Shown here in pieces: positions 1 through 64,000 of a DNA stretch of 64,000 nucleotides. A program made the translations under genes and the position numbers. The first letter of the stretch is position 1. The number at the start of each line of letters is the position of its first letter. The stretch is from Octopus vulgaris (taxonomy: Eukaryota), in contig OX597815.1 in NCBI GenBank assembly GCA_951406725.2, positions 15,934,001-15,998,000 on the forward strand. The letters are read 5' to 3'. A model generated the notes under the pieces. It searched no databases, was not told the origin of the DNA, and saw only the letters and a program-made list of their open reading frames with translations.

Positions 1-931
1 TCTCTAGTCAGCTGGTGCTGGGGTAATCTGACATGAGCTGAGAACTCAGGAAACAAATAAATGAACTGTTGATGAACAGAATTAGTGTAGACTAAAATCA
101 GATGAAGACTAACTGGAAGTAGTTGGGTATACTGTTCTTAATTAGATTCACTCATCTCTTGTTGACCAGTAACATAAAGATAATTAAATGCTCATTCAAC
201 AGGAACTTCTAGTTATGACTCAGATGTAGTATAGAGACAAGTTGTCTAAAAGATTAGGACATAAAATATATGGTTCCTAGTTTAAAGTCAGTCCAAAGTA
301 GTTAAAAAAGATTTAGTGTTTTTCATTAAGTGGGTCAAGTTACAAAAAGCAGTTTTCTCTTTGACTCAAGTTTTGCTGCTGGTTAACAGTTAAATTATAT
401 AGCTGCAGTTGCAAAATTTGCACTTTTGAGATATGTTTGGCACATATGAATGCAGGGTAAATTTAGAGTACAGTTGTAGAGTTGCTACGCTGCCAATGTT
501 TTAAAGGGAAAAATTTCCCTTTCCATTAAATTTAAAGAAATGTAGAACAAACCTCAAACAAGATGTGTGTAGCAGAATAGAAAACAGTAGCCAAGAGAAT
601 ACAAACACGACCAGCAATCAAAAAGATTAAGTGGAAGCTGAAGAGGATGGAAATGGTGATAATAATAACAATGATAGTGAAAATGATTGTTGATATGAGA
701 GCACTTGATATTTGTTTACATGTTAAATGCCCCACGCATGCATGTGTGTGTGTGTGTGTGTGTGTGTGCACGCACACAGGCATGCACACGTATGCATATG
801 TGTGTGTGTGTGAGGCATAGAAATGCATCCTTTTTTTTCTCTACAGACACCAACCCAAGATAAATATCAACCAAATCATTCTTACCAATCTCAAAGGACC
901 AGAAAATGTGATGGGCTCTGTCCCTCCTTCT

Positions 932-1063
932 GGAGGAGGAGGAGGAGGAGGAGGAGGGGTGGGGGAAGAGGGGGAGGATGTGGTGGTGGTGGAGGGGGGA
1001 TGGGGAGGAGGAGGAGGAGGTGGTGGTGGTGGTGGAGGAGGAGGTGGTAGTGGAGGAGGAGGA
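932..1063. repeat. (GGA)n/(GGT)n purine-rich low-complexity tract
   Basis: Direct inspection; produces the poly-Pro, poly-Ser and poly-Gly ORFs in the track. Confidence 0.9.
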
Positions 1064-1280
1064 TTGCAATGACATTGTTGATGTTGGTGGTGATTATAAT
1101 GATGTATTTTCCTGAACCAGTATGAAAATGTCATCGGAATTTTATGTATTTACTTGTTTATTTATACAGTTATCAGCTTAATTATTCCTCCTAGAAGTTT
1201 CTTTTTTATCAGTTATCATTGTTTGAATGAAAGCAGTTGAAGAAGTTGCTTTATTTAATTAATTTCAATTTGTTATTTTA

Positions 1281-1321
<41 letters not shown>

Positions 1322-1815
1322 GTTATCAAAGTCTCTGACATATCTTATTCAGCTCCAGACACCAGCAACAATGCAAGAAGGAAGTAAATCGACTGAGAAC
1401 CGAGGGTAATGAAGCAGCTAGCAACTGAGCGGCAAACATAGAAAATATTCAACAAGATATTCCAACTTCAAATTGGAAGAAAATGATATCAGATAATAAA
1501 CTTGATGTCACATTAAATTGTATGCAACTTGCATTTTTTCATTTCATTAGGATGAAAGAGATATACTCATTTCAAACTTAATGAATAGATTCCAATTACA
1601 TTTGTTATTAATGATATCTTGAATCTTATTGCTACTGCTATTATGGCTTTAATTTTTATTAAAACTTACCATTATTTTTTTAAAAATTTATATGTGATTA
1701 TTTCCTTTCTCTTTTACAAGACAATATGCCAAAGACTAGTGCTTCCAGAAGACGATTACAACTACTAGTTTGGCTACAATGCATTCCATACAAATTTTCT
1801 TTTATCTCTAATACA

Positions 1816-2084
1816 TCATCATCATCATCATCATCGTTTAACATCCGTTTTCCATGCTAGCATGGGTTGGACAGTTCAACTGGGGTCTGGGAAGCCAGGA
1901 GGCTGCGCCAGGCTCCAGTCTGATCTGGCAGTGTTTCTACAGCTGGATGCCCTTCCTAATGCCAACCACTCCAAGAGTGTAGTGGGGGCTTTTTATGCGC
2001 CACCTGCACAGGTGCCAGACGAGGCTGGCAAACGGCCACGATCAGATGGTGCTTTTTATGTGCCACTGGTACGGGGGCCAGACG
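1816..2084 (-). mobile_element. (GAT)n-tailed SINE / non-autonomous retroposon
   Basis: Repeated family ending ...ccaacccatgctagcatggaaa..ggacgttaaacgatgatgatg in sense; about 10 copies in the window. Confidence 0.85.
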
Positions 2085-2369
2085 GTGATTATTTCCTTTC
2101 TCTTTTACAAGACAATATGCCAAAGACTAGTGCTTCCAGAAGACAATTACAACTACTAGTTTGGTTACAATGCATTCCATACAAATTTTCTTTTATCTCT
2201 AATACACCATTTTAATATTCACATTGCTTTTGATAATTGCAATTTTATTATTATTTATCATGTGTTTTATGCAAGGGTCTATTCCACTATCAGGTGCACC
2301 ATTACATTTCAGAGGTGTGTATAGTATTATTTTTGGGGGTAAAAGTTATATTTTGTTCAAAAACATTAA

Positions 2370-2589
2370 CCCTTTCCTTACTGTATTTATTTTGAGATGC
2401 TCTGTGTTTCTTTCAATTACTTTAAATATAACAAAGAATTTAGTAAAATAACTTAGTTTTCATTAAGCTATTGTTAGGAATATAAATTGTGACTAAAGTT
2501 TGGTGGAAGATTTTAATTCAAAACTTATGAAAACATGACTTTTGTACTCAGAGCCAGAGCTAGTTTCAGCCAGGTTGCTCTCAAAAGGG
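2370..2589. mobile_element. TTAA-flanked piggyBac-type MITE (~220 bp)
   Basis: TTAA|CCCTTTC...AAAGGG|TTAA; same family as 2621-2841 and 23709-23929. Confidence 0.85.
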
Positions 2590-2620
2590 TTAAGAATTGT
2601 TTCTCTATTATATATTTTAA

Positions 2621-2841
2621 CCCTTTGATTACTGTATTTATTTTGAGATGCTCTGTGTTTCTTTCAATTATTTTAAATATAACAAAGAATTTAGTAAAAT
2701 AACTTAGTTATCATTCAGCTAGTGTTAGGAACATAAATTGTGACTAAGGTTTGGTGGAAGATTTGAATTCAAAACTTATGAAAACAAGACATTTATACTA
2801 AAGAGCCAGAGCCAGTTTCAGCCGGGTTGGTAACGAAAGGG
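2621..2841. mobile_element. TTAA-flanked piggyBac-type MITE
   Basis: TTAA|CCCTTTGATTAC...GTAACGAAAGGG|TTAA; very similar to the adjacent copy. Confidence 0.88.
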
Positions 2842-3574
2842 TTAAGGTTCTATTCCACTATTAGGTGCACCATTATATTTCAGAGGTGTGTATAGTATTA
2901 TCTTTTTTGGGTGGGGATGTTATATTTTGTTTAAAAGCATTATCAGTTTTTTACTTTTTTTTGTGAGATTTATTTTGATATTTCTGATGTTATTGTAATG
3001 TCTTGTCTGTTGTGTGGAGCATGTACAATGTGAGTCATTTATTATATTGGTTGGTATTTGTGTTTTGTATGTACTGTACGACTAATGTTGTGTGCTTTAG
3101 TTTCAGATTGAATTTGAGCAGAGTATGACAGAGTGTGAGTTATGTTACATTCTTGAGCGATAGCTTTATTGAATGTATGCTGTACAAATTGTTGGTAATA
3201 TTGAAGTAGATGGTGTTGGTGGGTGTTACAGTGTCAGCTGTTTGAATTGTCAGTATTACAATGGCCTCTTTGTGTAAGAGTATCATTGTCATTATTATTT
3301 TACATTCTTTCTGGACTGGCATGTGTCCGGACAGTTTTACAGCAACAATGTTTTATACTGAATACATTCCTGATGTGAACCATTTTAGTCACTTCTTATG
3401 ACATGAAGTGATGTGGTGTATCTATTCTAAAATTGGGATACACACAGTGCTGATTACTTAAGGATGTGAGATGCATTATTAAAGTAATGTAGTGATACTG
3501 TGGTGAATGTTTAGAGAAATCTGTTGTGCATGGTTGTATGAAATGTGTTATTTTTTTGTTTTTTGGTCATGATT

Positions 3575-3910
3575 CATCATCATCATTGTTTAACGTTCGT
3601 TTTCCATGCTAGCATGGGTTGGACAGTTCAACTGGGGTCTGGGAAGCCAGAAGGCTGCACCAGGCTCCAATCTGATCTGGCAGTGTTTCTACAGCTGGAT
3701 GCCCTTCCTAATGCCAACCACTCCGTGAGTGTAGTGGGTGCTTTTTACGTGCCAGACGAGACTGGCAACGGCCACGATTGAATGGTGCTTTTTACGTGCC
3801 ACCGGCACGGAGGCCAGTCGGTGCAGCGCTGGCAACGGCCAAGTTCTGGTGGTTCTCTTACGTGCCACCGGCACTGGTATCACAACTACAATTTCCATTG
3901 ATTTTGATAT
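3575..3910 (-). mobile_element. (GAT)n-tailed SINE
   Basis: High similarity to 1816-2084. Confidence 0.85.
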
Positions 3911-4019
3911 AAATCTGTTGTGCATGATTGCATGAATTGTGTTATTTTTTAATGTTTTTTTGGTGGTGATTGTAGAGAGTTTATGTTCTGTAAAGTGTGC
4001 ATACTGCTTGAATTATGCA

Positions 4020-4840
4020 ATTGAATTGAAAGCATCTAGTGTAGTATGGAGGCTGAGCCAACATTTTAACTGTGTGTAAAATTATGTGCTCTGGAAAGAT
4101 TTTTTAATGTTTTTATTCATTCATATTTCTTTTTATATCTAGTGCTCCATCTATTATTGATACTATTTTCACTTTAAGACCCATATCCTTCTTATTTAAG
4201 CTTCAAGATATTTGTATTTGAGCATGATCGTTGCCAGAGTGGCTATCTGGCCTCCGTGCCAGTGGCACGTAAAAGACATCATTCAAACGGGATCATTACC
4301 AGCATCGCTTTACTGACACCTGTGCCAGTGGCATGTGTAAAAGATTCGAGCGAGATTGTTGCCCATACTGCCTGACTGGCTCTGTGCTGGTGGCACGTAA
4401 AAGCACCCACTACACTCTCGGAGTGGTTGGCGTTAGGAAGGGCATCCAGCTGTAGAAACTCTGCCAGATCAAGATTGAAGCCTGGTGCTGCCATCTGGTT
4501 CGCCAGCCCTCAGTCAAATCGTCCAACCCCTGCTAGCATGGAAAGCGGACGTTAAATGATGATGATGATGATAGTTTCTCCACCTCTTCTGAAGTGATAT
4601 TTTAGTCAGAAAGTGTGGAGATTTGCATTAGGTTGTAGAGATGTTTGTCCCTGTCCTTAATAATTATATCTGGTTGATTTGCTTTGACCACCTTGTCAGT
4701 TTGGATAGGCGTGTCCCAGATGACTGACCAGGTCATTGTCATATACTGTTTGGTACATGCTTATGCTATTTTATACCAAGTAGAAGTTGGCCTGTTGTCC
4801 ATTGAATATAGCTGATAACTTTGCCCAACTGTTTAGAGGT
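4020..4840 (-). mobile_element. R4/Dong-like non-LTR retrotransposon 3' relic (restriction-like endonuclease domain), split by a SINE
   Basis: Minus strand reads VIWDTPIQTDKVVKANQPDIIIKD...EEVEKL, then after the SINE KYKYLEA*IRRIW...IIDGAL, matching the PD-type RLE motif pattern. Confidence 0.75.
4221..4571 (+). mobile_element. (GAT)n-tailed SINE nested in the R4/Dong relic
   Basis: Same family, with tail gatgatgatgatg at the right end. Confidence 0.85.
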
Positions 4841-6340
4841 AGATGTAAGTAGTGGCAGTGCATTTAGTGCTTACCTCAAGGGCTATCACAGCTCCTATCA
4901 AAAATAAGTGTTGTAAAAGAAAAAAACAATAGCTGTAGCTAAGAAAAGGCCAGCAATGTACAATTGTGGGAGAAGCAAATCAGTGGGTTTGGATGGGTAA
5001 CCCTACAGATTTTATGGATACATGCCAGACTTACATGTCCTTCTCTTGGTATCACAACTGATAACAAAAGTGATTATACTGCTGAGGAAGGACATGAACA
5101 AGGGGTCATAATCAATAGTTTACAGTCCATGAGTCTGCTAAATGTGGAGTTAAAGATTTTGGTCCAAAGCCAATCTCTTTACAAGGTGTTCGTTCTTGGT
5201 AGCATGTAGTACATATGTATGATTTCTTGTAGGTCAATTCCTGATTATCTGCACACTATAAGAAGGGTGGGTAATGAACCTGACTTTGATGAGAATTTGA
5301 TCTAATTAAATCAGTTCATAACCTTCATTATGATCAACTATCAGTACTTGATAGCTATCCCCTGTGCAACTAGTTTTAGTCCCATTTTCAGAGGCTGGAT
5401 TACTTCAATGTACAGTGTAACTTACTCAACAGTCAAGCTAAATGGTCGCTAATTAGAACCATTTCAAATCACATACTTGGTCATCAAGGGTGTCCACTCT
5501 CATAGTTCTTGTGCATTTTCATTCTCAAGCCATTCCTACAGAAGTTAGAAGTGTGGAAGGATGTCTAATGTTGGAATACACAAACTATGCCATTATTATG
5601 GTGTCATACATATGATGCGAGGAGAACTTTTTTGGATGCAATCTAGAATATCTTACATGTGTAGCAGCAACATTGTTCTAAATGTAGGAGTAGTATTCCA
5701 TTGTAGATCTCGCCTGAACTTCATAATGGGTTAGTAGTTGTTGGGGGCTAAAGTATTTCAGTCTTTAAAAAGTAAAACCAGCCTTTGTGGTGCAGTGTTT
5801 GCTATGCTGGGAATATGTTTTTGCTAAGAGAGATCCTCATCATGAATCTGTTCTCTTCTGACACCTCTCATACTTTAAACCTTCATTTAGCATAAAGCTA
5901 CCTCCATACAGTAGCCCCAATCAATTGACATAAGGAAGGTTGGCATGGTTGGCATTAGAAAGGACATTCAGCCACGGAAACCATGCCAGATCAGACACTG
6001 AAGCGTGATACTGTCTTGAACCTACTGAATCCAGTCAAAGCATTCATCCTGTGTTAATGTGGAACATGAATGTTAAATAATGATGATGATGATGGTTTTC
6101 TTCTATGCTGGCATAGGCTGGTAGTTTTACAGCCAAATGTCTTTCTTGTTTCCTACTCATAAATTGCTTTTTATAATATTTGAACTGAATATTGCTATAT
6201 TCACACATGACATTATTGTCATTTTTTTGTTCAGCTTTCAAATCCTTTTTGTCACTGTATTGTTTAAGATGCATTATTGTGCAACAACAATTAGGGTTTA
6301 GCATGTTGAGTTTGTTTAAGAAGATGAAGATTGCTTACAA

Positions 6341-6621
6341 TCATCATCATCATCATTGTTTAACGTCTGCTTTCCATGCTAGCATGAGTTGGATGATTTG
6401 ACCGAGGGCTGGTGAACCAGATGGCTGCACCAGGCTCCAATCTTGATTTGGCAGAGTTTCTACAGCTGGATGCCCTTCCTAACGCCAACCACTCCAAGAG
6501 TGTAGTGGGTGCTTTTATGTGCCACCAGCACGGGGGCCAGTCAGGCTGTACTGGCAATGATCTCGCTCAAATGATTTTACATGTGCCACCGGCACAGGTG
6601 CCAGTAAGGCGATGCTGGTAA
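6341..6621 (-). mobile_element. (GAT)n-tailed SINE
   Basis: Same family; a degenerate opposite-strand copy lies at ~5945-6093. Confidence 0.85.
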
Positions 6622-7319
6622 TAAATAGAATTTATTTAGTAAGAGGATACAAATACAGCTTTTCACACAAAGTAAGAAATCAGATATTCACATGTTGTGG
6701 GTCCTTTGGATAACAAGTAAAAACAAGTCATGAGACAAAATTGTAAGAGTATCAGAAACACATGTGCAGTGTCATCTGTGAGGCTTAGTAAAAAAAAAAG
6801 ACATATTCAGTTCATGACCTGGACTTACTGTTATAAATTCATAGCAGGTGTCAACGAAGTTGAAACATGACAGTTAAGTGTCTCGTAGGCTGTGACAATA
6901 AAGTGAACAAATCACCATGATAAAGGAGGGAAACGACAGTTGTCTGAAATCTATTAGGCAGGCGTCCTTATAACAACAGTAATAAGAAGACAGCTTGGCA
7001 AACCGCATGTGGTCTGTGGCCTTAGGCAGAAGAAAGATGTTCATGCTCCTTGGTCTCGAAATGGTGAGAGAGAAAGACTGCCCCAAAACACCAGAATATA
7101 TAGGTGTCAGCTGCAATGCCACCTGGTGGCGTTTACCAGCAAAGGGATGCATTTCAGCTATCCTGCAAGGGTTTTTCATTTGTTCATTAATCTTCCACTT
7201 TCAATCAAAGTCTTTCCTCCTCAAACATTATATGCCATTTAACAATTGCTTTCCAACTGTTTTCCAGTTTCTTCTTTTCTTGAAATCGTTTACAATTTCT
7301 ATATATTACCTTTTAAACC

Positions 7320-7547
7320 TTTACCTGTTTCAGTTATTAAACTGCAGCCATGCTGGGGCACCACCTTGAAGAACTCTTAGCTGAAGGAATCAACCCCAGT
7401 ACTTACGTTTTCAAGGCCTCGTACTTATTCTATTGATATCTTGCCAAACCGCTAAGTTACAGGGACGTAAACACACCAACACCGGTTGTCAAGTGGTGAT
7501 AGGAGACAAACACAGATACAAAGACACATACATATATATGCACACAG

Positions 7548-7578
<31 letters not shown>

Positions 7579-8128
7579 CACATACGAAGAGACCTCCTTC
7601 AGTCATGAATGACCATGGGATTGCACCTAGAAAGTTACCCTCTGATGTACAAGTCCAGACAAGGTAGTTTTATGGAAGGCCAGCAGTCGCCCATGCATGG
7701 TAAGCTGGCAGAATCGTTAGCACGCTGGGCGAAATGCTTAGCAGTATTTCGTCTGCCGCTACGTTCTGAGTTCAAATTCCGCTGAGGTCGACTTTGCCTT
7801 TCATCCTTTCGGGGTCATTTAAATAAGTACCAGTTATGCACTGGGGTTGATATAATCAACTTAATCCATTTGTCTGTCCTTGTTTGTCCCTTCTGTGCTT
7901 AGCCCCTTGTGGGTAGTAAAGAAATAGATGTTATCCAAGGGAAAGGCAAAGGCCAATACAGCTTAGCACCAGTGATGTCACAACTCATTTCTACAGCTGA
8001 GTTATCTGGAGCAATGTGAAATAAAGTGTCTTGCTCAACAACACAACATGCAGCACGGTCTGGGAATCAAACTCACAGCCTCACGATCGTAACCTCGATG
8101 CTCTAACTACTGAGCCATGCTCCTTCAC
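7320..8128. mobile_element. Cluster of nested tRNA-derived SINEs
   Basis: Plus-strand SINE 7698-7927 with A box TGGCAGAATCG and B box GAGTTCAAATTCC sits inside a minus-strand SINE (~7590-8128), next to another minus-strand SINE body (7320-7520). A copy of the 7698 family lies on the minus strand at ~29005-29200. Confidence 0.8.
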
Positions 8129-8149
8129 ATATATATATATATCTTTGAT

Positions 8150-8450
8150 TTAATTCCAAACAAAAACAAACTGTTAGCAACTACAGTTGTTTCCATGTCC
8201 AATTCAACTTGAGAAATTAAATCAAATTAAAGTTTCCTATTGAATATAGCTAAGTGGACATTTCATCAGGGGTAGAATTTGATAGCAAGGAGCTTACATT
8301 ACAATGTGTTGGTAGATATTTTCTATCAAATTCTTCCCTTAATGAAATTAGCTATATTCAATGGGAAACTTTAATTTAATTTCTCAAATTGAATTAATTG
8401 GGCATGGAAACAATTGTAGGTGCTAAGAGTTTGTTTTTGTTTGGAATTAA
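8150..8450. repeat. ~300-bp fold-back (palindromic MITE-like) element
   Basis: Arms ttaattccaaacaaaaacaaact... and ...agtttgtttttgtttggaattaa are imperfect reverse complements over most of the length. Confidence 0.85.
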
Positions 8451-8513
8451 TTATGTTCTAAAAATTGATGTCTGTATCTTAATTCCTCTATTTTCTTTTT
8501 CTCATACTTAAAC

Positions 8514-8515
<2 letters not shown>

Positions 8516-8582
<67 letters not shown>

Positions 8583-8625
8583 TATATACATATATATATG
8601 TACATACTTATATATGTATATACAT
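8516..8625. repeat. (TA)n microsatellite
   Basis: About 30 TA units followed by a degenerate TA/CA tail. Confidence 0.95.
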
Positions 8626-8929
8626 ATTCATATATGGGCACAGGACATTACAGAACATAAACAACAGGAAATACGAAAACATGGAATACGAACATTTTTT
8701 TGCAAACAACAAAAGAAACAAATGGAAAAGAAGACAAGCAACATACAGAACGACCCTTGTTGTTCGCTGTCTTTCTACTTCACATTTCAAGCAATTCATG
8801 ACAAGATACACCCTCAACAAAACAGTTGCTCCCGCGAAGTAAATTAAATAAAATTTTGGACTTTGCAGAGGGTCAAAGTTGGTAACAAAAACAGGACAGT
8901 GAAAATAAACAGGAAAGGCTACATATATA

Positions 8930-10170
8930 TATTGGGTCATCACATAAATAATGCGGTTTTTTTCAGTTGCATAAACTAAAAGTCAGAGGGGGATGGGATA
9001 AACTACCTGCATGAACTTGTAATAAAAGCAGGTAGTAATTTTACCTTGTACTTATTCTTAGTTCAAGTTTTGAAGAGTGCAATTTGACTTTAACAGTTAT
9101 TTTTCAAAGCTAAAATGGAAGTGACAAAGAAGCATATTCGGCATATTTTGCTTTATGAGTTCAATAAAGGCAACAACCCAATGGAAAATGCAAGGAATAT
9201 TAATGCAGTATATGGGAATCTGACAATAAGTGCAAGTTAGTGTCAATAGTGGTTCCAGAAATTCTGAGTCAGAAACTACAGCCAAGTAAATGAGCCTCAT
9301 CCGGGAAGATCTGTAGAGCTCGACAAGGACACCTGCAAACCCTGTTGGAACAAAATCCCATTGTAACTGTTGGGGAACTAGCAGAGAAGGTTGATGATTC
9401 AACCATTCATCGACACCATTGACACCTGTGTACCATTGGAAAAGTCAGTAAATAGGGTCACTTGGTTCCTCACAAACTTCTCAAGTCTAATCACACACAG
9501 AGAGTAAATGTGTGCTCTTCTTTGCTGTCACATCTCACGAAGGAACCATTTTTGGACTGAATAGTGACTGGTGATGAGAAATGTGTTCTCTATAAAAATG
9601 TGAAGCACTGAAGACAGTGGGTAGGGAAAGGAGAAACACTGGCACCCCAGGCTAAAGACGATTTTCACCCACATAAGGTAATGGTATCTGTTTGATAGGA
9701 TATGAAAGGTTTAGTCCAATTTGAACTTTTAAACCCAGACCAAACGATAACAAAGAAGATCTACAGCCAGCAGCTTAAGTCATTGCTAGAAGAAAAACAA
9801 CCACCTTTGGTTTCAAGATGAAAGGGATTCTTCCATCAGGATAATGCTTGGACACATACAACAAGGATGACATTCCAATGGGTGGAACAGTTTGAATGGA
9901 AAACGATGCCCCACCTACCATGTTCACCAGACATTGCCCATCTGATTATCATTTATTCCGCAGTCTTCAAAATCATTTGGACGGAAAAAAACATGAATTC
10001 TGTAGATGAGGTTAGAAGAGTACTGGAGGAGTATTTTTCATCACAGACAAATGAATTTTGGAAGAGGGGCCTTGCAAGTCTACCAGATAGAGAGAAGAGT
10101 ATTGTAGAAAATGAAGGAGAGTATATTTTAGATTAAAAAAGAACTTTGTTTATCTTGATTTTGAATAAAC
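8930..10170 (+). mobile_element. Degenerate mariner (DD34D-type) DNA transposon; right TIR not found
   Basis: Left TIR-like TATTGGGTCATCACATAAATAATGCGGTTTT after a TA run; flanks a decayed transposase. Confidence 0.88.
9115..10136 (+). pseudogene. Mariner transposase pseudogene with stops and frameshifts
   Basis: MEVTKKHIRHILLYEFNKG..., LVPHKL (WVPHEL), IVTGDEK, HQDNA, CSPDIA..DYHLFRSL (YSPDLAPSDY), ENEGEYILD*. Confidence 0.92.
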
Positions 10171-10910
10171 CACTAAGCCACGTGCCTTCACACACATGCA
10201 TATATAACAGGCTTCTTTCAGTTTCTACAAACCATATCCATTCACAAGGCTTTGGTCAGCCCAAGGTCATATGGTTGGGAAGCAAGCTTCTTACCACACG
10301 GCCAACCTGTGCCTTTAATTTTCCTGAAAACACTCAACATTCTCTCTATTTTTCTCCTACAACATATCTCTTTAGTTCTTGAGTGCTTTCATTTGCTAGT
10401 CAGAAAGGAGAAGAGATAGTACCCATGAATTTTCAGGCTATACTCCATGATTGATTGAGACTGATAGGATTTATGCATAACTCAGCTGCAAAGATGTAGA
10501 TAAAGAGAAAACTTTAGAGGAGTTTTTCTGAGTACTAAAGAGAGAGAACTGGCTAAAATTCTTTGATGTAAGATCTAACAGTTGGGACGCAATAGATGTG
10601 ATAAGAGGAGAGAGTGTTTGTATCATGAATGTATGAATAGAGGAATATCTACAATTAGGTAGACACATATGTCTGTTGAACTGAGTAGTCTGCCACTTCC
10701 TTCTTTCATTAGAGTACACACACTTAACCAACAGTTTCAATGATATAACCTACTTTTTATTGTTAATAGCTGTGACAAGTCTGTTTCATATCAACTGAAA
10801 AGGAATCTCAATCATGTTGAAGTATTGTTGTTGTTATTAATGTCATCATCATCATTACGGAACTGTTTCCTTTTGGTTGCTAATGTTCTAAGGAAACAAC
10901 CTCTTACGTT

Positions 10911-11160
10911 CATCATCATCATCATCATCATTATCGTGTAACGTCCGTTTTTCATGCTAGCATGGGTTGGACGGCTCGACAGGGCTCTGGGAAGCCAGGA
11001 GGCCGCACCGGGCTCCAGTCTGATCCGGCAGTGTTTCTACAGCTGGGTGCCCTTCCTAATGCCAACCACTCCGTGAATGTAGTGGGTGCTTTTTATGTGC
11101 CAGGGGAGGCTGGCAACAGCCACGATTGGTTGGTGCTTTTTATGTGCCACCAGCACAGAG
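10911..11160 (-). mobile_element. (GAT)n-tailed SINE
   Basis: Same family. Confidence 0.85.
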
Positions 11161-11374
11161 ACAAAATGCAAGACTGAACCTTCCTCCCCCAAAAAACATA
11201 AAGTAATAGTTATTGTAGCCAGTGTTTATATAATGGTGAAGTCCTAGAAACCAAATTTCAACATGTAGACTGACTACAGCCCATTTTCATGAATGAGATT
11301 CAGATTCAGATACCTTAACAAATACCTTCATTTTGATCATGTCACTCATCATCCATTCCAAACTTCTGCAAATA

Positions 11375-11548
11375 GAGGTGCAAGAGTGGCTGTATGGTAA
11401 GAAGATTGTTTCCCAATGAAATGGTTCTGGGTTCAGTCCCACTGTATGTCACTTTGAGCAATTGTCTTCTACTATAGCATGAATGAAAGCCTTGAAAGTG
11501 GATATGATTGATGGAAACTGAAAGAAGCCTGTCATGTGTGTGCATGTG

Positions 11549-11585
<37 letters not shown>

Positions 11586-11830
11586 GTATGTGTGTGCTTA
11601 TGTGTGCACGTGTATGTGTGTGTTTGTCCCCCACCACTGCTTGACAACTGGTGTAGGTGTGCTTAAGTCCCATAACTTTGCAGTTTGGCAAAAGAGACCA
11701 ATAGAATAAGTACCAGGCTTTAAAAAAATTACTACTTGGAGTCTATTCATTCAACTAAAATTCTTCAAGATGTACTCCAGCACTGCCACAGTCTAATGAC
11801 TGAAACAAGAAAAAGATAAAAGGTAAAAGA
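11375..11830 (+). mobile_element. tRNA-derived SINE with internal (TG)n
   Basis: Head tggctgtatggtaagaag...gggttcagtcccactg, 3' end aatgactgaaacaag; same family as 51920-52270. Confidence 0.8.
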
Positions 11831-12501
11831 GGATCACTGGTTGCTTGCCATCGTTCAAGTTGGGCTGGTCAATGAAAACACATTTTGTTGGCTGTGTGAA
11901 AAATAACAGAAGAAAAACTTGTAATTTTTTTTACTGAATATTTATTGCAGGACGTTGGCTATTTACAATGAACAATATTAATGACTACCAATTGGGAGAG
12001 AGAAAACTACTCTGAAATTATGACAACATATGGTTCAAAAATATAGTCATCTGTGCAAATCTCCATGGCAACAGAAGTGCATTAGGTGTCTGCACTCTAA
12101 GCTACACACCAAATGGATTTTAGAGAGGATTAGAGGTTTTATTCAAGAACAGTTGAGAAAACCATATCGTGCCACAGCTTCACAGATTGATTGATTCAAA
12201 GGCTGATCATGTGAAACTATGGTGGTTCGCTAGTGGTGTCTGCTCAAGTATCTTGCAGTTAGGTTTCAAGTCGCCACTGTTACAGATATTGAATTAATGT
12301 TGTATGAATAAGTAAGCTCCCACAAGTATTCTGGATCGGAATCTTTAATGATAGTTTGCAAGAGAAATTGCTTCGAGACAACTGATCAAGATTCCACTTG
12401 CCCCAATGTGTATTATATGAAATATTGTTTTCTTTGTGGATGCAGAATATGCGAATCTGTTCTGTATACGTAATTAGTTCTATATTTAGTAAGTTCTCTG
12501 A

Positions 12502-12546
<45 letters not shown>

Positions 12547-12581
12547 GGGAGATGGTGTGTGTGTGTGTGTATTGTTTAGAC

Positions 12582-12833
12582 CAGCGGTTCTTAATCGGGG
12601 TTCATTTGACCCTTGATGGGCCACGTAAGATTTTGTTAACATTTATGTGCAATAAATAGAGTATACTTCAACAATACATTAACATTTTAACAATTTTTTA
12701 ATACGATTCCTAATAATATTTGAATATAAAAATATAATAGGGTTTTTTAAAACATCGAATGGCTATGAGAGTCCAACAACAAAACCGGCATCAAGAGAAT
12801 CCAATGATAAAAAAAAATGGTTGAGAACCGCTA
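12582..12833. mobile_element. hAT (Charlie-like) MITE
   Basis: TIRs CAGCGGTTCTTAATC / GGTTGAGAACCGCTA, 8-bp TSD gtttagac / ttttagac; a related internal fragment lies at ~19720-19865. Confidence 0.85.
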
Positions 12834-13959
12834 TTTTAGACTAAGGACATCTCTGATTGAGCAGGCTTTATAATCGAAGGCACTCCGGTTTTAAAGTCTA
12901 GTATACAGAAATACACATGCATACTCACAGGAGTAAATTTTACCAATTCGTTCTTGTTTTAAGGCAGTAGATGTGATTTGGGGGAATTTCGCGACTACAT
13001 TTTGTAGAACAAGACTCCTGTGCTGGCTCGATTGTAATGTGTAAACTGAGTCGGCATGTTTTATATGCTATTTGATAACGATGCACTTGCTGAAATTTTA
13101 AAATGGATTGAATCATTCACAATTATTTGTTGAGGCAGGGATGTTAATTTTGACACGTGGAAACATTTTTGAAGGTCCGAATGTGTTTTTGTAAGCACTA
13201 TAACACATAAAATGTCTGCTCAATGACTGACCAGGGGTTGCTACAGCATTTGTTTATTGTAAGGGTACTACTAATGTCTATTTCACGCCTACTAATCAAT
13301 GCGTGTTTTATCTGCTGTAGTCTTGTGGGACCATTTTAGCGAAGCATTTTCCCTTCTATTAAAATAATCTAGAAAGACATTCCTACAGTATATTTGAGGT
13401 TGAATAAATAAGGCGTAAAGTAATATTTATATATGAAAAAAAAAAAGTTGATAGGAATACACAGAAAATGGCATTTTCGTCATATCACCAGTGAAAGACG
13501 GTTTATTAAATGCAATAACCCTCGTTATTTATCAGGGCTAACGCAAAAAAGTTACGAAGCATGAGTGTCTATATTCTCTATTAAGATAAAATAATTCGCT
13601 AGAACTGCAACAATTTCCTTGTAAAACAGTTTTATAACCGGTATAATAATGTTTCTCACGCAGACCTAACGATGCATTTTACGTCATTCACTTTAGTGGT
13701 CCAACCTGATTAAATTGTTCGCATTATACTCATGAATAAAAGAAACTATTATGAACATAATAAACGAAGAAAGTGCTTAAATTCTAAATATTTTCCTCGT
13801 CTCTCTGATTGTTTAGTATTTTATATACGTTCGAAAAAATATTTCATTTTTGTATTTTACTCCATTAATGTTAACTTTACCATATTAAATTGTTAATTAT
13901 TCCCCATATACAATTAATATACTATATCGAAACGAGTTTAAAACTGATAATAAAATTCG

Positions 13960-13969
13960 TGTGTACACA

Positions 13970-14014
<45 letters not shown>

Positions 14015-14204
14015 ATATATATATAGATAGATATACACACACACTCTCTCTCTATATATATATAGATAGATATACACACACTATGTATATATAGATAGAT
14101 ATACACACACTATATATAGATATACACAATATATATATATATATACTTTACTTTTGCGTACACACACGAACATATATATATATATACATACACACACACA
14201 CACA

Positions 14205-14239
<35 letters not shown>

Positions 14240-14280
14240 CGTGTGTGTGTATACGCAAAAGTAGCCGTATATATATATAT
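13960..14280. repeat. Compound (TA)/(CA)/(TAGA) microsatellite
   Basis: Direct inspection. Confidence 0.9.
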
Positions 14281-15692
14281 GGCTTAAATAAGCTGCCATG
14301 TTGTTTATTGTCTATTTCCTACTACGCCATGGCGTCAAATTATGTAAATATCAGATACTTTTTACATTAATAAAATTCCATTTACTTAAAATATTGAAGT
14401 GTCTGTAGAGGAAATAGATTTTAAAATTTTTCTTGCAGAAGTTTATTTAGAGGCGGCAATCACCTAATTCACGAAACACTGAAAATATGTTTAATGAGGT
14501 CTACAAGTAGCTGTGACGTCTGAAGTATCATGCGACCTATTTCTTCCTCACAAAGAAACTCGGCAAACGTACAACAATGATTTATTTTCAGTAATAATAA
14601 TGATTTCAATAATGGCGTAGTAGCCATTAAGAAGTAAACAAAAAAACTGGATATTAAGTTTTTGTGTTTAAATAGTAATGGTTCTGAATTGAAGCTTGCT
14701 GTTACAGTCTACATAATAAATGACTTTTGGGGAAGAAAATAGCTCCAAGGTCAGAAGAGCTTTGGCGCTGTAAAGCAAAATGCACTGTGATAGATGATAT
14801 ATGATATATGATTGATGAATAGTACGGAGAGAGAGGGAATTTTATTCAGAAAAAAAAACCCCATCCTTATGTAGTTTATTTTGGAAATAAAAATGGGGGA
14901 ATTAAAACAAATATAGAGAAGAATTATTGGGGGAGAAATATATATGTCGCCATATGGAATGTTTCAGAAAATAGTAGTTTGATGATTGATGGCGAATAAA
15001 ATGGTAAGGAGTGATTGATTAAGAAAAGTTTTATTTGGAGCAGCTGCGCTGGCAACAAAATAGCAGCGACTGGGCATAAAGTAGAAATAACGCCAGTGCA
15101 ATTGTTTGTTGTAATTGGTTATAGAGGCGATGGTCGAATCGGCCAGTTCCCGTCATCACTACAAACATGAATAAAACATAGTGGTAGCAGATCAGCCATA
15201 TTGAGGTGGTAGCGGTAAGAGTAGAAGATGTAGAGAGAGCGACAGGTCGCCGCTATCAGTTGGCCAGCAGCAGTCAGTCAGACGTATTTGGATGGTCTCT
15301 GTTCCTCTCTCTTCTTCTTTACTCACGGAAACAGAAGAGATATTTATATATATATATATATGTATATATATTAAATAGATAAAAATTAAAAAAAAAAAAA
15401 AAAAAAAGCAAATATACGGAACAGAAACAAAGACCGACCACAAATTTTTTTTTTGCCTTCCTTGTTTTTTTTTTTTTTTTTTTTAATATCGGCAAAATTT
15501 CTCGTTGAGTAAGGGATAAAAAAGAAAAACACACACACACACACACACGAAACAAAAATAAAAGAAAAGAGAGAGAAAAAAAAAAAAAAAAATTCCCCCC
15601 TCCTCCTCCGCCGACATTCGCCGTCTCTCCTTCGCTCAGACCAGTCGCCATTGTAATAAGCGGAGGAGAAGTGTTTCTCAGTGTTTTAAAGC
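14280..15692 (+). promoter_or_regulatory. Putative FUBP promoter and 5' UTR region
   Basis: CpG-retaining, TE-free region upstream of the ATG, with YY1-like GCCAT(N)TT motifs (GCTGCCATGTTG ~14292, CAGCCATATTG ~15193) and a CRE-like TGACGTC (~14514). The TSS cannot be placed from sequence. Confidence 0.5.
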
Positions 15693-15743
15693 ATGGAACC
15701 CACTCAGTCAGCTTTTGCTGATGCTGTCGCCCGAGCAAGACAG
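15693..15743 (+). CDS. FUBP1: FUBP exon 1 (coding part) [17 protein letters not shown]
   Basis: ATG at 15693, donor CAG|GTAAGA, phase 0; resembles FUBP1 N-box AFKDALQRARQ. Confidence 0.9.
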
Positions 15744-16267
15744 GTAAGAGCAAAACGATCGCTTTTTTTTTTTTACACATTTTCCTTTCCAGCAAATCAC
15801 CCTTCTATGACCTCTACATTATACCATTCCTTCTTCAGAAATCCTTATATGTGAGTATCTTGTGTGAAATTTCCGTGTATGAAAAAAAAAAGAAGCCTCG
15901 AATCAAACCCAACACCACGTTAGCCATTATGGTGATGTTAAAGCCAGCCAGGCGCTGCTCACTCTCCGCTTCTTCTTTGCCTTATTACATCTCCCATTCA
16001 TATCTACCAAATTAATAATTCACTGAAATATTTCCATTAGTATTCGAATTATTCCGTCCGATACTCATATATCGCCTAAATTGCTATTCTATCGTGTTTT
16101 TTTCAATTTTCTACATAGAATTTTTCCCCCAAAACCCGTCTCTTCGTTTTCTCTACCTCGTGGTGGTTCATCTTTCACCGAGAAAATTAGGAAAATTTTC
16201 TTCATTAACACGACACTAATTATCGAAACTAGAGTTTAAAACAGATAAAATTCGTGTGTACACACAC

Positions 16268-16304
<37 letters not shown>

Positions 16305-19300
16305 TATATATATATATATATATACATACACACTATATATATATATATATATATACACTCTCTCTCTCTCTATATATATATATACACACTATATATATAC
16401 ATACACAATATATATATATATATACATACACACTATATATATTTATATACATACTATATATATATATATACATACACACTATATATATATATATATATAT
16501 ATACATACACACATATATATATATACATACACACTATATATATATATATACATATACACACACTATATAAGCGAACATTTTTCTATATATACATTTAAAC
16601 ATCGAATAAATTAAATAGTCTATCATTTATTTTATCCGATTATTAATTATTTAAAGGTGAAGAAGTCGGCGCAAATTCTTTCCCCATTTTTTTTTCTCCT
16701 TTTTATATTTTATTCAAATATTAAAAAAAAAAAAAAAGGATTCAGTTTTAAATAATATCCTCTTAGATTTTTCTATTATCGAGTTTAAAAAAAATAATTA
16801 ACTCGATGCTATTAATCCGATGTTGGTTCGTTTTCATTGTCCCTACAAAATTTTCTGTATTTTTGGTTGCTCTTCGCTGGTCTCCTCCATGTTGCCTTCC
16901 TTCCTTTACAATAAAAATCTCACACGATTCTTCTTCTTCTTTCTCAGTCCTCGTTCGTTTTTCCACCTATCCTATCCACATGCTTGGGCTCTGCATTCTC
17001 CCTTCCGTTCTTTATGGGGGGAATACATAATAATTTAACGTCTGAATCCAATTAGGAAGTTAAAGGGGGGAAAAAAAAATCTACGGTGATTATTTCGAAC
17101 AGATCGGAAAAAGAAATTGCGCGTGACTATTACAGAAATTGTTTTAACAATCGAATTTTAAAAAATAATTAAAAACAAAACAAAACAAAAAAAACAATTG
17201 GTACTACTAGCGAACAGTGGTCCCGGTGCGCGCACTCGCATATCCGCGCTAGCTAGTCGTAAGTAGTCGATCCTACGACGACGTACGCGTATGTTTGTAT
17301 TTCAAGGCTGAGAATACATAGCAAAGAAAATTGAATAATATTTTGCGAACAGTCCCGGTGCGCGCACTCGCATATCCGAGCTAGCTAGTCGTAAGTAGTC
17401 GATCCTACTACGATGTGCGCGTATGTTTGTATTTCAAGGCTGAATACATATCAAAGGAAAATTGAATAATATTTCTCGAACAAAGTAAATAATTTTTTAA
17501 ACAAACTAAGGTTAGGGTTAAAAAGTCGTTGTAGGATCGACTACTTACGACTAGCTGGCGCGCACCGGGACCACTGTTCGCTAGTGGTACCAAACAGTTT
17601 TTTAAAATTGATTTATTTAAACACAAAGAAAATAAATCCAATATAATGGATTGAAAATAAGTGATGCATAACATTGTCGGCATGAAGGGGGAATGATTCA
17701 AAATACCTTTAAAAAAAATATTGTCGACATAATGGCAATCTACACCCTCCAAATTGTGTCTTAAAGTTTCATTTTTAAAAAAAATACGCCTTTTTTCAGA
17801 AAGTTAGAGGAAACTACATGGTGCTGGGGAACTAAACTAATTAGGCTATGCTCATTATAGCATCTTACGTATATGTCGTTTTGTAAATTGATTTCTTTTA
17901 AATTTGTACATTAATTTGGATCTTTAGTTACTGAATTATCATGTTTGTAATAACTCCACCAAAATGAGTGGAAAATCAGAAACAGCTCCAATTTAAAAAA
18001 AAAATCCTAAAAATTGTAAAAATAAGCGAAAAAGAATGGCAAAATTCTGGAGTAGGTATTCTTTCGTTACAAAAAATACCTTGCAGGAATACACTATCAG
18101 AAAATGTTCTGATAGACTATAATCTGCACATTTAAAAACAAGTATAACAAAATCATTAACTTATAGTGTCTTTATATATCATTTGTATGAAAAGCAGGCA
18201 AAATTCCTTTGGTGCCATAGAAGACAAAGAAAACACCTTAAAATTTGGAGTGTGTTAAAGGAAAACCTCACTAAGTCAGTTGTCCATGAGTCAGAAGCAA
18301 CAAAAGTAGAGAATATGTATTGCTAGTCGTGGCATCTAAACTGATGAGAATGTTGCCATCGGTTTCGTGTTGAATATTGATTGCTTACTCCACTTAATTG
18401 CACGGCTCTTCCAGACATGCTGGCCGGAAGCCGTGTGTTATTAGAATCCCTGCAAGACTCAAGGAGAGGTAATCGTGGTTTAAACCACTTTTGAAAACTA
18501 CAATGAAACGAAAAAATTATTTAATCCTTTTTTTTTTGTCGAACATTGGGAATGATATCGGCTTTAGTGTTAGTTTTACAAGGATGTGTGTAGCACGCAA
18601 AAATGTTTTTGCTTTTCTTAAAAGCACTTAGATTAAATTTATATTGCAGGAATTCTTGGATCAATTTACGTTAACAGATATCTAATTGGTAACCTTTGAC
18701 TTGATAGTGTTAAATCTTTACATAAAATTACGATAGAAATTTTTTTTTAATTTCACGTCCGATTCCAATTGGTTTTGAAATTATCTGAGATTACATGCCT
18801 TCTTTTGGATACCTTACGTGGTAGTACTTATTATCAGTCCTTCATCGTGTCTGTTTAAAATACTTTTAGTTTGATTCACTGTCACTTTTATTTGAAGGGA
18901 GCTCATTACCCCATGTGATGAAATCCCAGAAAGGAGTTTCTTCGTTATTACAATAATCAGCCGTAATTGGTATTAGTACATGAAGATGTAAGGGACATAA
19001 CTGTGGTTTGTTTGGCTGGGAGAAGGATTTCTTTTGGTTTGTGATCACAAACTGAAAAAGTTTCTTTTCGAAATATTTTTGATTTCTCGTTTTAAATATT
19101 CTTTATAATTGCTCGACTGAAGGCGGTGCTCCAGCATGGCCACAGTCAGATGACTGAAACAAGTAAAGAGTATTAAAAATTTTATGGGTTTTTTTGTATG
19201 CACATTGCTTACAACATTTTTTTCACTTTTAAAGAATGCTTGCAACTACTAGAAACAGGGTACTGTTTAAGAAGAGTGTTTCTTTCCATTTGATAAATTG

Positions 19301-22300
19301 TTATATTAAAAGATAATTTACAAATTTTCACGTTTAATCTGCTGACAAATTCTTATGGTTTTAGGTTACACACATTCACGGTTCTTGACATGAATGTAAG
19401 CCTTAAACTATTTCAACAATTTCCTGATGGAATCTCTACTTTCGTTTGTTTGTCTTGAAATCTGATGCAATTATTCCAAATTTATAAACTCTAAGGCATT
19501 TAACTGCTAACCACCAGTACATATGCTCTACAAGGCAGTGTGGCGATTTACTAAATGCATCTGTTCATTGTTACAACCATAGCGTTGAATTTACGTATTA
19601 ATCTCAATGATGTAAAAAGTGAATTGTACCTACAATGTTCTTTGGGCGATCTTTCGTTTTGACTCGAAAATATGTAAACAATTCGATGGTTGCTGTGATG
19701 TCTTGTCAACCTTTGTTGCTTGAGTTTACGTGCAATAAATTGATTATTCATAAAATATTTTAATGTTTTAAATGCAATTCCTAATAATTTTTAATTATAA
19801 AAATATAATAGGTCGTTTTAAACATCAAATAGCTGAGACGAGTAGAGTAAAATCGGAATCAAGGTTTAAAAAAAAATACACTGCTTTATTAGCTCTTCAT
19901 TCTAGGTTGGGGACTTCCCACGTGAAATAGTTCCTGAGTTAATAGATATCAGGTTATATTTAATATCAGATTAAAATTCACCATAAACAAACAAAAAATT
20001 ACCAGTTGGTGTTGAAAGATTGATATTCAATATCAACTTTCTGAAAGCCATGTCACTACCAATTGCTTGGAAAACTGGTCTTTCCACTGATGGTATCTAC
20101 TTGATAGTAAGCGCTATTTAAAGGTCATTTTTCGACTCGGATAACCAATATTTTGTGACTCATGTTTGCAAAAAATTGAATGGTGAGGTGGGAATGAGAC
20201 GGGGTTCAGAATTAAGCATCCCATAAATTATGCTAGAACAGATTACGCGACAGACAAGAAGGCTGCACAAATTTATTCACAAGCGATATCAGTTTTTTTC
20301 TTTTATGATACCTGTCGAATGTTTTGAAATATTTGTGGTTTTTACTGCTCTTTCCTGTTCATTAAGTCTTAATTTACAGTTAGGGTGCTCGCCCCGAGTT
20401 GGTTTCCTCAACTGTTTGAAAATTTCGTATTTATGAGGTTTTGCAGAGACACGCTTTCGAGGATGTAGATTACAATTGTGTTGATGTAATTTAGAAGCAA
20501 AATTTTTGGGAGGAATTTCGTATAATTCTATTTCATTCATTTATCAGATTTATGTTTGAAGTATTAACATTACATTATTTTATTTCGTTCTTTGATTTGG
20601 TTTACAAGATTTTTTATGTGTGAGTTCGTGTGTTGAAGCATATTATATTGTGTCTGAGGAGAGTCATTCTCTTTTGGTGCCTTATAATTTAACACACTCA
20701 CCGGTAAAATTTCCACCCTTTTTTTTTTTATTTTTCTAAAATTCGTTGTGTCTTGCAACCTTTTCAGTAGTTTTGAGTCAAAACTATCGAAAAGGTTGCA
20801 AGACGCAACGAAAATTTTAGAAAAATAAAAAAAGAAATAAATTTTACCGGTGAGTGTGTTAAATTATAAGGCACCAAAAGAGAAGGAACTCCCCAGACAC
20901 AACAGAACATTACATTATTTATTTTCCCGAATGTGCACTTCTGCAAAATATTTGGAGGTTTAGTAGGAAACAAAAACAGAAGTGAGAGAATAGGCCAGAA
21001 CTTCTTACTGGTGTTGTCAGCATGATTGCAATCTCACCTTCAAAAGCACCGCTACAAAATTCAATTAAAAAGTTTTTCAAAAGCTATGAGGAAACAGTCG
21101 GGATGGGAGATGCCAAATAGCATTTTTTCCATCGTTGGTACGTTATATTCATATGATGATGATGATGATATATATATATATATATATTTATAATCTGTTC
21201 TCTGTGTGTTATAAAATTTACCACCCAAGGTGCTAGAAATAACACGCTAACTGCTGTCTGTTTTTTGACAGAGCTGCCAAAATTTGAAATAAGTGGCGTG
21301 CCTTTTTTATGTATAGTTCATAGTGATCTCTACTGTGGTGCAAATCAGGAATAGCGCTCTTATTGATAATTTTCTTTAAAATTGGTGCATTTTGGGGATA
21401 ATGCAGTTTCGCCACCTCTCCTTAAAAAATGCCCCCTTTTTTTATTATTATTTTCGCAGTCCTACGTTTTGGGAGGCTAATGCAAGTTTCGCACCTCTCT
21501 TTGAAAAAAAATTTTTTTTTTTTCAGATCCCTACGTTTTAGATATCGGAGATTACAAATATGCAAAAAAAAAAAAAAAGTTTTAACCCTAAGCCACCAGT
21601 CCTCCACCATTTAAAATTTTGAACTTTTTCAAAAAAAATTTTCCCTGTTTTAGATGACAGATTCCGAATATGCAAGAAACCGCGTTTTCAAAATTTTAAA
21701 TTCAATAAGCATTATGTATATAAAGAGATAGATATGAATGAGTTGACAAATATATTTTATGAATAAACGGACAGGGATAAATAGATAATAAATAAATGGA
21801 TGAGAAGGTTTAAAATTGGGGGAAGGGGTGAAATTTGTGCCCCTTATTAAACTCATTTACATTAAATTACTATTTAAGGCAAGCACTAGTAAAACGTAAA
21901 TTCTTTTCACTTTAATGTTTTTGTCTATTTAATTTCGATTTGCATGTGTTCATCAATTTTCTACGATCTCTTGAAAGTAAACAAAATAAAACATTTAAAT
22001 TGGGCGGGGGTGGGATGAAATTAAAAAACAATTTTTTGCATATTCGTAATCTCCGACGTCAAGAATCCGGAAAGACTCTTTCCAAAAGATGTATTTTTTC
22101 AAGGAGAGGTGCGAAACTGCATTAGCCCCCATTAAGGTGTCGGAGATAACGAATATGCAAAAACAAAACCCCTCCCATTTAAATTTCTGATTCTTTTACT
22201 TTAAAGAGATCGTAGCGAATTGACGAACATGTGCAAATCGAAATTAGACAAAAACATTAAAATGAAAAGAATTTGTGTTTTACTTGTGTTTATAATCGTA

Positions 22301-25300
22301 AATGATAATGTTATAAAGTTTAATAAAGGGCTCAAATTTCATCCCCTCCCCCAATTTTAAATTTTGAACTTTTTCTTTTATTTATTTATCCGTCTAACTG
22401 CATTAATCCCTCCGTTTCAACGACCTTTATATATAAATATACAAATGTTTCATTTTTCTCTCTTCCTTCGCCCAGCTTTGTGCTTTTGTAATGTGTATAT
22501 ACGTCTTCCTGTTTGTTGCTCGTCTTAGAACTGATGACGGTTTGTTTATATCCCTGTTCAGTTTGCTGAAAAGATACTGGTTTGCCTGTGTGCCTTGCCC
22601 TCATCTTGATATTTGTATGATAATCGTAAACAAGCTACCAATCATACAAGCAGTGTCATTTGTTTGCAATATTTTGACTGATAGGTTGCTTGTTTCAAAG
22701 ACTTAAAGAATTATTACCTTGGGTGAAACCATTTGAGAGTTGGCAACAAGAAAAGCATCAGGCCATGCAAGCATGGCAAAATGCACGGTTGGACAGCTTG
22801 ATAAGATCCGTTGTTAAAAGATTTTATTATGTTCTAATATCTGCATTGGCGCAGCTTTTAAAGCTTCATGCACTGCCTGATGCCAACCACTTTCCAGAGT
22901 GCTTTTGTGTGTTTGTGTGTGGCACCAACTATAAAGAAGGCAGCTTGAAATTTTCAGGATTAAAGCTGAAAGTGGACTCTATGACTGAAGGAGAGTAGAT
23001 GTGCAGAGATGTACTGCATCTTGGTTGAGTGATGAGAGTAAAGTATAAAAGTAACTTGACCTATCTTGAATATTTTGATATTCTGACACCACAATTTGGC
23101 AAACTAAGGGGATAATTGAACTGTCAACTATACCTGGATTTCATAGTGATAAAACTTGCTCAGTAGTTTAGTCCAGTAGCATACTGTCTTTGTAATAAGT
23201 GTATACTTTTTGTAATGTAACGTAAACAATCTCTTACAAGAAGGTAGAAAATAGCCAACTCTGATGTCTGTATCAATCTTTGCAAATGAAAGAAATTCAA
23301 GAGTATCGAGTAATTTTGAAAGAAGAAAGTTGCAATGAGATGGTTGTAGTCACCTGTAGCAATTTTTCAAAATGAATACATAGATGATACCATTAAACTG
23401 CAAGTAGAATATTGAAATGGAATATTTACTGTAAATTTTGCAGACAAGAACTTCTGGAATAAAATAAGGTTTATATGTTGTTTGTATTGGTGCAGATGAT
23501 GGTTACTCGCTTAATATTGGTAAACTGCCTCAGTTCTTCATGATTTTATGGCAAAAATTGAGTTGGTTTTCCCTTTTGGGGTTCTCATAAATAACTTATG
23601 TGTACAGAATATAAGAACTGGATCTATATCTTAATTATTAGACTAATATAATTTTAAAGGTTAGTTGTTTTTTTTTAAAGCTTGGCCCAGAATATTGATA
23701 GCATTTAATCCTTTTGTTACTGTATTTATTTTGAGATGCTCTGTGTTTCTTCCAATTATTTTAAATATAACAAAGAATTTAGTAAAATAACTTAGTTATC
23801 ATTCAGCTAGTGTTAGGAACATAAATTGTGACTAAGGTTTGATGGAAGATTTTAATTCAAAAATTATGAAAACAAGACATTAGTACTACAGAGCCAGAGC
23901 CGGTTTCAGCCAGGTTGGTAATGAAAGGGTTAAAAGCTCATTGGAAGTCACATTCTAGAGCATTGTGAAGTCACAATGTATTTCAGTGCTGTACATATTA
24001 AATTGAAAGAAGCTGCTCTGTATCAATGTTAAACATTACCAAAGTATATGTACTGGTCTTTGTCTATTTCTTCCAGCAGAACTAAATTGGATCAGCATTA
24101 CACATACTGTGTGCAAGTTGATGGTCACATTTGGGAACTCACTGAGGCTTAATAATAGCAGTGGGCTTCGTCAGTTTGATGAATTTGGTTTGGTGGGGGT
24201 CTGTAACAAGTTGCTTAGAATATTCAGGATATTTTTTTAGGGAGCCAGACTGAAAATTTGTTAGACACATTAACCAGGATTTTATGTGAAGTTAACCAGC
24301 AACAGAAACGAGCTCTACCATGGTGCAAAAATTGCATTGTAAGAGGACATTCTACAAGATAATGCTCCTTTAGATATGTGAAAGAACCTATGAAAGAAGT
24401 TGATACCTTAATTATATTAGATCCAAGTCTAAGGGCTAGATATGAATTAGGTTTTCTGCATTGTAGTTCTTGTCGAGTAACTTCTTCTTGATTTTAGGGA
24501 TAAATTTGCTAACATCAAGTTCCCTTTCCCCAAAATCATCACAGTTTGAATAAAACCCATATTTTAGTCTCTTTCCTTCATTGGATAAGAAAAATCCTCT
24601 TTTTTTTTAAATCAACATTTTCAAGCTTTTTATATATATATATATATTGGGAATTTTTGACTGGTAAAATTTTGACACTGTTCACTTACCATTTGTGCAT
24701 ATGTTCCAATTTTAAAATGCCCTAAAGCTCCTAAAATAAAACTTTTGGCCTACTTTTTTGCATGTTGGCTCAGGCACAGTTTTCGGAAATGGCAGCAAAA
24801 TAAGCATTTAGAGACCCTCAACTTTTTGAAATCTGTCTTTAGTTCATAATGGTAACCTGGAGTGAGTGCTGGTTGGAAGTGCAATTTGGCACAAGTTGAA
24901 ATATGTATTAGATAGGGGGTTGAGGATATCATAGAGCCTGTATATGTTTTTATCTCTATATAATGCAAACTTTTTAAATATATAACCATGTCTGCACATA
25001 TACACACATGTATAAACATTTTAATTTGTTGCATTTTTCAAGTATGACAAATATGTATAACACTAATTTTGCTATTCCTCAGATTGCCGCCAAAATAAAC
25101 CAACCTGCTGGAGATGGACAGGGTATCAAGAGACCCTTTGAAGATGGAGCTGGATATGGTAAGTATTCATATAAAAAATTTTTTGCCTTTACTATTCATG
25201 GCTTGAATTTATGAAATATTTTCGAAACTTGCTGTTCAGCACAAAGCAACTTGTTTTCTGAAGAAGCAACAATTAAATATTTCATTTATAATTGCTTCTA

Positions 25301-28300
25301 GACTTTAATTGGGCAAAATTCTTCAAATACTTAGATTAAAACTGATTGAAAATAGTTATGGTTGGACAACTAGCTAGTTTTATAAAAGATTTTTTGTGTA
25401 CGTAATGTAATTTTATCAGAGCAAAATAAGAAACTTATAACAATAGTTCTAAGTGAAGCTTATTTGTGCAATTTTATATTTGAAATGGGGATGATTTCAT
25501 TGTTTTGCTTTGTGACTTTAAGGTTTTTTTTTTACCTGGTCATCTTAGTTTCTTAAATCCTTTACTGTAACATTGTAAACTGGAAAATAAGATAACTTCA
25601 TGACATTTCATTTATACCTCATTTAAAAAATTTTTTTATAATTGCTTTGTCTGATGGTTCATTTTTTTTTTTTAAGCCCTTTCGTTACTATATTCTAACA
25701 AAAATAGACACCCCATGTGTTTCAATTGAATTCTAAAAGTCATGAATTTAGACCAATTTGATAAACAGCTTTAACATTTCTATCTATTGACTTACAAACA
25801 TGATTTTTGGAGCACAAAAAGTTTTTTAAATCCATTATGTAATGTTTCTCTTTAAGTGAATCAGATTACAGGTAAATCCAGCAAATTGTAAAATTATGAA
25901 TTTTGTTTTTGAAGCTGAGTATACATTTCAATACAGAAGAATTGTGCATATAAAATTTTCAATTCAACTAAAAATATACATAAAACAGGTGTGCTATAAA
26001 GGTAAAAATACAAAATATTGGAACTTAGGACAAAAGGAAACTACAAGAATTATCCACACACATAGATGCGTACATACGCAATAATTATTCACAAATATAA
26101 ATTAATCGGGAGTAGTCACTCGCCTTACAAGTAAATAGAATGAATAAATACAACACTAAATTTGAAAAAGTATTTGATGAAACTCAAAATTAGATAAATA
26201 CAAATTATACAATACTCCTGTTATGGAAACTTACAATATATCCCACTCTGCATAATGCAACCTTGCAGAATGCACACTAAAACAGTTGTTTTCTAATGTT
26301 GGCATTCAGTGCACAGATTCTTTACAACAATCATTTTTTTTTTTTTTTAATGGAGATAGGCTGAATTCAGTGAGATGTACTTCTGGCAGGCTTTTGCTTT
26401 TTTCCCAACAGTTATTTTTTTTGATGGCTAGTTTATCTTTAATTGCATTGGTGCATCTACTTAGAATTGCAGATGGTCGAATTGCTTTTGATCCCTTCCT
26501 GGTTTGATATACAGTAAAAACACATTCACAATATTCTTGTTTACTATATACCAAACCATGTATCACCACCTAATCATTACCAACCAGGTAATGGCTCATC
26601 TGATTTGTTTGATCAGCTCCTCTCATATAACTATTGTATTTTAGGCTAATAACATCACTCATTCACTCTTATCATTTATGCATTTCTATTATCCATCATT
26701 CTCCCCCCCCCCCCTACACCTGGCTCTTTTATCTCTCCTGCTTCTATTCATCTTCTCAGCCACTTAACCTGGAGTGAGTGAAAGCATCATAGTGATAAGG
26801 GCACAATGCAATCTCACTAATGTTATGGACATGATCCTAGGGCAGTGTGAAGTTGTTAACCATAGAAAGGCCACCTAGTTGAGGGATACCAAGCCAAAAA
26901 TAAAATGTTCAAGTGAGGTACAGGCCTCTGACCCATCTTCAAGGGTAGTAACTCTGATATAAACTGACTTAGACAACCAATCTATGCAAGTATGGAAAAT
27001 AAACATATTCTGCTGGATTCCTTTCTTAGCCCAACCACTTTACAGAATACTAGGTGCTTTTTACATGGCACCATCACTGATGGTCACCAAATAACTTACA
27101 AGGGGTGAGGGAACCCACAATAGGGAGGGGAGAGTACTGTTGAGTGGGGTGGCTTTGTATCAGTTGATGAGATGTCGAAGGTATAGAGGGACAGAGATGT
27201 GTGTCTTCTTGTAGAGTAGATACATGGATACCCCAGTTGGAAGAGAAAGGAGAATGAGTTAGAGAGTAAGATAGGAATAGTTAGAAAGATGGTGATGAAG
27301 ATCTGTCGGGACATGTACTTGAAGAACTTCGTGGGTGATGAGAATGAGTGACACAGGTTTGGACTGGTTGAGTCAGCAGGATAGAGGTGACTAGCAAATG
27401 ATGGAGAGAAATATAGTAGGCTCAGGGTTGGTGGTTGCAGTAGTTATGTACATTTTACACATGATTGTGAGAGATTGTTCTCCTGTTGGAAAAGATGAAT
27501 AGGGTGTGGGTGCACCCAATCATATCTCTGAAATTAATCATATTTCACTGTTTCAATTAAATTCTAACATAGTGTAATAAGACCATTTTCAAGACAACCA
27601 TGATTTTTAGAACATAATTTAACAAAACATTCTTAACCAAATGTTTCATAAATGTCTCAAAGCGAATCTAATTACAGGTAAATTTAAAATTTAAATCGAA
27701 TTTATACACACACAAACACACAATATCCCTAAGATAATTGGATTTCTTTCTTCCAAGTATGTGGGAAACTTCAAACTATATTTTTTCCATCTATATCATC
27801 TACATAATGTTTTGCTTCCACAGTAATTGCTTCAAAGGCAAAAGTAAAAAAAAAAAATAATAAATAATCAAAAAGATAACTTTAACTTTCAGCCAGTATA
27901 GACCCAGGCCATGCCTAACTTAATAGCACCACCTGGTAAAGATAAACTATTAAAAAAATTTTACTATATTCAGGTACAATTTTTAAAATTTTTTCAATCA
28001 TTTTTGGAACTGTTGTCGGAATTGTTTTTCTTTCCAAAAAGAAATATCCGATTCATAATCACACATGGTTTTTATGTTATATTTTCTTAGACTTTCCTAT
28101 GTCTTCTTTTGCAAATACTTCAGATACAAACAAACTGCTTGACAACATGAAACTGGTGTCCAGTTTTCATTCATAGTGAAACATCCTAGAAAATCGAAGT
28201 AGAAAAAATTAAGAAGAAAACTACAAAAATTTTCAGGACTCGCATATAATGTGAAATAATTTTGGACACTGACTCATTTACATTGTGAAATCATGTTTTC

Positions 28301-31300
28301 ACAAATGTACTAACTGAAATTTTCATTTAAATATAACTAAGTTAGTTCAGCCATTATTGGTTGACTTGGCAACATTCACCAATAAAATTCTCAGCCATCC
28401 ATGGCTACCATAGTAACAAATGGGTTAATACTTCTGCTTAAATGCTGCATGTCTTCAGGCATATGCATAAATATTTCATTTAAATTTTGGAATAACTTAT
28501 AAGAAGCTACACTTGCTAATAAATTAGACATATTGATGGCTTTCTTCTTTCTATGCTAGCATGGATTGGATAAAGACATAATTGGGTCATTATTTTAGCT
28601 GCCAGCTTTTTTTTTTTTTAGTAAGGGGTTATTATTACATTAGACACTCAAGACAGAAAGCTGGCAGAATCTATAGGATACTGGACAAAATGTTTAGTAG
28701 CATTTTTGTTCATCTTTATGCTGTTCAAATACTACTGGTGATGCAGTTGGATTAACCTCCTCCCCCGAAATTGCTGAGCTTGTGCCAAAATTTGAACCCA
28801 TTGTTGCATTAGGCACTCAAGTACAGAGCATCTATACATCAGTTGGAGATGCATTTGCAAGAAGGTTATGTCACACCTCGTAATGTATGCAAAATTAAAT
28901 TGGGTACACTAACTTGACAATTCCAAAAGCAAAAAAATGCAAACAGCTATGGAAGCTTCACTAACAGCAAAATACAAATATAAATTAAACAGATACAGAT
29001 AAAATATCTTATTTCTTTATTGCCCATAAGGGGCTAAACATAGAGGGGACAAACAAGGACAGACAAAGGGATTACATCGACCCTGAAAGGATGAAAGGCA
29101 AAGTCGACCTTGGCGGAATTTGAACTCAGAATGTTACGGCCGATGAAATACCACTAACCATTTTGCCTGGCATGCTAACGTTTCTGCCAGTTCACCACCT
29201 TGATAAAATATCATCTTACCAACCATTTTTCTTTACATATATACATACATCTAACCCATACCAGCATAAAACCTGAAGCGATGAAGATAACACAACTTTG
29301 ATGATTCTATTCATTTTAGTTTTATTACACCTTCTTGAGTGAAGTAGTCTATACTCTAAAAGTAAGGCTTATTAGCTTTTTACATTTTGTATTGAAAGAA
29401 TAGTTAGGCATAGGAGGAATCAGATATGTGCTTGAGAGAAGACTAGTGGTTTGGTTGTGTGATGCACATGGATGAGTTACATAAGTTGTTCTAAGAAGAG
29501 TTAACTAGTTGTAAAAAACGGAATGAAATATGTGCAAATTCTGCTCTCATGATTACAGCAGCTGAGTAGGACTCAAGTTAGAAGCGTGACAGAGAAATGG
29601 ATGCTAGAAGCTGAGAGGCAGTGAGGGATTGGTAGGGACAGATTGGGAGCAGGAGCAAGGGATAGTCAGTGTATAAACATAATACTTTTTGGGTCTCACT
29701 TTTGCTGTGCTGGATGGGTCTTCTTGGGCACAGCAAATTGCCTATCATCTCGGTCCTTTGTCTCATATTTATCATCCTTCACTACTTAAATACACACTGA
29801 CATTGCACATCCAACAGCATTCTGTTCCTTTCTGCATTCAAGGGCCCATCTCCACAACTACATAATGTGTTCATATACAATCTGCATTTCATCAGAGAAA
29901 AAGACCTTTTGTAAAAGCTTCCTGAACTTTCCTCTCTGTTTTTATTCTAGAACATCCTCTGCTTATTAGATTACCTAGGTAATAGAAATTATCATCCTGG
30001 GAACATCCTGGGCATTCTGAAAATCTTCTTCACATCTGCCTCATAGTCTTCTTTCTCGTATCCTTTCTGCAATTCTACTGCTTTTCTTGGCTCCATTACA
30101 TGCACTGAATACACCATATGGAATTTCTTCCTATGCCTTTCCTACACATTGTTTAGGGTTCTTTTCTTGAAGGGAGTAGAGTCTTGTCTGTTTTCCTGCC
30201 AACTAGAATTTTGGTCTTTGCTATGTTAACTTCATAAGGCCCTTTGATTCCAGATTTTCTTCCATACCAGTTATTCCTTTTCTAATTCTACTATATTTCC
30301 CATTATGAAGTCATTAGCATATGGTTGTTACCAAAGGCAACTGGTCTTAAAGTTCTCTTTTATTGCCTTGTGGACCATGGTGAATAGGAGGTGGTTTCCT
30401 GACGAACTAAATTCATTCTACATTACTGACTAAAGCATCCCTGTACATGGCCTGCATGGCTCTACCATACCATTTATCTTAGTTCTGACTTCTTCAGTGA
30501 CCACCATATCACAGCTGATATGACCCTATTGATGATTTTCTCCAAGTCAGTGAATACCACATACACTGGCTTACTTAACTAAATACATCTGCAACTGTTT
30601 TACAAGAAAAGGGGGCATCAAGGGTGCTTCTGAACACAAGACCATAATGCATCTCATTCATTCTGATCTATAAATCTACAACTTCCATCTACTGAATTAT
30701 CAGGATGGGAACTTCTTGATTCATACTATGTATAAGATGATTGGGAAAACTCTGCCACAATAACTTTCTGACAGGATTGGCTGAGAGCTATTTGCTTAAT
30801 TATGTGTACAAACCAATATGTAGTGATGAAACAGTTCCTCTAGCCATTCAAAACAATCATAACCTTTGAATAAAATTATGTAAGAATGTAATTCTTTTTA
30901 GTCTGATTGTTATCATACTCTTATAATTAATGGGATTGATTGGTGAATCTTGCTGAACTGAGTTTGTGTAGAATTACCCATCTTCTTCACTTGACAGGCC
31001 TTTATCACTATACACATACCACGTGTGGTTAAAAAGTTCATTTGCCAATCACATGACTTCAGGTTTAGTGGTGCCTTAGGTGATAGTCCGAGGTCATTGT
31101 CTGCAAGTGTTTGTGTACTTGGAAATTAGTAAAAGGTTGGCAATGGGAACAGCATGAAGCCATAGAAAACTTGTCTATGCAAGCATGGGAAAATGGACAT
31201 TAAAATGATGTTTGTGTGTATGTCTACTTAAAATCATATTCACACATACACAACTTTATGTCAGCTTTCTTTGTTGGGATGGGTTGAACTGATGTTGGTA

Positions 31301-34300
31301 CACTTCATGATGAGCTAGTTTACCACATCCTATTCACAAGTTTTATTTAATGACTTGATTTGTAGATGCTCTTCCAAACACCAATTTACAGAGCAGGTAC
31401 ATTTTATGTGATGCCAACATTGAGTAAATTGTTTTCAATAAAACTGAAGAGTCTTCTCGTCTCCATACTAAACACAATTGAGTGAACATATGAATGGACA
31501 GCAAGGGATGGATAAATGGTGAGGTTGAATAATGGATGTTGATAGCAATTGGGCAGTGGAGTTGTATAGGTAGGATATCTATTGTGAATCATGTTGAAGA
31601 GACTACTGATGATTCAAGATAGATAAGACTGCTAGAGTGACATGGATAACAGGTGCCTAGTATATTGATGTGAGTCAGGGAGATGCAGTAGCATCCTTAT
31701 TTATTCTGGGAGCACTCTGTACAATGAAAAGAGATGCAGTGCCATTGTTAGTCACTCTGGCAGCATGGTGGTAGAACAATGTGATTGAGAAGTGTAGGGA
31801 GTAATTGAGAAATGAACATAAGGGATAAAAGGCATTGATAGTTTGAGGGACATGGAGGTGGATATAGATAACCTGTATTTGAGGGATGTGATACTATCAA
31901 AGAAGCTGGTGATGTAGACTCATAGCAGTTAGGACGTGGATGTATAAAATGATGCCATACATACACAGTATATCACCAATCAGCAATGCCTTGTCAATTT
32001 TCCCACGAGAGGCAACAAGTTCAGATTTCGTTTTGTATTCATGCATGTACATACATATCTGATTTTGTGTGTGTGAAAGTTGTGCATATATATATATATC
32101 AGTTAATTTACATATGCATATAAGCTTTTGAGTTCGTTTGCAAGGCATTTTGGGAATGTAATGCAATTCATAAGTGTGTATAGCACGCAGGTAAACATGT
32201 ATATATGTTTGAAGAATTTTGTCTATTGGAAAAGGCAAACTCTGTGCTAGCTATTTTTCCAAGCATTTTATGCGGTGTCCCAGAGGCCACCTAGTGATTT
32301 TGAAATCTTTGAAAATTCAAACACTTGAAATATATTCTCATTTAATTGTGAAATATACAACATAAATGTCCTGCATTTACTACATAACATAGAATATCTC
32401 TGTTAATATCATTCACCATAACAGTAGTTCATTAAATTTGGCTGGTGAATTTCTGCACAGATATTATCCTTGAGTTGTAGAATTGCCTGGGGTTAATTGA
32501 TACGAACACAGACTCCTTGAAATATGAAAGAAGAAAATTGGGGATGGGGGTCAGATCAGAAGACGTGTCCATAAAATCTGAGGATTTAAAAAAAATTATT
32601 TTATAAAAAATTTGCTTTAGAAACTCCATCATTGTCCAGGTCATGTGAGCAGTGACTCTAGCTTGTTGAAAGCACATTTCTGGTTTGTTCTGCTCTGCTA
32701 GTAACAAAAAAGACTTGATCATGGAACCAAAAGTGCTCAATAGTTATTTTTCTTGTATTGTCATTTTCATCTTCAAAAAGTTATGGTCCAATGTTTTTTG
32801 AAGTTGTGCTACACCAGTCTGTGCATTTGAAAGGATGCAAATCATGCTGATGGGTATTTTTAGAAGTTCGCTAATCCTATGTCCCATTGTTCTGCCTTTT
32901 AAAAGAGCAAATGGAAATGAACCTTATCACTTATCAGCTTCTGAACAAATTAATCATTAGCCAGCCTCTCAATTTGGATTGTAATTTAAGCATTGTTGAT
33001 CTGTCATTTACAATTTCTGTACCAATTATACTTTATCGGAAGCAGTACAAATCATCTCTCAAAATGCGATGTTGTGGCATCCACGCTATCCTCAACCGGT
33101 CAGAGCATTTGCTAAAAGATGTTTCTGGTTCTTCAACAGTCTTACATGTTTATGATTTATCTGTGAACCTACTGTACATGGTCTTGTACATCATAGCAAG
33201 TAACTGAGCCATATTGCCTAAAATGTTGATTCAACTGACAAATCAGATCTTATGGTTTTTGACATTGAAGTGTCTGCAATATTCTTTTGAGTGTGAATGG
33301 TAGACTGGTTAAACTCAAAATTCCATGATTTTGGTTTTTTTTGTTTAGTTTTCTCATGTTTTGAAAAAGAAATGAGTATGAAAAGTTCTGAGATGTCTTG
33401 ACATTTTCAAAGACCTTGATGACTTTTCGGTCATTTGTACATTCCTAAATGGTGGAATAAAATTTTACTATTAATAATAGGACAGCTGTATTAAAAAAAA
33501 GTTTCACTTAAATTGGGTGGATATTGCATAAGACAAGCTCCAGACAGGAAGACCTGGAATGAAGTGATAAAGACTGGCCTCAGAACCTAGAACTTCTCTG
33601 AGGTGATGACAGGATGAGGATGACTAATGTGCAAATCTCATAGCCTGTTCACTTTGGCAAAGCCCAATTCTGGTAGAACTGTGTGTGTGTGTGCACACAC
33701 ACACAAAATGGAGACCTCTGTCCCATTTTCTTTCATTCTAGAATCATTTCGCTAGTTATCTATTAATACTGTTCACTTGCACTTTCATTGGCCACCTCCA
33801 ACTGAGCCACCAAATTTTCTTTCTTCCCCTACCCCCGTCCCACTCATTCCTATCACCCTAACTTTTTATTAACTAAATTTCTTTTTCATTCTTTCCAACT
33901 CCATTTCACCACTTCCGCCCTCTCTTCAAAAATGCATATAATGTAGCACCTGTTCTGCTCTGGCCCCTTCTCTCCCCTTTCTGACCACTCACCTAGTATA
34001 AAGTTACCTCATTGGGGTTCATGGTTTTGTAAACTACTTTGTTGTCTCACTAGTGCTGGTAACATGAAAAAAAATTATCTAGTACATACTGTAAGGTGGA
34101 TAGCATTAGGAAGGGCGTCCGGCTGTAGAAACCAAGCTGATGCTGAAGTACAATGTACTCCTTGCTCATCCGATCCTGTCAGACTGTTCAACCCATGAAA
34201 GTTAAATGATGAAAGCCATGATATATCAAAAGTTGTGGCTGATTATTGTATTTATATTAGTGACTACCATGTGCATTTTCTTGGTGTGTTATGTTAAGAT

Positions 34301-37300
34301 TGTCTTGACTGGAGAGGATCAGTATTTGGACTAGGTGAAGAAAGTTTCTATAGAAGCTTTATTACCATTTATTATAATTATTAGTTCAACTGAATAACTA
34401 GCTTCGTCACAAATTTTCATGAGATAGATTTTTATAATTAAAGTATTTTTCTTGAATCAGCAAATTTAGCATTACATAATCATTAGTGTTTTCATGAACA
34501 GCTACTTGTAATAGATTTAAAATAATTCTTGTTTACATATTTTTTTTAATTATTACTTGAAAGGCAATTGATTAAATTGCTTTCAAAAATTTTCTTTCAG
34601 GTGAACCCGATGTAAAGAAGACACCTGCTGCGATAAATGATCGTAAGTTATTAGTTGCACAGTAGTTATTTCTTTGCATTTTCCATCAGCCACTAAGTAT
34701 TGCATAGGTTAATTTTTGAGAAAATATAGTTAATCATATTGTGGTGTTGTGGACCATCAGACATTGTAGTTTATATTAAGGTTTTTTTTAAAACTACACC
34801 CCCACCCTTTCCTTATAGAACCTATTATGCCTATTAAATAGGTGCAATGTTTTATTTTGAAGTGTTGCCATTTTAATTGTATTTTTATTTGCAGGTTTTT
34901 CTGATACTGTATTTCAACTTTTATTCTGTATTATATTTTACATTTGAGGAAGTATTTTAAAGAAATCATTTAACATCTTTTAATATGCAATTAAGATATT
35001 TACTAAGAAATTTTGAATTAGGCTGGTTTGACATTTGTACATTATTTTTGCAAATTTATTTAGTTGCACTTTAAAGCACTTCATATTTTTATCTTTACAT
35101 CTTCTTGTTTAGAATTAACTGTTCTGTATTGATTTCATTACTGCTTTTTTTCATTTACTTTTTATTTATGGAATTAGTCCTTAAATAATTTGTTATTCTA
35201 TTTATATTGAAATACACTGCTTTTGCTTTAATTCATTTTGAAAATAATTTAGTAAAATAACTTTGTGATTACTAAACTGGTGTGTTGAACAAATTAGCAT
35301 GAAATTTTGACATAAAGTTTTAATTTAGAATGGCTTTTAAACACGAGACGGTTTGTATCATAGAACCAGGGCCAGTCTGAGTAAGGTTGGTATCAGAAGG
35401 GTTAAACTATTAGATAACTATATAAATTATCTGCCAATTAGTGGTTTTTGCTTTTGACACCTGCAACTTAGAATTAGCTTATAATGCTTTCACAACACTT
35501 CAAATGTTCAATTACAAGCTGCGCTTTACCTATTAAATTATTTAGATATCTTCATTCCTTCAAGTTTTAATACCACCAAGTTGTACTGGTTCTTCATTGA
35601 TTTACCTGAAATATTTCTTAGTGTCTTGGTTTTATTTTGTATTAACACATTGTCATTAAGTCATATACATTTGCATTCAACATACAAATAGTTTGAATAA
35701 ATTTTTGTCATCTATTAATCTGTTAATGAAATTCAGAATTTTGATCAGTCTACCTTAGTGGTTTTTATGGGGCTTCTTTGTTACTTACTAATAAATTTTG
35801 AATTCACTCATTCATGAACTATGGTGGTGGTAGTGACTGGAGGTTTCAAGTCTCGTATCTTTCAAAATTATGGTTTTTAATATTCTTATCCAGATTTATT
35901 ATTTATAATCAGTGTCACTTCACTGTGAACAATGCAAGTTTATTTTTTTATGTTTATAATTTTAAAATTATATATTGTTGGTTTAATTCTTTGGCTCCTT
36001 GTCATGTAAGATATTGATGCAATCAGCAAAGCGTTGGAAAATTTTTAATGAGATAACTGAATTGACAGACTTATTCTTAGTGGACTGATGAATTCAATTT
36101 ACATAAATATTGTAATTGTGTCTAACTTCTTTTTTGAAACTTTAACTCTTCCTTTTCTGATTGCAGCAATTGGTGCTCAGTTGCGTGCTATGGCTGAACA
36201 ACAGAGGTAAGATTTTTTTGTTTATTACATACCTTAATTAAAAAAATTTTTGGACAATTATTCCATACCCTAACCAATTGCATGTAAATGAAACTTCTCT
36301 CAGTTCAGTGATATAGAGGCTAGCAAAATCATTGCCTTGTATTGATAGGAAAAAAACAAACATAAGGTTGAACCCACAACTAGTTCTTCTGTTATTGTAA
36401 CTTTTGCTTTATTGGTTCTTGTCTGAATGTTTTTGTTTTCTAGATCTAACCAAGCAACACAAGCAGCTCAAGCAGCACAGGAAGCAGCTGCTCGTATTAA
36501 TCAACAGTTAGGTGTTTCTAATCCAAATTTGCAAAAGTCCTCTCCTGTCACAAGCCCAGGCCCACATTCATCAATGGAAATGGTTGCTTCTGAAGAATAT
36601 AAAGTGCCTGATAAACTTGTTGGATTGAGTAAGTACATTTAAAGTCTTATTTTTTAAAGCACGTATTGGGATTGTTCGAATGCTATAAAAAAAATTTTTT
36701 TTTTTTAATAATAAATTGTATTTCAGTGAATGGATTTCTCAACTGTACATTATAATTTATATTGGATTACTGTGTTAAGCTTTCAGCCAGTTGAATTCAA
36801 GACGAACAGTTGCAGATTTCTCAGTTTTGTTTTACGATGATAATCTTTAAGAATGTTTAGAATGAAGTAAACAACCCGATTTTATTTTGAGTCAGAATTA
36901 TTTCCTTGAGTTTGTGAACACTAATTTCATAACTTCATTTTTCTTTCCTCTCATCTCTTTTTCTGTTTGCTGCAACTAACTATCCTGATGTCCTGCACAG
37001 ACAATCTTTCTATAATATATGCAATGATGCTTTCAATTATGTGTTGTATTGTTAATTTCCCTAGTAGTCTCTCAACATTTTTTATATTTCAGTTTATAGA
37101 TGGTGATACCAAAACCATCCTAAATATTTTGCATTAATTTATACTTAATCCTTAAAAAAAAAAAATTATGTACTCAGCTATAAAGAGACATATCTTCCAA
37201 CTGTTTCATTAATTTATCTATTCAGTTGCAGTTACTGATATTTATGACATATAGCAATATAAATTTAATAGATCATTATGCTCACAAATTTTAAGAGTTA

Positions 37301-40300
37301 ATTACACGATAAAAAAACCAATTTTTTAAAGTGACTGGTTCAACAATATAGTTTGGGAATAGTAATTGATGGCAATCATCCTTTCCACATGCTGAATCTC
37401 ATTTAAGTTTCTTTTAAATTAACAACTGGTTTATTGCTTTATTTCTAGATTCTTCACGTTTGAAAATATGTATTGACATGTTTAAATCTGTGTAAATTTT
37501 ACCTTTTTTTTTTTAAACTTTGGCTAGTTTAGCAGTAAAAATTTTTTAAAATATTTTTTATGTGGTTAATTTTATGAACTCAAAAAAGATCTCATTACAC
37601 ATTGTAAATTTAGTAGCTTTCAACTCATTATTGAGTTAAAATATTGAATTTTCTTGGATATTCTCAAAACTCGAGCATATTTAATATGAAATTCTATATA
37701 AATATTTCTTGATTATGTAAACTGTTTACATAATCTGAAAGCAATATTAAAAATACTACTGAAATTAGTTGATATTTTGTTGAATTCATACTTAGAATAG
37801 ATTTTTAGACTTTGCTACTAAATGTAGCAAGTGTGATACACGTTGCTTAGATTCAAGCAAAATAAACTTTTTTGTGGAAAGACTGGAAATCTTCATTCTT
37901 TTCATGTGTATGTTTTTCATATCAAACACCTGATGTGCATTTTAATATTTTAAAAATTGTACTCAGCTACATCTGTATAACTTCTCTAACCAATTGTGAT
38001 TAAATGAAATTTAGGATATGGACAAGGCCATTTATTGCAGTATAAAGTACTTGAATTAATGGCAGTGTAGTTGGTGTTACACTGACACACATAATTTCAT
38101 TTTATTTCACTCCACATTTTCAACATAATTTCTGATACAGAACTTTATGCTAAAGTAAATACTATTTATGAAACCATTGATATAGCCAGTAATAAAAATA
38201 ATTTACAAGTTAAATTTAAACAACTTTATTTTTTGAAGCAGAACTTTTGTGTCTTTCTATTTAGGCTTTTTGTATTTCATATTTTGAGACTAACTGAAAT
38301 GATTGTGGGGTTAAGGAAATTTGCCAACAAAATACAGCTTCATAATAGACAGAAGAAAGTGGCTGTAGCAAAGAAACTCATAATGGGGGTTTTATCAACG
38401 AGAATATTTATAGTGGTTTTTCTTTCTCTTGTGTGTAAAAATGTAAAGTCTAGGTGCATTAGGATGTCAGATGAAACAATGAGGAGAAAGTAGAGGGCTG
38501 GGCAGTTATGTCAAGTTAGGATAACTGGTATCATATATATATATATAGGCTTATATTTTAGTCATAGGCTTCATCATGAGAGCTAATGATGTCTTTCCCT
38601 CAACATATAGTTATTTCTAATTAGATTTTTGATGTTCACTGCATTAACAATTTTGACAGACTTGAGTCTCTCATGAAGATAGCCCCCCCCTTTTTTTTTT
38701 TTTGTCATTAAAGTTCTTTGGGACCAATTATTTTGCTAAGCAGTATGTGCAGTTGTAACAGTAGCACCATTGGCATCATAGCTATATCTGATATGCAAGA
38801 GAGTGGAGTTTTAGGGGTGTTAGTAATAGTTACGGAAACTTGGGTGGATGATGGTATACAGTTTTGATTTATAGCAGATTATATTTTACAATTCTTATTA
38901 GGCACGTGTAAAAAAATTTTTTCTTCTTTTATCTTTTTTTTTTCCCCACACACACCAGGAGGGGCTGTTAACCTCTACGAAAATGAGTTCTTTATTAGCT
39001 GGCTTGGTTTAACCTGCTTGATCTATCTAGGAACTTCTGAATGGGTTTAACTCCTAACTTTGTATGACTACCTCATGGGACTGCACCAGTCAGCCTGTTC
39101 TGGAATGTATAATGCTTAATAAACCTTGTTCACACCTTTTGAAGGAAGTGAAGAACTCAAATGGAAGGGAGAAAACTAATTTATTTCTGTAAGAAGAATC
39201 ATTACAGGATAGTACTTGTACTGCTGTAATTAAAACCACCACAAAATATCAACACTGCTGGTAGTGTGAAGCTATCTTTTATACAAGTGATGATGAAATT
39301 AGTTTTGTTGTAAAGATTAGTCAGGTAGTAGGCATTTCCATATGAAGAGGTTTGGTACCAGTTTTGAATGCCTATAGGAAGAAATGAGAATTTCTGAATG
39401 TTTGCGACAGTGAACTTTGTTAAAAGCACACAACGACCAAGTGTTGGTATTAAATTAGGCAGTGTGGTTGGTTGTCAACTACAAACTGCAGGAGCAGTCT
39501 GCTCTTTTTACAGAAAATACATTTTGCTGTATATAATAAGTAGAAGGGAATAAGGTAGATGTAGTCTGTTGTGTATACAGCATAAATTTCAGAAACAGCA
39601 CGGTTGAAAATGCAAACTGCTTCACTTTTAATATGCAAGACAAGTGACCATCCTGGAGTAGATATATAATACTAATATGCGTCACTAAAGAAATGGCAAA
39701 GATATACACAACATACACCAGTGCAAAGTTGTGAATGCTTAACTGATGATTATGGTAATGGATGATAAAGAAATATTAAGCAATTGTAAATTTATATCAA
39801 GTTTTATAATTGATTTTCTATATATTGTTCAGTTTATCATAGTTCTTTTTCAGTTTTTGATTTTTCCCTTAATGGTTCTCTATATCATTAACCCACATCT
39901 TACATCCTAATCTATTTATTATGCTACCATGAGTATAGAAATTACTGTATTTGCTCTTGGATCAGTGTTTCTGTAGCTGAGGACTACTTAATCTTCTTTT
40001 AATGACTACCAGAAAACAATATATTGTGTTTGCTATGCCTTTTCTTAGCATTTGTCATCATTGGAAAGATGTGTATTTACATTTTGAAAATATACATTTC
40101 TCAATTTACAAAATCGTTTGTGGTTAACTCCAGTTTCATTTTAAAGTAAGTGTAGCGTGCTCTTAAATTTGATGCATGCCTCTACATTTGTTCATAGTTT
40201 GTTATATAGTTATTGACTAATAGTAGCATTTAAGATTGGGGTGGGGTGAAACAAATCTGATTTTTGTAAAAGTATTCCTTCATACAGAAAAGATGAGAGG

Positions 40301-43300
40301 GCTATGTTGTCATATAAACAATTTGATGAGTGAGTTGAGTTGCATAACATTTTAGTTGTATGGCCAACATTATTTTATTCGAATTGAACAATGTTATCAA
40401 TGTTGCTAGTATCTATTTGCAGGTGAAAGTTTTTTTATTAAATTCTTGATGTTTGTTTTTATCAGTTACATTTGTATATCTATTTGCTACTGTCTATTGA
40501 TGAAGTCATAAATTTCAATGTGGCTGTGAACGTCCTTAGATAATGAAACTTCTTACAAATTTCTGACATGCAGCCAAACCTCATAAATTGCTTGTCTTTT
40601 GTAGGCTGGTTAATTAATTACACCAGATTTATAGTTTATTGAGATGTGTAAATTAAACATGCTGAAGAGTTTATTTTAACTCTCATCAGCTGATATTTAA
40701 TTGCTTTATATAAATTTTAAAATTGGTTCATTGTTACATTTGGAATACATTTATAGTTTCTTTATTGCTATCATGTTAGTACCCGAAATTTTAAAAGAAC
40801 AAATGGAAAATATTTTCTCTACTTAGAATTGGGAAGCATTGATACAATATGGAATCCTTCGTGTCTAATTAAATCAGCATACAATATTTTCAGAGACCAT
40901 CACAATTTTTTTTCCACTTACTAGAAAAGATTTGGTGTTTAAATAAAGGCATATATTTTTGTATTTTTAGCTAATCATTTAGATAAGGGAATGCTTTTTT
41001 TTATATATATATTTTTTTTTTTTTTTCCCATCTGTTTAATTCATTTTAATCAATTCTATATTCATTCCACTGTAAGTTCCAAATGAATAATGTTTAAGTA
41101 TATATATAATATATATCATATATATTTTAATATTATTCTCTTCCCGTACAGTTTTCATATCTGCGTTGTTTTGTTTTGTTCTCCTGTCTTTTGTTTTCAA
41201 TTATGGAGTTCTATTTCTATCAAGCTTTCTATTCTGCTTAACTAAAATTATTTTTCCTATTCATATCTTTGTTTCTGAAATTACTTTTAGTGTGAAAGGA
41301 TTTGAGGTTTTTAAGTCGACTTTTTATTTCACCAGGCTATTTCCTTTTAAAAATAAAGTGTCTATTTTTATCTTGCGGTATATAACTTTCTTTACTTTAT
41401 ATGGTCATTTACCAAAATTTATTTTACTCCAGCACATCCTTAATTGATTACTATCTTTCTAGTAGTTTAATAAAATAATTCTTTTGTATAGTTGTTTTTA
41501 CACTTAGAAATTAATAGAGAAAGGTAGAATTATTCTTAAAACCATTCCATGTCCTTTTTTTAGTTATAGGAAAAGGTGGTGAACAGATATCAAGGTTACA
41601 AGCAGAAACGAGTTGTAAAATTCAAATAGCACCAGGTAGGTTTGTTTTTTAGCTCCTGACCATATCAGTTACCCTAAAGCATCCTACAGGAAGGCATTAA
41701 CCCTTATCCTGCTGATTTTCAAACTAGTTTGTTTCTAGTGGAATTAACAACCATTGTTAGCTCCTGATAGTGTAAACAAGTAGTTTGGAATCTTTATCAA
41801 AATTTGTTGGATTTTAAGTATAATTAATGGGCTTTTTTTTTCCTTTTTGTTCTGGTGTAATAATAAAGTTCAGAATAATTGAATTATTGGTCAGCTTGGA
41901 TTTCAAGATATCACCCTCTAAATTAAGAAGTTAGTTTACGTGACAAAAATTTGTTTTTCAATTTGAGAATGTTTTTTGAATGTTAAAATATTTTCATATT
42001 TAAAAAAAAATCAATATATATATATATATATGTATGTATGTATATATATATGCACTTTGTTTTTGTTAATACTTTTATATATCTGTAAATCTCTCTGCAG
42101 GATAAGGGTTATATTGGTATATTTAATAAATGGGCTAATATTGATATGGAAAACTGCTTGTCACTAATGACCTTTGACCACAAAATAGATTTCCACTGAA
42201 ATTGATATTTTGATATAGACTTAGTCACTATGCAATATGGTTGGGGATGCCTTCCTTTTGATAAATGGTAGAAATATGAAATCCTTTTAGATTAGGTGAA
42301 CATTGAAAGAAAGGTGAAACAAAAATTATACATTGATATTTTGTTAAAGATTACAGGTTAAATTGTAAGCATAAGATTAATTACACGTTCTGATTTGTTA
42401 TAAGTGTGCTTCTAAGTGACCTATTTGCATAAAATTCTACTGTAAATTCCCCTCACCTTTCTATCAATGACTGTGTGTGGTAAAACTTATTTAATAGCAG
42501 TTAATTTGGTTTAATTTAAATACAATATAGAGCAACAATAAAGACACTTACTAATTGGTTTGACATAACTGTCATAAATTATAATTAAGAAAATTTCAGA
42601 AATTGATTCCCTTCCTCCATTTGTTTCTTTTATTACAAAACTATTAGTTTTAAAATTGCCTCCTTAATTGATCAATCATTAAAACTGCATTTAAAAGAAG
42701 TATCTTAAAAAATTTAACGTTTTCATTCACAGATTTTCTTTGTAAATATTTAAGTAAATTTCTGTATATTTTTAAAGTAATGGATATTGTAGTTAGAGCA
42801 TTATTTTTTTTTTTTCACTGTTTTCCTTTTTTTCGTTTTTGTACTTATTGGTATCAACTGTCTCTGGCAAAAATTCTTGATAATTCTAACAAAAATCTTA
42901 AATCTTACATTTTGTTTTGAAATATGCTGCTCTAACAGTAGAATTGATTACCATCAGTTTTACTCCCTAGTTATGGTGTTTAATACGTTTCTAGTATATT
43001 ATAAACAGTTTTTATATTTTTTTTATTGATTTTTAACAACTGAACACAAGCCACTTAAATTCATATGATGATAATTTAAATCATAATACATAATTTGCTA
43101 ATGATTCTGAAAAGCTGGTATTTAGAAGGTATAGTTAATTGTTAGATACAGAATTTTAAAGACCTACAAAAGGAATTGAAGCATTTATGATTAAGAAATT
43201 AGATATTAGAAATGTTGGATAGTTTGAATGCTGTAATCACTGGCTTTGGTCGTGCACAATATTTACAAGTTTTATTGGGACTGTTTCATCATCTCTAAAA

Positions 43301-46300
43301 AATAGAATGTTTTCTCATTTGTCTGAGTTTTTATTTCTTTGCTGTTGGCTCTAACCTTATATGCCATGGTTCCTCTTTTCACAGTTTTAATAATTGTAAA
43401 AAGGAAATTTATATTATAACCTGAATTGTAATTTCCATAAAATGAATGTTTGCCTATGGTTAAATGCTGTTTTTTTTTTGTTTTTTTTTTTTCTTTCTTT
43501 CTTAAAATAAGGCAGTTTTCTGGATTGTGTCAGATTCGGGCTACCCATCATTGTCAGTTTCAGTAAAATATGATCATGCTAACCTTCACTGAATTTTAAA
43601 ATATATGTGAAGTTTAAAATATCTTCAACTCTCAATAGATTTGTTTTCCAGGCATTTAGTTTGGTATAAATGTAGTTGAATTACTTTTCATTGCTATAAT
43701 TGCAAGAATCTTTTTCTCGTAGCTATATAAATGCAACATCTTTTCCTCATCACTATTAATGCAGCATCCTTGTTTGTATTATATGTACTGAATGCACTTG
43801 AATATAGATGTTAAATTCTTTTTCTATTGATATCTTTCTTTCTTTTTTTTTAAAATCTATCCAACTGTGTGGGTTCCAGATTTGTTCCTGAAAAATTGCT
43901 TACATTATGTGGAACTGGTTTATATATTTATGGTGCATTGTTTTCATTATTTCCTTACTTTTTCCCCAATATTACTTACAATGGAAATATTTCGGAAATA
44001 TTTGTCAGCAATGGTAGAATTTTCAAATGGTTTGTTTGGGTGAACAGTCAGTCATTGTTGGAATTGGATGGTTTCAGAACACACACACACATAACAAATT
44101 GTACTGGCTTAACAATGAAAACATTGATAATAGCAAAACAGTTTTGAATTGCTTAGACATTTACACATTAGCAAAATAAATCTACTAATAAAGTGTGCAT
44201 AAAGAATTTGCTATTCTTTGTAAGTCCTCACTGTAGCACAATGCATCTGGTTGCAAGAAGCCAAAAATGGTTGGGCTACAAAATATAAAAATTACCATTT
44301 GAAGAAAAAAATTTCTACTGCAAAAATGTATTGGATGAAGGCATATTTTTTGGAAGTTTGTGCACCTGTCTTTTATTTTCTAAAATTTTGCAATAAAAAA
44401 AAGCGTGGGATTCTGACACTCACCACCAATCTTCATTACTATGCTTTAGTCTCTTCACTTCTCATTATCCTTTCTTTAGACTTAGGTTACTCTCCTCCAC
44501 TTACCATTTTTTACATCATACCATCTACCCACCCCAGCATTTAGCTGCCTATCACCATCTTTCTTCCATTGTTCACTCTCCTACCATCCTAAAGTTTTTG
44601 AATTGTTGCATTTATACTCTTTCCTCTATTCATCTTCTGCTTTGCGTGAATGGAGGCTTTGGTCTTCTGAAGTACACTTTGTGAAGTGGTTAATAAATGA
44701 AAGAACAATGTAAAGAAAACACCAGTCTAATGCACTGAGTACACACTGTAAAGTAGTCAGTATTAGCGCATCCAACCATTGAAACAATGCCAGAGGAATT
44801 GTGTAAGAGACTTGGGGAAAAGTAACCCTTAAAAGGAACTTATTCAGGCTGTAATGATGCATTCCAAGTCATGCTCATGTGGAAATTTTATGTATCATAG
44901 CTATTTTATTAAAACTTTGGTTAATAATATTTGCATCTACAACACAATGCAAAAGTAATAAATCTTTGCCAGGAATACTGACCATATCAGTCAAGGTCAT
45001 ACTACTGTTATTGTGTTCACTCCAAGCAATGTACGTAATGCTACTTTCTCCTGTCTGCTTTGTTGAATAAATAAAACAGTGCTACTTTGGCATGTGATTG
45101 ATCTACAACTGAAAGGGTGATTACTTCAGGTTACTTTTTAGTTTACCTTTCAATTTCTAAAGGAAAAACTGGGAAATTTTGCCCCCTTTCTCTCTTCAAA
45201 GCTTCATTCATTTCTCCACCACAATGATGACATGGTGCAATATTTTCTTCATCTAAAAGGCCATTTTTCATAAAAATGCAACTGCTTTCATCTTATTGCT
45301 GTAGGTTCCATTTGTGTGATTAGCAGGAGAAGAACCGTTTACATATAAGACTAAAACATTTGCTCCAAACTATCACTCATGTAAATATGCAAAAATATGT
45401 GACATAGTAGGAATAAAGATAAATTAATCTGAAAATGAAAGTAGATGATGCATTAGTTCAGGCAAAAATACAGCCTGAATTGCTTTCAGAAAAATCACTT
45501 CTTCCTATAAACTGGATGGCTCTTACTCAGCACAGCATCTGCTGAAACACCATCAGCCATCTCTTGGGTGCTACTTTGCAAATCCTCTTCAGCTCTCGAT
45601 TTGCAGCCAATATTTTTTTTTTTTTTTTTTGTCGCTTACCAAAAAGATCTACCCATTTCAATGAATGCACCTTTTACTTTACTTCTGTATGTAGTACACT
45701 CGTGGAGGAAGATTGTACACTAGGTAAAGCTAAAAACCATCCCTTTCCACTACATGAGCTGTGCTGCTACACGCATTCACATAATATTGTCAAGGCCACT
45801 GACCCTGACAATATTATTTCCATCTTTCTGCTCCATACCTAACCTTCAACCTCACCAAACTCTTCAATTTGTTGCTCACTCTACAGGGATATATCTGAGT
45901 GTTTAGAAATAACGCAATCCCTTTCCCAAAAAGGGCAAACCCTCTGGTGTTCCAAGCTATCACCCTATTTCACTGCCAATTTTTTCAATGACTCATAAAA
46001 ATGTGAGTGGGTTGGTTGCTCCTGTCCCTAAAAATATCAGTGGTGCTGCTGATGCTTGTAAACAAGGCAAGATTAAATGAATAGATTAAACAGAATAGAT
46101 TAAATGTTCTTTGAAGAAATTGTTGTGGAAAATCGAGGGTAAATTGACATCCACTTCTATTTGCAGCCATCATGTTAAGACAATAGCATTAATGAACAAA
46201 CTTCCGGATTTTTCTTTCATGTCAAGGCTGTACATGTTGGCAATTTTCTTCAACATCTCTCCCTCCTTAATGACATAGTATGGCTTTTGTAAAGCAAGTT

Positions 46301-49233
46301 ATAACCAATGCACTCTCACTCAAGAAATTGTTGAATACTGATACTGCCCTCAAAATTACCAAAGCTCTTAGCTTTGATCTGCCCTTCTGTGGAATTCAGC
46401 TGAAGGAAGTTTTACAACACAGTTGTACTCAGTTCCATCTACCTCCTGTCTTATGACTCAATGGCTTCTTACCATTGCACTTCAATAGAACTCTGATATA
46501 CTTCAAGGATTGATTATTACTTTCCATAGCACTCACTCATTCACAGAAGATAGCATCTTTCACTCCTCACTAACCCTCTACACCTAGGCAGCATCCACAT
46601 GCAACCCAAATATGCCAAATCTGCATTTACTCAATGAATAGATCTCATCTGTTCTGTTGTGGCCTTATGCTAGTTTTGTGTTGACAGTGAAGGGTCACAA
46701 TCACTACACACGCCAAAAAAGCACTAACTCCATGTGTGCTCACACATATAACAAGAACCCTTAAAGTAGCTTAAATGCTAGACTTTATCACAGCTGAGGA
46801 TTTCTTTTGAAGAATACTCACCCTCAATATAGCAAAGACTTCACTTGCTCTTGAGATCTAGAAAATATTTGACCCCATTATGACTACCAGCCCCTTACAA
46901 AGTTCAGTTGAGATCCCAGAATAGTGCTACTGTTACACATCCTAGACTGCATCCAAAGAATGGCTACTGTTGCTCATGTGCTGCTAACTTCACTTGGGCA
47001 CAGCCAATATATTTGTCTACCTATCCTCTTATTACCCATACTGTCTATCTATCCTTTTACCATTATCCATACTGTCCACACTCCCAATCCCAAGTCATCA
47101 ATCTTCTGCATTCCCACTCTGCATATGATTTTCTTGTCATCATTAATTTAAAGGAGTTCAGGCAGAACAATAACACAGTTCTCACAAAGGATATGGTCAT
47201 ACCCCATCTCTCAAAATACACTTGAACACTGTCTCAAATAGAATAATGAAAAAAAAAATACTTGAAAGAAAAAAAGAACAGTTTTTCAGTGGGTTTTAAA
47301 CAGATGTTCAGCTGCAGGTTAGGCCTGATCAAAAGTGTTCTAGACATTATTGGTTTATCTATTTCCATTGTTCAGGGAACTTGGGACATCCCGTAATATG
47401 TTCCTTTCTTTAACAGAAGTATGTGTTATGAAGGGATTTGGCTGTTGTATCCAGCATGTTTTGTGACCATATACAAAATCCTAATTACCTCATAAGCAAT
47501 GATGTGTGTATAATTAGGTTGCTCATGTTTGAAAATCCGGGCTTAGCTTTCAGCATGAGCTGGTGGCATCTTTAGAGCTAGTTCTGTGGATGGGTATTAA
47601 TATAGGCATTATGAAAATTCTCTCCACTTACTATAATATACACACATTCATGCCATGCCCATTCATTACCTTGTTCCCAATATGGAATGAACACACACTA
47701 TTATCTCTATAAAAGGAAAAGTATTTAATCCTTAAAATTATTTCCTTGTGTAACTTAATCACTTTGGTTAAGATACTTTGTAATTTTGCATTCAACCAGA
47801 TCATTATATGCTGACTACAACTCACACTGCATAAAGTACTGTTTGATATGAAATTTAATACTTGATTTATGGTCTAGGAAATGTAGATTTTTGTTCTTCA
47901 ACTGTTGATGAATAATGACTTTTTTTCAAGTAAAGGCTTTGAATTTCAAACTAATTTTATATATTGTTTTCTAAATGTAATAGATATATTTTGGAATCTT
48001 GCTTGTATTGCATGTTAAAATATATTAATGGGTTTGCAATTCAATTAAAGGATCTGTTTTAATCTTCGTTGGTAAATTTCTTCATGTTTCTTAATATGTA
48101 ACTAGGTTTGCATGGGTCTACACTTGCTTTGTGTGCCTAATGGGGTTCAGTTATGATAGTAATATCTTCTTACTCAGCATTCCAAATAGATTTTGAAGGG
48201 TTTTGTTCCTAATCTTACTTTGTTTTTAATGTTTCTAAATATAAATTTAGATTAATACCGTAGCAAAATTCAGTCTTCATTTTGAGTGCAAGTCGATTGA
48301 GTTACAGGTGTGCAGAGCATTTCAGAGAAACCATGAATACTTTTGCAAATTAAAGTAACAAACTTCTGCAACTAGCTATTGGCTTAGGGTTTACAATGTT
48401 ATGCTTCAGTATTAAATTTTGACGGGATTTTTATATTTTATATTTAATATAGATGAGTTAACAATCAACGATTCCTCTACATGCAACTGAAATGTGTGTA
48501 GGTAAGCCATCAGCAGTTCAGGCCAAAATCTTTGGTGCAAATTGGGGGTTGAATACACCTAGTTTTGGATATATAGGGTAGGCAGAACCAATTGCTTTCT
48601 CTTTTACATGTTCACATCAGAAAATATACGATGTAGATGAGTGTTTACATGACTGGCACTTCTAATCTGAGATGTTTGAAATATTGAGGTGTGCACAGAA
48701 ATGAAACGTCTTTCTCAGAAGAAAAGATGGATTACAGAATTTTGTTTCCACTATTACCTTACTGAAATGGCTAGGAAAAAAGTGAGAGGGTTGGTTGTCC
48801 CTATCCCTAAAAATATCAGTGGTGCTGCTGATGCTTCTGAACAAGGCAAGGAAATACAGAATAGATTTAGATGTTCTTTGACGAAATTGTTGTGGAAAAA
48901 TCAAACGAGTAAGTTGACGGCCAATTTTATGGTCATCAAATTGCAGCCATCATGTTAATGAACAAACTTCAGGATTTTTCTTCCATGTCAAGGCTGTACG
49001 AGTTAGCAGTTTTGTAGTTAGGATTACCAAATCATTTAGCAGTTCATTATTTATTTATTTATAGTTTTGCTTCTGGATTCAAGTTAATTAGTATTTTTAT
49101 TCTTTTTTATGGATTATGATAATTAGATGATGGTGTGTTTTAATGAATATATATGTGCAATGGTATGCAATTCTCTTTCAGGGCTTGGTTTTTAATACCA
49201 TTTTACCAAGTATGCTATTCGATGTTTTATATA

Positions 49234-49271
<38 letters not shown>

Positions 49272-52200
49272 GCAAATATTGTGATGATTATGATGTAGGA
49301 ATATTTTTTTAAGTTAGTTTACATATTCTTTTAGTGGTAAATGTTATACATGCTTACAATTAATTTTATTGAAAATGGATGAAAATTGTCAACGTTTAAC
49401 AAAATTTCTTAATTTTCAATTAACAATTCACTTTTAGTGTGAGACTACTCTTAAATTTTCAGTTAGTAGTCAACTAAATTTTGTCAGTAGACCTTGAATA
49501 ACTTGGAATAATCTTCCTCTTTCGAAAGACAGTTATATGATTGTTTACTTTGAAATTTCAGTATTATCTGACACAAGTTGAAAATAGTAATCCAGCTGAA
49601 GCATTTTAAAACATTACAAAAGTTTAAATTATTCTTTGCAAAGAAGAATGTAATTATACATGGAACTGAAAAATATTTTTGCATTTGCTATATTTGTTTG
49701 TGAAGTGGCATTTTTCTTTCAAAAAAAAAAGAAAAATGATCAAAAGGCGGTACTCTGCACCACTCTACCTTAACAAGTCAAGAAAAGTTTGTGTTATTAT
49801 AAATAGTTATTTCTGTAATTTTCAGATAGTGGAGGCTTGCCAGACAGAGTCTGTTCTTTGACAGGTGCACCAGCTGCAATAAGGTATCTTAATAATATTT
49901 TATCTTGTATTAATTTACTTCTGCAAAATACACATACATGCTATTGTTTTACATCCAAGGGAGAAGCAAATGTAGGTGGCATGAGGTTGATTCAGAAGAG
50001 ACGATACGTCAGTGAGTTATTTGTTGATAAGATCAGTGCATTCTGCATTAGAAAAGTATTCAATTGCATCTAACATGTGAATCTTTTTACAAAATTGCTT
50101 ACCTGTGGGCTACAACATCCCGGTATCATTTCTTGTACCAATGGCACTGTTATGGGTATTTAAGGATCACTTCCTCTCTCTCTCATACTATCAAATCAAG
50201 GTTCATTTCTTGTGCCATGTATATCAGAGTAGCTATCCTCTTTTGTTCAATCCCGGTATCATTTCTTGAACCAATGGCACTGTTATATCATATTTTCAAT
50301 GTGGGTGTTTAAGGATCACTTCCTCTCTCTCTCATACTATCAAATCAAGGTTCATTTCTTGTGCCATGTATATCAGAGTAGCTATCCTCTTTTGTTCAAA
50401 TCGTTTGAAAAGACACCAACTGATAAAATAGCTTTTGATGAGTAAGAGAGAATGGTTAGAATGAATTTGTAGTTTATCTATAATTCATGACTGAAACATG
50501 AGCAGAAATTGTTATTGATGTCATCAGTGTAAGCTTAATTCTGTCACTTACTCTGACATACTTGCTTTTTCTGCTTGTAGTATCCCTACTAAATATATTC
50601 CATTCATTTTAACCAGCCAAACTGTTTGACTGGGAAGAGTCTTCATTGTGGCTCTCATCCATCTCCTTTGTACTCTGCACACATGTACATGTCAACATGA
50701 ATGGTAGCCTTAAAATCCTGTTGCTTTAAGGTAATTTTGGTAGTTGCACTGAATTTGTGATTGTCCTAATAACCAACCTTTGTACACCATTGACTGGGTG
50801 CTCAGAGTATCATGTACTCTGAGTTTGTGTTCAGTTATTCACTTAGAGGGGATCTCAGTTTTACAAGCTGCATGATGGTTTCACTAGTGCCAGTGGCCTG
50901 AAAAACACACCCAGTACATTGTCAAATGGTTGGCATTAAGAAGAGCATCCAGCAATAGAAGCTATACTATAGCAGATACTGGAACACAATATAGTCCTCA
51001 GACCAAACTGTCCATCACGATTATTAAAAGGAGTATGACGATGATGATTGCTATTCTAGATGGACTACTTCTCACGTTTGTAAGCTGTACATCTCTCTCG
51101 TGTGACATAGGCCAGAAATCTTTTCATATGCTCTTAGGTCCGTTTGTAAAGTATATATTTAGTTAATGTGTAAATGTTATATAAGGAAATAGATACAAAA
51201 AGGGAATCACTAAGAATTCGGAAATAGTCTTATACTCTACAATAGTTAGGTATAGGCCTGATGCAACTATCTGAAATACAGCATACAAAAACAGCTTACT
51301 TCAAATGTATTAAAATTTATTCTTATAATTAATAGTTTAATGCATATGTAATCACCTTATTTTGTTCTTCTATTTAGTGCCTGTAAACAGCAAATGCAAA
51401 AAATAGTTGACAAAGCACAGAGTGCAACACTGCCTTTAGATCAGACTACTGTCCCTGAAGGTCAAAATGTTATTGAAATGCTGATTCCAGGCAATAAAGT
51501 TGGCTTAATCATTGGCAAAGGTGGTGAAACAATACGCCAATTACAAGTAAGTAATTTATTTTAAAAAAATTATTGCATAAATGATATCAACTGGGTTATT
51601 GTTGATTTTGATTACTAGTTAAGTAGATTTATAAAAAAAAATTCTACTTTACTGCTGATGTGCATACCTACAAACGGAATGTCAAATCCAATTTTCATTT
51701 TTAGTTGGAACCTTTCTACATTTTATTAATCTAGATGTCTAAGAATTATGGCATTTGTAGAGTATGCATTGATGATGTATAGTATATTCTTAAGTAACCT
51801 TTTCGTTACTATATTTCTAACCAAAATACACTCCTTATGTATTTCAATTTAATTTTAAAATATCCAGCATTTTAGACTGGTTTCATAAATCAAGGGGTTC
51901 TTATTTATCAACATATTATATAGGTGCTGGCATGGCTGTGTGGTAAGAAGCTTTCTCCCCGAACTTGACTCCGTGTTCAGTCCCACTGCATGGCACCTTG
52001 AGCAAGTTTCTTCAACTACAGCCGGCTAAGGCATTAAGCAGATTTGGTAGATGGAAACTGAAAGAAGCCTGTCGTATATGTATATATCTGTGTGTGTGTC
52101 TTTGTCCCCCATCACCTCTTGAAAACCGGTGTTAGTTTACATCCCCATAACATAGCAGTTCGGCAAGAGACTGATAGGATAAGTACCAGGCTTAGATAAG

Positions 52201-55200
52201 AGTTATTGTTGATTTGTTTGACTAAAGCCCTCATAGGCAGTGCAGTCAAATGAGTGAAACCAGTAAAAGACCAGATATTAATGTGATTTTTGGAACTCAA
52301 TTTAACAAAAGGTTCTTAGCTTATTCTGTTGCACAATTTTTGTTTTAAAGCAGATCTAATTATAATAGGAAAAGGACAAATTTTGTTTATACGTCAGCAT
52401 AGACAATGAATTATTTAATATTCACTGGGTATACAACCAAATTGTTTTGTGCAAATTACTTGATAATGTATCAGATGAACTTAATGTATAGAAGATGTGT
52501 TCCAAAGAAAAATATTGGAACTTGTCTTTGAAGAAAACTAGGAAATGAAATAAACCTACATCCACCCATGCAGGTCCTTCAGGAGGATGTTGAAGAGCTG
52601 CAGACCTCTGAAGCCCAGGCTATTGCAGTATCTTGTCCTACATCTCGATGGCAAATTTTGAGTCCTTAGCACTATGCAGTGGCACCCAGTTCTAGTATTT
52701 ATGTAACTCTCGATGCCAAAGTCTGGGACAAGTCCTTCTAGGGTCTTCCAGATGTATATTATGGCATATCTTTCTCGCCAAAGCTCTAAGGAATAATCTC
52801 TTGAGTCTTTCCCAATATGCTACATAGAGGCTATCTTCTTCGTTGGCCTCATTCTGAGATTAATCTGACATTGGTTGGTGACCGTAGCTGAGAGCAATAG
52901 TCAAAGTGGCTTAGGACAAATGTCTTCCAGAGGACCATCATGGTTTCCTGGTCTCTTGTTCTAAAAGTTCTAAGAAACCATCAGGTCAGCCACCTGCATT
53001 TCATTGCCAATTTTGCAACATGCACATGAAAGGATGCATTATTACTCATGTAAATGCCCAGCTCTCAACTGACTGTGCCTCTGGGATTGCAATCCCCCCA
53101 GGTCCCGTGTATTTATTGGGTATTGCATTTAGTTTTGCATGCTGATAGCACAAGGCTTGAAACTTTGCAACATTAAACTGCATGCTATTCTTTTCAGCCC
53201 ACTTGTATATTTCATCCAGTTCACATTGCAGGTGCATTGTGTCTTCAGGGTTCTGTATTACCTGTGAGACTTTTGTATCATCTGCATAACTTGTGATTGT
53301 GGCTCTCTGTATGGCAGAGGGCTATTATGAATAGTAGTGGTCCCAAAACAGTGCCTTGTGGAACACCACTCACTATTTGTGTGTCATTGGAGGTGGCCTT
53401 ATTGGCTACTACCACTTGACTTCTATCCTTCAGAAAGTCGTGAAGCCATTCTCCCAATTTTCCAACTACACCGAGATCACCCAGTTTGTGGCATATAATT
53501 CCATGATCAACTTTATCAAAGGCCTTTGCAAAGTCAGGATATATACACACAAACACAGACAAAATTTCTAAAAGTGCTCAGATCTCTAACTTTGCAAGTA
53601 TGTAGGAAAAGCTCAAACTTTCTTTCCCTCTTTGTTTTATTTTCTACATAACTTCATTTCTGCAGCAGTCACTTCAATGGAAAAAATAAATTAAAAAATT
53701 TAATGGTTTTGTTTCCTTGGAAAGACAGTCACTAGGTCTAATATCTTCCTAAAAATAACTAAGTTTTTATTATGTGCAGGTATAAATTTCTGGGTTTTAT
53801 ATATATATATATATATACACACCACTATACTCCGAAAAAAATATTTTGAATTCAAACTCAACTGCTTGACAACAAATCTGGTATGCACTTTGCATCTGTA
53901 GTGAAGCACTTGGGGAAATCAATGTGGTGGGGGGGGGGATCTCCAAGAATTCGTAACTTTCACAAATATACTAAAGAGATTTGCACTGAAATAAATGACT
54001 AGGCTATTTTGGTTGGCCATTTTCAAGCAGGTTACCCAGCATCTCCAACCAGGTTGGTAATACAAGGGTTAAAGCTTGTCAGTTTTATTAACAGGTTAGT
54101 GAAATGAAAACATTTCACATAAATATGCAAAATATATAAATTCATATTTTAATTTCGAAATTTTAATAGTTGATAATATTTCTCGGAATTTCCTGTTACA
54201 GGACCAGGCTAATGTGAAAATGGTGATGATTCAGGACAGTAGTCTACCCAGTGCACACGACAAGCCATTACGTATCACTGGAGAGCCTTCAAGGTGTGGG
54301 GTAAGTTGTCTGAATTGCATTTAATTGCATTAATTCAGTTGTCTGAATTGCATTTATAAAGAAAGATGATGTTGACTTTACTTTTGGTTGTATTTTTAAC
54401 TTTGATTTTTGTATATTTTAGAGAGCCAGGGATATGGTTATGCAATTGTTGGCAGACAAAGATGGTACAATGGTAAGTTATAAATTTTATTTCATATTTG
54501 ACTTGAACTCACTTTTACAGTGATCATTCTTAAATATCAATTACATCTTAACTGTATGTTTTTTGTCTAAAATAATATAAATATATTTTGTTATATTATT
54601 GTTATGATGATTATACACAGGTAATGGTTGATAGAGCTGTTATATCAACCAAACTTCAAGTGAAATAACTTATAATGGCAGTTACTTGCTAGATCAGTTT
54701 TTATAAGAACCTCTACTTACAAGTGCATGATTGTTTTATAATCAAATGCATAAATAATGTTGATGAGGTTAAGTGAACAGGTTGATAAAAGATTTTCAAT
54801 AAAAATTTGCCTCATGTAGTAAATAAATTTTTACAAAATGTTATTTCTATTTTCATTGTAGACAAATGAATATGGTTCTGCTGTTGGCAATAATAATGGT
54901 GGGGGTGGCGGCGGTGGTGGAGGTGGTGTTAGAGCAGCTGCTTCAGGTGGCAGTGGAATGGACGTAAGTAGTTTTGCAATCGCTCAAATTTCTATTTTCT
55001 TGTTTAAAACTCTGCAAGCAATAAATATGATGCAGATGATTAGTATGTCAAAAATAAAGTAAATTAAAATCTTCATAAGCATCTTAGACATGTTTAATGT
55101 AGTGAAGTTGAAAATTCTTATTTTACTCCCACTCTTCTCTGCTAACAGTTCGTTGGGTGGACCTCACAGTGTATTGCCACTTTTCCTAGTCCTTTAACAT

Positions 55201-58200
55201 CTTAGTTGCTGTGTGCAACCCCCCCCCCTTGCTTTTAGTCTAATGATACCTTTCTATTCTTTCGTTTTTATTTGGAATTACTTCCTTCCTAGGTAAGCTG
55301 CTTGTACAGCAGGAAGATGCACAATTTCCATTAGAAAAAGTATTCAAATTGATGCTTCTATCTCTTCCATTGTATAGTTTTCTATAATTAAATCACCTAT
55401 ATAGTACCTAAATTACCAATTGGGAATTTCAGCCCGTTATACATTTCTTGGCCATACCTTGATGATTTCTCAAATATCTGCACTGTATTGGATATTTGGT
55501 TGACTGTGTTCAGTGAAAACCACACTGTGTGTCAGCTAGCTTGGACTTGACAATAGCCCTACATCTCTTTGCCATACACCCAATATAGACTTTACCACAG
55601 TGGCTTAAGAAGTAGATTTCTCTATGATTATAGCAATCTCCTTTTCATTTTTGAGAATTGGAATTATCATTCCCAATTTCCACTACTTAGGTGTCTTTCC
55701 TGAGATCCAGGCCACCTGGTACATGCAAGTCAGGCAGAAAATAGTTTCACTATTAAAACTGAAAATATTATCTCGCATTACAATAGAGATATTATTTCAC
55801 TTTTGACATGTAATAGTGTAAGAGATGAGAGATTGTTCCGGCTCGCATTAGGCAAGAAGTTGAACATTTTTGGGGGCCATGATACTGCTTGGACCCTAAG
55901 TAAGGCATGTGTAAAATTGAATGGGTAGTTCTCAAGTTATATAGTGATGCACACATACAGACATATTCTCAGTTATATATGTATGTGTGTGTGTATATAT
56001 ATATATGGCCGTTTGCCAGCCACGTTTGGCACCTGTGCCGGTGGCACGTAAAAAGCACCCACTACACTCACGGAGTGGTTGGTGTTAGGAAGGACATCCA
56101 GCTGTAGAAACACTGCCAGATCAGACTGGGCCTGGTGCGGCCTTCTGGCTTCCCGGACCCCAGTTGAACCGTCCAACCCATGCCAGCATGGAAAGCGGAC
56201 GTTAAACGATGATGATGATATATATACACACACACACACACACACATACATAAGAATTGTCAAGCCAAGTGAAGTCGTCGTTGCTGGTGTCGTGTGCACC
56301 CATTACACTCTTGAAGTGGCTGGCGTTAGGACAGGTATCCAGCCGTAAAAACCTTGCCAAATCAAATCAGAACCTGATGTAGCTCTCCAGTTTACCAGAT
56401 CCAGCATGGAAAGTGAATGTTAAATAATAACATCCATGCACACGCAACATTACTTTGGACTATCTTTTCAACTCCTCTGTTTATTAGGCTTTTTTGTCCT
56501 GAATGGGAATGAAAGTAATTATGTATAAATTCTTTAACTTTCTGCACATTGTTTAAATTATTATGAGGTAAAGTATTGGGGTTTTTTATTATTTATTAAA
56601 ATTTTACTAAGAGTTCATTAACCCCACATGCATTTTAGTAGTGCCAATCGAATCAATATTTCCATAATATATTTCACGGGTTTACATGTAAAATATATGT
56701 AAGATATTGTAGAGATGTGTTGTTAAACTTTTGGTAATTATTTCACTAACAATGAGATAACAATCTCATATTCCATATCAGACTTTCTATATATTTTGGT
56801 TTACATTGATCTTCAAATGTTGCAATATGACCAAAATCTTTTAAAAGTTGCTTTTTCAGAATTTCTATTACTACTCACCCAATAAACACCTAGTCTGTTT
56901 TAATAGGATTTATTTTATGCCATATTTTACTATATATGTGACAGAATTTGTGTTAATGTGGGAAGATAATAACAGCACTTTTCTGAAAGTAGTTTTATCA
57001 ACTTTTACTTGGGGGCGTGGTGGATGTAATAAGTATTAGATTGAAATAAGTATTGGGTTGATATGATTAAATAAACCCTTGACGGTATTGCTTCATTCCA
57101 ATGGTTGAAGCTAGTAAATGGAAGATTAGGGGTTTGGATGAATCTGTTAGTAAAATGTTTAATCAATCTGCTGATTTTTTTTTTCTCTCTCTTTTTTCCT
57201 CTCTAGTTTCCTGTTCCAAGACCTGCTGTGGGTATTGTGATAGGAAAGGGTGGGGAGACTATAAAACGTGTACAAAATGAGACTGGTGTGCGATTGCAAT
57301 TTAAAGCAGGTATGTTTTCACTTTTTTGTGTGTGTGTTAAGTCTAAAAATTAGTTTTCTATATAAATTCATACTTTGGTTATGCATTTTATGGTATTAGG
57401 CCAAAGGTGTATGCTCATGACTTTCACGGAGACCTATGATATCTTAATAGTTGATGGTCAATGGGTGGGCCTGGTTAGAGATGGTAATTGTGTAATGTAG
57501 TCCCTCCCTCCCCTTGTTTTAGTTGGTTATGTAACTATTAAAAGGTGGAATAGTTGTGTCCATTGAAAGTTGCTGAATGCTTATTTTTCTGTAGAAAAAC
57601 ATCAGGCTAGTTCTCATTTTAACTTGTAGACATTACAGTACAAATCTTATAAATAGAACGTATGTCATTTTACTCTGTATCCAAAAGTACTGTTAAAACT
57701 GAATATTATGCTTACTTTGAATACACTCGCATAGTTCTCTGAAAGCAATAGATAATAACCTTATTGTATAAACATTTTTTAAATTTCTGTAGATGATGGT
57801 GCATCTCCTGAGAGGTTACTGACTATAATGGGTCCTCCGGATAAAGTTCAACAGGCTGCAAGTATGATCAGTGAAATACTAGGAAATGCAAATGTAAGGC
57901 TTAAAATGATTTTTAAAATTTTATCCCATTGGTAATGTGTATTTCAAAAAAGAGTTGTCACTTAAAGTTTTAAGGAAATTTGTTACCTCCAGAACCCCCC
58001 CTCAAACAGGAGTAAATTTTTTCTTGAAGGATTCCCACACCTTACATTTGTAAGGCTTCTTGATCTTGTACATAGTACTTTACACAAAGTAAATTATTGA
58101 AAGGTTTCCGGCCACAGGAGCCACACCAGATGAGACACTGGAGTACAATACAGTCCTATATGTTAGCATATAACATGAACTTAGATGGTGATTATAGTCT

Positions 58201-61200
58201 GTTACATGCTGCTTCAAATGACTTAAGTTTGTTAGTCTACTAATCAATATACTCATACTCTAATAGTTTAATTTTCATATTTTCACTAGCCAATCTTTTG
58301 TGTTTCAATCACTAGACTGTGGCCATGCTAGGCCACTGCCTTAAAGGGTTTAGTCAAGCATCAACCCAAATACTTATTTAAGTCTGGTACTTATTCTATC
58401 AGTCTCTTTTGTCAAACAAAGCTATAGTGACATATAACCCAACACCAGCTGTCAAGTAGTGATCACACACATATGTACGTATAGGCACAAGTGTGGGGCT
58501 ATGGTTAAAAAGCTTGTTTCTCTTGGGCAAGCATCTTCTATTGTCCAGATCAGGGTGTTGTGAGTAGATTTGGTAAATGGAACCTGAAAGAAACCTGTTT
58601 GTGTTCCTTTGTCATGGTATCGTATGTAAATAAGCATCACTGTTGGAGAAGTGTTGTTTATTGTCGGTCTTCCATGAAAAACGTGTCTGACTGTGTGGAG
58701 TATTACCTGGTAGCAGGTGAGGGTTGGCATCAAGAAGTAGCAAATCTGCCTCAACAAATTCCATGCAAGCAGGGAAATGTAGACATTAAATGATATATAG
58801 TGGAACATTTGTAAACCAAAACTGTTTATTCCATTGGAAATTCAAGCAGGGTTTTGTACTTAGTAAAAGCAAGACAGCAAATGATACTCCCAGCTTGTCA
58901 CCAACCATTGTTCCTGGTTTGCATTAACTCTATCACCTGAGAAAAAATTGTTCATAAACTAAGGTTTGTTTGTGTGCGCACACACTAACCTATAGAGGTT
59001 CCTGACAGTTTTTGTCTGCCAGAATCACTCAAAGCGTTAGTTGACTTGGATCTATTGTAGAAGATACTTGTCCAAGATGCCACACAATGAGACTGAACCC
59101 CAAACCGCATGGCTGCAAAACAGGTTTCCTAACCACACATCCATGATTAAAAGTTCAGAATGATAATTTTATCTAACTCCTTAATAAGTTTCCAATTAAA
59201 TTGTTACTGCAATTTCAATGAAAAATATAAGGTAATATTAGATAAAATCTTCTAGAATTTTGAAAGTAATTGAGAATTGTGGCTGATTTTTCTTTATTAA
59301 TTTTTTTTTTTTTTGTTACTAAATCTTTTTTTTATTAGACTGATGCTTAATATATGGCTTAGTTGATTCTTAAGATTTTTTAATGTTATTTAATTCCCAG
59401 TGCGCTATAATGGGGTTTTATATCATGAATTTGGAAGCAGCCTTGATGGTTGGTGTCAGGTTTGATTGAATTATTTTGTAGTAAATGAGAGGATTGTATA
59501 TTTTAGCAACATCAAGAAAAATGTTGCTGGCTGGCTTCGTTATTTTGTTGGAGACAAATTTGATTCAGTTTGTCTTATAACATTCTGTCCCATTGATTAA
59601 TTTTATAAATCTAATATTGTTGTGGAATTGATTTTCTATTGCACCATGTTATGTAACATAACTAGCATGAATATAATTGCTTGGTAATTAACTTTTTTTT
59701 ACTTGATTATTATACTTTTCAGCAACAAGGCGGTATTGGTCGTGGCTTTCCTATGGGCCGAGGTAGAGGTCGTGGTAGAGGTGGTGGCCCTTTTAATAAC
59801 ATGACTGGTCCTCCTGGTCCAAATGGTCCTGGCGGTAGAGGAATGGGACGTGGCTTTGATCCAAATTTTCAAGATGAAACTACTTATGCTGTGCCTGCTG
59901 ACAAATGTGGTTTAGTAATTGGCAAAGGTAATATCCATTACTAAGATGTGATTAATAAAATCCTTTTTCGATATCTTGTGTAATTCGTTTTCCTAACTAA
60001 TTTTGTTACACTTGGTTTTAGGTGGAGAAACAATCCGAGAAATTATACGACAGTCTGGTGCTCATGTTGAGCTTCAGCGGCAACCTCCACCAAATCCCAA
60101 TGAAAAGATCTTTAATGTCAGAGGTAGTCCACAACAAATCCAGCATGCTATACAAATGATATGTGAAAAAGCAGGTTTGGTAAGTTGCAGATATATATAT
60201 ATATGTTGTTTTTTTTCACTTTGTGATATTAATATTTTAGTTTTTATTTAATTTGTAAAATTTGTTTCTCTTTTAGCAACCACCACCACCAGGTCCTAAT
60301 GGACCAGCTGGACCTGGAGCACCAGGTGCACCTGGAGCTCCTCCAGCACCTGGGAGTGCTGGTCCCCATGGTGCTCCTGGGGCTCCTTCTGGACCTAATG
60401 CACCAGGTGTACCTCCAGCTGGGGCAGGGTATGATCAGTATGGACAATATGCTCAACCAAGGTATGTAGTCTTTTTATTTCCATTTGATGTCTTTAAAGA
60501 CTTCAAGTTTGGGTTATGTGTAAAAATCTATGTTTCTTTTTCCATCCATGTATCATTACAGCCAGCAAGCACCAGCTGGCCAGCAGCCATATGGAGGTCA
60601 AGCATGGGGAGCAGCATATCAACAAGGTTATCCACAACAGCAGCAACAACAAGCTGATCCAAGTAAATTTTTTTATTTCACACTTTTACACAGCACCAAG
60701 GGCAAAATTAATGTGTAGGCAATGTCATTATTAGCAATTAAAGTTGTAATATTTTTTTGGGGGGGTGGGGTGGAATTTGGGGTTTTAACAAACATGTACA
60801 TATTGTGGTTTTTATAGTCAAGGAGTTTATTTCGCAAACATGATTTCTGCTTAGTTCCTATATGACACCTTATGCAAATGACTTCAATTATACTTTGACT
60901 GTTATTTTAAGAAAATATATAGATAAAAGAGATAGAGAATGCTAAAGCATGTCATTTGTATGTTGTCGGTGTTCATTCACGCAATTTAAAAGCTTGTGCT
61001 GTTTATATCTTGTGAAATAGGGCATACTAGGACTATGACCCGGCGTTACCGGGTCATACTGCTGCTAGTGCATGCATATACAGCTGCGTGCGTGTGCATT
61101 TACACGCGAGTACTGTCCCAATTTCCAACCAATCACATACAGCTAGCAGGCATTCAATTGGCGTGTCAAGTTTCGGGCATTTTGATTGGGTTTTGGATAG

Positions 61201-62504
61201 AAAATTCACAAAAAAGTCACTTCTATTGATTTTTTTTACTGGCTTTGCTGGGTGACTGGGGAAATGTAAAGATGTGCACGACCATCCTTGGATGGTTTTG
61301 AATGACCATAGAAAGTGCGAGCCCTCTAACTGAAAAGTTGTGGATTTGTATAAAGGGCACGCACACATTTCCGTTTATTTATATATATATATATAGAGAG
61401 AGAGATAATAAACTAAACAACAATAAAATAGGTACTAAACTGAAATACTAGTCCTTTTGCATTAGCATTACCATGATAGTATGGGTTGGACAAAATTTGC
61501 TGCTGCGTCTGCTGGGGTGCAACTTGTTGCTGAGGCTGTTGCTGTGGTTGAGCTACATACTTGTATGTCATCATCTAACAAAGTAAGTGCGAATGTCAAT
61601 GTCACACTTTGTCAACTTTCCCCTTAGAGGCTGTTGCCCAACATATAATACCGTTTGGATATTTGTGAGTAAATTACAAACATTCCTGGCTGAATCTGAC
61701 CGTGCAATCCTGAAATTCTGGATTCCCAAGTTTTCGCAACTGCAATTGCTTTCGGCAATTGAGATTAATTGCGAAACCCCGCTTTTTCTTTTTCTTTTTT
61801 CTTTTTTTTTTTCCTGCTACAGATATGATCGTCACTGGGGTATGACTCTGGATTAAAAGCTGCTCTATTGGGCGACTTTTAAACTAGTTGTACTGCATTT
61901 GTATTAACCTTGGTAGCTGGGTTGTGCCTGTGACCTTCGCATACGCTCACAGACCAGTAAGCTCAGTATGGTTATTGTTCTTCAAATGCCAAGTCAATGG
62001 TTATTTAGGAATGGGCAAAGGTATAGGTTATATGAGAAAGGGAGTACAAGTGAGTGGAAGTACCTCAATTAGAATCGTTTGCAAACTAAAATTCTCTGGA
62101 TTTACATAGGAATTTTTAATTGTTCCCATTGCAAGTCTATTTTTAGATAACTTCTGATTCTCAGGTTGATTCAAGCTTCTTACCTTACATTCAATATATA
62201 GTATCTTTTCCAGATAAACAGGCTCAAGATGCTAATGCAGCCGCATGGGCTGCTTATTATGCTCAGTATTATGCACAGTATGGTCAATATGGTCAGTACC
62301 AGGCCCAGCAAGGAGGCCAAGGGGCCCCTCAACAGCCAGGCCAACCAACTGGCCCAGGAGCACCCCAACAACCCCAGTTACAGCAGCCACCTCAACAGCA
62401 GCCCCAACAACAACAACCCCAACAGCAACAGCCTCAGCAACAAGTTGCACCCCAGCAGACGCAGCAGCAAGCTGCACAACAACCCCAGCAACAGCAGCAG
62501 CCTG
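15693..62504 (+). CDS. FUBP1: Far upstream element-binding protein (FUBP1/KHSRP/FUBP3-Psi family) gene; 18 coding exons in window, 3' end beyond window
   Basis: Hand-spliced exons join into one open frame of 2089 nt with GT-AG introns and matching phases. Protein has N-box [23 protein letters not shown], four KH domains ([36 protein letters not shown]) and the AWAAYYAQ motif. Probably a single invertebrate co-ortholog of FUBP1/2/3, so the symbol is family-level. Confidence 0.95.
16254..16570. repeat. Compound (TA)/(CA) microsatellite
   Basis: Direct inspection; produces the YIHT-repeat ORFs. Confidence 0.92.
17200..17591. mobile_element. Merlin-type non-autonomous DNA transposon with an internal tandem duplication
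   Basis: GGTAC termini (GGNRM), long TIRs GGTAC(T/C)ACTAGCGAACAGTGGTCCCGGTGCGCGC, 8-bp TSD aaacaatt / aaacagtt, internal ggttagggtta. Confidence 0.8.
20648..20902. repeat. ~255-bp near-perfect palindrome (fold-back element) in FUBP intron 1
   Basis: ttctcttttggtgccttataatttaacacactcaccggtaaaattt pairs with aaattttaccggtgagtgtgttaaattataaggcaccaaaagagaa; tiny loop near 20775. Confidence 0.9.
21390..22420. repeat. Complex DNA-transposon-derived inverted-repeat cluster
   Basis: ~21810-22057 is an imperfect inverted repeat of ~22139-22360; motif taatgcagtttcgc(c)acctctc occurs at ~21397 and ~21477 and inverted at ~22100-22127. Confidence 0.75.
23709..23929. mobile_element. TTAA-flanked piggyBac-type MITE in FUBP intron 1
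   Basis: Near-identical to 2621-2841, with TTAA on both sides. Confidence 0.88.
25083..25158 (+). CDS. FUBP1: FUBP exon 2 [25 protein letters not shown]
   Basis: Acceptor ttcctcAG, donor G|GTAAGT, ends in phase 1; IAAKI and KRP.EDG are family motifs. Confidence 0.93.
29880..30620 (-). mobile_element. RTE-clade LINE relic (RT C-terminus and Cys-rich domain)
   Basis: Minus-strand fragments YAND (YADD), NLESKGL..VNIAKT and [15 protein letters not shown]. Confidence 0.7.
32270..33440 (-). mobile_element. Degenerate Tc1/mariner-superfamily (maT/rosa-like) transposon relic
   Basis: Minus ORF 32432..32740 has FQQARVTAH (FQQDGATAH) and [16 protein letters not shown] (SPDLTP.DFFLWGYLK); weak degenerate TIR-like ends. 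Confidence 0.7.
34601..34642 (+). CDS. FUBP1: FUBP exon 3 (G)[13 protein letters not shown]
   Basis: tttctttcAG acceptor, C|GTAAGT donor, 42 nt keeps phase 1; PD.KK resembles FUBP1 PDAKK. Confidence 0.88.
35190..35405. mobile_element. Diverged partial copy of the TTAA MITE family
   Basis: aatttagtaaaataact core and right end ggttggtatcagaagggTTAA. Confidence 0.6.
36167..36206 (+). CDS. FUBP1: FUBP exon 4 (P)[12 protein letters not shown](R)
   Basis: ttgcAG acceptor after a pyrimidine tract, AG|GTAAGA donor, phase 1 to 2. Confidence 0.88.
36444..36628 (+). CDS. FUBP1: FUBP exon 5, start of KH1 (...[12 protein letters not shown])
   Basis: ttttctAG acceptor, A|GTAAGT donor, phase 2 to 1; EEYKVPD matches the FUBP1 KH1 start. 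Confidence 0.93.
41564..41635 (+). CDS. FUBP1: FUBP exon 6, KH1 core [24 protein letters not shown]
   Basis: tttttttAG acceptor, CAG|GTAGGT donor, GxxG loop. Confidence 0.95.
45500..46700 (+). mobile_element. Highly decayed CR1/L2/Jockey-type LINE RT relic, interrupted at ~45997-46246
   Basis: Fragments [18 protein letters not shown]-like, SYHPISL and, after the insertion, a QYGF-like TATGGCTTT. Confidence 0.6.
49826..49883 (+). CDS. FUBP1: FUBP exon 7 [19 protein letters not shown](S)
   Basis: ttttcAG acceptor, AG|GTATCT donor; resembles FUBP1 DSGGLPERSC.LTG. Confidence 0.93.
50117..50399. repeat. Tandem duplication (133-bp and ~150-bp units) in intron 7
   Basis: atcccggtatcatttcttg...ctatcctcttttgttca occurs twice; the copies differ by a ~17-bp indel and a few substitutions. 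Confidence 0.92.
51378..51546 (+). CDS. FUBP1: FUBP exon 8, KH1 end and KH2 start (...[25 protein letters not shown])
   Basis: tatttAG acceptor, CAA|GTAAGT donor, phase 2 to 0. Confidence 0.95.
51920..52270 (+). mobile_element. tRNA-derived SINE in intron 8
   Basis: Similar to 11375-11830. Confidence 0.8.
52545..53562 (-). mobile_element. 5'-truncated CR1-like LINE (reverse transcriptase relic)
   Basis: [54 protein letters not shown] (ORFs 53278..53562 and 53046..53237). Confidence 0.9.
54202..54300 (+). CDS. FUBP1: FUBP exon 9 [33 protein letters not shown]
   Basis: ttacAG acceptor, GGG|GTAAGT donor; VKMVMIQD and DKPLRITG are KH2 motifs of the family. Confidence 0.95.
54422..54472 (+). 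CDS. FUBP1: FUBP exon 10 [17 protein letters not shown]
   Basis: ttttAG acceptor, ATG|GTAAGT donor, phase 0/0. Confidence 0.9.
54862..54963 (+). CDS. FUBP1: FUBP exon 11, Gly-rich KH2-KH3 linker [34 protein letters not shown]
   Basis: ttgtAG acceptor, GAC|GTAAGT donor; NEYGS resembles FUBP1. Confidence 0.9.
56007..56430 (+). mobile_element. (GAT)n-tailed SINE (56007-56219) plus a second degenerate copy
   Basis: Same family; further degenerate copies at ~34050-34212 and ~50880-51050. Confidence 0.8.
57207..57309 (+). CDS. FUBP1: FUBP exon 12, KH3 [34 protein letters not shown]
   Basis: Long pyrimidine tract plus ctAG, CAG|GTATGT donor. Confidence 0.95.
57793..57893 (+). CDS. FUBP1: FUBP exon 13, KH3 end [34 protein letters not shown]
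   Basis: ctgtAG acceptor, AAT|GTAAGG donor; DDG..PER and GPPD are conserved. Confidence 0.94.
58300..59145. mobile_element. Degenerate SINE fragments in both orientations in intron 13
   Basis: Minus body ~58300-58460, plus head/body ~58480-58800, minus head ~59000-59145. Confidence 0.65.
59723..59927 (+). CDS. FUBP1: FUBP exon 14, RG-rich linker and KH4 start (...[14 protein letters not shown])
   Basis: ttttcAG acceptor, AAG|GTAATA donor; lies in ORF 59681..59944. Confidence 0.95.
60022..60179 (+). CDS. FUBP1: FUBP exon 15, KH4 core [53 protein letters not shown]
   Basis: ttttAG acceptor, TTG|GTAAGT donor. Confidence 0.95.
60277..60461 (+). CDS. FUBP1: FUBP exon 16, Pro/Gly/Ala-rich ([20 protein letters not shown]...[10 protein letters not shown])
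   Basis: ctcttttAG acceptor, AAG|GTATGT donor, phase 0 to 2. Confidence 0.92.
60562..60662 (+). CDS. FUBP1: FUBP exon 17 [34 protein letters not shown]
   Basis: ttacAG acceptor, A|GTAAAT donor, phase 2 to 1; WG.AY resembles FUBP1. Confidence 0.9.
61027..61405 (-). mobile_element. Non-autonomous Helitron (~380 bp)
   Basis: On the minus strand: 5' TC start followed by (TC)n(TA)n, 3' CTAG end, subterminal hairpin TATGACCCGG-taacg-CCGGGTCATA, insertion between A and T, no TSD. Confidence 0.85.
61497..61545 (-). repeat. 49-nt perfect inverted copy of FUBP exon 18 coding sequence (62422-62470)
   Basis: ttgctgctgcgtctgctggggtgcaacttgttgctgaggctgttgctgt is the exact reverse complement of 62422-62470, checked base by base. 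Confidence 0.97.
62214..62504 (+). CDS. FUBP1: FUBP exon 18 [26 protein letters not shown]... plus Gln/Pro-rich tract
   Basis: ttttccAG acceptor, CTG|GTGAGT donor; AWAAYYA is the DUF1897 (Tyr-rich A/B box) motif. Confidence 0.94.
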
Positions 62505-63049
62505 GTGAGTGATAATTGGAAATATTTTAATGTTTCAGAGTGTTTGTATTCACAATCTGAATATAGAGGTTCATTTTTCAACATGTAATAGATTTAAAAT
62601 ATATGTTTCTATTGACCTTCAAACATAAAAACAGTGAAATTAAAAATATAGATATGGTTTATATTTTCAGCATCAACTTAGTTTTGGAAGCTTGGTATTT
62701 ACCTTTAATATTCATGTATGGGAGGGAAAAATGTCTTTGCAGCTGTGTTGCTAATACCTTTTCTTCTAATCTATATTTTGTCTGACTAATAACTTTTGCT
62801 TGTTCATTAGTCAACTCTCAACCAATATTTATGAAGCTGTTCAGCCTTTGATGTCACATTGTGTACTTGCTAAATTGGTAAAGTGGTTAGCCTTGTACTG
62901 GCTTCTTCTGCTCAATGATGGGTTCTGGTTATGTAACTTTGTTGGCATTAAGGCTTGGTTGATTGTGTTGGACTACTGGATGTTAATAGTAAAGTGGAAT
63001 TTTGTGTGGCTGTACTACCAACAACATTCTCCAGATTCTCCATACAATG

Positions 63050-64000
63050 AAGATAAGAGCGCTCTTCTAAAGCATATCTCTCACTAACATATGTTCTTAG
63101 TCTTAGCTTCAAAGTGCAACATCATAAATATGTGAGTATGAGGTCTACTCTATGCAGATGGATAAGATAAGAGTAATCTTGGTGGTAGCATAACCCAAGC
63201 TTTCATACCATTGTGTAGATACTTAGTTGTTCAAGTGAACTTTCTCAAGCTTTAAGCCCAACTGAATTACTATGTTGAATGCCTTCGTGAGATCAACAAA
63301 GAGATCACATAAAGTGTCTTGCGTTATTCCACATTTGTCATGGACCAAATACCATATTCATGGTGTTTCTCTTCTGGACTCGCATCGAGTTACAGAACTA
63401 TCATGATTTTTTTTCTTTCTCAGACTGTTGAGCAACAGTCCTGCAAGAGCAAGTAAAGAAGTTCCTTAATTTTCTGTAGTGATTCTCATCAGCTTTCTTA
63501 AATGTGGAGGCAATGATAAAATCCCTCCAGTTCTGTGGGACATTTCCACCTACTGACGCTAGAGTCAAGGAACTGGTAAGCTCCTCCATTTTCCCATGCT
63601 TTTGCTGGGATATCATTTATTCCTGGTTCTTTACTAAGACTAACACCTCTTCTGTACTTGGATCATTTCAGTGTGTTACGTTTTTCCAGAATTTCCCTGT
63701 TGGCATACTTTGCATTGAGCATTTCGGTGGAAGTACTCTTCAAAATAGTCGAGTATTTCTCCTTTTTCCAGAACATTGTTGGTTCATTGGCAGTCCATAT
63801 ACAAAATCTGTCTGACGTAGCAATTGTGCATATCATTGAAGTAAACAGCAGTTTGCAACCTGTTGGCTTTGTTTTCCCATCATCCCTACTTGATCTTGTA
63901 AAACGTATGATTACAATGTCCTGGTTTCTCTGAGTTTTAGCACAGTTTGAACAAATGTTGGGGGTTTGACTGCATTGCTGTTTGAGTGAGACAAGGGGAA
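63050..64000 (-). mobile_element. RTE-clade LINE relic
   Basis: Minus strand VPQNWRDFIIASTFKKAD (VPQD.RDA.I...KKGD) and FVDLTKAF at ~63278-63300. Boundaries approximate. Confidence 0.7.

Follow-up and report, generated by a model that had tools for sequence, protein, structure and literature searches.

A perfect antisense copy of 49 nt of coding exon 18 in the preceding intron of the octopus FUBP1/Psi gene, and its predicted pairing with the exon

The analysed window is a stretch of 64,000 nt of Octopus vulgaris DNA, which holds exons of a gene identified as octopus FUBP1/Psi, coding for an RNA-binding protein, as the best protein matches are so named. Four KH_1 domains and FUBP_C were recognized in the protein, all above the Pfam cut-offs, and this combination is the likeness that it shares with the FUBP1/KHSRP/Psi family. 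The exons were counted by piecing together protein mapping and splice sites, giving exon 17 at 60562..60662 (+), coding exon 18 of 19 at 62202..62504 (+; 303 nt, 101 codons), and exon 19, which begins just past the window at L013:4636. Independent sequencing runs were examined as assembled contigs (all 23 entries listed are contigs), none recorded as RNA and four of them 'RNA-like', from which editing levels, strand and tissue are unreadable. The 303-nt form of exon 18, starting at 62202, was used in all four RNA-like runs, and a 291-nt form with an alternative acceptor at 62214 was detected in two of 11 Octopus database isoforms (P0001 and P0125, one of them from O. bimaculoides). The exon had been described as phase-symmetric and 291 nt long: the symmetry holds, both forms being in frame, while the length is not that of the RNA-like runs. 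FUBP_C passes alone only in exon 19 (aa 703–737), and the AWAAYY motif of exon 18, taken as its own stretch, stays below the pass. This motif, putatively the A/B box of Psi and a candidate for U1-70K binding, had been placed next to the tract described below; it lies in the same exon, but about 60 codons upstream of it.

Sequence matching revealed that positions 61497..61545 (+) of the intron are an antisense copy of positions 62422..62470 (+) of exon 18. The reverse complement is exact over 49/49 bases, and 876 nt separate the two arms. The exonic arm is a Gln/Pro tract of 16 full codons with 18 adenosines, 12 of which would recode if edited, 11 from Gln to Arg and one from Thr to Ala. The original prediction was thus confirmed in its coordinates, spacing and codon count. 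It was also right that the match is more than a coincidence of CAG repeats, since the core is non-repetitive and the ends are sharp, and a chance match of such repeats was rejected on this ground. The pair is the longest exact inverted match of the whole window. In a genome search with 61380-61700, the 49-mer was listed at no other place than these two among the 40 matches scored out of 63 candidates, which is a lower bound on its copies.

The original prediction had named an assembly artefact as a possible source of the copy. Junctions between the intronic arm and its flanks were detected in five of the seven independent runs examined, three of the five being genome-sized contig sets. The left junction was present in runs X15, X17 and X1, and the right one in X16, X1 and X8. 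The contig of X8 enters the arm by 30 letters, one below the 31-letter bridging threshold, and such a stop is accounted for by the expected breaking of contigs at repeats. In X2 the contig takes in no more than 11 arm letters, and that of X3 ends before the arm. Few changes separate the runs from the window, and the arm letters covered were unchanged in every run reaching the arm, under three organism labels, an observation that is also compatible with constraint. That so short an inverted copy is perfectly identical could point to an artefact; the recurrence of the junctions demonstrates that the copy is real and no assembly error, and this explanation is effectively refuted. X2, X3 and X8 have no cover over 61414-61496, which supports no inference.

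The arm sits in a recognizable pre-existing site. The decayed 3' end of an abundant repeat, which we assume to be a SINE and call SINE-like, lies at 61468..61491 (−), shows 83–88% identity to the copies in the window and is interrupted by the insert. A five-base filler without any template found (61492..61496, +) leads into the arm, and beyond it GGTTG (61546..61550, +) resumes the SINE-like sequence. These five bases are complementary to exon positions 62414-62418 across a 3-nt gap, a possible junction microhomology, and no complementary bases were found at the left junction. The 11-mer left of the insert has 104 other matches, 58 of which go on with GGTT like the right flank. In an empty-site test, the joined flanks, aligned to these copies, outscored 297 of 300 controls with random intron continuations (3/300 reached the score), pointing to an insert copied from nearby DNA into this site. 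No empty allele was seen among the seven runs examined. A high-copy repeat with a (TA)n(GA)n run lies upstream of the arm (61020..61390, placed by the depth table), and an old dispersed repeat (61570..61860, +) lies within the loop. The latter shows 71–78% identity to other genomic copies, whereas the arm is 100% identical to its template, which was taken as a sign of youth. Zero changes in 49 nt have a probability of 0.61 at 1% divergence and of 0.37 at 2%, so that the perfect identity is explained without selection. Of the two causes formerly offered for it, recent birth is supported and strong constraint is not needed.

As a background, 890,300 bases were sampled, in which 56 non-simple perfect inverted repeats of at least 40 nt within 5 kb were found; 19 of these were unique in the sample, and three of the 19 had little flank similarity. 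Besides the arm, these three comprise two local inversions (49 nt, 840 nt apart; 48 nt, 1029 nt apart), which lie outside long ORFs and were found in the genome search as pairs only. Both keep decayed similarity on one flank and are thus no exact equivalents of the arm. Their uniqueness in the genome and their size and spacing, which are like those of the copy, make a young templated insertion its likely origin. The five complementary bases at the right junction would fit templated insertions primed by microhomology or microhomeology, which build up as germline variants (PMC8421209). The MMBIR or template-switch insertions of that study resemble the present case in being short, inverted and germline, with a nearby template, and perhaps in imperfect microhomology at one junction; the template is here about 0.9 kb off, compared to less than 100 bp in the yeast events. 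A further difference is that the insert was copied from an exon of its own transcript and therefore has a consequence at the RNA level. Taken together, the copy likely arose as a recent local insertion, probably by a template switch, and appears to be young and nearly neutral. An older and longer retro-copy was considered and rejected, as the flanks matched mRNA or neighbouring DNA no better than shuffles did (7–69 of 100 reached the score).

Folding of 1,121 nt predicted an intron–exon duplex of −106.5 kcal/mol with a mean pairing probability of 0.995, and the stable pre-mRNA duplex proposed earlier is borne out as a prediction. Pairing is predicted to continue for 5 bp (61546-61550 with 62414-62418) past a 3-nt bulge. 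The unpaired probability of the exonic arm was 0.005 with the intronic arm and 0.47 without it. In contrast, values with versus without the arm were 0.55 and 0.54 for the acceptor and 0.23 and 0.24 for the donor. As splice-site accessibility is unchanged in the fold, a splicing effect, if any, would act via the masked exon body.

One contig of run X2 raised a different possibility for the origin. The intron contig 61535-62231 runs on for 20 letters which, together with 10 shared letters, match, in reverse complement, 30 nt that span the junction of the spliced exons 18|19, and the window-type continuation of the arm is absent from the X2 listing. Both features would fit the capture of RNA-derived sequence at the insertion site, the intron of organism B carrying an antisense copy that crosses the 18/19 junction and was templated or converted from spliced mRNA or cDNA. 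However, they were seen at a single contig end of a single RNA-like run, whose joint retains a base explained only by the window-type arm, and the window's arm spans no splice junction. A second exon site (62480..62495, +), where X2 turns into antisense spliced mRNA, is complementary to the right edge of the arm at 15 of 16 bases and offers a ready site for mispriming on the mRNA, which is some 50 times deeper. Inversions by fold-back are described as cDNA artefacts (PMC13722937); the joint of X2 is likely such a fold-back, and an RNA-derived insert is accordingly quite improbable. The consequences of the copy proposed at the outset, skipping and recoding, fared differently. In-frame skipping of exon 18 exists as annotated isoforms: exactly the 101 aa of the exon are missing from two annotated proteins, P0127 with 654 aa from O. 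sinensis and P0128 with 640 aa from O. vulgaris. The skipped form was found in none of four O. bimaculoides and none of three full-length cuttlefish-cluster proteins, and protein searches revealed no further cephalopod skip forms or fragments over exon 18 among the candidates scored. Such isoform lists depend on how deeply each species has been annotated, and the comparison with O. sinensis and O. bimaculoides was one of proteins, so that pairing the arm with the skipped isoform species by species is tentative at best. A predicted pairing that masks the exon and an annotated skipped isoform are what structure-mediated skipping would show, and we infer that the duplex probably causes the skipped form. 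In human, stable long-range pairings reduce the inclusion of looped-out exons (PMC8052449). The predicted octopus pairing resembles those of the PCCR catalogue in its stability, its span of about 0.9 kb and the looping out of a splice site, with a skipped isoform annotated. It differs in that one arm lies within the exon, while the human exons lie wholly inside the loop, and in that this arm is coding sequence, while the PCCRs, which are conserved, are mostly intron–intron. A stronger claim is that the duplex is a retained and regulated switch, yielding in the O. vulgaris group a substantial and tissue-dependent share of a short FUBP1 that lacks one tyrosine-rich repeat. The isoform annotated in two species and absent from the O. 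bimaculoides proteins, the preserved frame and the very stable duplex speak for it, as does the requirement of C-terminal YM repeats for transactivation by Drosophila Psi (PMC5027480). Yet exon 18 is included in all four RNA-like runs (contigs, in which minority forms are invisible), the splice sites do not change in accessibility, and exon 19 with its FUBP_C is kept in the skipped form; regulation of this kind was judged rather unlikely. The 17-19 junction is not among the joints or loose ends listed for X2, where contigs cannot show absence. Exons other than exon 18 are also skipped in this gene, and alternative sites are used, in each of the three Octopus species.

The arm could also be a working editing-site complementary sequence (ECS), through which ADAR recodes Gln to Arg appreciably in neural tissue. 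It is indeed an intronic sequence complementary to an exon of the same pre-mRNA, and its stem holds the 12 recoding adenosines. Its geometry matches known intron–exon substrates: like the GluA2/GluR-B Q/R and R/G ECS (PMC1920255), it would form a duplex over coding adenosines, CAG codons included. Intronic hairpins are commonly edited in O. vulgaris (PMC9699675), and lineage-specific inverted repeats are able to create lineage-specific editing (PMC4053975). Inverted Alu pairs of the latter source (NEIL1, GLI1) likewise provide new dsRNA from a recent insertion near coding sequence; in octopus there is no mobile-element pair, and the exon itself would be the duplex partner. Against this stands that no difference over the arm, and no A>G in the paired tract, was found in the contigs of all four RNA-like runs (majority level only, tissues unknown), two of which themselves carry an arm junction. 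This comparison was made at min_share 1, and contigs drop rare variants. X2 showed no difference across the whole 303-nt exon 18. The main RNA form is unedited and includes exon 18. The tract is identical in the O. bimaculoides protein, and Arg was absent from it in all 12 cephalopod proteins that contain it, a weak indication as most are genome-derived. Perfect long duplexes generally undergo diffuse rather than single-site editing, which was also counted against a working ECS. Known intronic ECSs are imperfect, conserved and site-selective, whereas the octopus arm is perfect, apparently young, upstream of the exon and unedited in contigs. As contigs show just majority-level editing in unknown tissues, the recoding idea, unsupported so far, is weakened and not refuted, and a working ECS appears distinctly unlikely. 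The names FUBP and KHSRP are absent from the supplement texts of PMC8382921, PMC7703385 and PMC4384741, and the accession and name of the gene from that of PMC9699675, all small texts likely without site lists. Coleoid editing studies have largely omitted intron–exon pairing (PMC8891338).

The reading that is preferred, with moderate confidence for the whole, is that a local DNA template switch recently copied 49 nt antisense into a decayed SINE-like repeat. The arm would pair with exon 18 in the pre-mRNA, hiding 16% of the exon, and the duplex, ending 34 nt before the donor, would act like a built-in antisense oligo. Masking of the exon would then probably lead to occasional in-frame skipping, and the 101 aa lost would take with them one AWAAYY repeat and the Gln/Pro linker; editing would be at most low and scattered, and not a selected recoding. 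It is possible, though unlikely, that one DNA-repair accident made a built-in antisense switch, found only in the O. vulgaris group, giving both a short FUBP1 and neuronal Gln-to-Arg forms; if true, editing and splicing substrates of cephalopods can arise fully formed in one event. Neither this locus nor an exon-derived perfect antisense insert was reported among the literature matches listed, and no published report was found on the splicing of the octopus FUBP1/Psi gene. The locus offers a clean and datable natural test of how cephalopods gain new ADAR substrates and exons under structural control: a single perfect 49-bp stem covers a coding tract that is conserved, many tissues already have RNA data, and the protein is identical in a close outgroup. 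Editing or skipping that tracks the arm would mean a switch born in one step; the lack of both would mean that a stem of −100 kcal/mol over 0.9 kb can be silent despite a very active ADAR.

As a minor observation, the depth in X1 was 51.5 over the arm piece and 58.8 and 64.4 alongside; contig depth is unrankable, and diffuse editing is conceivable.

The intronic arm at 61497–61545 in intron 17 is the exact reverse complement of 62422–62470 in exon 18, with sharp ends and a separation of 876 nt. The 49-nt antisense copy announced in the original prediction was thus borne out by sequence comparison in both coordinates and identity, and it forms the longest exact inverted match within the window. 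A genome search with 61380–61700 as query gave 63 candidates; among the 40 of them that were scored, the 49-mer was detected at these two sites only, and the remaining 38 are an old repeat right of the arm. Seven independent sequencing runs were compared over the arm. Its left junction was recovered without any difference in X15, X17 and X1, and its right junction in X16, X1 and X8; the junction contigs each end 30 letters into the arm, in line with the break expected of an assembly graph on meeting a repeat. Run X2 (organism B) holds 11 letters of the arm, while the X3 contigs stop short of it. Elsewhere, the runs differ from the window by a few substitutions and small deletions, and therefore take in other individuals. 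An assembly error as the source of the 49-mer was ruled out by these junctions in independent runs, which makes an artefact extremely improbable. Small deletions at 62599 and 60756–60766, common to or private to X15, X17 and X2, are ordinary polymorphism of the flanking introns.

The gene product is of the FUBP1/KHSRP/Psi type. One exon of the window matches, at 100% identity, a protein that bears the name far upstream element-binding protein 1, and the database isoform P0122 (755 aa, under both the O. vulgaris and the O. sinensis label) maps exon by exon onto the window. The protein displays four KH_1 domains and FUBP_C, and the exonic arm sits in coding exon 18 of 19. In all four RNA-like runs (X1, X2, X3, X8) exon 17 is joined to 62202, giving an exon of 303 nt, and the acceptor at 62214 was among the listed joints of none of them. 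The form of 291 nt (from 62214) matches isoforms P0001 and P0125, and 62214 is therefore an alternative acceptor common with O. bimaculoides. The exon length of 291 nt originally proposed thus holds for an annotated form but not for the main one; both are in frame. The tandem acceptors lie 12 nt apart, and the choice between them adds or removes four residues; O. sinensis and O. bimaculoides each have both isoforms annotated. Exon 18 encodes the same 101 residues in O. bimaculoides, and the cuttlefish cluster has a close version of them. Within the exon, CC>TG at 62373–62374 (Pro>Leu) in X15 and X16 makes a perfect short palindrome of 62370–62377 and the adjoining bases (X16 depth <5), and is likely a template-switch mutation; a silent G>A at 62323 is common to the same two runs. 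Elsewhere in the gene, P0121, P0126 and P0130, from three Octopus species, miss 24 KH1 residues including the IGKGG loop (exon near 41540–41640), a loss which would disable that domain, and another annotated isoform lacks the 14-residue exon 3.

As exon 18 is slow to change, the identity of the arm requires youth of the intronic copy alone. For 49 nt to remain unchanged, the probability is 0.61 at a divergence of 1%, 0.37 at 2%, 0.08 at 5% and only 0.006 once 10% is reached. The left flank (61468–61491) is a decayed fragment of an abundant, SINE-like repeat end. Its 11-base core has 104 other matches in 890,300 sampled bases, 58 of them followed by GGTT, and the sequence right of the arm likewise starts with GGTT. 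The joined flanks align to those copies with a mean score of 36.9; random intron continuations average 32.3, and 3 of 300 attain the higher score, which points to a likely insert of 54 bases in an old repeat, made of five bases without a found template and the 49-mer. The GGTTG right of the arm is complementary to exon positions 62414–62418 over a 3-base gap, which would fit the imperfect microhomology of a templated insertion. Such insertions accumulate as human germline variants (PMC8421209). A longer decayed mRNA copy was not found in the flanks of the arm.

Similar pairs were searched in the same 890,300-base sample, where 56 non-simple perfect inverted repeats of at least 40 nt were counted within 5 kb. 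Nineteen are unique in the sample, and three of these, the exon 18 pair included, show little flank similarity. The other two measure 49 nt, 840 nt apart (L039:5951–5999 with 6840–6888), and 48 nt, 1029 nt apart (L088:3375–3422 with 4452–4499). For both, the genome search returned their own pair only and no open frame above 65 codons was found around them; decayed similarity kept on one flank suggests that older inverted copies have recently undergone conversion with each other. Judging from these three cases, the octopus genome repeatedly gives rise to nearby inverted copies whose core of 50 bases is perfect, at a very rough rate of one per 300 kb, and a coding template would therefore be expected now and then. 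Perfect inverted pairs with short spacers at 20667–20712/20839–20884 (46 nt) and 17206–17233/17558–17585 (28 nt) are possibly the ends of small DNA transposons.

An X2 intron contig (61535–62231) extends leftwards by 20 extra letters; together with 10 shared letters, they reproduce the spliced exon 18/19 junction in reverse complement. If this joint is genomic, the insertion site in organism B would have captured spliced RNA. A cDNA fold-back is more likely, because 15 of 16 bases at the right edge of the arm match exon positions 62480–62495, the mRNA has about 50 times the depth of the intron, and the base kept at the joint is explicable by a window-type arm alone. A true, RNA-templated allele is accordingly held to be very doubtful. 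Under either reading, organism B carries the right edge of the arm.

The pre-mRNA duplex claimed between the arms was supported by the predicted fold of 61440–62560, in which the pairing reaches −106.5 kcal/mol with a mean pair probability of 0.995. When the arm is removed in silico, the exon tract goes from 0.005 to 0.47 unpaired, and the predicted values for the acceptor (0.55, 0.54) and the donor (0.23, 0.24) stay the same. With slightly better than even confidence, we regard the arm as a young accident: a local templated insertion would have placed an antisense 49-mer of exon 18 into the old repeat in intron 17, and its pairing with the exon in the pre-mRNA would form a stem that likely causes a low level of in-frame skipping and no more than diffuse editing.

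In-frame skipping of exon 18, as originally predicted, does occur among annotated isoforms: two of the 11 Octopus cluster proteins, P0127 (O. sinensis) and P0128 (O. vulgaris), lack exactly its 101 residues, which are kept in all four O. bimaculoides forms and in three full-length cuttlefish-cluster proteins. This distribution, a comparison of proteins, is the one that a young antisense arm would produce. In human, stable long-range pairings reduce the inclusion of looped-out exons (PMC8052449). The pattern calls for caution: the skipped forms are annotations and not read counts, other alternative forms of the gene exist in all three Octopus species, and exon 18 is included in the assembled form of all four RNA-like runs. 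A regulated splicing switch is considered unlikely. Skipping would deprive the protein of one AWAAYY repeat and of the Gln/Pro linker, and leave it the exon-19 repeat scoring as FUBP_C. The Psi repeats have a putative link to U1-70K. In Drosophila Psi, transactivation resides in the C-terminal YM repeats (PMC5027480).

Editing of the 18 adenosines in the exonic arm would produce 11 Gln>Arg changes, one Thr>Ala and six silent ones. The octopus pair would work in like manner to known intron–exon duplexes. Exon contigs fall on the arm when the intron alone is the target, and differences were listed from 1 in 100. Over the arm, none was detected in the runs X1, X2, X3 and X8, which come from four studies and are presumed RNA, nor across the whole exon 18 in the X2 contigs. 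Of the 12 cephalopod proteins with the exon, none shows arginine in the stretch from the AWAAYY motif to exon 19; most of them are genome-derived and thus weak evidence. Since contigs drop rare variants and the RNA status of the four runs is a guess, majority-level editing alone is visible; the predicted ADAR recoding is absent from these samples at that level. A working editing guide is considered rather improbable, and as no editing was seen, the arm is a candidate, not an established member, of the editing-site complementary sequences. Introns and 3′ UTRs hold most of the editing in O. vulgaris (PMC9699675), so that some diffuse editing of the stem seems likely.

Literature searches found no paper on this octopus locus, which is ordinary in kind, yet an unusually clean test of the birth of cephalopod editing and splicing substrates. 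Past the exon 19 stop codon, a long AT-rich stretch (L013:4800–10000, beyond the window) is a candidate long 3′ UTR, into which a 1,787-nt X8 contig, judged by its length, extends from the arm via exon 19.
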